From: Macrostomum lignano
Lineage: Eukaryota
DNA: 64,000 nt
Reading direction: 5' to 3'
Assembly (NCBI GenBank): GCA_002269645.1
Contig: NIVC01000129.1
Coordinates: forward strand, 728,755-792,754
Shown: positions 1-64,000 of the stretch, piece by piece
Layout of the letters: each line of letters starts with the position of its first letter
How positions within the stretch are numbered: the first letter of the stretch is position 1
Made by a program: the position numbers and the translations under genes
Notes under the pieces: model-generated
What the model saw: the letters and a program-made list of their open reading frames with translations, nothing else
What the model was told of the DNA's origin: nothing
Databases searched by the model: none

Positions 1-3000
1 ACTTTTTGGCTCCTTAACTAGAGGGATATACTTGCTATAAACTCTTAATTATTGAATGAAAATCGCCAAGAAGAAATTGAAAAAATTGTGCAAAGTGAGG
101 CTGTTAAGGCAGTCAAATATTAACAGAGTTAAATAGTTATACTGCTGTTTTTCTTAGAAGATCCGAACCGATTCTGGTTCGGGAATTGGTAATGTGAAGA
201 GGCTTATAGACGACTTAAGATTTGATGTGTACCACACTATATTATTAATTATGTGATATTTCAATATAATATAAATGGCCTTAAAAGCCTGATATGCCAT
301 GGTGTTCCTGACCTATGACTTAGGCCTACACTTAAGAAAACAAGCATTGCCAGCTTAACACAAGCCAAGTTGCTTTGTTGTTGCTTAGTTGGCAGTGCTG
401 CAAAAAATTCAAATGTTAGGCCCTAGCTCAAAATTGAAATATCATAATATATATTGGTACATATTATAGCCTACAATAATGTCTAGGCCTAATATATGTT
501 TTTTTATACAAAATACAAAATTTTGGCAATCTTCAAGTTTCGTTCGTTTAATTATTTCCGGAATTATTTTCGCCCTCTATTCAAGGGTGGTGGGGGGTGG
601 GTGTTGGAATTAAACGAACGAAACTTGAAGAATGCCAAAATTTTTATTTTATCAATTTTGTAAAGCTTCAACTTCAAGATTAGTCTAGCCGGTGTAGGAC
701 CAAGACCACCACACACCAAGACCGCCACACTTGGGGGAGCTAGGGGGGAGGAATTTGGCTTGCCATGTTATTGGATGGTGCTGAGGAGGGGTGAGATAAG
801 GAGAGCCAGCAAGACAAGGCCACAAGAGAAGAACTGACTGGTAGGGCCTAAGCAGGCCGGGTGGGTGAGTGAGCCAGGCTCCTTGTTTTTTTCATTCAAT
901 TTGAATTGTTAAAATTGCCCTGGTTGACTTGCAATCGTTTTAGGCCATTTATTCATCTTATTAGTGACCAATCTTGGGATGCTTCCTCCTTATCTAACTC
1001 TACAACCCATTACAACCAATACCAATGCTAGAAGATTGGTAGCTCCCCCTTAATTCCAGTACCCCCTAATGTGATTAGGCCTAATAGTAATCTGCCATTG
1101 GTTTTAATATAATACCAGTTAATAGGCCTACCAGTTTATCTATTGTAGTATTGGTAGTGCATATATTTATTTACTGGTAGCATATGTACAATGTAGGGCC
1201 TACATGTGCTATATTTTTGGCCTGAGTGGTCTTATGGTAGGCCCCTATTGTCTATCCCTATATTCTTCTAAAGAATTTTATTCTCTCAGTCCTGGGTGTT
1301 ACTTGCTAGGTATTCTACCCTAAGCCCTAAAGTAGGTTTCTTAGACTCTGAGTCTAGATTATGAGGTAAGGTAGAGAAGATTTAAAAATTGGTGGTAGTC
1401 TTGAAATCGGCAGTTTGAATGGTTAGTCGACACCAGTAAGGTGGGGCAGATTCTACATTTGAATTTCTGCCAGTGTTGTCTCAGTACTTATAAAGCTGGA
1501 AAATGCACAAATTGATGCGCTGGTTCTTCTCCTTAGTACTCTGTCTGCTGGGGTCTTCAATTCCAAGGGGAGGGTAGTCGTGATTGTAGTCAAGTGGTCT
1601 TTTAGTGGCATGATCATTCAAATTGAGTCCTCAGACACTGTAAATGTTATGATCTATCGATGTATTCAGTTCGTTACTGTCAGTAGTAGGGTAGCGCTGC
1701 CACCACCGTAAATTGCATTTTACAGAATGTTAAGGGTCTCAGAGCTTTCTTTGAATTGAGACTGATCGGTTATTTTATGCCCCATAGGCAAATGACTCAA
1801 TATAGACTAACTAAAGCTTTGATTAAAATCCACTGGATAAATAAATTGTTATTATTGGTAGCTTATCATTATTATTAATAGTTCTCACAAATAGATTAAA
1901 CAGCTACAGCATGGTTATTTGATGTTATTAGTGGTAGTAATAACTTAGTATGCGAGGCAAACACTATTAATAGTTCAAAGCAATAAAGCGAACTAATTGT
2001 TGTAGAAAATACCAAACAAGAAGTTGAGACAAGACAGTTGACCGAGTAAGGTGGGTGGGTAAAACAGGTGATTATAAACTTAAACTCAAACTTAAACCTT
2101 TAGAACATAGGTTTTTGAAAAATGACAGCTATACACAAGGATTTTATACAGCAAAAATTACATAGATCAACGGGTGAAACACCAGGGGGAATACCAGGGG
2201 GAACACCAGTGGGAAAAGGGGACAAAAGCCTGGGAGAAATGCAGTAAAATGAAGGCAGAGCCAAAGGAAGGGACAACTAATGGACCAAAGGTGGGATCAA
2301 CAAAGGGAAAATGCTCAGTCATCCAGGGGAGCAGCTCATGATGTCAAACGTCATATCAATGGATGGAGGCGTTGCGCGGTCGCGAACTGTTGCCGGAACC
2401 CTAGTGGTAGACCGGCCTACCACAATTATTCTACCCTAGGGCCTATGATAGGATTTCTGCCTCCTAAAGGCAATTTCTTAGATTCTAAATCTAGAGACTT
2501 TGTTTTCTAGGAATGGATTAAATTCTCCCAATCTTAGGGCTATTTCTAAATCACTAGGCCTATAAGCCTATTTACTACTTGAAATAATTAACATGAGCGA
2601 ATACAAGCCCCAAGGCTTATTGAGTTCCATTTCTAACTTTTAAAGCTCAAAGGCAAGGAAAGAGAAGAAAAATACAAGGAAACTTATCACAATTTATTTG
2701 GTTTAGTCTTTAGCTGTATCCTATTTATGCTAAAATTTCCTTTGCTATCGAAAACAAAATGACAATATATAAAATATATAAAATATGCTTAATAATATTT
2801 CTAATATTCATACAGTATAACAAATGTTGTAATTTAAAAATATGATGTTTCTAAGAAAGTGATTCATCAATAAACAAAGCCTATTTCAATATAAATAAAC
2901 AAAATTTTGTTGTAGTTGGGCTTATATCATTTATAATTTTAAATAATATTTTAGGCTTATTCTATGTGTTTATTATTATTATATATATTTGTAAAGCCTA

Positions 3001-3394
3001 GGCCTGCTATAAAAATATTCTAGCTAAAAAGCCTCTTTGGTACACAAAGGACAAAGGTCATATATCTAATCTAAGTTAGGCCAATATAACTCAAAGCTAA
3101 GTTAGATTTGTTTAATTAAATGAGTTAAGTAGCTAAAATCTTTTTTTTCAACTTTGGTTTAAGCTTATTAAGAGACATGTAAGTTTTAATTCTAGCTTTT
3201 TATAACACTTCTTTCTTTTGTTTCATTTGATTTAAGTATAACTTTTAAAATATAAAATTATTTTTTAATTAATTTTTATTGATTAGGCCTATTTTTTGAA
3301 TTTCTACCTTTTTTCTATTAAATAACAAGTTTTGGTTTATAATACTTGAAATATTACAAGCTCATATTGCCAGATTATCACTAGGCACTAAGAA

Positions 3395-3545
3395 GTTATA
3401 GAATGTAGGAAATGAGGAAGTTCCAAAATATGGGGTATAGGGAAGTTCCAGAATGTAGAAAGTGGGAAAGTTCCAGAATGTGGGGAATGGGAAAGTTCCA
3501 GAATGTGGATAGTGGGAAAGTTCCAAAATGTGGGGAATGGTGAAG
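3395..3545. repeat. About 22-bp degenerate tandem repeat (GGAAAGTTCCAGAATGTGGGGA)
   Basis: About 6 copies visible. Confidence 0.85.
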
Positions 3546-5064
3546 TCCAATATCAACTAAAAAGTAAAATAGAATTATATAGCCAAGAAAAACTAAATTT
3601 TTGCAGTTGTTTTTGATAGAAATAAACAAAATTACAACACTACACTGTAAACATAGGCTTACAGGGAGCATGCCTCAGACTAGACTGTTGATATTCTTCC
3701 ATGCCAAACAAACTGATGACAGGGATGCGGAACAGGAATTGACTATAGAATCCATTCTAAGAAGCAGTGCTATGGACATAGTGCGACATACAGCTGGAGA
3801 CTGCGATGGTGCATGTGTCATCATAAAACCATGAGACAGAAGAGCCGAATAGATTGAAGCGCAGCCATAGACCTCTATAGTTGCTTGAAGCTCAGCAGCT
3901 AAAAATATGTCAATTTAAAATGTCTAGTCATTCTAGTGTTTCACTGCTAAAGTGAGCTTTTAGTATAAAGTAAAAGCCTTTAAAGAGTCTTAGTAAGTAA
4001 AATTAAGAAGCAAAAATACATCCTTTAATTATTTACTACAATCAGTGTCAATACTGCACTAATGAAATGAAAATATGGAGACCAATATCATTAAGACCAT
4101 ACCAATTTTGGTGATCAGTGAGACTGCAATCAATGAATATGAAAGTTTGTAGCCACAGCAACAATTTAGCGGAACATCATTCTTGATTTGGTTAAACATG
4201 TGGACCTGGAAGAAACTTTTAGTGCAATATTATAGACACAGATATTCATTTGCTACACTGGATATATTTATTGATTTTAAAATTAAAAGTTTTCGTTCAT
4301 AGGATATTAGACTTTAAGCAGGAAACACAAAACAATGTGATGCCGAATTACATATGTTCCATTCTTCCACTACATGAAGATGATGATGTCTGTGATATAT
4401 AGCAAGGCAAGCCTCACAGACTTGCAAAAGATGGCAAGCCATGCACCAAAACTTTGCTGCCTGAACAGAATAATCGCAACACAGACCCATGTTGGCAAAA
4501 AATGTTGTAAAAGAGCATTTCAGCGAAGCTTGCATGTCTAGCCACAAACTCAGCTGCAAACACTCTGTCATGGTAGCCGCTTGGGAGCTGTCCAAATGGA
4601 TCATCAGAAATCCCATCTTTATTGCTTGCAACTTCTATAGGCTCAGCCAATGATGTGCTCTGAGAGACAATGCTAGATGGTAGAACAGAACTAAAAGGGA
4701 AGATGAAATTGGAAAAACACAATGATAGAATATTATAGTGTATTGGCTACACAAGTGTTTATTGGTATAAAAGTGCAAATTAAATTAATTTAAGGAAAAT
4801 TTCAAACTTTGGGAAAAGTACACTAGATAAGAAATTATACATGTACTGTCCTGCCAAGGAAGCTGAAGAGCCAACTGGAATTTTTAGATTCTAAAAATTT
4901 TTAGAATTCTTCTTGTTTTTGCCAATGAAAAGTGGAGTTTCAGGGTTCCATGAAGACTTTTTCTGACAATTGTGCCCCATCCTGAAAACCTAAAAATCCA
5001 GAAAAAATGTGTAGATCATCAAAAAACAGCCTGCAGCTTTAACCATGTCTGATAGCCTGTCCAC

Positions 5065-5655
5065 AGTCTTGGATTCCCTACCCTCCCCAATTCTTGGATT
5101 CCCCTACCCTCCACCTATTCTTGGATTCCCTTACCTTCCCACATTCTTAGATTCCCTTACCCTCCCCTATTCTTGGATTCCCCTACCCTCCCCGCATCAT
5201 TTAAGGATTCCCCTACCCTCCCCATTCTTGGATTCCCCTACCCTCCCCCATTCTTGGATTCCCCTACCCTCCTCCCTTCTTGGATTCCCCTCCCTTCCCC
5301 CATTCTTAGATTCCCCTACCCTCCCCCATTCTTAGATTCTCTTACCCTCCCCCATTCTTGGATTCCCCTACCCTCCTCCTATTCTTGGATTCCCCTACCC
5401 TTCCCCCATCCTTCAAGAATTCCCTTACCTTTCCCATTCTTGGATTCCCCCACCCTTCCCCCTTCTTGGATTCCTCTACCCACCCCCATTCTTGGATTCT
5501 TCTACCCTCCCCCATTCTTGGATTCCCCTACCCTCTCCCATTCTTGGATTCCTCTACCTCCCCCCATTCTTGGATTCCCTTACCCTCCTATTCTTGGATT
5601 CCTCTACCTTCCCCCATCCTTCAAACATTCTCCTACCCTCCCCATTCTTGGATTA
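5065..5655. repeat. About 24-bp C-rich minisatellite (CCCCATTCTTGGATTCCCCTACCCT)
   Basis: About 24 degenerate copies; source of spurious ORFs 5045-5702. Confidence 0.92.
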
Positions 5656-5929
5656 AGTCCCCTTTAATAAGAATTTTAGCTATATGCCTGATATTTATAT
5701 AGGTCTTTATTTATATTTTAACTAACTTGAAAATATAGGTAGTTTTCAATTGTATAAATGCAAAGAACTTTTGTTACCAAATTGAAAGTTTAAACTATTA
5801 TTAAATTATCATATTTAGCATATTAGATTAAAATAAATTAATAATAATAGTTTGGTCCATAAGAGTAAATATAAAAATAAAATATTGATAAATAGTATCA
5901 ATATATATAGTATTTTTTATTAGAGGCAG

Positions 5930-6272
5930 GAGGGTTGTGTGCACCCTGGTGCACTTTAAGTGACATAGGCACACAAGCAAGAGGCATTACTGCCCATTCC
6001 ACCAACTCCCCTGAGCAAGCATACAAGCACATGGATATGTACGCAGGCACACATTCACACAGGAGTGTACAGCGGCCCTAACTTTATATTATCATTAGGC
6101 ATGTACACTTCATTGCGCCTTGGGGGGTTGGCTCTTAAGGTCATCAATTGCACAAGCAGAGCCAAGCCAATATTCCAATTCAGCCCCAAATTAATCTGAC
6201 TGCACTTAGAATCGAGCCTGGGTTGCTGGCACACCAGAGCAGCTGCACTACCGCTGGGCTATGGCCCCCCTT
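5930..6272 (-). mobile_element. tRNA-derived SINE, family A copy
   Basis: Minus strand begins GGGGCCATAGCCCAGCGGTAG (A-box-like) ... GGCTCGATTC (B-box-like); body contains AGGGCCGCTGTACAC shared with copies near 18.7 kb and 62 kb. Confidence 0.6.
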
Positions 6273-8265
6273 TAATATATATATAGTAGCTAATATTAAT
6301 AATAATCATAATATATCTTTTGTAGCCCTTTTATATAGCAAAATAAGAAATTAATATTAGGATAATCTTGATGCTTAGTAAAAAAGATGCAAAACTTAAA
6401 AGCCGAGATATATTTGATTTAACTTTAGCTAGCAACTTTATTACCTTTAGTTACTATCTACCACTTATAACTGCTGTTAGTGTTAGCTTAGCCTACTAAT
6501 ACTACTATTACTATAATTACTACTACTATTATGCACTATTAGTATCATACTGGTTCAATATATCTATCTAATAAAAGTTAGTCTGTGCTATATAATGCTA
6601 TAGTTGATATAGCTATTGCTCATTAGAGATAGTTTCTTAGAAAGTGGAAATCTACTGTCAAAATTCAAGTAATTTTGTAACATGGTAACATGTTATGGCT
6701 CAGTAAGCATTGGGAGTTTTTCATGTTTTATTCTTTTGGAAAACAGGCCTGAAGTTTCCTAGAAAAGCCATTAATTGCCTATCATTTTAGACCCATTAAA
6801 AGTACTCAACTTCTCAACTAGACTTGACCTGAATAAAATTTCTTGATAGTTAAATAGTTGAAAAAATAGGCCTAATCAATTATTTAACATTTTAAGTTTG
6901 GCTTCTATATACTAATATACTAGGCCTATCTATGTTGAATAACTTAAATATGTTAATCTATGATTTTGAATACATGGTTGGTTAATATTAGACCTATAAT
7001 TATAACTGTTATATCCTGTATCCTGCTAGTGCTATCTGCATTTCTAGGCCTATATTAGAGGGCCTAAGCCTTAATGCCTAGCCTGGTGCCTGCCTTCTAA
7101 CTATTTTTTAGTGTACAGTGATTTTGTCTGTTGGCAGACAAAACAAATTTTTCTAGCAAACAAATAGGACTAGGCCCTAAGAATACAGGCCCAGTTTTGT
7201 AATCTGTGGAAATATACTTAGTGAATTAAAATGTGCATAAATATAGAGAATATTTACAAATTACAAAAATTTAGATATAAACTAATATGAGCTAAATTCA
7301 CATAAATTTATAACTAACTAACAGACTAAATTAGTCTATTAGGATATTTTTTTAAATGCTGTCATTATTGTACTAAGGCTATTATTTTCTTATATAACAC
7401 TAAATAGTGTATTATATATTTTTAATAACATTTTAAATATGATATTTCTAGCTTGAGTGGTTCTCTGATGCATTGTGTGTGTTTTATACAATTATTAATA
7501 TTTATTAAAATATTTTTTTTATTCCTAATGAGATATTTAGTGTAGGAATTATTGAAATCAGAGGGTTATAGCTTATTCTCTAATAATTGTATTCTGCTTA
7601 AAGCAGTTTCTTAGATTAATTATCCTAAATTATCAATTGTGGAACTATTAAATGAAACACTTTAAATAAGTTATATGCTACACAATAGTTCATAAGTTAT
7701 ATGAAACACAAACATGGCCCAATTGTGGGCCAATAGCCAAAAAACACAAAAAATACACAGAAAAATTAGAAAAAGATACAATTTTTTTACTTACTTGACT
7801 TAACTGCAGGGGGCTCTGTGCATCCAGATACAGTGAGGAGGCATTGTGGCCCCTTTTGCTAACCCTTGGCAAATGAGTATTCTCTGTTTACTCCTTTATG
7901 CATAAATCTGACAGAAGAATCAAACAAGGTGTACATTCCTACTATTGGCATTCTGTATTTAGAGTAAATTTTGAAGTTTTTAAACTAATGTTATAATATT
8001 AGTAATATTAATGTCCTAATATCTTTAATGTTGGGCATAGTGAAACAAACTTTATCTAGATTTAAAAATAAGTTTTCACAACTGGCAATTATTGACTTGA
8101 ATAATAATTAAAATGTGCAACTTTTACATTCTGAAAAGTTTTTTGATATAAAGTAAAGCACAACCAAAGTGATGAGCAAAAAGTGCTAAAATTTCTAGAT
8201 GATTAAAACTGTATGCAAATGAGAGAAATGTATCAAAAGACACTGCACACTGCAAATATAAATGC

Positions 8266-9216
8266 ATGTCAATTCGCATTCTGGAGACGCACATGGACAC
8301 CAAAGAGCATGCAGGCACAGAGGTGCCGCCGCCCGAAGCCACCAGCACAGAGCCAGTGGCAGCGCAGCCAGCCAATCAGCAGCCGCTATCGAAACGCGCG
8401 CAGAAGCGATTAAAGAAGCGCGAATTAGTGAAAGCGCTGCGCAAAGCCAAGCGCCAACAGTTAAAAGCCAGCGGTCAGAAGCCGCAACGGCACGGCAAAC
8501 GCCTGACCAAAGCGGCTGCAAACAGCATGAGCGACAGTTCCTGTAGAATCCGCGTAGTCATAGACTGCTCATTCGACTCTCTGATGCCGATTGGAGACAT
8601 CTGCAAGCTGTTCAACCAGCTGCAGCACTGCTATGGTTACAACAGGCGCAGTGAAGCCCCCATGCAGCTCTATGTGACCGATTTAAATGGCAAACTGCTT
8701 GACAAACTGAAATCAATTGGCACAGCCGACTATCTGAATTGGGATATCAACTGGCGTGAGGAATCCTACTTGAGTCTCTTCCCTAGGGATGAGATCGTCT
8801 ATCTGTGCAGCGAATCTGAGACTGTACTCGATCAGCTGAGCGATAACTGTGTGTATGTTATTGGCGGCCTTGTGGACCATAATCACTATCCTGGGCACTG
8901 CTTTGAGCTGGCCAAACAGCTGGGTTTGCGAACTGCCAAGCTGCCAATTTCTCAGCACATCAAATTGAATTCTCGTCAGGTGCTCACTGTGGATCAGGTG
9001 TTTCACCTGTTGCTCAAATACTCCAGCTGCCGCAATTGGGCCGAGACACTGCAGGCCGTGGTGCCGAAACGCAAAATTGTTGAATTGAAAGACGGCAAAG
9101 GTGAAACTTCCGGCGGCGCTGTGGTCGGAGAAAATACAGCAGTTGATGGCGATGATGCTGGGGATGAGGCTGATGAACAGGATGAAACTGATGATCAGGA
9201 TGAAGCTGATGATTAG
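8266..9216 (+). CDS. TRMT10A: tRNA (guanine-N1, position 9)-methyltransferase, TRM10 family (TRMT10A-like), single exon
   Basis: 316-aa ORF with TRM10 motifs: basic N-terminus (LSKRAQKRLKKRE), VVIDCSFDSLM, IVYLCSES, VYVIGGLVDHNHY, TAKLPI, VLTVDQVF, WAETLQAVVPKRK, then an acidic tail. Start is ATG 8266 or ATG 8293 (MDTKE). Confidence 0.92.
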   Translation: MSIRILETHMDTKEHAGTEVPPPEATSTEPVAAQPANQQPLSKRAQKRLKKRELVKALRKAKRQQLKASGQKPQRHGKRLTKAAANSMSDSSCRIRVVIDCSFDSLMPIGDICKLFNQLQHCYGYNRRSEAPMQLYVTDLNGKLLDKLKSIGTADYLNWDINWREESYLSLFPRDEIVYLCSESETVLDQLSDNCVYVIGGLVDHNHYPGHCFELAKQLGLRTAKLPISQHIKLNSRQVLTVDQVFHLLLKYSSCRNWAETLQAVVPKRKIVELKDGKGETSGGAVVGENTAVDGDDAGDEADEQDETDDQDEADD

Positions 9217-9440
9217 GATGAAGCTGGATGGTCAGGATGCAACTGGAGGATCAGGATGAAGCTGGATAATTAGGATGACGCTGATGATTAGGATGAAGCT
9301 GGATGGTCAGGATGAAGCTGGATGGTCAGGATGAAGCTATGATCAGGATGAAGCTGATGATCAGGATGAAGCTGGATGATTAGGATTAAGCTGGATGAAT
9401 AGGATGGAGCTGATGATCAGGATGAAGCTGATGATAATAA
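9140..9440. repeat. 18-19-bp GATGAAGCTGATGATCAG repeat spanning the TRMT10A stop
   Basis: Units continue for about 220 bp past the stop at 9214-9216. Confidence 0.88.
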
Positions 9441-9769
9441 TGTAGATAATGAGCAAGCAGATGGGCGAATGTAGAATAATTTTTGTCTTTTTTTGGCTTT
9501 TAGTATCTGTTGCTATCATTAGGCGCATTTTTGGTCAGTAGCTTGAGGTGCAAAATATTTGGCCAACTTGCTGCATAATAGCCTGCTAGTTGAAGCTATT
9601 TGAGTAGAAATTAGCCCTTCTACTTTCTTGTAAATAAATATTGAGCTTACAGTTGCTACTGTCTTTGAATCTTGTAAAATATACTGCGTTTTATTGTGGT
9701 GTTGCTCAATTTCGTTTGAGATTTACTGCATGTCCAAGTGCCTGTCCAACACTCCCTGTTCATCCAACT

Positions 9770-10065
9770 CTCTCAGTGCCTCTCCTACCATTTCAGTGCC
9801 TCTCAAACCCTTTCAGTGCCTCTCCCTTGACCCTCGGCACTTCAGCAATTCCCTCTTGACCCTCTGACCCTCTCCCCCTTGATCCTCTCCTTCTTAACCC
9901 TCTGACCCTCTCCTTCTTGACCCTCTAATCCTCTCCCCCTTGACCTTCTGACCCTCTCCTTCTTGACCCTCTGACCCTCTCCCCCTTGACCCTCTGACCC
10001 TCTCCTTCTTGACCCTTGGCACCTGCAACCATTTCAGTGCCTCTCCAACCCTCACAGTGCCCTCT
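9770..10065. repeat. Pyrimidine-rich degenerate repeat (CCCTCTGACCCTCTCC / TTCAGTGCCTCTC)
   Basis: Repeated motifs between TRMT10A and the SAMM50-like exon. Confidence 0.8.
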
Positions 10066-10120
10066 CTGCCTGATTTTGATTCAATTACCAATCGGGTATA
10101 ATTCCCGAGATCTTGAGCAG

Positions 10121-13100
10121 TGCTCACTAGTTATATCCAATATTTGCAGCAACATCAGCCTCAGTCGCAGCCTCCGCCATTCCTGGCCAGTCGCAGCGGC
10201 CCCGTAGCCTCTGGCGCAGACGGCGCTGCCTCCTTAAAATTATCAATTGGCGCCGCTATTTCTGGCGCTAAAAACTTGGCGCCCTGGCGCCTATGGACTG
10301 GCGCTGTAATTGGCCAGTCGGACAGCCTGTCCGGCCGAGTCTGGCTGGAGTCCCCGCCACTGGCCGGCACTGGCTGGCTGGCCAGTTGGCGGTCCTTGGT
10401 CGGCTGCTATCTGGATCGGACGGTTTTTGAGCAGGCCGCCTTTGAGGTGAGGCTTCCCATATTTCCCATCCTTGTCTTCCCACATTCCTCATCCTTGTCT
10501 TCCCACATTCCCCATCCTTGTCTTCCCAAATTCCCCATCCTTGTCTTCCCACTGTCCCCATTCTTGTCTTCCCAAATTCCCCATCCTTGTCTTCCCACAT
10601 TCCCCATCCTTGTCTTCCCAAATTCCCCATCCTTGTCTTCCCACATTCCCCATCCTTGTCTTCCCACATTCCCCATCCTTGTCTTCCCACATTCCCCATC
10701 CTTGTCTTCCCACATTCCCCATCCTTGTCTTCCCACATTCCCCATCCTTGTCTTCCCACATTTCCCATCCTTGTCTTCCCACAATTCCCATCCTTGTCTT
10801 CCGAAATTCCCATCCTTGTCTTCCCACATTCCCCATCCTTGTCTTCCCACATTTCCCATCCTTGTCTTCCCACATTTCCCATCCTTGTCTTCCCAAATTC
10901 CCCATCCTTGTCTTCCCACTGTCCCCATCCTTGTCTTCCCAAATTCCCCATCCTTGTCTTCCCACATTTCCCATCCTTGTCTTCCCACAATTCCCATCCT
11001 TGTCTTCCGAAATTCCCATCCTTGTCTTCCCACATTCCCCATCCTTGTCTTCCCACATTTCCCATCCTTGTCTTCCCACATTTCCCATCCTTGTCTTCCC
11101 AAATTCCCCATCCTTGTCTTCCCACTGTCCCCATTCTTGTCTTCCCAAATTCCCCATCCTTGTCTTCCCACATTCCCCATTCTTGTCTTCCCACATTCCC
11201 CATCCATGTCTTCCCACATTCCCCTCCCAGAACCGCAGTCGCGGCTGCTTTTGCGGCCTCAGCTATGCCAGCCGGACCGCACAATGTACCCGCCGGCGCC
11301 ACTCGCTTCTGTTGGACGCCTCAGCTCGCCAATTCTCTCTCACCCCGGAGGAGGCTACGGCGGCTCTCGCCGACTCGCCAGAAGCTGTCGTGGCGCTGCC
11401 CAGCGCTTGGCGTTTGTCGTTGCGTCACAACTCCGAATGGGACGCCAGGGACTGTCCGGCCGCGCCCGCCTGCGGCTGGCTGATCCGCTGCTCGAACGAA
11501 CTGGCAGCTTTTGATGCTGGCGGCGGAGAGCGGCCTGGTGACATTGGAGTGCTGCTGCGGCACCGGACCACAGCTCAGGTATGCGTGGGTGGCCTTCGAA
11601 ATCCCATTCAGTGACTCTTCAATATCCCATTCAGTGACTCTTCAATATCCTATTCAGTGACTCTTCAATATCCCATTCAGTGACTCTTCAATATCCCATT
11701 CAGTGACTCTTCAATATCCCATTCAGTGACTCTTCAATATCGCATTCAGTGACTCTTCAATATCCCATTCAGTGATTGGTATCCCAATCAGTAACTCACA
11801 GATCCCAATCACTAACTCACAGATCCCAATCACTAACTCACAGATCCCAATCACTAACTCACAGATCCCAATCAGTAACTCACGGATCCCAATCAGTAAT
11901 TCACAGATCCCAATCAGTAACTCACGGATCCCAATCAGTAATTCACAGATCCCAATCAGTAACTCACAGATCCCAATCAGTAACTCACAGATCCCAATCA
12001 GTAACTCACAGATCCCAATCAGTAACTCACAGATCCCAATCACTAACTCACAAGTCCCAATCACTAAGTCACAGATCTCACAGATCCCATCAAGCGACTA
12101 TCCTGTCCCATTTGAATATATCTTCTCTTACCTCCCAACTTTGCCAGGCAATTTGGCGACTTCCCCTGCAGCATCTCCTTGGCAACTGCTGTCCGTCTCT
12201 AAGCGCTCGGCTGGACTTTTGCAAATGCTTCGCGGCTGACGACCGGGCGCCCTTCGAAGATCGGTTTCCCTTTGGTGGAGCAGCGGCTGGTGAGAGGCAG
12301 TATTTATGTTCTAAACTTGTTATTTGCTTTTATTTTCCCTTTTTAATTTCTACGTCTATCCTAATTAAAATGTATTCATATTCCTGCTCCTTAATCATTT
12401 TTTCACATTTTCCCGTTACCTATACATCCCAAACTGATAATTTCTCAATTCCGTTCCTGCAACCCCATCCCCCATCTCCCATCTCCCATTCTCCATTTCC
12501 CATCCCCATCTCCCATCTCCCATATCCCATTCCCCATTCCCCATCTCCCATTCCCCATTCCCCATCTCCCATCCCCATCTCCCATTACTCATCTCCCATT
12601 CCCTATCTCCCATTCCCCATCCCCATCTCCCATCCCCATCTCCCATTCCCCATATCCCATTCCCCATCTCCCATCCCCATCTCCCATTACCCATCTCCCA
12701 TTCCCCATCCCCATCTCCCATCCCCATCTCCCATTACCCATCTCCCATTCCCCATCTCCCATTCCCCATATCCCATTCCCCATTCCCCATCTCCCATCCC
12801 CATCTCCCATTACCCATCTCCCATTCCCAATTCCCCATCTCCCATATCCCATTCCCCATTCCCCATCTCCCATTCCCCATCTCCCATCCCCATCTCCCAT
12901 TCCCCATATCCCATTCCCCATTCCCCATCTCCCATCCCCATCTCCCATTACCCATCTCCCATTACCCATCTCCCATTCCCCATCTCACATCTCCATCTCC
13001 CATTACCCATCTCCCATTCCCCATCTCCCATCTCCATCTCCCATTACCCATCTCCCATTCCCCATCTCCCATCCCCATCTCCCATTCCCCATATCCCATT

Positions 13101-14303
13101 CCCCATTCCCCATCTCCCATCCCCATCTCCCATTACCCATCTCCCATTCCCCATTCCCCATCTCCCATTACCCATCTCCCATTCCCCATCTCCCATCCCC
13201 ATCTCCCATTACCCATCTCCTATTCCCCATTCCCCATCTCCCATTCCCCATCTCCCATTCCCCATCTCCCATCCCCATCTCCCATTCCCCATATCCCATT
13301 CCCCATTCCCCATCTCCCATCCCCATCTCCCATTACCCATCTCCCATTCCCCATTCCCCATCTCCCATCCCCATCTCCCATTACCCATCTCTCATTCCCC
13401 ATTCCCCATCTCCCATTCCCCATCTCCCATTTCCCATTCCCCATCTCCCATCTCCCATTCCCCATCTCCCATTTCCCATCTCCCATTCCCCATTCCCCAT
13501 CTCCCATTCCCCATCTCCCATTCCCCATCTCCCATCCCCATCTCCCATTCCCCATATCCCATTCCCCATTCCCCATCTCCCATTCCCCATCTCCCATTTC
13601 CCATTCCGCATCTCCCATCTCCCATTCCCCATCTCCCATTTCCCATCTCCCATTCCCCATTCCCATCTCCCATTCCCATCTCCCATCTCCCATCTCTCCC
13701 ATTCCCCATCTCCCATTCCCATCTCCCATTCCCCATTCCCATCCCCATCTCCCATTCCGCATCTCCCATCTCCCATTCCCCATCTCCCATTTCCCATCTC
13801 CCATTCCCCATTCCCCATCTCCCATTCCCCATTCCACATCTCCCATCTTCCATTCCCCATCTCCGGTATCCCTCATTATGCGAACCCCTCTATCAGCTCT
13901 CTCCTCACCGCACAACTGCGTCTCTATAGGCGTCCGCGGGTTCGCGCCAAACCGCGCCGGCCCCAGCTTCCCGCCCCCTCTGGCCGACTGGGGCTCCGGC
14001 GACAATCGCCGCTGGTTTGGCCGGCGCTACGTCGGCGGTCTTTTCCGGCTGGCCGTCGGTTTGGAGGCTTCGATAGCGACGCCGCTAGCGCCGAGCGTTC
14101 GTCTGCGCGCCTTTGTGGACGCCGGTTGCGTGGCGTCGATGGAAGACGCCGGTCTGGGGGTCGCCTGCGGCCTGGGGGCGGCCTGTCCGGTGGCTGGGGG
14201 TGCGGCCCGGCTGGAGTTAAACTGGTGCTGGGCTCCATGGCCGAGGCTGGATACTGACGCTGCTGTGCCGGGACTGTCAGCCTGTCTGCTGGCTGAGTAC
14301 TGA
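10121..14303 (+). CDS. Divergent SAMM50/Omp85 (BamA-type) beta-barrel protein; 4 exons visible, start codon missing
   Basis: Exons about 10121-10446, 11231-11578, 12148-12289, 13930-14303, joined by GT-AG introns with consistent phases (0,0,1). Spliced peptide has LRHNSEWDARDCPAAPACGWLIRCSNELA, EDRFPFGGAAAGVRGFAPNRAGP, RAFVDAG and ARLELNWCWAP, which parallel SAMM50 LSHAMVIDSRN..PRRGALLKVNQELA, DRFYLGGPTS(I/V)RGF..IGP, FFLNAG and ARLELNYCVP (recalled from memory). No in-frame ATG until the last exon. Confidence 0.75.
10455..11225. repeat. 23-bp minisatellite (CCCATCCTTGTCTTCCCACATTC) filling SAMM50-like intron 1
   Basis: About 33 copies between the GT at 10447 and the AG at 11229-11230. Confidence 0.95.
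11600..12090. repeat. Two adjacent minisatellites in SAMM50-like intron 2: 23-bp CAGTGACTCTTCAATATCCCATT and 21-bp CCCAATCAGTAACTCACAGAT
   Basis: About 8 and about 14 copies, switching near 11775. Confidence 0.93.
12465..13862. repeat. CCCATTC/CCCATCT low-complexity satellite in SAMM50-like intron 3
   Basis: About 1.4 kb built of 6-7-bp C-rich subunits. Confidence 0.95.
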
Positions 14304-14344
14304 TGAGTGATGATGCAATCATTGAATTTGCAACTATGTTCTAC

Positions 14345-14955
14345 TCCCATTCCTTATCTCCCATTCCCCATCTCCTATTCCCTATCTCCCGTTCCCCATC
14401 TCCCATTCCCCATCTCCCATTCCCCATCTCCTATTCCCCATCTCCCATTCCCCATCTCCCATTCCCCATCTCCCATTCCCCATCTCCCATTCCCCATCTC
14501 CTATTCCCCATCTCCCATTCCCCATCTCCCATTCCCCATCTCCCATTCCCCATCTCCCATTCCCCATCTCCTATTCCCCATCTCCCATTCCGCATCTCCC
14601 ATTCCCCATCTCCCATTCCGCATCTCCCATTCCACATCTCCCATTCCGCATCTCCCATTCCACATCTCCCATTCCCCATCTTCCATTCCCTATCTCCCAT
14701 TCCCCATCTCACATTCCCCATCTCACATTCCCTATCTCCTATTCCCCATCTCACATTCCCCATCTCCCATTCCCCATCTCCTATTCCCCATCTTCCATTC
14801 CCCATCTCCTATTCCCCATCTCCCGTCTTCCATTTCCCATCTCCCATTCCACATCTCCCATTCCCCATCTCCTATTCCCCATCTTCCATTCCCCATCTCC
14901 TATTCCCCATCTCCCGTCTTCCATTTCCCATCTCCCATTCCACATCTCCCATTCT
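14345..14955. repeat. Same CCCATTC/CCCATCT satellite downstream of the SAMM50-like stop
   Basis: 14-bp CCCCATCTCCCATT periodicity. Confidence 0.95.
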
Positions 14956-15235
14956 AGATGACTGCTCGATAGATTATCCAAATTTTAAAAACGATTTCAA
15001 GTAGTTGTTGCATTTTTTTATTCTTTTTACCGGTAATGCATTTAACAGATTTGTTTTTACTAGACATCTTTTTTGTATTTAATTAACAATCTTTTGTTGA
15101 AATATAAAAAATTTATTACGTCAAAATTGATTTTCTTTATTAGCAATATCTTATCGGTCACTTTTGCCTTGATGTGCCTGCAGAATTGGAGAACTACAAA
15201 AGAAGTAGTAAATCACGTAAGCAGAAATTCACAGG

Positions 15236-15495
15236 GAATGAGGAGTCACAGTGAATGAGGAGTCACAGTGAATTAGGAGTCACAGTGAATGAGGAGTCAC
15301 AGTGAATTAAAAGTCACAGTGAATGAAAAGTCACAGTTAATTAGGAGTCACAGTGAATGAGGAGTCACAGTGAATGAGGAATCACAGTGAATGATGAGTC
15401 ACAGTGAATGAGGAGTCACAGTGAATGAGGAGTCACAGTGAATAGGAAGTCTGTGAATAGGAGGTCACAGTGAATAGGAAGTCACAGTGAATAGA
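15236..15495. repeat. 17-bp minisatellite (GAGGAGTCACAGTGAAT) upstream of DNAAF3
   Basis: About 15 copies. Confidence 0.92.
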
Positions 15496-15584
15496 TAGTC
15501 AAGTTAGTTACAGCAACTCACAAGTAGTATGCAGTCTGATACAATACAATGGATTGGAAACCCGAACTCCAGAGCTCCAGAGAC

Positions 15585-18500
15585 ATGTCGCAGGACAGCC
15601 CAGCGCTCGATCGGCACTCAATCGAGACTGGACTTGGCAGCATCACCTGGTGGGGCTTCAGTCCGGCACTGGATCTGCAACAGGTTTGGCTCGATGCCAA
15701 CCGCTCTGAGCCAGCACAGACCATGCTGATTGTAGGCTCGGGCGATCAGAGACACCTGCTAACCACCCTTGCCAGGCTCAGGCGGCACTGTACATCCTCG
15801 ACACCATTGAAGATCTTCGTGTTGGAGACTGACTGCAGCCTGTACTGCCGGGCGATGCTGCAGCTGCTTCTGTGTCTGGACACTCGGGCCAGCGTGCAGG
15901 AGCGGGCCGAACTGTTTCTGGAGCTCTACGGCAACACGCTTGTGCGAGAGCAGACCGTGGATCACGTGACCAGACTGTGCCCGATGCTAATCCGATTGGT
16001 CACCGACCCGGAGTTCTGCCAGCAGACTGCGCCAATGCTGCAGCTGGGCGATTTGAAATTTCGCGAGCGCGACATTATGGAAGCTGTGTTCAAGTTCTGG
16101 AAGCAGGGCCTGGCCGATAGGAAAGGCTTCGATGCACAGCTGTGCTGGGATCTGCGGCTCAGGCAGCACCTGGGAGTCAGGTCAGTCTTTTATCATAACT
16201 TCGAATTTCCCATCCTTCTAGTCGCCTCTGCTGGCTAGATTCTTTTTTTAACGGCGTAAATTTGCCCATTCTCCCCAAATTCTCCCCAAATCTTCCTCAT
16301 TGTCCCCAATCTTATCGATTCTCCCCATTATCCCCAATCCTCCCAATCCTCTTTAATATTCTTATCATCTAAATTATCTCCATTTTCCCTCATTTTCCCC
16401 ATCGTGCCTAATCTTCCCCATCATCGCCAATCTTCCCCATCCCTAATCTTCCCCATCGTCGCCAATCTTCCCCATCCCTAATCTTCCCCATCGTCCCCAA
16501 TCTTCCCCATCGTCCCCAATCTTCTCCATCCTTCTCCATCCCTAATCTTCCCCATCGTCCCCAATCTTCCCCATCGTCCCCAATCTTCTCCATCCTTCTC
16601 CATCCCTAATCTTCCCCATCATCGCCAATCTTCCCCATCCCTAATCTTCCCCATCGTCCCCAATCTTCCCCATCGTCGCCAATCTTCTCCATCCTTCTCC
16701 ATCCCTAATCTTCCCCATCGTCCCCAATCTTCCCCATCCCTAATCTTCCCCATCGTCCCCAATCTTCCCCATCGTCGCCAATCTTCTCCATCCTTCTCCA
16801 TCCCTAATCTTCCCCATCGTCCCCAATCTTCCCCATACCCAATCTTCCCCATACCCAATCTTCCCCATACCCAATCTTCCCCATCCCTAATCTTCCCCAT
16901 CGTCCCTAATCTTCCCCATCGTCCCAATCTTCCCCATCCCTAATCTTCTCCATCCCCAATCTTCCCCATCGTCCCCAATCTTCCCCATACTTAATCTTTT
17001 CCATCCCTAATCTTCCCCATCGTCCCCAATCTTCCCCATCCCCAATCTTCCCCTTCGTCCCTAATCTTCCCCATCGTTCCCAATCTTCCCCATACCCAAT
17101 CTTCCCCATCGTCCCCAATCTTCCCAATATTCCAGTCTTGCCAATCTTCTCAATTGTCCCCAACTCTCCGCCCCATCCCCCAGGTACGATGCCATACCCA
17201 ACGTATTCGACTGGGACCACCAGATGCGGCTGGTCGAGCGGCCCAACGGCGCCCAGGTGAGCCGGCCCGAGTACCTGCACTGGCGCACCAAAGGCGTGGC
17301 ATTCCGGCTTCGAGAGGCCGCCTACGACGCCTCCAATCGAACCCTGTGTAGCGGAATTGTGCTCAGCGTGGCTGGCGAGCGGCATGCCAGGCGTGGTTAC
17401 TGGGGCGACATCGTGTGCAGCCCCTATCTGGGCTGGGGCCTGGTGTCCGAGTGGCCAGACTATGACAGGAGCGCCAACGGGCAGCGCGTGAACTCTGTTG
17501 GCGCCGTGTGCGAGTACAATGTGTGCAGCGTGATGCACGAGCTGAGCACTGGGACCAGGTATGAGCAGCAGCAGGCTGAAGGTGCGACAGCCACTGTTAC
17601 AGAGATTATTGAGGAGGAAACTGAGGAAGCTGGTGAAGCTAAACAGGATGACAACAAAGTTGAGAAATTGCCCGAGTCCAGTGACAAAGGAGACGGTGAG
17701 ATTTCGACTTTTCGATGCTTTAAATTAACCTGTTAATCTTATATCTAACCTTGATAAACTGAATTGCCCTTAGCAACCATTCTAAGAGTCACCCCTAGCA
17801 ACCATTCTAAGAGTCACCCCTAGCAACCATTCTAAGAGTCACCCATAGCAAACATTCTAAGAGTCACCCCTAGCAACCATTCTAAGAGTCACCCATAGCA
17901 ACCATTCTAAGAGTCACCTCTAGCAACCATTCTAAGAGTCACCCCTAGCAACCATTCTAAGAGTCACCCCTAGCAACCATTCTAAGAGTCACCCCTAGCA
18001 ACCATTCTAAGAGTCACCCCTAGCAACCATTTTAAAAATCGGCCCTTAGCTACCACTGCAAAAATTAGGCCTTAGCAACTATTCTAAGAATCGGGCCTTA
18101 GCAACCACTCCGAGAATTAGGCCTTAGTAACCATTCCAAGAATCGTCCTTAGCAACCATTCCAAGAATCGTCCTTAGCAACCATTCTAAGAATCACCGTT
18201 AGCAAGCATTCTAAGAATCGACCCTTAGCAACCATTCCAAGAATCGCCCCTAGCAACCATTCCAAGAATAAACCTTAGCAACATTCTAAAAAACAGCCCT
18301 AGGAACTATTCTAAGAATCACCGTTAGCAAGCATTCTAAGAATGTACCCTTAGCAACCATTCCAAGAATCGACTCTTAGCAACCATTCCAAGAATAAACC
18401 TTAGCAACATTCTAAAAAACAGCCCTAGGAACTATTCTAAGAATCGTCCCAACAAGCATTCCAAGAATCGCCCCCTTAAACGCCTGCACCCAGGCCTCCT

Positions 18501-19396
18501 CTCCATGGACAATGTGTGGATCACATTTCTGCCGCTTGGCTGCCTGCCAACTCTGGCCAATAAAGCAAAATTTCGCGGCCAAATTCAACTGGCCAGCTTC
18601 TCAAACAGCACGGCGCATCTGCTGGCAGATGAAGGAGTCGCTCAGCTGTTTTCTGAATCGGCCGTTCTGGTTGTGGAATCTGCGCTGTGAGCCACTGATT
18701 TTGTAGCGTATGTCTGTGCAGCGCCAGGCACAGGGAGTGCACATACCTAACGATTAGACAGTCAGGGCCGCTGTACACCCCGTGTGAGAGCGTGTGTGAG
18801 TGCAGCATTGAGGCGCCTGCATGTGCTCAGGATTCAGCGCATTTGGCAGAATTGCCTTGGCGCTGCTTGTGTTAAAAATGCTTCAATTCATAGTAATTAG
18901 GTGAGGGTTTGTAGCCCAGTGGTCAGGGCGTCGGACTCACGACTTGAAGGTCGGGAGTTCGATTTTAGACTCAATCGGAACAATCTGTGTCCTTGAGCAA
19001 GACACTTAACTCTGCATTGCTTCAGTTCACCCAGCTGTAAAATGGGTGCCAGCATTAGCTGGGGTAATTCAATTCATAGTAATTAGAATTCCCAGCCCCA
19101 GTCCTTGGACTGAACAGCCGTACGCAGCCTTCAGATGCGCCGCGCAATAGCTGCGACTGAGCTGTCGGTTGCACACCTGGCCCAATTGGGGCAGGTGTAA
19201 TCAAGTATTATTATTATTATAGTAATTATATGAATTAAAAATTATAAATTTCACTCGCAGCTACATGCTGGAGCTGCGGCAGGACCAGGTGGCCCAGTTC
19301 GCCGACCGGGTTGCCACTTTTGCTGCCAACATCGGCGCCAAACCGTTGCGCCAGCTCGACCCGGAGAAAGACGCGCATCTGGTGTTCGCCAAGTAG
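15585..19396 (+). CDS. DNAAF3: Dynein axonemal assembly factor 3 (PF22), 4 exons
   Basis: Exons 15585 (or ATG 15549)-16180, 17184-17695, 18494-18686, 19261-19396; GT-AG with phases 2,1,2. Motifs GLGSITWWGFSPALDL, GSGDQRHLL, LKFRERD, WDLRLRQHLGVRYDA, WRTKGVAFRLR, RGYWGDIV match DNAAF3. Confidence 0.93.
16260..17160. repeat. C-rich minisatellite (CCCAATCTTCCCCATCGT variants) in DNAAF3 intron 1
   Basis: 15-18-bp subunits over about 0.9 kb. Confidence 0.92.
17767..18480. repeat. 25-bp minisatellite (CCCTAGCAACCATTCTAAGAGTCAC) in DNAAF3 intron 2
   Basis: About 10 near-perfect copies, then a degenerate continuation; roughly 28 units in total. Confidence 0.93.
18700..18880 (+). mobile_element. SINE family A body fragment in DNAAF3 intron 3
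   Basis: ACGATTAGACAGTCAGGGCCGCTGTACACCCCGTGTGAG matches the reverse complement of about 61970-62025 and, less well, 6050-6090. Confidence 0.6.
18901..19067 (+). mobile_element. tRNA-derived CORE-like SINE with 19-bp target-site duplication
   Basis: TAGCCCAGTGG (A box), GAGTTCGAT (B box), CORE-like TGTGTCCTTGAGCAAGACACTTAAC...CCCAGCTGTAAAATGGGT; flanked by the exact repeat TTCAATTCATAGTAATTAG at 18882-18900 and 19068-19086. Confidence 0.82.
19091..19222 (+). repeat. Dispersed repeat family B (retroelement 3-prime-end-like), copy 1
   Basis: CCAGTCCTTGGACTGAACAGCCGTACGCAGCCTTCAGATGC is identical at about 56485-56525; followed by a hairpin (CACCTG..CAGGTG) and a (TAT)n tail. Confidence 0.6.
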
Positions 19397-19594
19397 CCAG
19401 ACTGGCTGAGACTTTTGTAGCTGAATTTTACCTATTTGTCCGTCCAATGTTTTTATTATTCATTCCTATCGTAATATTATGCCATTCCTTTTGTGTAGGT
19501 TATATTGGTCTTTTGTGCTTAAAACTTAATAATTAAGACCTTGTGCGAGGTTACATAATCTGTTATCTTAATTGATCTAATGATTATCGAATTA

Positions 19595-20205
19595 TCATGA
19601 TTATCGCATTCCTGAGATATTCTCAAACTCATGATTATCGCATTCCTGAGATCATCTCAAACTCAAAACATGATTATCGCATTCCTGAAGTCATCTCAAA
19701 CTCAAAACATGATTATCGCATTCCTGAGATCATCTCAAACTCAAAACATGATTATCGCATTCCTGAAATCATCTCAAACTCAAAACATGATTATCTCATT
19801 CCTGAAATCATCTCAAACTCAAAACATGATTATCGCATTCCTGAGATCATCTCAAACTCAAAACATGATTATCGCATTCCTGAGATCATCTCAAACTCAA
19901 AACATGATTATCGCATTCCTGAGATCATCTCAAACTCAAAACATGATTATCGCATTCCTGAAATCATCTCAAACTCAAAACGTGATTATCACATTCCTGA
20001 AATCATCTCAAACTCAAAACATGATTATCGCATTCCTGAAATCATCTCAAACTCAAAACATGATTATCACATTCCTGAAATCATCTCAAACTCAAAACAT
20101 GATTATCGCATTCCTGAAATCATCTCAAACTCAAAACATGATTATCACATTCCTGAAATCATCTCAAACTCAAAACATGATTATCACATTCCTGAGATCA
20201 GCTCA
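19595..20205. repeat. 39-bp minisatellite (CATGATTATCGCATTCCTGAGATCATCTCAAACTCAAAA)
   Basis: About 15 copies ending about 45 bp before the PH-gene ATG. Confidence 0.95.
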
Positions 20206-20248
20206 AACGCTGCCAAATTAAATCAAGCCATACTACTTCCAGTGGCAA

Positions 20249-20671
20249 ATGTCGGAAGAAGTACCTGCAGGCGGCGGCAACGCTTTGGAAGCCCCGGCCG
20301 CCCCGCCAGCAGCCGAAGGCTACCTGCAGAAGCGATCCAGAATCCTTCATCGCTGGGAGCGAGTCTACTGCCGTCTGCTTGATGGCGGCCGCTTGGCCTA
20401 CGCCTCCGAGCCGCCAAACGGCGAGTCCACAGCCTCCGACTGGGCAGTGAAGCGGGCCAAATGCCTGCAGCTCAGCGCCTGCACCATCCGGCCGCTGGCT
20501 GGCCGAGAGCGCGCCTTCGAAATTCTTACCGGTGATGGCCGACAGACTGTGGCGCTTAGCGCCGAATCCGACGAAGATTTAGACATGTGGATGAGCGCCT
20601 TTCTGGTGGCGCGGGCTGAACGGCGCGGAGGGTCTGGGGCCAATTCTAACACGGGCTGTTCTGTGCAATAG
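20249..20671 (+). CDS. Small single PH-domain protein with C-terminal CaaX motif (CSVQ)
   Basis: 140-aa ORF with PH hallmarks EGYLQKRSRILHRWERVYCRL, AFEIL, LSAESDEDLDMWMSAF; ends GCSVQ-stop; GC-rich exon-like composition. Confidence 0.8.
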   Translation: MSEEVPAGGGNALEAPAAPPAAEGYLQKRSRILHRWERVYCRLLDGGRLAYASEPPNGESTASDWAVKRAKCLQLSACTIRPLAGRERAFEILTGDGRQTVALSAESDEDLDMWMSAFLVARAERRGGSGANSNTGCSVQ

Positions 20672-20739
20672 TTTTCTTTTTGCTACCATTGATTGCTGCT
20701 TTTAGCTGGCTTTAGTAACATTTTTCTTGTCGAGATCAA

Positions 20740-21160
20740 TCAGCGACTAGCTGGATTCTCCCTGCTGACTAATCAGCGACTAGCTGGATTCTCCCTGCTG
20801 ACCAATCAGCGACTAGTTGGATTTTCCCTGCTGACCAATAAGCGAATAGCTGGATTCTCCCTGCTGACCAATCAGCGACTAGCTGGATTTTCCCTGCTGA
20901 CCAATCAGCGAATAGCTGGATTCTCCCTGCTGACCAATGAGCGACTAGCTGGATTCTCCCTGCTGACCAATCAGCGACTATTGGTCAGCATTGGTCAGCT
21001 CACTGCTGACCAATCAGCGAATAGCTGGATTCTCCCTGCTGACCAATCAGCGACTAGCTGGATTCTTCCTGCTGACCAATCAGCGACTAGTTGGATTTTC
21101 CCTGCTGACCAATCAGCGAATAGCTGGATTCTCCCTGCTGACCAATCAGCGAATAGTTGA
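20740..21160. repeat. 33-bp CCAAT-containing minisatellite (GCTGACCAATCAGCGACTAGCTGGATTCTCCCT)
   Basis: About 12 copies with an internal inverted segment at 20980-21000. Confidence 0.93.
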
Positions 21161-22118
21161 AGTTTCTCTAAATTTTACATATATTTGTTTTCGTCCATGT
21201 TTTACTGTAAATCTCTTTTTAGAGTTCTGTTGATAATTTGCTAGGTAACATTCCAGTGTCGCAGTTTTATTAATAATTAATGTACTCCGTGCCACAATAA
21301 TGAATTTTTTCTTGTGCTTGCTTTTGCCACCATACGCTTGTCGTGTTGCGACCTCTACGAGTCGTAAAAATGTTTTTTCTTTTGCTGAAAATTACGAATA
21401 ATAGTGTAATTCTGTCCGTCCCTATCTAATGCACATTTCTTGTTATCCTACTCTTCTACTGTCTAGGAATTTACGAGTAGTATCTGTTGTGTTTTGTTTT
21501 CTGTATTAAAATTTGTTGACTGGTAATTATATCAGACTTTTGAAAACTTTTTCAGATCAAATGTTCTCTTGAAAGCTAATATCCCCGAGCTTTGTTCATA
21601 CAATGGATGACTTTTTTCGTATAGAAATCATGCTGACTCCGCCCCTGCCATGACCAGACAGAACAATATAATGCAATATAATGCAATATTTCAATTCAGC
21701 TTGCAGTTCACGCCTCAGTAAAAAAACTCTTCAATGAGAACTGTAATCCGATATACTTAATATCACATAAAATCTGCGATTACATAATTAGGTAAATTAA
21801 TTATTATTAGTATATTCGCATCGCGAACTGGATCATTAAACTGAGCAAAGCGCATCTCTTAGACAGGAACTGATGAAAAATGAGAATGATATTTACACTG
21901 GAGAGACCAAGAAATGCAACACAACAATATTCCTAACTAAGAAGCTTCAAGAAGATTTGAGGCTAAAAGCAAAATAAAGGCTGCGTGTACTAACCCCGAC
22001 AAATCCTGCTTAACTTTTAGCGTTGAAGTCTGTAGCCATAGCCACTAAAATAAACGAATGCTTTAGCGGCAAAAATGCTCGCTAGCTACTATCAGTAGTT
22101 AAAAATATCTAAAATGAG

Positions 22119-24548
22119 TCATTCGACTCCGTGCGCGAATATCATCACAATGCCAGGCTCCAGCATCAGGCTGGGAGGCATGTGGCGATTCTCGCAGGCC
22201 AACAGCAGCACCGCCTGCTTGCCGGGCACCCGGCGAATCACGTAGCTGTCGTATTGGCGCCGGTTGGTCTGCCGCTGCTCCAGGGAGGCAACGCCGTCTG
22301 GCCAGCCGCGCTCGTGCGCTCGGTCCATCAGCTCGGTTAGTAGCCTGCGGGTTGCCGAAGTTTTGTATAGCAGCAAAGTAGCTAAACTCTTATACTGCTG
22401 CTGTCAGGAGTAAAACAGTAGTATGTGGGTGCATACTGTATTTTACAGTGCCTTTTAGGACTTTTACAGCAGAGCACACAGCCCATGGCCCTCCAGTCAC
22501 ACAGCAGAGCACACAGTCCATGGCCCTCTAGTCACACAGCAGAGCACACAGTCTATGGCCTCCCCAGTCACACAGCAGAGCACACAGTCTATGGCCTCCC
22601 CAGTCACACAGCAGAGCACACAGTCTATGGCCTCCCCAGTCACACAGCAGAGCACACAGTCTATGGCCTCCCCAGTCACACAGCAGAGCACACAGTCTAT
22701 GGCCTCCCCAGTCACACAGCAGAGCACACAGTCTATGACCTCCCCAGTCACACAGCAGAGCACACAGTCTATGGCCTCCCCAGTCACACAGCAGAGCACA
22801 CAGTCTATGGCCTCCCCAGTCACACAGCAGAGCACACAGTCTATGGCCTCCCCAGTCACACAGCAGAGCACACAGTCTATGGCCTCCCCAGTCACACAGC
22901 AGAGCACACAGTCTATGGCCTCCCCAGTCACACAGCAGAGCACACAGTCTATGGCCTCCCCAGTCACACAGCAGAGCACACAGTCTATGACCTCCCCAGT
23001 CACACAGCAGAGCACACAGTCTATGGCCTCCCCAGTCACACAGCAGAGCACACAGTCTATGGCCTCCCCAGTCACACAGCAGAGCACACAGTCTATGGCC
23101 TCCCCAGTCACACAGCAGAGCACACAGTCTATGGCCTCCCCAGTCACACAGCAGAGCACACAGTCTATGGCCTCCCCAGTCACACAGCAGAGCACACAGT
23201 CTATGGCCTCCCCAGTCACACAGCAGAGCACACAGTCTATGGCCTCCCCAGTCACACAGCAGAGCACACAGTCTATGGCCTCCCCAGTCACACAGCAGAG
23301 CAGTCTATGGCCTAACCTGCTCGGACAGCCAGTCTCGGCCAGCGACCGGCGCACCACGGCCTGCAGCACCAGGTCTGGTGTGGAGATGACGCCGCCCCAG
23401 CGGGCTACCCGCGCCAGCCGAAGGCTACGCGCCCAGGCCAGCTGAAGGCTCTCATCGCCAGCCATTGAGGCGTCCCCGGCCGCTGATGGCAGGGCGGAGC
23501 GAGAGGGCAGCGGGGCCGGCGGGGAGATGCCGGCAGATAGCAGCTGCCTGCGAAGGTCGTGCACAGCTTGACGGAGCTCCGCCTGCTCGCAGCGCAGCTG
23601 GGAGACGATTTTGCTGTTTTTCTGCAATGCCGGGGAGGCCTGGGCATCTGGGAGGCTGACCCAGCAACTGGGGATCTGGGAGGCTGCCCAGCAACTGACA
23701 CTCTGGGAGGCTGGCCCAGCAACTGAGGATCTGGGAGGCTGGCCCAGCAACTGACACTCTGGGAGGCCGGCCCAGCAACTGGGGATCTGGGAGGCTGGCC
23801 CAGCAACTGGGGATCTGGGAGGCTGGCCCAGCAACTGGGGATCTGGGAGGCTGGCCCAGCAACTGGGGATCTGGGAGGCTGGCCCAGCAACTGGGGATCT
23901 GGGAGGCTGGCCCAGCAACTGAGGATCTGGGAGGCTGGCCCAGCAACTCCGGATCTGGGAGGCTGGCCCAGCAACTCCGGATCTGGGAGGCTGGCTCAGC
24001 AACTGAGGATCTGGGAGGCTGGCCCAGCAACTGAGGATCTGGGAGGCTGGCCCAGCAACTGAGGATCTGGGAGGCTGGCGCAGCAACTCCGGATCTGGGA
24101 GCCTCACCGCCTGAATGTCGTCAACAAGGAGCCGCAGTGCCCGCACGCAGCAGTGCTCAGCCAGCTGGTCGCTGGGCACCATGAGGCCGCAGCCGCTGCC
24201 GCAGGGCACGGGCCTGCTGGGATTGTACTCGCACTGGGCTGCGTGCTGAGCAGCTGAGGCCAGCTTGACCCGGGCGCCGCAGCCCAGCTGCTGGAAATCG
24301 CAGGCCACGTCGAGCCGGCTGAGCAGGTTGCGCAGAATTCTTGGCGCCGGTTTCAAATGCAGCGACAGCAACGGCTGCCGGTCAATGGGGCAGGTGGGGT
24401 TCAGCCGCAGCCACTGGTCGATGCAGCCGGTGCAGAAGGTGTGCTCGCAGTCCGGCGCCTGTACCGGAGCGTCCAGCACCCCGCCGCAGATCGGGCAGAT
24501 CAGCTCTTCGTCCACTTCGCCTTCGAATCTCGCCAGCTCGAATCCCAT
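22119..24548 (-). CDS. RNF41: E3 ubiquitin ligase RNF41/NRDP1, 3 exons
   Basis: Exons 24548-24108, 23621 (or 23639)-23317, 22344-22119. RING MGFELARFEGEVDEELICPICGGVLDAPVQAP..CEHTFC, then RWGGVISTPD, AHERGWP and PGIVMIFAHGVE match the RNF41 N- and C-terminal domains. Confidence 0.93.
22480..23312. repeat. 36-bp minisatellite in RNF41 intron 2
   Basis: About 23 near-perfect copies of CAGTCTATGGCCTCCCCAGTCACACAGCAGAGCACA. Confidence 0.96.
23645..24105. repeat. 28-bp minisatellite in RNF41 intron 1
   Basis: About 16 copies of CAGCAACTGAGGATCTGGGAGGCTGGCC variants. Confidence 0.94.
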
Positions 24549-24611
24549 GGCTGCGAGATTTGGGGAGCTGAGGACTGCAATCATCAGATGCAACCTAAGT
24601 TGCTCCCTGCA

Positions 24612-25545
24612 ACCTAACACTATCTGACACTGTGTCTGACACTACCTAACACTATCTGACACTGTGTCTGACACTACCTAACACTATCTGACACTGTGTC
24701 TGACACTACCTAACACTATCTGACACTGTGTCTGACACTACCTAACACTATCTGACACTGTGTCTGACACTACCTAACACTATCTGACACTGTGTCTGAC
24801 ACTACCTAACACTATCTGACACTGTGTCTGACACTACCTAACACTATCTGACACTGTGTCTGACACTACCTAACACTATCTGACACTGTGTCTGACACTA
24901 CCTAACACTATCTGACACTGTGTCTGACACTACCTAACACTATCTGACACTGTGTCTGACACTACCTAACACTATCTGACACTGTGTCTGACACTACCTA
25001 ACACTATCTGACACTGTGTCTGACACTACCTAACACTATCTGACACTGTGTCTGACACTACCTAACACTATCTGACACTGTGTCTGACACTACCTAACAC
25101 TATCTGACACTGTGTCTGACACTACCTAACACTATCTGACACTGTGTCTGACACTACCTAACACTATCTGACACTGTGTCTGACACTACCTAACACTATC
25201 TGACACTGTGTCTGACACTACCTAACACTATCTGACACTGTGTCTGACACTACCTAACACTATCTGACACTGTGTCTGACACTACCTAACACTATCTGAC
25301 ACTGTGTCTGACACTACCTAACACTATCTGACACTGTGTCTGACACTACCTAACACTATCTGACACTACCTAACACTATCTGACACTGTCTGACACTACC
25401 TAACACTATCTGACACTGTGTCTGACACTACCTAACACTATCTGGCACTGTCTGACACTACCTACTACCTAACACTACGCTCGTATCTGACACTATCTGA
25501 AACTGTACCTAACACTCTGAAACTAATGTCTGACACTATCTGACA
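24612..25545. repeat. 32-bp minisatellite between RPS11 and RNF41
   Basis: ACTACCTAACACTATCTGACACTGTGTCTGAC, about 23 essentially perfect copies plus a degenerate end. Confidence 0.96.
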
Positions 25546-25659
25546 CTTAAGCAACAAAAAAAACAATTCAAAACAGAAAAAAACTTGTCCAAGCCTCAAT
25601 ACAAGCCAGTTAGTTGAGCACAAAACTGACATGGCGTATTCTATCGCTAATTTATTTAA

Positions 25660-25672
25660 TTGCCATGGCAAC
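25660..25672. promoter_or_regulatory. Near-perfect palindromic RFX X-box (TTGCCATGGCAAC)
   Basis: Matches GTTGCCATGGCAAC at 13 of 14 positions; lies 3-prime of RPS11 and about 1.1 kb upstream of RNF41. Function untested. Confidence 0.4.
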
Positions 25673-25738
25673 ACAATCTGCCCCAACTCTGCAAACAAAT
25701 TTCATTTGCCACACACACTAAATCAGTCAAAAGTTATT

Positions 25739-26185
25739 TTAAAACTTTTGAAACGAAGTCTTCTTACTGCCGCCGCGAGCTTTGCTGACTTTGATCACAT
25801 TGAATGAGACCGTCTTGGACAGCGGCCGGCACTCGCCAACCGTCACAATGTCGCCGAGTTCAACGTCGCGAAAGCAGGGCGACAGGTGCACGGACATGTT
25901 CTTGTGCCGCTTCTCGTAGCGCTGGTACTTTTGCACAAAGTGCAGATAATCCCTGCGGATCACGATGGTGCGCTGCATCTTCATCTTGGTGACCACGCCA
26001 GTGAATATGCGGCCGCGGATGTGAACGTCGCCAGTGAATGGGCACTTCTTGTCAACGTAGCTGCCTTCGATGGCTTCGCGCGGCGTTTTGAAGCCGAGGC
26101 CGACATTCTTCACGTAGTGATTGCGGCGGCCCTTCTTGCCGCGCACCTCCTGCTTCTGGAAGGCTCGCTCGTTCAGTTCGGCCAT
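25739..26185 (-). CDS. RPS11: 40S ribosomal protein S11 (uS17), intronless
   Basis: 148-aa ORF: [62 protein letters not shown]. Confidence 0.96.
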
Positions 26186-26254
26186 GGCTGACTAGGGATT
26201 TTCTTAGTTGCTAGGGGCGCTGAAATGAGTGCAGATCGACGCTGCTGAATTGCG

Positions 26255-27077
26255 ATTCTTTGGCTGAGGGGCGATTCTTTAGAGTTGGCTGAGGGGCGAT
26301 TCTTTAGAGTTGGCTGAGGGGCGATTCTTTAGAGTTGGCTGAGGGGCGATTCTTTAGAGTTGGCTGAGGGGCGATTCTTTAGAGTTGGCTGAGGGGCGAT
26401 TCTTTAGAGTTGGCTGAGGGGCGATTCTTTAGAGTTTGATGAAGGGTAATTCTTTAGAGTTGGCTGAGGGGCGAATCTTTTGAGATGGCTGAGGGGCGAT
26501 TCTTTAGAGATGGCTGAGGGGCGATTCTTTAGAGTTGGCTGAGGGGCGATTCTTTAGAGTTGGCTGAGGGGCGATTCTTTAGAGTTGGCTGAGGGGCGAT
26601 TCTTTAGAGTTGGCTGAGGGGCGATTCTTTAGAATTGGCTGAGGGGCGATTCTTTAGAGATGGCTGAGGGGCGATTCTTTAGAATTGGCTGAGGGGCGAT
26701 TCTTTAGAGATGGCTGAGGGGCGATTCTTTAGAGTTGGCTGAGGGGCGATTCTTTAGAGTTGGCTGAGGGGCGATTCTTTAGAGTTGGCTGAGGGGCGAT
26801 TCTTTAGAGTTGGCTGGGGGGCGATTCTTTAGATTTGGCTGAGGGGCGATTCTTTAGATTTGGCTGAGGGGCGATTCTTTAGTATTGGCTGAGGGGCGAT
26901 TCTTTAGAATTGGCTGAGGGGCGATTCTTTAGAATTGGCTGAGGGGCGATTCTTTAGAGTTGGCTGAGGGGCGATTCTTTAGAGATTGATGAAGGGTAAT
27001 TCTTTAGAGTTGGCTGAGGGGCGATTCTTTAGAGATGGCTGAGGGGCGATTCTTTAGAGTTGGCTGAGGGGCGATTA
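26255..27077. repeat. 25-bp minisatellite upstream of RPS11
   Basis: GGCTGAGGGGCGATTCTTTAGAGTT, about 32 copies. Confidence 0.96.
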
Positions 27078-27589
27078 GAAGTTCAAATGAGACGCCAGAC
27101 TTGAGCACATGTACTCACTCAGAATGTTAAAAATCGTTCATTTATATTTTATATTTTAACGGAACCAGATTTCAAACAGTATTTAGTTGGTGGAGCAGGC
27201 AAGGCGAAGATGATAGATAGTTAAGGTATGAATAAAACTGAAATGATAGTTAGATCGCTAAAACTACTACTGACAGTAGCACAGTAGATTTATTAACTGA
27301 GTAGCCAGATATGAAAGTGCAAACCAGACACTGCAAAAGACAAATAACAGGGCATGCATTCTATTAAGCTAAAAATTAATATTAAATAACTATTGGTAAA
27401 GCAGATTTGTTTTTTAGTTGATCAGCTAAAAGCATTTTTGTTTTGCTATTAACCTGTGTAAAAGCAGTGTTTCAATATTCAAATAGGACATGTTGAAAAA
27501 TGGTCTAGTCCAGAATATAACACACAAGGAGCTTTGCATGTAATTAATTATTATAATTATGATTTGTTCCTGCTTAGATAAAAGTGCGC

Positions 27590-28640
27590 CCATGTCTACA
27601 ATATTCATGGCGCCAAAACCCCATGTTTATAGTATTCAAGGCGCCAAAACCCCATGTCTACAATATTCATGGCGCCAAAACCCCATGTCTACAATATTCA
27701 TGGCGCCAAAACCCCATGTCTACAATATTCATGGCGCTAAAACCCCATGTCTACAATATTCATGGCGCCAAAACCCCATGTCTACAATATTCATGGCGCC
27801 AAAACCCCATGTCTACAATATTCATGGCGCCAAAACCCCATGTCTACAATATTCATGGCGCCAAAACCCCATGTCTACAATATTCATGGCGCCAAAACCC
27901 CATGTCTACAATATTCATGGCGCCAAAACCCCATGTCTACAATATTCATGGCGCCAAAACCCCATGTCTACAATATTCATGGCGCCAAAACCCCATGTCT
28001 ACAATATTCATGGCGCCAAAACCCCATGTCTACAATATTCATGGCGCCAAAACCCCATGTCTACAATATTCATGGCGCCAAAACCCCATGTCTACAATAT
28101 TCATGGCGCCAAAACCCCATGTCTACAATATTCATGGCGCCAAAACCCCATGTCTACAATATTCATGGCGCCAAAACCCCATGTCTACAATATTCATGGC
28201 GCCAAAACCCCATGTCTACAATATTCATGGCGCCAAAACCCCATGTCTACAATATTCATGGCGCCAAAACCCCATGTCTACAATATTCATGGCGCCAAAA
28301 CCCCATGTCTACAATATTCATGGCGCCAAAACCCCATGTCTACAATATTCATGGCGCCAAAACCCCATGTCTACAATATTCATGGCGCCAAAACCCCATG
28401 TCTACAATATTCATGGCGCCAAAACCCCATGTCTACAATATTCATGGCGCCAAAACCCCATGTCTACAATATTCATGGCGCCAAAACCCCATGTCTACAA
28501 TATTCATGGCGCCAAAACCCCATGTCTACAATATTCATGGCGCCAAAACCCCATGTCTACAATATTCATGGCGCCAAAACCCATGTCTACAATATTCATG
28601 GCGCCAAAACCCCATGTCTACAATATTCATGGCGCCAAAA
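27590..28640. repeat. 31-bp minisatellite downstream of the BAG gene
   Basis: CATGTCTACAATATTCATGGCGCCAAAACCC, about 34 near-perfect copies. Confidence 0.96.
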
Positions 28641-28798
28641 CACGACTTCTAAACATTTGGCGCCAAAACTCCACGTCTTCAAATGGATGCCTTCCTTTAA
28701 AAAAACAGCATTCTTTAATTAGCACGGCTAAGGAACAAAATACGCTAATTCTTAGGTAGGAATAATTTGTATCAAAGGTTAATAAAGGTAATAGAAAA

Positions 28799-36207
<7,409 letters not shown>

Positions 36208-37379
36208 TTATATATTTATATCATATTGCTAGCTCATTCTATTTTTAGCTTATTATTTCTTTAAAAAACAAAAAATTGTTCAAATAGAAGCGAATTTTGC
36301 CAAGATCAAAGTAACTTGGTGAGTTACCAACTTGGGAGTTAAAGAGAAAGGCCTAGCCTAAGTATTTCAAGTAGATGTTGAAAATTGTATTCAAGTCTTA
36401 GTTCAGACTGCTAATTCTGAGACTGCTAAGCAGCCTAGGCTACTTACAAAATCTAGAAGAAAAAGATATTGCAAAAGATCCCACTTTAGTGTCACGTGTT
36501 TGAATTTGGAAAAGCCACTTAGGAATTTTGCAATCTATAATAAAACTAGAAGTTCTCCGAAGCCTTACATTCATAGGTAAGTAACAAGTATTTTGATATT
36601 ATTTCTTCTTGTAGCCTAATACTCAATATACTAAATAGAGTTAAGTTAAATTAGAGTTATTCAATCTCAACTTAATGTTAACTAGCCTATATACTCTTTA
36701 AGTTTTTTTTAATTCTATTATTATTAATTAATGAACACTATTAATTTCAATAATAGCTACAAAAGACTTCTAAATACATATTTACTCTAGGCACCATAAA
36801 GATTAAGCTAGATTTATGCCCCATTTTGTCTGTCCAAACTGCCTTGTTGTGCAGCAGCTGTTGGCTTATAGGAGTCAATAGAAAACATAAGCGCCTCAGA
36901 AATAGCCTTTGATGGAGGATTCAGTGGCTTAAGCCATTACTGCTATTGCTACTATTAAAGATATTGAAGATATACTTGCCACTGTTCAAGCTATTGATAA
37001 GGACATACTGGGTAAAACAGAAAGTTCTTATGGTTTTTGAAGTTTCCTATGAAATGAAGTATATATAAGAGTTGAAGTAATAACTATAGCTGAAACTTGA
37101 ATTTGGGTTGCTCTACATCAGTCAATGGCTTTTTTATACCTCTGCACACATGGCTTCTAGAAATTCTATAGTCTATCTTCAAAAACTGAGAACTTTCTGT
37201 TTTATCCAATACCTAGCTATACTGCTACTACTGCTGTTATTGAAGACTACTACTCTTTCCAAGAATGGTAGAGGTCAGAAAATGTCTGGCCGCACCTTCT
37301 AAATGGTGGCTTATTTATCCAACTGAGCTTCACGGCTCTGTAATATTTGTCATTTTCTTTGCAAATAAGCCATTTTATT

Positions 37380-38097
37380 TGCATACCTATGCAAGTAGTG
37401 CTGACACCTGGTATTGCAGCCAGATCATGAGATCACTAGACTATACATGTCCTTGGTTGGCTTGCACAGGTGCACCTTAGCTGCAGGGACACACAGAGGT
37501 CAGTGCAATATACAATATCACACTGAGCAATGATATGAGTGCAACCAACAAGGGCCACTCCGTGGTATTGCAGGCACCTGTTGCCTCCAGTCCCTGCTAT
37601 TTCAACTATGGATATGCTAGGTGGTGCTGTGGACTATGAGGCCAATCTTTATCTGGCCCCAGCTATACCAGGTGGTTGCCTTAGACTCAGTACAATGAAC
37701 TGCCAAACTCTGAAAGCCCCTGGCATTATATCATTCTTTGCATACCTATGCAAGTAGTGCTGACACCTGGTATTGCAGCCAGATCATGAGATCACTAGAC
37801 TATACATGTCCTTGGTTGGCTTGCACAGGTACACCTTAGCTGCAGGGACACACAGAGGTCAGTGCAATATACAATATCACACTGAGCAATGATATGAGTG
37901 CAACCAACAAGGGCCACTCCGTGGTATTGCAGGCACCTGTTGCCTCCAGTCCCTGCTATTTCAACTATGGATATGCTAGGTGGTGCTGTGGACTATGAGG
38001 CCAATCTTTATCTGGCCCCAGCTATACCAGGTGGTTGCCTTAGACTCAGTACAATGAACTGCCAAACTCTGAAAGCCCCTGGCATTATATCATTCTT
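37380..38097 (+). repeat. 359-bp tandem duplication at the 5-prime end of the LINE relic
   Basis: 37380-37738 and 37739-38097 are near-identical; duplicated ORFs 37539 and 37898 are offset by 359. Confidence 0.92.
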
Positions 38098-40900
38098 GTC
38101 CAGTTGACCTATGACCTTTAGCTAGAACTCATTATGCTGTAAGTTTCTATTGTGGCTGAGCTGAGGCTCCACTCTGAGGACCTTAAAGCCAGCTGGAGCC
38201 TTTTGTACATATTGGCAAACAACTGCAATTGGGGCAGTGTTGCCATACTGATCAGACTGTCCTTTCAACAAAGTATGCACTGCACTTCACTATATGCCTA
38301 CTGCATCTGGTTGTTTTTTGCATATGTATCCACTGTTATTCATCCCAAGGAGGCTTGTGCCTTTTTTTAACTTCCTCGCTGGGCAGCTAGAAGAGGTGCC
38401 AAACTACAACATACTGGCAGTGCTCCGAGACCTGAAGGCAGTTCTGTGGAGGTCCAAGCACTAGCCCTTTATTGCAGGATACAAGAATGCTAATACCAAT
38501 GCACTAGAAGATCTGCTTGAGTGGCTAGACCTGGTGTCTGCAAACATCCAGTTCTGCAAGCCCCCTGCCAATCTGGTTACCATTGCAGGCTGCAATAGGT
38601 GATAGAATGCATGCCGGCAGAATGCCACAAAGAGACTGGTGCAACTCAATGGTATACTGGTTAACACTCATGAGCACCACTGTGCTACTAACTGCGACAC
38701 TATGGCTCCACTGACTCTCTAGTCAGACTATTGACTTCTGCTCTGCAACTTGTAGCTCCACAACTAGCTCTACCAACTGCCAAAGCAGTAGCAATGGTAT
38801 TACTATTGTACTCTGTTGGACACCCACATGAAGCATCAATTTGTAGGCACTTTTGTCAGTGATCTTGGAGACTAGCACAAGGCAGAATATTCCAACATTA
38901 GCACTACCATTAGAGCTGCTGCAGAGCACAGTCCCACTGATATGGCCAGTGCAGAAATTGCTACCTGTCTGGCAGTGACCTGACTATCAGGCAGGTACAG
39001 AACATTGAGTGACTCTACAGAAACTGGCAGCCCACAGGCAACACTAAAGATATGTTTAAGCACCTTCTAAATGAGTGGCAGCAGGCCACTGTTGATGATG
39101 CCATCTAGTCCATCATTGTAGCCAGTCCCAAATGAAGAGCTAAGCAGTGTAGATGGCCATCCAGACCCTGATAGGATAAAATAGATGCAAAAAGTGTGTG
39201 GCACTGAACCTAGCCAGCAACACCCTAGTAGAGCACAGGAATGAATTGCACAACTTCTTTGCTAGCACTATGAATGCACCTGCATTGCTGCTACTTGCCA
39301 ATTTTGGGCTTCCACTGAACATGCCACTCCTAGCTAAGGACTTTTGCACCAGCCCAGTCACCACAGAGTATGTTGTGCTACTTGCTCAAAACATTAGGCG
39401 ACAAGGCACTTGGCCCTAATAGCCCTAACAATCAAAGTGCTACAGCTCTGCTATGTGAACTCCCAGGTGACAAGCATCATGCACTATATGTTAGCTGGCA
39501 CCCTGCACCCAAGTGGACTATTGGGCATATTGTTCTGATCCCAAAGAAGACAGGGACAATGTGGAAAGAAGACCATTGCCAGTGCCAGATCTTGCTGATC
39601 TCCCACACTGCAAAGCTCTTCAAGCAGCTGCTGCTCAATTGCCTATAGTTGGTGCTGGATCTATACCTGCAAGTACAAGTACAAGCAGAATGGATTCTGG
39701 CTATAATGTGGTACAGTGACAGATCCTTACACTCTGCCGTCTCTACTGTATCATTAAGGAGGCATGTATCCACCAGTCTATACTTATCATTGTCTTCATT
39801 GACTTTCAAAGGCATTTGACTTGGTGTTGAGAGCCACACTTTCCTTTGTCCTTTGAGCCTACAAGGTACCTTAGCAACTAATTGACATTGTCATGGCACT
39901 GTATTATAACACTTGAGCTGCTTTGGTGATAGTAGATGGCCTATTTGACCTGTTTAACACTTCATCAGGAGTTCTGCAGGATGACACATTGGCACTGTTC
40001 CTCTTCATGCTGCTACTGGAATGAGTGCTTTGGACCACAATCTCCTTGGCTGATGTTGGCTTCTTGCTGCACAGAAGAATCAGTCACCACCAAAGCAAAA
40101 AGTGTGAGCATGCTTGGCTATGCCAACAACCCCACCCTCCTGTCCTTGTCTGTTGAAGGCCCTTGCACCAGATCAACAGGCTAGTTGAGGTGGCATTGAG
40201 TGTCAGTCTGGTTGTCAACACGCTGATGACTGAGGTGCTGACTATGCTGGCAAACATCCTAGTAGACCTGACATGCCACAGTGTAGACAGGCAGATGAGC
40301 AAGCTTGCACATTGCTAGCAGTTCACCTATCTTGGCGGTGTGGTGCCCCTCATGGATGAAGACCTCTGGTAGCATAGAGGACTTACCTGTGGCCTTCATT
40401 TGATCTAGGCCATCACCCAGTCCAAAGTGCTGGCTGACCACCACAGGGCTTGGCTGTGACAGGTGGTGGTTGAAACTATCCTGCTCTACAATGCCCAGAT
40501 GTGGATGCTAATGGCTACACTAGAGTGGCAGCTAGATTGGCACACTTAGGTCTGCTCTGTGTAGCCATTTGAGCTGACAAGAGCATTGGGACCAAAGCCC
40601 TATACAATTGGGCCAAGCTACAGTGCCTGTCTATTATCTTGTGCTAGCTACAACTTCAACTCGTAGGCCATGTGATCTGCACCAAGGGTTACTGCACCCA
40701 ACCTATTTAGGATGTTCTGCTGCTCACTTTGCCAGTCCCATTCAGGTGGGGTCAGGCCTAAACCCATCAATATGTAGACTGCCTCCTACACAATGCTGGG
40801 GTGCCCAACATTGCCAATGGGATAGACTTTCTATACTCTTAGGCTCTGCAACAGGCCATCTGATGTACCTTGTTATAACTATGACCTTGCATATGGGGCT
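37380..40900 (+). mobile_element. Decayed non-LTR retrotransposon (RTE-like; APE endonuclease + RT relic)
   Basis: Fragmented motifs: LRLSTMNCQTLK (APE start), IVLIPKK...LLISHTAKLFKQLLLNCL, IDFQRAFD-like, GVLQDDTLALFLF, GYANN (YADD relic), QFTYLGG, VETILLYNAQMW; many stops and frameshifts. Confidence 0.8.
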
Positions 40901-43900
40901 ATATAATCTGTTGTTATTGTTGAATATGTTGAAGTTGCCTTGCTAAACACTTTAGTCTCAAAATATATAAAAATATATAAATTATAAAATAATTTCAGCT
41001 TAGCAACAAAGTTATTTGACTATCCCTAATAGTATGGCAGGACTACTGCCCTATAGGAGCTTATTTGACTAATACTTGTGCCACCCTACCAAGTAGGTGA
41101 ACAGACTAAGGGCATAAGGCATAGCTAAGAAATTTTCTTTGGGAAGAGGATAGTCTTAGGGGGAAAAGTCTTCCTGAACTAGACTCTAGATAGAACCAAA
41201 TGGAAAAAGTGACATTTTCCTGGAACATGCATCTGGCACATTTTTTTAATTTCAGGTCAGTGTGGCGCGGCATAGCATAGTGTAGGAGGTCATGCACACA
41301 GTGCAACACAGTGGCCCAGCACAATGCAAGCGCAACATAATGCAGCGCAGCATAGTGCAATGCAACAAGGAAATATTTATGCAGTGTGATACAAAGCAGC
41401 GTGGCAGCTTGGCGCACTTTTTAGGCTAAATTTTTGGCCTCAACACACTTTTAAGCTGAAGGCTATCACTTCTTGGCGCACATCCAAGCAGTTTGTACAA
41501 AAATCCCAATTGAATAGATAGATAGGCTTCTAGCTAATTTGGCAACAAGCCAATTTAGTAATAACCATTGAGCTATGCATTTCCACAGTCCATTACAATA
41601 GACAAAAACTCAATAGATTGAATCCAAATGATAATATATATATGCTAGACTGGCTAGACTACATACTTGAATAATTTATTTTTATTTTTATCCCTCTTTT
41701 GTATATCTATATTTTACAAAACTAACTTAACTTTATGTTCCCTTTATTTATTCTTTCTATAGCATAGCAATCATATGACTTGATAGCTTTATCTGATAGC
41801 AGTTGCAAATGAGCCTTTGAGTGGAAAACAGTTCATTATGCATATACATATATTTATGATATACAATATATATAATATCTATACTTTTGCAACAAAAAGT
41901 GCAAAGTGTAAAAGTCTTAGTACAAAATACAATTCAACCAGGATTTTTTATGTTTAGTCTATTCAATAATTGTTCTTAGTGTCTCAACACTTGTTTTACT
42001 ATATGCTTTAGGCCTAAGCATATGTGGCTTATACTAGGCCTAGGAAAAACATGTGATATGTATGTGGTAGTTGGTTATTACTTTGGCTAATTTTAAAATC
42101 TAAATAAACATGCAAACACAACTCAATGGATGACAAATTATAGCCCTGTTTTAACTGCCCCCTCATATGTTGCCAAACTGACTATTGCTATTGCCAAATT
42201 GCTTGCCTGTTGCTAAGTCAACCTGTAGAATAAGATCTTATCAACCAAACAAGGGATCTTAAAAAACCAAACATACAAATGACTTTCATTTTTATTGTCT
42301 CATGAGGAATATATTTTAGGAGTCTAAAAAAGTAACATATCATTTGAAAGAAGATATTCTCATCTACAAAATGAGATAAAGTTTTGACAATCTACTCAAT
42401 AGATACTGACTGATACTCGAGGTCAAGAATAGGCCATAAGTAAACAAAGTGCAATAAAGTTAAGCAACTATTCATTTGAAAGAAAAAATGTTTTGAACAA
42501 CTTTGGGGTAGTTTTATTTTATTACATATAAAAAAATGCTATGTATAAGAGAATGTCGAAAAATGACACTTTTATGACATGTTCAGTTGATGAGATCTTA
42601 CCCTAGCCAAAGCCAAACTGCCAAATTAACTGGTTCCCAAAGGACAGATGGTATACCTCATAACTGTACACTGGAAAATTTTGGTGTACAGAGGGATCTG
42701 GCATACACTATTGTGACTATTGGCATACAAATTGGTGTATGCCTACAAAGGGTCAAAGGGGCCTGGTGTACTGCATTGTACTGTCTGTACCCCTTGGTGT
42801 ACAAGCTCAAGCTTGGTGTATAGAGATCGCTGAGACAGCAAGAGGGATTAGGCCTAGGCCTAATTGTTCTGAATCCGAACCAATAAACATATTTGGCGTA
42901 CAAAAAATGACAAGTTAAAGTTTGGAATAGTCTCTATATGCATAGATGGAGCAACTAAAATTGTTTCAGAAAGAATATAGTACGGAAAATTTTTACTAGA
43001 CCATAGACAGAATTGAAAACTAAATTAAAAATTGTGTCCAACTTACTAAGAAACTAAAAGTAAAACAAAATAAATCTAAAAAACTAGTTTCTTACAGTCT
43101 AGAAGTCTATAGGTCTATGACAAAGTTTTATTGATTTTTTGCATAGTAAAGAAACGTGCAATTGCAAGCCTTTTTATTTTTGTCTTGGTGTGCAAGATTT
43201 TTTGTGTGAAATAGGCTAGGCCCTATTAGTCCATTGGCATGTAGGGGCCTACACATTGGCGTACGATAGCTAATTTAGCAAATTTTCTTCTGGCACTGGT
43301 ACATGATCCTGATACTTGTTTCCAAACAAGACCCTCAGGAACTTTGTGTATTGGGTGTCACATTGTCCATTCATTGTTTTTTTGTAATTTCAGACTAACA
43401 AAACTACGCTCCTAGACACTTTTTACATCTTGCATGTTAATGTTATTCTTATTCCCTGTTACCCCTTACGGCTTAAGTCTTTTTGACTTTTTTATTCCTA
43501 AAGTTATTTAAAAAGTTACTATTTTCTACAGAAGTAATTTAACATGCGAAACTAGGGGCCTACAGTGTACACTACAGTTAGTCATATGCCTTAATAAATG
43601 TAAATGTACGATTATTAATAAGTAATAAAAATATTAACTTTATGTACTTTAACTGAAATATGTAATTTTAAGTTATGAAATAATCAATTAAATCTAATAA
43701 ATCTAATTCAAGTCTGATCAGATCCAGAAATATATATATAAATATGGGGGTATATCAATTAGCTACTTTTTGTTTTGCAATCTGCTGAGTACTAGGTCCT
43801 TGTTCAATCTATGTAATTTGTGGTAAATTTCAATTTTGTCTATGACCAAATATATATATTGTTTATTTGCTCCCCAGCGAGTGGGAAATAAATGCATTTA

Positions 43901-44255
43901 TCATCCAGGGCAAGATAAATATAATGCATTAAAACATAGACTAACCAAGCGGGCAAATGGGAGATACATATGGATCTAGGCTCTTTCTAATGAAACTAGA
44001 GAGGGCAATAAATATTTATAAACAAGTTTTATGCAATGGCAATAAAAAGTTATAGCTACTGTAGGTATATAGTTTATCTTATCTGTTTTAGTATACTTTA
44101 GCAATGGTCAATTATTATACCAAACAAAATTCATTGTAATTATTTTAGTTTTTTTGCACTTATTATTGATTTATGTTACCATTTTTAGATAATTTTGTTT
44201 TGATTCTCATTTCTCTAATAGTTAAAAATTCAAAACTGCAGCCTACAAAAATATT

Positions 44256-44863
44256 AGGGTGAGCCAAAAGTTTCCGGAATTTTTTAGAATCGAACTTTTA
44301 GTTAATTTTTGTCTATGGAAAAGCTTAAAAGCAGCAACCATCTACTATGCTGTTGGCCAGCCTTATCATCACTCTTTAGCTTAACATTGCTCAGTTTCCC
44401 AGACCCTGCCTACTTAAGCCAACAAACGCATCCGATGGAACTGCCAAGAACTGAATGGCGAGCAATTCTGCTCAGCCACTTTCATGCGGGACGCAACGCA
44501 GCAGAGGCACATCGCAAGTTGTTGCAGCTGATGGGCCCACATGCACCCTCCAAGTCGTCGGTGTACGACTGGTTCTCTCGCTTTGCTGAGGAGAACTATG
44601 AGCTGAAGGACAAGCCGAGGTCAGGCCGACCCCCTGCTGCTGATGGCGATGCCGTTCTCCAAGCCCTTGAGGACAATTATCCAGACTACAGCGTGCGCAA
44701 GCTGTCAGCCGCTACTGGGGTGTCCTATGGCACGGTCCAGCGGAGCCTGCATGCTGCGGACAAGGTGCCGAAGAAGCCAACTCTGGTTGGCTGCCGAAGA
44801 GACCACTTTTTTACCATTTTTCGGTTTTGCACATGCTAAAAATATGCTCGCTGGACACCCTAA
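44256..44863 (+). mobile_element. Mariner/Tc1-family element fragment encoding only the transposase DNA-binding HTH domains
   Basis: ATG 44435: WRAILLSHFHAGRNAAEAHRKL...SVYDWFSRF..E.LKDKPRSGRP...YSVRKLSAATGVSYGTVQRSL (Mos1-type paired HTH); stop 44839 before any DDD domain; imperfect ends TAGGGTG / CACCCTA. Confidence 0.8.
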
Positions 44864-46464
44864 CTAGGGCCTATAGTATGACTTAAATTGTACTTACAAT
44901 TTAAAGGGTCTAGTAAAAATGCACCAAGGATTCATTCTCCAAGGTAGCTACATAGCCTATGCCATATCAAGGGGTCATCAAATGTGTGCTGGGGCCTATG
45001 AGACATTGCAACAAAAAAGGACCTTTTTGCCACTCTGTATTAAAAATGTGCTAGGCCTAGATGGCTATCTTCCATAGCAACTTTTCTAATAGAGGTTTTA
45101 AGGACATTTCTGACACTATCTACTCTAATCTAACATTTGTTAGGCCTATTTAATAATGGCCAAATGGCCAATATTTAATAATTACTAATTGGCCATGACC
45201 ATGACATGAGTCATGACTATGACAATTGACAATATAGCATACCAAACTGAAAGATAAATATATCTAATAATTGTTTTTAAAGTAATAAGTGTTTTGTTTT
45301 ATGTTTTTTATATACAATTTATGTAATTATATTATTGTTATTATTAGGCCTATTCATTACATTTATAAGCCAAATTACTAAGTATTATTATATATAATAT
45401 ATATAGACCTATAATAATATTATGCAAGAAACCTTAATGAAGTTTCCTAAATTCACCAAGGAATCTCTTAGATCCTTAAAGGAGCCTCCTAGCTCTTAAA
45501 AGACATTTAGGAGTTAGGAGTTAGGACACTTAAGGATTTAGAAGTTAAGAGTATTCTATAACATAGGCCTCAAGTCCTCCTCATCCTTGAAGCTATTATT
45601 GGCCATGGATTAGCTAAGCATGGCAAAAAGGTAGTAGTCAGTAAATGCAAGATCTAGGTTATAAGGTAGATAGAAAAGAATGCCTAACTCAGTGCCAACA
45701 GTTTCTTATGCATTAACTAAGCTTTGTGCACTAGTGCATTGTCATGCAAAATGATGACCTTGCAAGGTTCTAGGCACTTATTGGTCAAAACCTATTGCAG
45801 ATGGTCTTGGATACAATTAGACCAACCTTGGATACAATTTAACATTCTAGAATTAGCAAAAAAACCTAGTCTAAGTAAGGAGCTTATTTTCATCCTTGTT
45901 AGGCCTAATATCTAGTTATACTTTAACAACTTTGTTAGAAGGCATATTGGTAATGATAGATTGTATTTCATATTCATATATACTTTTGTTTTGGGCTTGC
46001 TAAGCACATTGCCAAAACAAGTGTGTTTTATATTGTGCTGCTAATCTCCTGGTAAACTAGTATAGAATCTAGATTTTGACAATGAAGAAAAGACAATGTC
46101 CTAGGCTTAAGGCAAGATAGAAGAAGGTTAGCAACAGCAACATAGATAGGCCTACCTTAGTAAATATTCAATGTATTAACTGTAACACCCTTTAGAAGAT
46201 ATTTGTGAAAAAAAAGAAAATTTAACTTTGAATAATCTTATTTCACAGGAAAAATGCAAAGTTGGGCAAAGCTTCCTATTGTGCAAAAAGCAAGGAAAGA
46301 GCCAGTAGAGAAGCCACCTCAAGCAACTTGTAGTCATGCAACACTAAGCCCACTTAAACAAGCCATAGATTCTGCTAAACAAAAGCTGAGTATAACTAGT
46401 ATTGATATCTATTCACTCAATCACTCTACCTAGAGGCAGCTTTTCACTCACTAAGAATGTGGTA

Positions 46465-47220
46465 AGCTGGGGCGGTTTCTTGTGGTAGGTTAGGGATAGA
46501 TACTTGTGGTAGGTTAGAGATGGATTCTTGTGGTAGGCTAGGGTGGTTTCTTGTGGTAGGTTAGGGGTGGATTCTTGTGGTAGACTGAGACGGTTTCTTG
46601 TGGTAGGCTGGGGCGGATTCTTGTGGTAGGTTAGGGACAGATACTTGTGGTAGGTTAGAGATAGATTCTTGTGGTAGGCTAGGGTGGTTTCTTGTGGTAG
46701 GTTAGGGGTGGATTCTTGTGGTAGACTGGGACGGTTTCTTGTGGTAGGCTGGGGCGGATTCTTGTGGTAGGTTAGGGACAGATACTTGTGGTAGGTTAGA
46801 GATAGATTCTTGTGGTAGGCTAGGGTGGTTTCTTGTGGTAGGTTAGGGGTGGATTCTTGTGGTAGACTGGGATGGTTTCTTGTGGTAGGCTGGGGCGGAT
46901 TCTTGTGGTAGGTTAGGGACAGATACTTGTGGTAGGTTAGAGATAGATTCTTGTGGTAGGCTAGGGTGGTTTCTTGTGGTAGGTTAGGGGTGGATTCTTG
47001 TGGTAGACTGGGACGGTTTCTTGTGGTAGGCTGGGGCGGATTCTTGTGGTAGGTTAGGGACAGATACTTGTGGTAGGTTAGAGATAGATTCTTGTGGTAG
47101 GCTAGGGTGGTTTCTTGTGGTAGGTTAGGGGTGGATTCTTGTGGTAGACTGGGACGGTTTCTTGTGGTAGGCTGGGGCGGATTCTTGTGGTAGGTTAAGG
47201 GCAGTTTCTTGGGGCAATGT
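46465..47220. repeat. Second array of the BAG-intron satellite, organised as a 141-bp (6-monomer) higher-order repeat
   Basis: Equivalent GTTTCTTGTGGTAGGCTGGGG starts at 46593, 46734, 46875, 47016 and 47157. Confidence 0.95.
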
Positions 47221-47682
47221 GGTAGACAATTGGGTTAGCAACAAATTTTAAAAGTTCAATCACTAATTATATTAGAAATGTTACTGCTTACTTGGGCACT
47301 ATTCAATACCACTTAAGATGTTTTGGACTCTAATAAGAATTTTTAAATCAAAACTGATTTTCATCCATCTGTTTTTTGGTTGTTGCACTATAGCACAGGC
47401 CAAAAATTCTAAAGTTAGAAATAAATTGATAAATAAATAAATAGTGATTTTTATTCTTCATAGAAATTAACAAAGTTCTATTGAAAAAAAGAAAATAAGT
47501 ATAAATAAATTTTTGTACTTCACCAAACAATACTTTTCTCCATATTCCATAATTAACCACTCTCATACCACTCTCAAGGCCATAGATGCTTTGGCCTTCA
47601 TCTTAGCCAATCTAATTTGCCTTATAGCTCTTTAACTAGCTAAAAAACATTAGTGTATTGGTCCTTTAGATCCTTAAGAGCC

Positions 47683-47750
47683 TTAAGACACAGAGTTTAC
47701 ATGCCTGCGTACAGTATTGGCGCGCTTGTGTGTGCTCCAGGAGTCAGCTC
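47683..47750 (+). mobile_element. SINE family A short fragment
   Basis: ATGCCTGCGTACAGTATTGGCGCGCTTGTGTGTGCTC resembles the reverse complement of about 61930-61970. Confidence 0.45.
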
Positions 47751-47894
47751 AGGACTCAGGAGTCTTTTGCCTAATCCTATTTGATGAATGAATTTCCATA
47801 GTTTTAAAATAAACAGAAAGCATTAAACTTGGGCTTTAATTCATGTTATTTAATCCCGCTTAGCAGCAGTCACTATCCTGTCAATCAAACAACA

Positions 47895-50800
47895 ATGCAC
47901 CGGCCCAGCCTGTCAGCTTGCCAGCTCATTCTTCGCTCATTCGGTCGCAGCGGTGGCAACATTGTTGCCAGCCGCCGGTTCGCTTCATCAATGAATGTGC
48001 GCGATGCCTTGAACTCCGCCATGAAAGAGGAGATCGAGCGCGACCCTAATGTCTTCCTAATGGGCGAAGAGGTCGCACAGTACGAGGGTGCTTATAAAGT
48101 GTCCAAGGGTCTGTGGAAATTGATGGGAGATAAACGCGTGATTGACACTCCCATCACTGAGATGGGCTTTGCCGGTGAGTGGCAAACTACGAGTATGTCT
48201 ATGTCTTTCATCACCTGACTAATCACCTTTCTAATCCCTTTAGAAGTCACTTATCAACCAGTCAGCTACCTGAGAAATCCTTCCCTAGCAGCCTGAGAAA
48301 TCCCTCCTTAGCAACCTGAGAAATCCTTCCCTAGCAACCTGAGAAATCCCTCCCTAGCAACCTGAGCAACCCCCCCCCCTAGCAACCTGAGAAATCCCTC
48401 CCTAGCAACCTGAGAAATCCTTCCCTATCAGCCTGAGAAATCCTTAGCAACCTGAGAAATCCTTCCCTAGCAACTATTGTGTACCTGGTAAATCCTCCCC
48501 TAGAAATCATTTAGAAACTTAAGAAATACTCCCACTAGCAACAATTCAACCCCTGAATAAATGCTTTAGCAACCACTCAGTACCTCGAACCCCTTTTGGG
48601 CCACTCTACATCACTGATTAAAAGTGAAATACTTGTCGCAATCGCCACCTCAGGTCTGGCCGTGGGAGCAGCCATGGCCGGTCTCCGGCCGATCTGCGAG
48701 TTCATGACCTTCAACTTCTCGATGCAGGCCATAGATCACGTGATCAATAGTGCGGCTAAAACCTACTACATGAGCGCCGGCGATGTCAAGGTGCCAATCG
48801 TATTTCGCGGGCCCAACGGAGCCGCTGCCGGTGTGGCGGCCCAGCATTCGCAGGACTTCGCCTCATGGTACTCTCACTGCCCCGGGCTGAAAGTGAGTCT
48901 TTCAATAGCCGCCCTGCTTCTGATTTTGCGTTGTGGTAACTTTTTCCAGCGCCTATAGCAACCGAATTAGACATTATTAGACATTACATCCCTAGCAACC
49001 AGATGTGGCAGCCCTAGCAACTAGATTTAACAGCCTTAGCAACTAGATTTGACATCCTTTGCAACCCTAGTAACCAGATTTGACAGCCCTAGCAACCAGA
49101 TTTATCATCTCTAGCAACCCGATTTGGCATCCCTAGCAACCAAATTTGGATTTCCTAGCAACCAGATTTGGCAGTCCTAGAAATTAGATTTGAGCGTCCT
49201 TAGCAATCCATAGTTCACATCCCTAGCAACCGGATTTTGAATCTCTAGCCTTATATTTAGCATCCCTAGCAACCAGATTTCGAATCTCTAGCCTCATATT
49301 TATCATCCCTAGCAACCAGATTTGGAATCTTTAGCCTCAAATTTAGCATCCCTAGCAACCAAATTAGGATTTCCTAGCAACCATACGAGTATTTGGCATT
49401 CCTAGCAACTAAATTTAGCATCCTCGGCAATCAAGTTTGGCGTCCCTAGCAACCCGGTTTGACATGACATCCTTAGCAACCAGATTTAGCGCCCCTAGCA
49501 ACTATATTTGTCCAACACTGAAAGGTACCTGGTAGCTTTCCAACATCTTGCAAAAATTTCTAGTGCATTTTATTGAGAAACTGACAGGCACGCCCCATCC
49601 TTTGCACTCTTGCGCAGGTCGTGTCCCCGTGGAACAGCGAGGACGCTCGCGGCCTATTGAAGGCCGCCATCCGGGACAACGATCCTGTTGTTTGCCTCGA
49701 AAACGAAATGATGTACGGCGTCAGCTTTGAAGTGTCGCCCGAGTGCGAGTCTAAGGATTTTCTCATTCCCATTGGCAAGGTGACGAGCTTAATTTTTTTT
49801 AACATTTCTCTGTTCTATTTATCTCTAGCATTGTAAGTCATATTCCAGCCTCATTGTGAGTCATATTCCAGCCTCATTGTGAGTCATATTCCAGCCTCAT
49901 TGTGAGTCATATTCCAGTCTCATTGTGAGTCATATTCCAGTCTCATTGTGAGTCATATTCCAGCCTCATTGTGAGTCATATTCCAGCCTCATTGTGAGTC
50001 ATATTCCAGTCTCATTGTGAGTCATATTCCAGCCTCATTGTGAGTCATATTCCAGCCTCATTGTGAGTCATATTCTAGTCTCATTGTGAGTCATATTCCA
50101 GCCTCATTGTGAGTCATATTCCAGCCTCATTGTGAGTCATATTCCAGTCTCATTGTGAGTCATATTCCAGCCTCATTGTGAGTCATATTCCAGTCTCATT
50201 GTGAGTCATATTCCAGTCTCATTGTGAGTCATATTCCAGCCTCATTGTGAGTCATATTCCAGTCTCATTGTGAGTCATATTCCAGTCTCATTGTGAGTCA
50301 TATTCCAGCCTCATTGTGAGTCATATTCCAGTCTCATTGTGAGTCATATTCCAGTCTCATCGTGAGTCATATTCCAGTCTCATTATGGCTCATATTCCAA
50401 TCTCATTGTGAGTCATATTCCAGTCTCATTGTGAGTAATATTCCAGTCTCATTGTGAGTCATATTCCAGTCTCATTGTGAGTCATATTCCAGTCTCATTA
50501 TGGCTCATATTCCAGTCTCACTGTGAGTCATATTCCAGTCTCATTGTGAGTCATATTCCACTCTCATTATGGCTCATATTCCAATCTCATTGTGAGTCAT
50601 ATTCCAGTCTCATTGTGAGTCATTCCAAGCTCATCATAGCTCATAGTTCAGTGAACTTCGCTGCCAAATCCATCCCAAATCAATCCGAATCCCAAATCCC
50701 CCAACCGCAGGCCAAGATAGAAATCCCCGGCAACCACATCAGCCTCATCTCGTACGGCAAGTTTGTCGGCCTCTGCGTCGAAGCCGCCGCCGAGCTGGCC

Positions 50801-51118
50801 AAAGAGGGCATCCAGTGCGAGGTGCTGAACCTGCGCACCCTCCGGCCACTGGACGAGGAGGCCATCGTGAAGTCGGTGATGAAGACTCACCACGTGGTCA
50901 CGGTGGAGAGCTGCTGGCCCCAGTGCGGCATGGGGGCGGAGATCGCGGCCAGAATCATGGAGTCGCAGGCATTCGACTATCTGGACGCTCCGCTGACCAG
51001 AATGACCGGGGCGGATGTACCGATGCCCTACGCCCAGGCCCTGGAGGCGGCGGCCCTGCCTCAGGTGGCCGACATCGTCCGAGTGGTTCGTCGCACTTTA
51101 AATCGCGCGGCCAAGTAA
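47895..51118 (+). CDS. PDHB: Pyruvate dehydrogenase E1 beta subunit, mitochondrial, 4 exons, about 362 aa
   Basis: Exons 47895-48174, 48654-48892, 49618-49779, 50711-51118. Presequence-like N-terminus, [69 protein letters not shown]. Confidence 0.97.
48270..48570. repeat. About 24-bp CCTAGCAACC-core minisatellite in PDHB intron 1
   Basis: CCCTAGCAACCTGAGAAATCCCTC variants, about 10 copies. Confidence 0.88.
48950..49540. repeat. About 22-bp degenerate CCTAGCAACC-core minisatellite in PDHB intron 2
   Basis: CCCTAGCAACCAGATTTGGCAT variants, about 20 or more copies. Confidence 0.85.
49835..50625. repeat. 23-bp minisatellite (GTGAGTCATATTCCAGCCTCATT) in PDHB intron 3
   Basis: About 34 copies with CAGCC/CAGTC variants. 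Confidence 0.96.
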
Positions 51119-51123
51119 ATAAA
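51118..51123 (+). terminator. AATAAA polyadenylation signal overlapping the PDHB stop codon
   Basis: AAG TAA ATAAA at 51113-51123. Confidence 0.5.
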
Positions 51124-51429
51124 GAAAAACAGCTCATCCTATGTATTGTACTGGATTACCTAATTAGTTCGATGCATAGATTAGCTACAGGAATTTCTAA
51201 TTAATTAGCTATAGCAACCAGCGACTGGACTGGGCCTTGGTGCGGTCTGGCTCAGCCTTTTTGTGTTTTGTCTCGCACCTCTCACTCTCAGATGAGCGAA
51301 TTATAACAATATATTATAGATATTAGTAGTTGTTTTCGAATAGATATGAAATAGAATTGTTTTGTAATTTTAATTTTAATTTTGCTTTTTTGTCTACATG
51401 TACTCACTTTTGTTGCCAAGGGCGTCTTA

Positions 51430-51660
51430 GAAATTAGAGGTCAAATGACCCCTGAATCGCAATAGGGAGGTCAGATAACCCCTTTATCGTATTAGAGAGT
51501 TCAGATGACCCTTGTATCGCAATAGGGAGGTCAGATGACCCCTGTATCGCAATGGGAAGGTCAGGGGACCCTTTTTTGAATGGGTGGGTCATAAGACCCC
51601 TTTTATTTGAGTTAGGAGGTCAGATGACCCCTGTATTTAAGCGTCAGGACAGGTTGACCC
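51430..51660. repeat. About 31-bp degenerate repeat with GGTCAGATGACC palindrome
   Basis: About 7 units of GAGGTCAGATGACCCCTGTATCGCAATAGG. Confidence 0.78.
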
Positions 51661-52691
51661 TTGCGTTGTAATTTAGTCATATAAATGCGTCTGTTGAGCT
51701 TCTTTTTAAACAGTCAAGATGTCCCTTGCAACAATGTCGATGGGATCTAACTAATAAGACAGCAGTCTACTACTTCGTAATGCAGGAATTGCAGTGGCTT
51801 GATGTTGCTCCCAGACTCCTTAATATACAAATTATATCTCCCGCCAATATTGCTTTTGAAGTGCGCGTTGAACACTTGAAAATGAATAGATTTCTTCGCT
51901 AATTTTAATTTGCCGCGGATAGTAATTTTCTAGTTCTTTCTCTAGATACTACTTATAGTTGCTCGTGAGTAGTAGCGTCGGCATTCGGCCGAAAGCGACT
52001 ATATTATAATTTAGTTTTGTTAATCGTCCGCAGCAATCAAATTTTTGTTGTTCGTCTGTTTTCTCGACTTTTCTTTATTTCTTTGCTACTAAATTACTGG
52101 AACGTAAAGTAGTATATTAGGCACATTGTAGTTATAAATATAATAAAAATCGTATAGAAGAAATACATATATGCACATTGACAGCACTGAGTGGATTCTA
52201 ATCTAACTGGTACACCTCTGCTGTCTTCTTGCTACTAATTTTGCTGGATTCCACACTGCTAGTATCTGTCATCACCAAATTGCCTGTTTTACAAGTGTTC
52301 AACACTTCTTTTTTGATTCAGAAAAATATTACCACGGACCATGGGTCCAGTAGACACTGGTGTGCTGGGTGGAATAGCATAGATTTAAGATAATGATCGG
52401 GAAACATGGTTTTGAAATAAATACCACCAGATGGTAGTTTATTAATTTACACAGCTTTTTGTACAACCCTCGTAACATTTTGTAATGAGTAATATACATT
52501 TATATACAAGCATGATCTGTTACTATAGGCGTGTGTACAGTGGTGAATCTTCAAAAATGTGAGTTAGTATGACTTAAAACACAAAGATTCTGGTCCTTGA
52601 TGACGTGGAGGTCCTAGGAAAAAGGTAAACTCAAAAAACAGCTGTCTGCTTGCGTCCGATTGTCATGTCACCCTTGCACGCAGTTCGTACA

Positions 52692-55552
52692 TTAAGAAGC
52701 GTTACCTAGAGAGCTCGGACTCTTCAGCCTGAAGTTCAGCCTCTCTTCAACTTCCTCAATCATGTCCAACTCTTTGTCCATTTTGATACTCAACGATCGC
52801 ATTCTAAGCAGGCAATGCTTGAGCTGCTCAGCGTCGCGCGAGAACTTGGCGAACAGGTACAACTCGTAGATGTCGTTAGAGTCCTCTTCAGAACACAGCT
52901 CCGAGTACCACTGCGACACGAGCTCGCCGGACCGTTCTGGGATGAGACACATGCTGAGAACTTTGAGAGCGGCGTCGAAATTGACAAAGTAGGCGAAGTC
53001 GAGCAGCAGGTGGCCCGGCAGCTGGTAGAAGCCGAAAGCCGACTCGTCGAGTTTTCCGGTCACGTGATCGGACAGGAACCCGAAGTCCAGCTTCTCATTA
53101 AAGTAGAAGCAGAACTTCCAAGCGCAGTTGCTAGTCTCCAGCTGATGGAGAACAATTCTTTTGGCATCGTCCACAGACTGGGGATGCTGGAAGTCGATGC
53201 TTCTCTTCGCTTGAATGCCTTCGGAATCTTTTAGCACCTGCCTGGCCGATGACAAACTGCCAAGCTTCAGGTGTAGCAGCACTCTTAGCACCGCTCTAAC
53301 AGTAGCGGCTGCTCTCTCCGGCAGAGAGTCGATGTCGCGACTAAGATCTTCGCAGCGCTCACCTGTGCAGCGCGGGTTGCCAATGTCGGCGAGAATTTTA
53401 AACAGCATGGGATAAATATCCTGATACCGGGCCAGCTGACCCGACTCAAGTTTTTTCGGCCGCTTGAATGGGGTGACGAGTTCGATGAGGCTGAACGGCT
53501 GGAACACGAACGGCGACTCCGAGCCAAGCCGCAGTGGCCGCAGCTGCTCGCTCATGTAGCTCGCCAGAATCGAGCGCACGTCGCGCCGCGCCGCCTGCAG
53601 GCAGCGAACGAGGGCTCGCCTGTCAGCGGCCGAGCCAGTCTTGAAGTACACCCAGGCATCCCGGATGAAGAAGTGCGGCATGCAGTTTGAGGCTCCGTAC
53701 TCTTCGCTCTCGATGACGAACTGCTCGAAACGGTGCAGAGCGGCAACGACCAGCCACTCCAGCCTGTCTGCCGTCCATTGCTCCTCGGGAATCTCGCACA
53801 CCAGATAGAACATGAGCGTCTTCGAGTGGTAGGACTTCAGCCCTTTAGCAGCCAATACTTGCTTGAATATGTACTTAACAAGCACGAATACCTGGCCCTG
53901 GCAGGTGCTCAGCTGTCGAAGAATCGCCTTCTCCAACGAAGTGCAACTGATGCGCATTTCCATCACGTCGGTGCATTCCGGTCGCACAGACCGGACGAAT
54001 TCCACTTCCGGATTAGCCGGAAATTCAAATCGCTTTGGCAGCTTTGACAGACTTGTGCGCAGCTCAATCGGGATGCAGCAGCTCGGCCGGAACGAGCAGA
54101 AGTCCATCGATGGCCGCACTCCCACGCCTATATCCGTCCTGCTGGGCTTGTCGCCGCACACGTCCGGCAGTCTGAGGAAGCCCTCCTCCAGCCTGTAGGT
54201 TGGCGCACCAGACACTTGCAGGAGCCCTCAACGTGCACCGGATTCCTCTGTTGCACGCTCATGTCAACATCGGAGCTGCTGGCCACGCTTCCGTTCAGGC
54301 GCTGCAGGCTGCTGCCCCAGCCATCGGCGAAACTTCCTGACGCTTTGCGCTTGTCGAATCGGTCGCGCAGCTCTGAGATGTTGCCCAGCTCAGCCAGGAG
54401 GTCCGCCGCCCCAGCCTGGAAGACTGCGCGGTGGCTGCTGTAGCCGGAGTCGAGCATAGCGCGATGGAGCTTCAACGAGAACTCTTCAGAGGACAGTTGA
54501 ACTGCCTGTTCGTTCAGCACCAACTCGAACTGGTAGAGTTTGCAAATCTTGCTGGAGTCGCAGCTCGGAGTGCCGTTCAAATTAACGATGAGAATCTGTG
54601 CGCAGCTGTGACTTCCGTGAACCTCCGCGACATCGAGAACTGTGCGACCCCTTGAATCAGTAGCTTTCGGGTCTAGCTTTCCGGACAGCAGCCTCATCGT
54701 TTTGCTGCTGTCATGCGTGGCGGCTACGTGCAGAGCTGTTCCATGATCACTGCTGCTGCTAATCACATCGTCCATGTTGTCCAGGAGTAGCTGCGCGACC
54801 GTGTGATGATCTCGCTGGCAGCTGTACATCAAAGGAGTGAACCCGTTCTTGTCCCGCGCCTCTAGCATCTGTCTGATCGTTTCCTTGACGCAGTTCGACA
54901 GCAAATACTGCGCAATCTCCAGGTGACCATCGCGACAGGCAAAGTGCAATGCGGTGAGGCCCCTGTACTGCGCGCAGGTCCTGTCCACGCCCGCACCCAG
55001 CAGCATCCGCACGATGGTGGCGTGCCCGGGTCTGGCCGACACGATCAGCGCCGTGGACTTGTTGCTGTTCCTGGCGTTGAGGTCAAGCGAACGCAACTTC
55101 AGTAGAGAGGCCACCAGTTTCTCGTGTCCCCTGCTAGCGGCCATTATCAGGGGGGTTGTGCCGTCCTCCCTGCTGAGGTTGCAGTCGATGCTGGGGTGGT
55201 CGATGAGCGCCTGGGCGAGCTTGACCTCGCCTTTGCCGACCGCGTCAACCAGCATCGGGCTGCTCATCCCGCCGGGTTCGTCCCGCTTCTGGTTGGGATC
55301 GGCCTGCCCGGCCTTGACCATGGCTTCGAGCTCGGCATAGTTTCTTGCCTGAATCAAATCAGCAACTGAGGACGCGTTCCGTTGCCAAGTGTCGCGTACA
55401 AGCCTTCTGTCGCTGCTGACTCGCCGGAAACGGAGCCGCTTGGACTTGCGGTGCACTGCCAGCCCGATGAGAACTGTCGCCAGAGCGACAGCTGCCAGCG
55501 CAAGCGCTAGCAGTTGCGAAATTTCCAACACCGCCGCTTCAGTTTGTGACAT
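52692..55552 (-). CDS. Putative transmembrane + ankyrin-repeat + Mab-21/cGAS-like nucleotidyltransferase (cGLR-like) protein, interrupted by one frameshift near 54215
   Basis: ORF 54128-55795: hydrophobic helix LLALALAAVALATVLIGLAVH, about 7 ankyrin repeats (TPLIMAASRG, TALHFACRDG, TPLMYSC, TALHVAA), then SGSFADGWG...SDVDM (NTase GS..DxD). Overlapping ORF 52692-54215: MRISCTSLEKAIL, VLVKYIFK, LKSYHSKTLMFY, CMPHFFI (Mab-21 C-terminal motifs). Likely start ATG 55552 (or 55618). Confidence 0.72.
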
Positions 55553-56479
55553 GATGTGACGCTGGAACTGGGACCCCTTCCCGTGGATTTGCCCTGGACA
55601 GTCGCCCCCCCCCCGCATGTGTCTTTTGTACCCTGGCCCCGTCCCAACCGCCTGTGTTGATATAGTAGGTACTATAAATATGTCGATCATTGCCAGAAAT
55701 AGCAGTCGAGAATAGCCGATAATTGCGTCTATAGAAACTGTAACAGTAGGAACTAAAAAACTGTATAAGGTACAACTGCAGTTGTCATCAATCATTGCTA
55801 ATTATTTCGCATTTCTTGCCGGAACAGCAAATCACAAGCAGCATGTTATCAGTGCAGGCACCTCTAGGAAAGCCCGGCCTTGATAGCAAGATAGCAAAAC
55901 GAGACAGACGAGGCTTAATGAGGGGAGTGGGAATCTTCTGGGCACTGACAAGCCCAAAAGCAGTTATTTGTGCATAAATAAAAAGCTAGGATAAATAGAA
56001 GTGTAACTGCACTAGGTCGTGATAAAAAATCGATGCACAGATTGAAGGATAAATGCAAAATCACTAAGAATGAATCGAACATCTTCTCCCCTGCAGCATT
56101 GACGCAGAGACAAATTGCAGACGCATTTTTTGCTACGCCACCTGCTATTCCTCCTTCTGCCACTGCTGGGACACCAATTTCATGAAAGTTGCAATTCAGA
56201 CCAAGCTGAAGCAGGCAATCTCTGAATGCGATGCTGATTTCAATGGATTTGCCAGCGAAGCCGATTCTTGACGCGAACCTGGGAGTCTCCCAGTTCCTAC
56301 CCAATTGACATTTTACATGTAAGAGTGAAAAATAAAGGGAAAATTGAAAAGATTCCTAAGACGCTCATCTGCATGTGAGAAGTGGCTTTTCAGGCTTCGC
56401 CTCGGAGATTCTGCATAGACAGTCTCCTCGTTTCAGTAGGTTATTATACATTAGATGAGGTAATTGAGTGTGTGTGGCG

Positions 56480-56590
56480 ACCATCCAGTCCTTGGACTGA
56501 ACAGCCGTACGCAGCCTTCAGATGCACCGCGTTGGTTGCACATGTGCCCACTAGGGCAGGTACTCGTATAATTCAGTATTAATTAATCAC
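56480..56590 (+). repeat. Dispersed repeat family B, copy 2
   Basis: Shares about 40 identical bases and a downstream GCCC..GGGCAGGT hairpin with 19091-19222. Confidence 0.6.
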
Positions 56591-57352
56591 TTCAACTAAA
56601 ATCCACTTGTCGTATATTAATTAAGTATAAAAGAGTATTTTTTGTTTCTAGTTTCGGTACTTTAAAAATCCTGGATCAGCCACGTGTTTATTTATGATTA
56701 AAAAGGTATTTGGACCATTCGGTAAAACATACTACCGTTTAGTAGTAGCCTCAAACGCGTGTTAACTTGTTTTTTTCTATCTTCGTGCAGTGTGTATGTG
56801 ACGTTTTCAGTGAAGTTTCATAGCATACCCATTCAGACTTGTGGGCACCGATGCATGTGCAGTACAAGGACTACAAAAGTAGAAGGACGCAGCTATGTCT
56901 ATGTTAATTTATTATACTACGTTAAATTGCACATGTCCTGTGCCTAAAAATCATGAAAACCGCTCAGCTGATTGGTTTTATGGATCTTTAAAACCAAAGA
57001 TTGGAGCTGTGTCATGCACTTTTATGATTTTTAGGTACAGGAAGTGTATTTTTGTAGTGTATTAGTGTAGTGTAGTGTAATCTCTGTAGTGTATTTTTCA
57101 GCGAAAAGTGGCCTTCAAAGCTTTTTCCATGAAACGTGAGTGTCGCGTCCTGTATATACGTTGCTTTAGTTGTCCTTGGTACAGTACGGTATCATGACTA
57201 AATATTTTCTAAGCGATATGAAAATAAAACTATGATGAATATCGATCGATTGATGTCTGACAGAGCCATCTGTCGATCAAGTTTAAGCAGCATCCTGATT
57301 GATGTGTCAGGCGAATGCAGCCGATTTTTTCAATACCGCCGCCATTCCTTGT

Positions 57353-57733
57353 CTACAGGCCCGCCTTGAAGACCACAACGTTGTAGGGCGGATAATTGAA
57401 GGTGCCGAAGGTGCCGTCTTCGTGCCCCACGTGGCTGAAATGCAGAACAATTGGACATTGGACACTTGCTGTCTGTCAGTCAGTCAGTCAGTCAGTCAGT
57501 CAGTCAGTCAGTCAGTCAGTCAGTTAGTTATTCAGTCAATCAGTCAGCACTCACCAGGCGTAGCTTCGTCCCACGATGACGTGCCAGGTCGGGGACAGCT
57601 GGTTGTCCATCCTGCTCTTCAAGAACTGCGCTATCTCGCCCTCGTCCTTGGAAGAGTTGCAGGCCTGCGTCAGCAAGGACTGGATTGTGTGCCGGAATTC
57701 GACACTGAGTTCTTTCCTTATGGGTCTCTCCAT
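57353..57733 (-). CDS. Dynein light chain LC8-like protein A, 2 exons, 86 aa
   Basis: Exons 57733-57555 and 57434-57353 (phase 2 intron containing a 4-bp microsatellite). IAQFLKSRMD...PTWHVIVGRSYACHVGHEDGTFGTF...VVFKAGL is the LC8-family signature. Confidence 0.88.
57475..57548. repeat. (CAGT)n microsatellite in the LC8-like A intron
   Basis: About 12 perfect units, then a degenerate tail. Confidence 0.95.
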
Positions 57734-58461
57734 GACTAATCAGGTTTTCCAACAGCGGCTTGTATTCCCAACCTGGGCTGGTGGATGACCTCTGGAATAA
57801 TCCTGTGGCGTTTTAATTTATAGCAATCAAACCAGATGCACCCGATGACCCCGAATAAGCCTGTCTGTCTGAGCAGAAGAGAACTGGTTTAAGAAATTGC
57901 TCGGAAATTACAGTAAAAAAACTCAACCCAGTCTCTCTTAAAAGCTGCTGCAGCCTTCGTTTGTGCTTTTGTCTGCTCAGCCAGACAGGCTTGTCTACTC
58001 CAGTGGACAAAACAAGTCCATTGTGCCAGTCAATGAGAGCAGATGAAGCTCTGAGAAGGTTTGATATTTCTCTGCTTCGAGGGCAGTCGCTTCTGCATGA
58101 GCAGCTTGCCTGCTGGGTTGTTCGGTGCGTTGGTGGTTATTGTAATAAAATTCTGTGCACTTCTGTTTCTCTGGTACGCTGCGGTCACTGATTTCAGTCT
58201 TAGATTTGCGCACTGAAACTGGCGATGGATGAGCACTGTCTGACGAGATGAAGAAGACAGAGCCGCTGTACACCCTATGTGAGCGTGCAGCGTTGCTGCG
58301 AGTCGATGAAGCCAGTGACGCTGCATCGATTCAGACAGCTTTGATAACAAGTTTCCAAGTCTCTGGAACTCGCTGACCCATTAAGCATGGGAACTGGATA
58401 CCCGCACTGACAGAGTGCTCTGTGTCCTTCAAATTGTTGTGCACGCAAGTACACTCTAAAG

Positions 58462-58705
58462 CAGGGGTCGGCAAACGTTTTTACTTCAAGGGCTTCAAGG
58501 GCTGGATAGAGAATTTAGTGCATGACTGCGGGCCAGATGAGAGGAGAGGAGAGGGAGAGGAGGGAAAAGAAGAGAGGTTATTAGAGAGAAGAGAGCTGAG
58601 AAGAGACGAGCCGCACTGCTATTGTGAAGTTCCAAAGGTACCGAGGGCCGGATGGAGAGGTTTCGCGCGTGGTATTTGACCCGCGGCCGGAGTTTGCGAC
58701 CCTTG
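58462..58705. mobile_element. Non-autonomous hAT (Charlie-type) MITE, 244 bp
   Basis: Terminal inverted repeats CAGGGGTCGGCAAAC / GTTTGCGACCCTTG; 8-bp TSD CTCTAAAG (58454-58461) / CTCTAAGG (58706-58713), fitting the Charlie NTCTAGAN-like target. Confidence 0.85.
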
Positions 58706-58949
58706 CTCTAAGGCTCAGTCCCACTGCCATCGAATGAGCCACCAGATCACACGGCCAATGTACAAAGGAATCAATTTTGATGCACAAGTTGTGTGTGATC
58801 ACACAAAGATTGGCCTTACTTGATCTCGGTGTGAACGATCAGGCCTTAACCCCCCACCATTGCGTTTGGTTAACTTTTAGCCGCTTACCCCCCTTCCCCC
58901 CTTGAGCCATTTGCGTCACCCAGTGTCACCCCCTAGTCTACCTTGCATT

Positions 58950-59580
58950 CTCTACCCAGCGCTTGCTCTGATTGGCCGGCTGTGGAGACGGTCCTCAACC
59001 GTCGAGGGCGCCCAGCGACAACTGGACAGCTGGTTGCTGTTGCGGCAAGTGTCGGTCTTGTTGGGCCATTTTGTGCCGAGGCGCATGCATAGACAGGCGA
59101 TGGATCGAGCTTCCGCAATGTGAACAGTTCGTCTACCTCGGCGGTCTGGTTCTCAGCGTCTACGAGAATCTGCGGCGTCGCCGGGCTTGCCTTTAGTTCT
59201 GTGAGGGCGGCCGTGCAGCCCGAGGCCCTACCTGACCGTCAGAGGGCAACGTTACTCCAGGCGGTGGACGAGATCCCGTCCTGGTGTACAACCCTGAGAC
59301 CTGGACGCTGACGGACTAGCTAGGTCCGAAAGGACCTGTTGGGCCCGTCGGCGACCCCAGCTCGCAGGCAACATCATCCACGCCGAGTCGTACCGCTCAC
59401 AGCCGAGGCAGGAGGTGCTGCTGCTGACGCTGCAAGCACCCTACCGGCAAGGACAGCCGCGCACTCGGCGTTTCGTCGACATCCTGCTGGGCTGACGCCG
59501 GCGCCCCAAATTCCATCGGCGACGCGGCCTTTGTTCGTGACCTGGCCCAGAGGCGCGGCCCTTGACGCTGCCATCTAAGG
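58950..59580 (+). mobile_element. CpG-rich fragment of an RTE-like LINE (post-RT region)
   Basis: IELPQCEQFVYLGGLV...LRRRR and RATLLQAV...YNPETWTLT resemble the 40310-40510 part of the decayed LINE. Confidence 0.6.
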
Positions 59581-60039
59581 ACTCTCACGAGTATTTTGTT
59601 GTCTGATGTCTGACCAACAGCTAGCTGATTTATGTGGCTCGACGCTCTCTCCTCCACACTGCAGCCGCGAACTGATTGAAAGTGAGTCTTCTTCCCGTAT
59701 TATTCCTTTTCGGGATCACCCGACGCGATCCTCCGCTCAAGTTTCGAAGTCAGTCCGGCTAGCGGGCTGACGCAAACGCAAGCTCGTCCGCTGGGAGAGC
59801 TGGGCAACTCTGTTAGTAGACGACGTTCGGATCACGCCGTCACAACACAATCTGCAGGTAGCAATAGCAGTCCAGTCGCATGCGCAGAGTGGGGGCGACG
59901 AGGGGTCGCGTCCCCTTCCCTTCCCAACTGTTACCCAGAAAAAAACTGCGTTCCTCCAAATATTAACTGAAACAGGTAGCCAAGCTCGACGAATGTCAAG
60001 AGCTCAACTTTTGCCCAAGAGACAGGGGTAGGGTCTCCA

Positions 60040-60285
60040 ACCAAGAGACAGGGGCGTCCACCAAGAGACAGAGGCGCCCACCAAGAGATAGGGGCGTCCA
60101 CCAAGAGACAGGGGCGTCCACCAAGAGACAGGGGCGCCCACCAAGAGATAGGGGCGTCCACCAAGAGACAGGAGCGCCCACCAAGAGACAGGGGCGACTA
60201 CCAAGAGACAGGGGCGTCCACCAAGAGACAGGGGCGTCCACCAAGAGACAGGGGCGTCCACCAAGAAACAGGAGCGCCCATTAAG
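60040..60285. repeat. 20-bp minisatellite (CCACCAAGAGACAGGGGCGT)
   Basis: About 12 copies. Confidence 0.92.
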
Positions 60286-61242
60286 ACACCAGATATTGGC
60301 GCCCCTCAGAGTTGCGGCCCCTCCAATTAAAACTACGACGTAGGCACTGTAGCAGTATAGCTAAGATTAATAAACTGTATTACACGACATGTCTGTGAAC
60401 AAACAAACATGTTTAAAACTTTGATTTCCATGTATTATTGAGAAATTGCAGCCTCTTGCCGACAAAACAAATTTAAAAGGCAGGTCTCTCTCTTCTGGCG
60501 TATGCGTTTGCGTAAGCAGCATTAGTCAAAGCATTCAAAATGCTAGATAGCGCTAGTAAAAAGCTTACTGTGTCCACTGCACTCGCACCCACCCTACAAC
60601 GATGCAAATGCATTTTTAGCTTGCTTGGGCGGCTCTCTTGCTGAGCTGTGCCTTCAGCATGTTTGCCCAGCCGTGCCCTGCCGTGCCCCGAGAGACGCAG
60701 AACAATAGGCCACTCTGCATATGGTAGCTTTATCCACGAAAATATGCAAACGCTCGAATAGAATTTCATTCTCTCCTCCATCTTCAGGCAAGTTGGCACC
60801 CCCGTCAAATTTGCATTCTCAATGAAGAAGCTTCTATTCATTGACAAGAGCGAACTCAAAGCCCCCACCCAGCCGCACTAAAAAACAGCGGCTATTGTGG
60901 CGGGCACAGAGACAGCTCTGCAGCATGCACCCACTCGCATTCTTGAGGCGGTGGTCAAGTCCTCAGAGAGTCTGGATGAATGCCGCTCCAGCCGCACAAG
61001 CCAATGGCGCGGCTCCCCGGGAGTTTAGCTGCAGCTAACCACGCGGCCCTAAGCCCCTGGCAGCATTGGAGTCTGTGCGAATCTCGCCAACCAATTAACA
61101 GGCAGATCGCGAAGCTAATCCGCTAACTCCGTCAGCCTACTTAAACGCCAACTGGGGGTGCGCCGGGTCGCCCCGCCGGAACGCCACTTCTCATCTGAAT
61201 CTCGTCAAAAGAGCTACAAAACAGCAACAACAACAGCAAGCC

Positions 61243-61599
61243 ATGGAGCTGAACCGCAGCGATCTTAACGAGGACGTCCGTCGCGCTATCCAGGCCATCG
61301 TCAACGAGGTCTGCTCCGTCCACAAGGACGAGGACGCCGCCGCGCAGAACATCAAGCGCAAGCTGGACGGCCAGCTCGGCTCCACCTGGCACGTGATTGT
61401 CGGCCGCAGCTATGCCTGGTAGGTTCAGATCGAATAAGACGACGCAAAACCGCAGGCAAACAATTTGAATAAAATTTAAAATAACGAATTATTTATTTTC
61501 TGCCATTCCAATTGCAGTCACGTTGGTCACGAGAAGAACACATTCGGCGTGTTCAAAAGCGACAATCTAAACATTGTGGTGTTCAAGGCGGGCCTGTGA
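61243..61599 (+). CDS. Dynein light chain LC8-like protein B, 2 exons, 85 aa
   Basis: Exons 61243-61418 and 61518-61599. AAQNIKRKLD...STWHVIVGRSYACHVGHEKNTFGVF...VVFKAGL; same intron position as paralog A. Confidence 0.88.
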
Positions 61600-61879
61600 A
61601 CTTCCGGAATTATAGATTATTCGATGAACAACTGAAGTCAGCTCGAGAGGTACCGGGAGTCTCGTAGAAATATATTTGTTAAAACTAATTTGAATTCGAT
61701 TCTAAGCCATTTCAAATCGCCGCAGTAGTGCGAATATTAACACTCTCCCATTTAAATAAACTTAATTTTTAACAACAATTATCTAGTTAATAAATAAACT
61801 ACATTTCAAATTATTAGGGTTAATTCAGTTATTTTGTTATTTTCATTTATTGCCATTCTTCTCTCAGCTATTGATGGCG

Positions 61880-62180
61880 TTACAAAGCGTTTTACAGACT
61901 TTGCAGACTTTTACAGACTGGCGTTACAGAGCACATACAATAAGCGTGCCAATACTGTACACAGGCACGCACTCATACGAACGCTCACACAGGGTGTACA
62001 GCGACCCTGACATTCTAATCGTCATGCGTGTACACTCTGTGTCTTGGGGTTGGTCGGCATAGGTTTGAATCGCACGACAATTAACCACCTTCCAATTTTT
62101 GGTGCACAAACTCAAAATGAATGTCGTAATCGAACCATTGGCTGTGGAGTCACGGAGGGAGTCACAGAGTCACGGAGCTC
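61880..62180 (-). mobile_element. tRNA-derived SINE, family A copy with L2-like tail
   Basis: Minus strand has GGTTCGATT (B box), shared body CAGGGTCGCTGTACACCCTGTGTGAGCG, and tail CTGTAAACGCTTTG. Confidence 0.6.
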
Positions 62181-62514
62181 CTGTTCCCCTCGAGAGGTGC
62201 GTTTCTTAATTTAGAAACAGGGAAGATTTTTGCATTTTTTGGTTTACAAACACTTAAATACCACTAAAAGTAGAAATACGAGAAAGCTAGTTTTTTAAAA
62301 CGTTAAATCCAAAGAATAGCAAAAAGAAACAATATAAACTGTACCCTTTTGTCTATGGTTCTCGGCAGTAAGACTTTCGGCAACAACTCAAATTGTTTGC
62401 CGGCTGTTTTAGATTGTTTCAGGAAAATTAACGGAAACATTTGGCTATATAGAAAAGAATCGGAACATGGTTAAGACCAACAACAACTGAAGCAACGAGA
62501 AGGAGTAATTTGTT

Positions 62515-62925
62515 CCTCCGGTAATGATTCTCCGGTAATGATTCTCCGCTAATAATTCTCCGGTAATGATTCTCCGGTAACGGTACCAATTCTCCGGTAA
62601 TGATTCTCCGGTAACGGTACCAATTCTCCGGTAATGATTCTCCGGTAATGACTCTCTGGTAACGGTAACGATTATCCGGTAATGATTCTCCGGTAATGGT
62701 AATGATTCTCCGGTAATGGTAATGATTCTCCGGTAACGGTACCAATTCTCCGGTAATGATTCTCCGGTAATGGTAATGATTCTCCGGTAATGGTAATGAT
62801 TCTCCGGTAATGGTAATGATTCTCCGGTAACGGTAACGATTCTCCGGTAATGATTCTCCGGTACGCTCGTAATGATTATCCGGTAATGATTCTCCGGTGC
62901 GCTCGTAGTGCTTCTCCGGTAGTGA
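62515..62925. repeat. 14-20-bp degenerate minisatellite (ATTCTCCGGTAATG)
   Basis: About 22 units. Confidence 0.9.
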
Positions 62926-62959
62926 TGTTCACCTGGCGATTGACGGATGGGGATTCCAG

Positions 62960-63240
62960 GTGCCGTTGAATGGGCGCACGAAAACAGATTAGAAACATCG
63001 GTGCGTAGTATGTTCCATCCTGCTTTCGAAGAGACGAATAGAAAAGCGTCTCGGATAATCGTTCAGGAATCGATCCAGTACGCGCTGAAACTCCTGGCAG
63101 AGCCCAGCAGCTAGCTTCTCATTGAGGAACTGGCAGAACCTTGTCACTTGAAGTTTTCGGCGAGTCTCGGTCGATTTCGGCACAGATTCATTCTCAATCC
63201 GGTCTAGCATTTGCAGATCTTCGCTAGTCTTCTAAGGTAG
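62960..63240 (-). pseudogene. Probable Crypton/DUF3504-like tyrosine-recombinase N-terminal relic
   Basis: SEDLQMLDRIENESVPKSTETRRKLQVTRFCQFLNEK...LDRFL resembles the N-terminal region of Crypton-type proteins; in-frame stops flank it. Motif resemblance only. Confidence 0.4.
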
Positions 63241-64000
63241 CGCTTCGGTACTGCACGACGAATCCAAGTTGTTAATCTCCTGAACAAAGCGATTGCTCGA
63301 CTCTCGGGTGACAGAAGCCAACTAGTCCGTGGAGAGACCACATATTTCTCCGCATATATCTTTACATTGGTCTCATAAAAAATCTTTATTCTTCAATTTC
63401 ATTTTGTTCACCAGTCTCTCAACGAAGACTAAATTTGCCTTCACGGCTTCACTCTGCCAGCGTAAAATATTTGACTGGTTCGTTGAATTTATTTGTGGGA
63501 AAGCTAACGCTCTAAGGAATATGTACTCACGATATAGATAATTCATATTTATATTAAATTATTTCAAAAATAAAGTAAAAACCTAAAAAAAACTATGCAA
63601 TTAGCGAAAAAACTTTTTTCTTAATAGAAAACACAGAAAAATTTCCAGTCTCTAACTCAAGAAAGTTTCTTGATTGTCTTGTACAAGAACTAACGAACTT
63701 TATTATTTATATGCATTACATGCATACGTCTTAAGCTAGTAAAGTTTAGTGGATGTGAAAATTTATTATTATTATTATAATCTATATATGTTCAATATAT
63801 ATGTAAATATACAAATAAAATTAAGGCTAGATTCGACAAGAGAGATTTGAAGGTCGACTTTTCTGAGAAAAAAATCACGATAAAAACAGAATTAGCTAAT
63901 CAGTATATTTTCAAGGCTACGTAAAAAAATTCGAATATTATGTTGATCTCCTAAAATGTAGTTATAGTTTAATTTTTTAGGAAAAATTTGCCTCGATGAC

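Follow-up and report, generated by a model that had tools for sequence, protein, structure and literature searches.

Two long open reading frames on the minus strand of this Macrostomum lignano contig raise the question of whether they are the halves of one gene for a membrane-anchored, ankyrin-bearing cGAS-like receptor (cGLR), and, if so, whether that gene can still make its protein. In the 64,000-nucleotide stretch of DNA analysed (the window), ORF1 (54128-55795, minus strand) begins MSQTEAAV and contains a hydrophobic helix, the basic run HRKSKRLRFRR, ankyrin repeats and the NTase signature SGSFADGWG...SDVD, and ORF2 (52692-54215, minus strand) contains SMDFCSF, RISCTSLEKAIL, LKSYHSKTLMF and CMPHFFI, followed by a long helical tail. 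Our answer is that the locus is probably an intronless, frameshift-interrupted member of a lineage-specific macrostomid ankyrin-cGLR radiation, to which a cGAS-like-receptor mode of action may be ascribed.

Gene extent and predicted membrane anchor

The two ORFs are in different frames, overlap by 88 nt and are each open for about 500 codons. The probability of the second frame being open by chance is calculated as (61/64)^507, or about 3e-11, and the repaired protein can be aligned with its homologues over its whole length (E 1e-108 to 1e-50); the pair is thus no chance pattern. The original prediction had placed a gene without a conventional-sized intron at 52692-55618, with about 950 aa if the halves were fused. 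Every listed feature is present, on the minus strand; the coding region is intronless and yields about 953 aa after frame repair, and the caveat about fusion corresponds to a real break, the ORFs being in different frames. There is indeed an in-frame ATG at the predicted end coordinate, 55618, but a start at the ATG at 55552 is equally possible, and the helix lies near the N-terminus either way. From its N-terminus the protein has a predicted transmembrane helix and then a basic cluster, after which come 7-8 ankyrin repeats, a cGAS/Mab-21-type NTase and, at the C-terminus, a domain of about 280 aa. The features are as follows, with the evidence for each in brackets:

52692..55552, minus strand: whole gene, an intronless coding region of about 953 codons with one frameshift (ORFs, collinear homologue alignment, tblastn frame switch)
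55454..55522, minus strand: predicted transmembrane signal-anchor helix, ISQLLALALAAVALATVLIGLAV, residues 11-33 (hydropathy)
55421..55453, minus strand: basic juxtamembrane cluster HRKSKRLRFRR, about +7 (sequence)
54578..55369, minus strand: ankyrin-repeat array, 7-8 repeats, about residues 62-325 (Pfam and located repeat cores)
53549..54493, minus strand: putative cGAS-like (cGLR/Mab-21) catalytic domain, NTase core and helix bundle, running across the frameshift (AF2, Foldseek, hhalign)
54332..54337, minus strand: putative catalytic Gly-Ser, G406 and S407 in GSFADGWG (after the first modelled strand)
54263..54271, minus strand: putative catalytic D428-V-D430, 20 residues past GS (at the start of modelled strand 96-100)
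54196..54212, minus strand: frameshift zone, one base missing (three-frame translation, family alignment, tblastn)
54102..54104, minus strand: putative third catalytic Asp, D484 in RPSMDF, 51 residues past DVDM (in modelled strand 149-157)
53655..53903, minus strand: Mab-21 C-terminal (HhH/H2TH-like) domain with LEKAIL, QGQVFVLVKY, LKSYHSKTLMF and CMPHFF (Pfam PF20266, PDB match)
52695..53540, minus strand: C-terminal alpha/beta domain specific to the family, about 280 aa, containing the motifs HPF, DSAWKFCF-like and NFDA (homologue conservation, AF2)
52692-52694, minus strand: stop codon of the ankyrin-cGLR gene

We take the two ORFs to be halves of one gene, because the repaired protein is collinear with its homologues and tblastn similarity switches frame at 54212. 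With M. lignano homologues it gives a single collinear domain alignment (E 3.5e-74 for P0122 and 1e-108 for P0121). The different frames and their overlap might suggest separate, unrelated genes, one for an ankyrin protein and the other for a Mab-21 protein, and the original prediction had foreseen its own failure if the halves proved to be unrelated transcripts. Sequence comparison contradicts this, as the homologues hold both halves in the same order in one chain. In addition, the break splits the NTase itself, leaving GS and DxD in ORF1 and the third Asp and helix bundle in ORF2, and ORF2 has no ATG ahead of the third-Asp motif. Judged on these comparisons, the two-gene reading has next to no probability and is effectively refuted.

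About seven ankyrin repeats had been expected, and 7-8 were counted, with Pfam matches to Ank_2 (E 1.2e-35), Ank (E 9e-27), Ank_4 and Ank_5; the NCBIfam search gave only generic ankyrin-driven matches, far under their cut-offs. The predicted N-terminal hydrophobic helix and the basic HRKSKRLRFRR that follows it are both present, the helix having a mean Kyte-Doolittle value of 2.7 over 19 residues, the maximum of the protein (residues numbered from the M at 55552). The 23-residue segment appears too long for the core of a cleavable signal peptide, and by the positive-inside rule the remainder of the protein would be cytosolic. We therefore speak of a predicted N-terminal membrane anchor, which depends on a gene 5' end read from the sequence alone. 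Among 121 family sequences, one other (P0134) has a clear transmembrane helix ahead of its ankyrin array.

Active site and predicted fold of the catalytic domain

The NTase signature is present with GS and DxD intact, and the motif spacing is GS-X20-DVDM-X51-MDF. The cGLR motif used by Li et al. 2023 is h[QT]GS-X8-20-[DE]h[DE]h-X50-90-h[DE]h, and the protein matches it with A-S-G-S, X20, D-V-D-M, X51 and M-D-F, the one deviation being a Ser for the Gln/Thr before GS; the screen list of that study accepted members of the family in which this position is Val, Cys or Thr (PMC9980059). Conservation across the family is high. The Gly is kept in 85 of 87 aligned domains and the Ser in 86 of 87, each Asp of DxD in 82 of 87, and the third Asp in 93 of 100; 66 of 75 family domains (88%) have all five catalytic residues intact.

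The proposed profile searches gave a divided outcome. The Mab-21 motifs listed earlier are present in ORF2, where Mab-21_C (PF20266) scores 26.4-28 bits against the Pfam cut-off of 24.1, and PF20266 and the ankyrin profiles both matched as anticipated. The Mab-21 NTase core profile PF03281 was not detected in the repaired full-length protein or in the isolated NTase region at E values up to 1, nor in eight intact homologues at E values up to 0.01. A sequence search of the PDB matched 8gjy (Sp-cGLR1; E 7.9e-5).

Structure prediction bore out the proposed NTase fold. The AF2 model of the catalytic domain has a pLDDT of 81.6 and a pTM of 0.83, and the top 50 Foldseek matches in the PDB are all cGAS, Cv-cGLR1, Sp-cGLR1, MB21D2, Tc-cGLR, MiD51 or MAB21L1 (best E 5.7e-7, probability 1.00, TM-score by target 0.43-0.57 over about 300-400 columns, with high rmsd values, mostly 6-9 A). 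The model thus predicts structural homology to known cGLR/CD-NTase enzymes. No OAS structure occurs among these top 50 matches. Alignment by hhalign to a six-sequence cGAS/cGLR profile (98.8% probability, E 8e-17) covers the third-Asp strand and the helix bundle, and this profile-profile comparison places D484, the candidate third acid within SMDFCSF, on the Asp of ISVDITLAL in human cGAS, which we take to be D319. With a single sequence, human cGAS, as the target, hhalign aligned the helix bundle only, at 57% probability. The hhalign alignments to cGAS stop short of the half of the NTase core that holds GS and DxD. The first two acidic residues, and likewise the N-terminal NTase half, are therefore placed only by the motif, the order of the modelled strands and the coverage in Foldseek. 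The expectation that the catalytic acids would superimpose on those of cGAS is accordingly supported for D484 at the level of the profile alignment, with D428 and D430 lying beyond the aligned region and placed by motif and model.

The original prediction also described a helical C-terminus of about 250 aa. There is a long tail, but it is about 280 aa in length and is annotated as alpha/beta. This domain is conserved across the homologues and its AF2 model is confident (pLDDT 84.6, pTM 0.86), with no Pfam match and no significant structural match in the PDB (best E 0.33) or BFVD (best E 0.23). Weak matches had suggested a TPR-like fold; at E of at least 0.33 and TM of about 0.2, we treat them as noise.

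The frameshift and the history of the copy

The reading frame is not intact through the catalytic domain, being shifted by 1 nt between the DxD motif on one side and the third catalytic Asp on the other. Minimal frame repair reads ...EGSCKC-S-GAPTYRLEEG..., and the family alignment runs across the zone in a single frame, with C-x-C and then Y..GH. By tblastn, similarity to homologues in frame -1 stops at 54212 and that in frame -3 begins at 54212 or 54194, depending on the homologue. Unrepaired translation would exit the frame after ...EGSCKC, gain 27 unrelated residues and stop at 54128, so that the third catalytic Asp would be missing from the product, together with the helix bundle and the C-terminal domain. 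Because of this shift, the gene as assembled is unable to make the full protein, and since the frame is broken within the catalytic domain, the locus can be called a cGLR gene or pseudogene by its descent, but not an enzyme that is demonstrably expressible.

An intron in place of the frameshift was considered by listing all GT...AG intervals around the junction, and none of suitable phase fits. With frame -1 homology up to 54212 and frame -3 homology from 54196, there is room for at most 16 nt. The only in-phase candidate, of 23 nt (54193-54215), would remove the conserved second Cys, and is to our knowledge shorter than any intron known in animals. Splicing at the intron site conserved in paralogues, about 18 codons downstream, falls after the change of frame and cannot restore it.

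Two states of the copy fit the sequence: it may be a pseudogene or null allele of very recent origin, or the assembly may be wrong by one base here. If the shift arose in assembly or consensus calling, the animal itself would have an intact gene for a functional, membrane-anchored ankyrin-cGLR of 953 aa. About 953 codons are otherwise open, with no second stop or shift, catalytic and family-invariant residues are kept on both sides of the break, and the 507-codon frame downstream of it would hardly be open by chance (about 3e-11, as above). However, consensus indels usually fall in homopolymers, and this break lies outside any homopolymer run (local sequence AAGTGTCTGGTGCGCCAACC); young pseudogenes are common in large, fast-evolving immune gene families; and there is no exactly matching protein on record. 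On balance, an assembly error seems possible but rather doubtful. That the copy is a processed, retroposed pseudogene, dead on arrival, seems very improbable, even though it carries a frameshift and is free of introns. In M. lignano paralogues, one intron lies between the ankyrin array and the NTase and one about 61 residues past GS (their positions are exact for P0122 and P0125 and approximate for P0127 and P0123), and both of these paralogue-conserved introns are absent from the window copy. But intron loss or a functional retrogene would explain this structure equally well, and a poly(A) tract was not seen downstream of the stop. Moreover, the copy is only 24-35% identical to any known paralogue and yet has kept about 953 codons open and every catalytic and invariant residue, so that it must have been under purifying selection during most of its history.

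Relatives and possible mode of action

The family was detected only by exhaustive phmmer; a word-indexed search with the full-length query was swamped by ankyrin proteins, and word-indexed searches with the C-terminal query and with the family profile each gave no match. With ORF2 as the query, phmmer matched 103 cluster representatives, of which 68 had E values below 1e-10. The single-domain alignments of the repaired protein with homologues span residues 14-612 of a 619-residue query. Nine of the ten matches whose source was looked up come from M. lignano, and the tenth is a JGI/IMG protein. The homologues that were read and scanned share the order ankyrin repeats, GS..SDxD..RPxxD, Mab-21_C and C-terminal domain. 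The window protein belongs to this Macrostomum ankyrin-cGLR radiation by its collinear NTase, Mab-21_C and domain of about 280 aa, its ankyrin repeats and the invariant columns that it shares. In the phylum to which the radiation belongs, cGLRs are reported to be largely lost.

The description of the gene as a candidate novel sensor of unusual architecture was overstated. Ankyrin-cGLR fusions have already been described, in corals and other animals, and the Macrostomum radiation has been catalogued as cGLRs, by Li et al. 2023 (PMC9980059). Five M. lignano members (PAA45980.1, PAA86972.1, PAA57558.1, PAA93208.1 and PAA68676.1) are samples 89-93 of the 140-enzyme screen in that study, where they carry no 'active' note (PMC9980059). 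The gene is therefore a further member of a known, catalogued family, either recently pseudogenised or with an assembly indel. Less ordinary are its N-terminal anchor, its two missing introns and a confidently modelled C-terminal domain without a structural match.

Comparison with known systems places the protein closest to its own family. It is collinear with M. lignano ankyrin-cGLRs such as PAA75531.1 (P0122) and PAA65033.1 (P0125) from the NTase core through the helix bundle to the domain of about 280 aa (E down to 1e-108), and it shares with them the GSFxEGWG...SDxD...RPxxD signature, conserved His/Cys positions and the N-terminal ankyrin array that most of them have. It differs in its low identity to any of them (24-35%), its transmembrane anchor (clear elsewhere only in P0134), the absence of the two conserved introns and its frameshift. 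With animal cGLRs (cGAS, Cv-cGLR1 8GJW, Sp-cGLR1 8GJY, Tc-cGLR 7LT2 and MB21D2 7LT1), it has in common the predicted fold, the active-site motif and its spacing, and the third-Asp strand and helix bundle that align at 98.8% probability. In contrast to these, its NTase core is too divergent for PF03281, its GS-to-DxD spacer of 20 residues is at the upper limit, Ser takes the place of Gln/Thr before GS, and it has the extra C-terminal domain and the membrane anchor. Some family relatives resemble OAS2/OAS3-type proteins and multi-domain cGLR fusions in having tandem cGLR domains (P0121) or fusions to caspase, RING or WSC, whereas the window protein has a single NTase domain; domain-shuffled immune NTases were noted by Li et al. 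2023 (PMC9980059).

The membrane-tethered form, which had also been presented as unusual, has a precedent among Mab-21-fold proteins in MiD49/MiD51 (MIEF2/MIEF1). In these, an N-terminal membrane anchor precedes a Mab-21-type NTase fold on the cytosolic side; the catalytic residues are gone, and ADP or GDP is bound. A signal-anchor with a basic flank, as predicted here, would resemble outer-membrane anchors. MiD proteins have neither an ankyrin array nor a C-terminal extension, and the loss of the active site that defines them is not seen in the window protein, which keeps GS/DxD/D.

The most likely mode of action, as inferred here, is that of a cGAS-like receptor. With the base restored, the signal-anchor helix would tether the protein, and four modules would lie on the cytosolic side predicted by the positive-inside rule: 7-8 ankyrin repeats, an NTase with a complete GS/DxD/D site, the Mab-21 helix bundle and the domain of about 280 aa. 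Binding of a ligand or partner protein to the ankyrin and/or the C-terminal module might activate the NTase on the membrane surface, and the nucleotide second messenger that it makes could act on a downstream receptor. We consider it unlikely that the protein is instead a non-enzymatic Mab-21 scaffold comparable to MiD49/51 or MAB21L1, that is, an adaptor tethered to the membrane that would bind a nucleotide or partner without producing a second messenger. MiD51, itself N-terminally anchored, and MAB21L1 do appear as significant matches in Foldseek (E 8e-5 to 7e-4), but cGAS and cGLR structures outscore MiD51, and the retention of the full GS/DxD/D set, in this protein as in 88% of family domains, argues for selection on catalysis. 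The five relatives not reported active in the published screen would fit a scaffold; however, this negative outcome is weak evidence, as the screen used nucleic-acid ligands only and truncated constructs.

A broader and still speculative reading, to which we give only a small probability, extends the receptor mode to the entire Macrostomum radiation (more than 100 divergent paralogues, some with caspase, RING or WSC ectodomain). It would be a functioning, diversified immune-receptor repertoire, with the C-terminal domain as a new ligand-sensing or regulatory module and this locus as a membrane-tethered variant signalling from the organelle or plasma-membrane surface, perhaps with a non-canonical nucleotide product and a non-STING receptor. 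An intact gene in the animal would extend the known range of animal cGLRs by a membrane-tethered form. It would also draw attention to an expanded cGLR clade, as yet uncharacterised, in a flatworm that serves as a regeneration model, with a conserved extra domain lacking a structural match; with such a clade one could study what cGLRs detect and what they signal to in a phylum that is said to have lost most of the pathway. For the present, the locus is chiefly a record of another member, possibly dead, of a catalogued family, and the practical lesson is that the frameshift should be checked in reads before investing in protein expression.

As to the surroundings of the gene, tblastn found no further paralogue within the 64-kb window, and exact-sequence look-ups of the window ORFs returned no identical protein on record. 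The SINE-like and other repeats of the window are 78-90% identical to M. lignano loci.

Gene structure and the frame break

The candidate gene is split over two open reading frames:

54128-55795, minus strand: ORF1, adjoining ORF2
52692-54215, minus strand: ORF2, in a different frame from ORF1

From its ATG at 55552, ORF1 encodes MSQTEAAVLE, then a hydrophobic helix of 23 residues, the basic HRKSKRLRFRR cluster and an array of ankyrin repeats, followed by KASGSFADGWGSSLQRLNGSVASSSDVDM...VHVEGSCKC, 27 unrelated codons and a stop at 54128. ORF2, whose start is ...SGAPTYRLEEGFLRLPDVCGDKPSRTDIGVGVRPSMDFCSF, contains all the Mab-21 motifs named in the original prediction. Pfam profiles matched both the ankyrin repeats (Ank_2, E 1.2e-35), which number 7-8, and the Mab-21 C-terminal domain (PF20266, 26.4 bits versus a cut-off of 24.1), and the hydrophobic segment (mean Kyte-Doolittle 2.7 over 19 residues) is the top hydropathy window of the protein. 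The ORFs, Pfam matches and hydropathy thus confirm the gene with the helix, basic cluster, ankyrin repeats and Mab-21 motifs as predicted. PF03281, a further profile proposed as a check, was not detected in the Pfam search of the window protein.

The two halves, predicted to give about 950 aa if fused, are one gene. The repaired window protein aligns to homologues as a single collinear domain (P0122, PAA75531.1, E 3.5e-74; P0121, E 1e-108), and at the sequence level this speaks against the halves being unrelated, separate transcripts. In tblastn, the frame -1 match stops at 54212 and the frame -3 match starts at 54212 or 54194. At the junction, homologues read ...FHFEGMCKCADPAGGYCRLEEGH... in a single frame, whereas in the window this stretch is split between two frames, ...VHVEGSCKC and SGAPTYRLEEGF; therefore one nucleotide is missing within 54196-54212. 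An intron in place of the frameshift was rejected because no GT-AG interval fits, and the intron position conserved in paralogues lies 18 codons downstream of the break and so cannot restore the frame. The rest of the coding region is open, and a 507-codon frame would stay open by chance with a probability of ~3e-11, so either the break arose very recently or the assembly is in error here. Because it does not fall in a homopolymer, a true mutation is slightly favoured. Translation of the assembled allele would stop just past the DxD strand, giving a product incapable of catalysis.

At the 3' end of the gene (52614-52705, minus strand), a possible splice donor, CTAG|GTAAC, overlaps the final codons, and with a polypyrimidine tract and AG ~90 nt downstream it could splice in a short alternative C-terminal exon. 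Nearby, at 52438-52443, lies an AATAAA signal.

The cGAS-like catalytic domain

The cGLR criteria of Li et al. 2023 comprise the motif h[QT]GS-X8-20-[DE]h[DE]h-X50-90-h[DE]h, homology across the core and helix bundle, and predicted structural homology (PMC9980059). The active-site motif in the window is GS-X20-DVDM-X51-MDF. An AlphaFold2 model from the NTase to the C-terminus, with a 13-sequence family alignment as input, is confident (pLDDT 81.6, pTM 0.83) and has GS following the first strand, DVD beginning the next one and D484 in a later strand. This is the strand order expected of Pol-beta-type NTases. An NTase-type fold is thus predicted, as had been anticipated, and the best 50 Foldseek matches in the PDB are all cGAS, Cv-cGLR1, Sp-cGLR1, Tc-cGLR, MB21D2, MiD51 or MAB21L1, with E from 5.7e-7 and TM-scores by target of 0.43-0.57 over ~300-400 columns, at a high rmsd of mostly 6-9 A. 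Profile-profile comparison (hhalign) between the family and a small set of aligned cGAS/cGLR sequences gave 98.8% probability (E 8e-17) and paired RPSMDF, which includes the candidate third acidic residue of the original prediction (SMDFCSF), with ISVDI of human cGAS. In human cGAS this ISVDI strand bears the third catalytic Asp, D319. LEKAIL, KSYHSKT and MPHFF were also paired with their cGAS counterparts; the hhalign alignment does not extend to the GS/DxD half of the NTase core. The locus is a genuine member of the cGLR family, and was rightly spotted as such.

These analyses show the domain order, the intact active-site residues and the predicted fold. The helix, together with its +7 basic flank, would be expected to work as a signal anchor that keeps the ankyrin array, NTase and C-terminal domain cytosolic. 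If the protein works as cGLRs do, it would begin to make a nucleotide messenger at the anchoring membrane once a ligand or partner had bound, likely to the ankyrin repeats or to the C-terminal domain. The main alternative for its function is that it serves as a non-enzymatic scaffold, as MiD51 does; MiD51 is itself a significant structural match in Foldseek. Of 75 family domains, 66 retain all five catalytic residues, which argues that selection acts on catalysis in the family.

A conserved His/Cys set in the repaired protein, H440 (54232-54234), C445 and C447 (54212-54220) and C492 (54078-54080), flanks both the break in the frame and the strand bearing the third Asp. Widely retained in the family (H in 80/87, C447 in 79/85 and C492 in 78/100 domains), the set may be a structural zinc site, in a position unlike that of the cGAS zinc thumb.

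Family relationships and precedent

Of the 103 cluster representatives that exhaustive phmmer with ORF2 returned, 68 had E-values below 1e-10, and 9 of the 10 matches looked up came from Macrostomum lignano; no exact protein match to the window sequences is on record. Homologues read or scanned share the order ankyrin, VGSFxEGWGNSL..LDG....SDIDV, C-x-C, RPAxD, Mab-21_C and a conserved stretch of ~280 aa. The window copy differs from other family members in its N-terminal transmembrane anchor, which among 121 family sequences has a clear equivalent in P0134 only; in its identity of only 24-35% to any known member; and in its introns. Paralogues at four M. lignano loci (L001, L002, L003 and L004) conserve two introns, one separating the ankyrin array from the NTase and the other ~61 residues after GS, with lengths from ~100 bp up to 3.7 kb. 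The window gene (55552-52692) has neither, suggesting that it arose by intron loss or as a retrogene.

Other M. lignano homologues carry further modules: P0138 combines cGLR and ankyrin with a caspase domain (Peptidase_C14, 2.7e-25), P0155 reads WSC, ankyrin, cGLR and RING, P0134 has a signal-peptide-like start and a TM helix before ankyrin and cGLR, and P0121 holds two cGLR units in tandem. Some of these fusions may be gene-model chimeras.

The architecture, proposed as unusual and novel, has a precedent. Li et al. reported 87% of cGLRs as single-domain and others with TPR or ankyrin modules or tandem fusions, and their screen list includes, as samples 89-93, five proteins of this very family from M. 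lignano, none bearing the note that marks active enzymes (PMC9980059). One of those screened, PAA45980.1, matches our homologue P0150 across the construct sequence shown. Macrostomum had already been noticed as an exception, its phylum being reported as having lost most cGLRs. The locus is one more member of a radiation already catalogued, and its frame is broken in the present assembly. Only the membrane anchor and the C-terminal domain merit further interest. The latter, ~280 aa and common to the family, is modelled confidently (pLDDT 84.6) and has no significant structural match in PDB or BFVD and no Pfam family.

Other features of the window

Genes and repeats elsewhere in the window
8266-9216, plus strand: TRMT10-like tRNA m1G methyltransferase, intronless
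15549-16238 and 17224-17736, plus strand: DUF4470/DUF4471 (DNAAF3-like) gene, two exons with a minisatellite between
22497-24620, minus strand: RNF41/NRDP1-like ORF with U-box/RING-like N-terminus and USP8_interact domain
44309-44839, plus strand: Mos1/mariner transposase HTH fragment
about 50700-51118, plus strand: last exon of a pyruvate dehydrogenase E1-beta-like gene (Transketolase_C, 5.4e-41)
5067-35830, 46458-47211 and 49829-50623: minisatellite-rich stretches (TRF)
30132-35830: 5.7-kb array of a 24-bp unit, strong GC skew (TRF)

The pyruvate dehydrogenase E1-beta-like gene is convergent with the cGLR gene. Minisatellite arrays are very dense (26 TRF rows with a score of at least 400), and several yield long spurious ORFs in multiple frames. 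The RNF41/NRDP1-like frame runs on into 28-bp and 36-bp minisatellites, so that the coding sequence either contains these repeats or is fused to them. Dispersed repeats place the window in M. lignano or a close congener. A tRNA-derived SINE-like repeat lies at 5913-6269 and shows A/B-box-like GGCCATAGCCCAGCGGTAG...GGCTCGATTC when read on the minus strand. Over 363 bp it shares 89.8% identity with a copy in the 3.7-kb intron of the P0122 gene (L001, 8451-8811), and several further window repeats match L002, a second M. lignano locus, at 78-88% identity.
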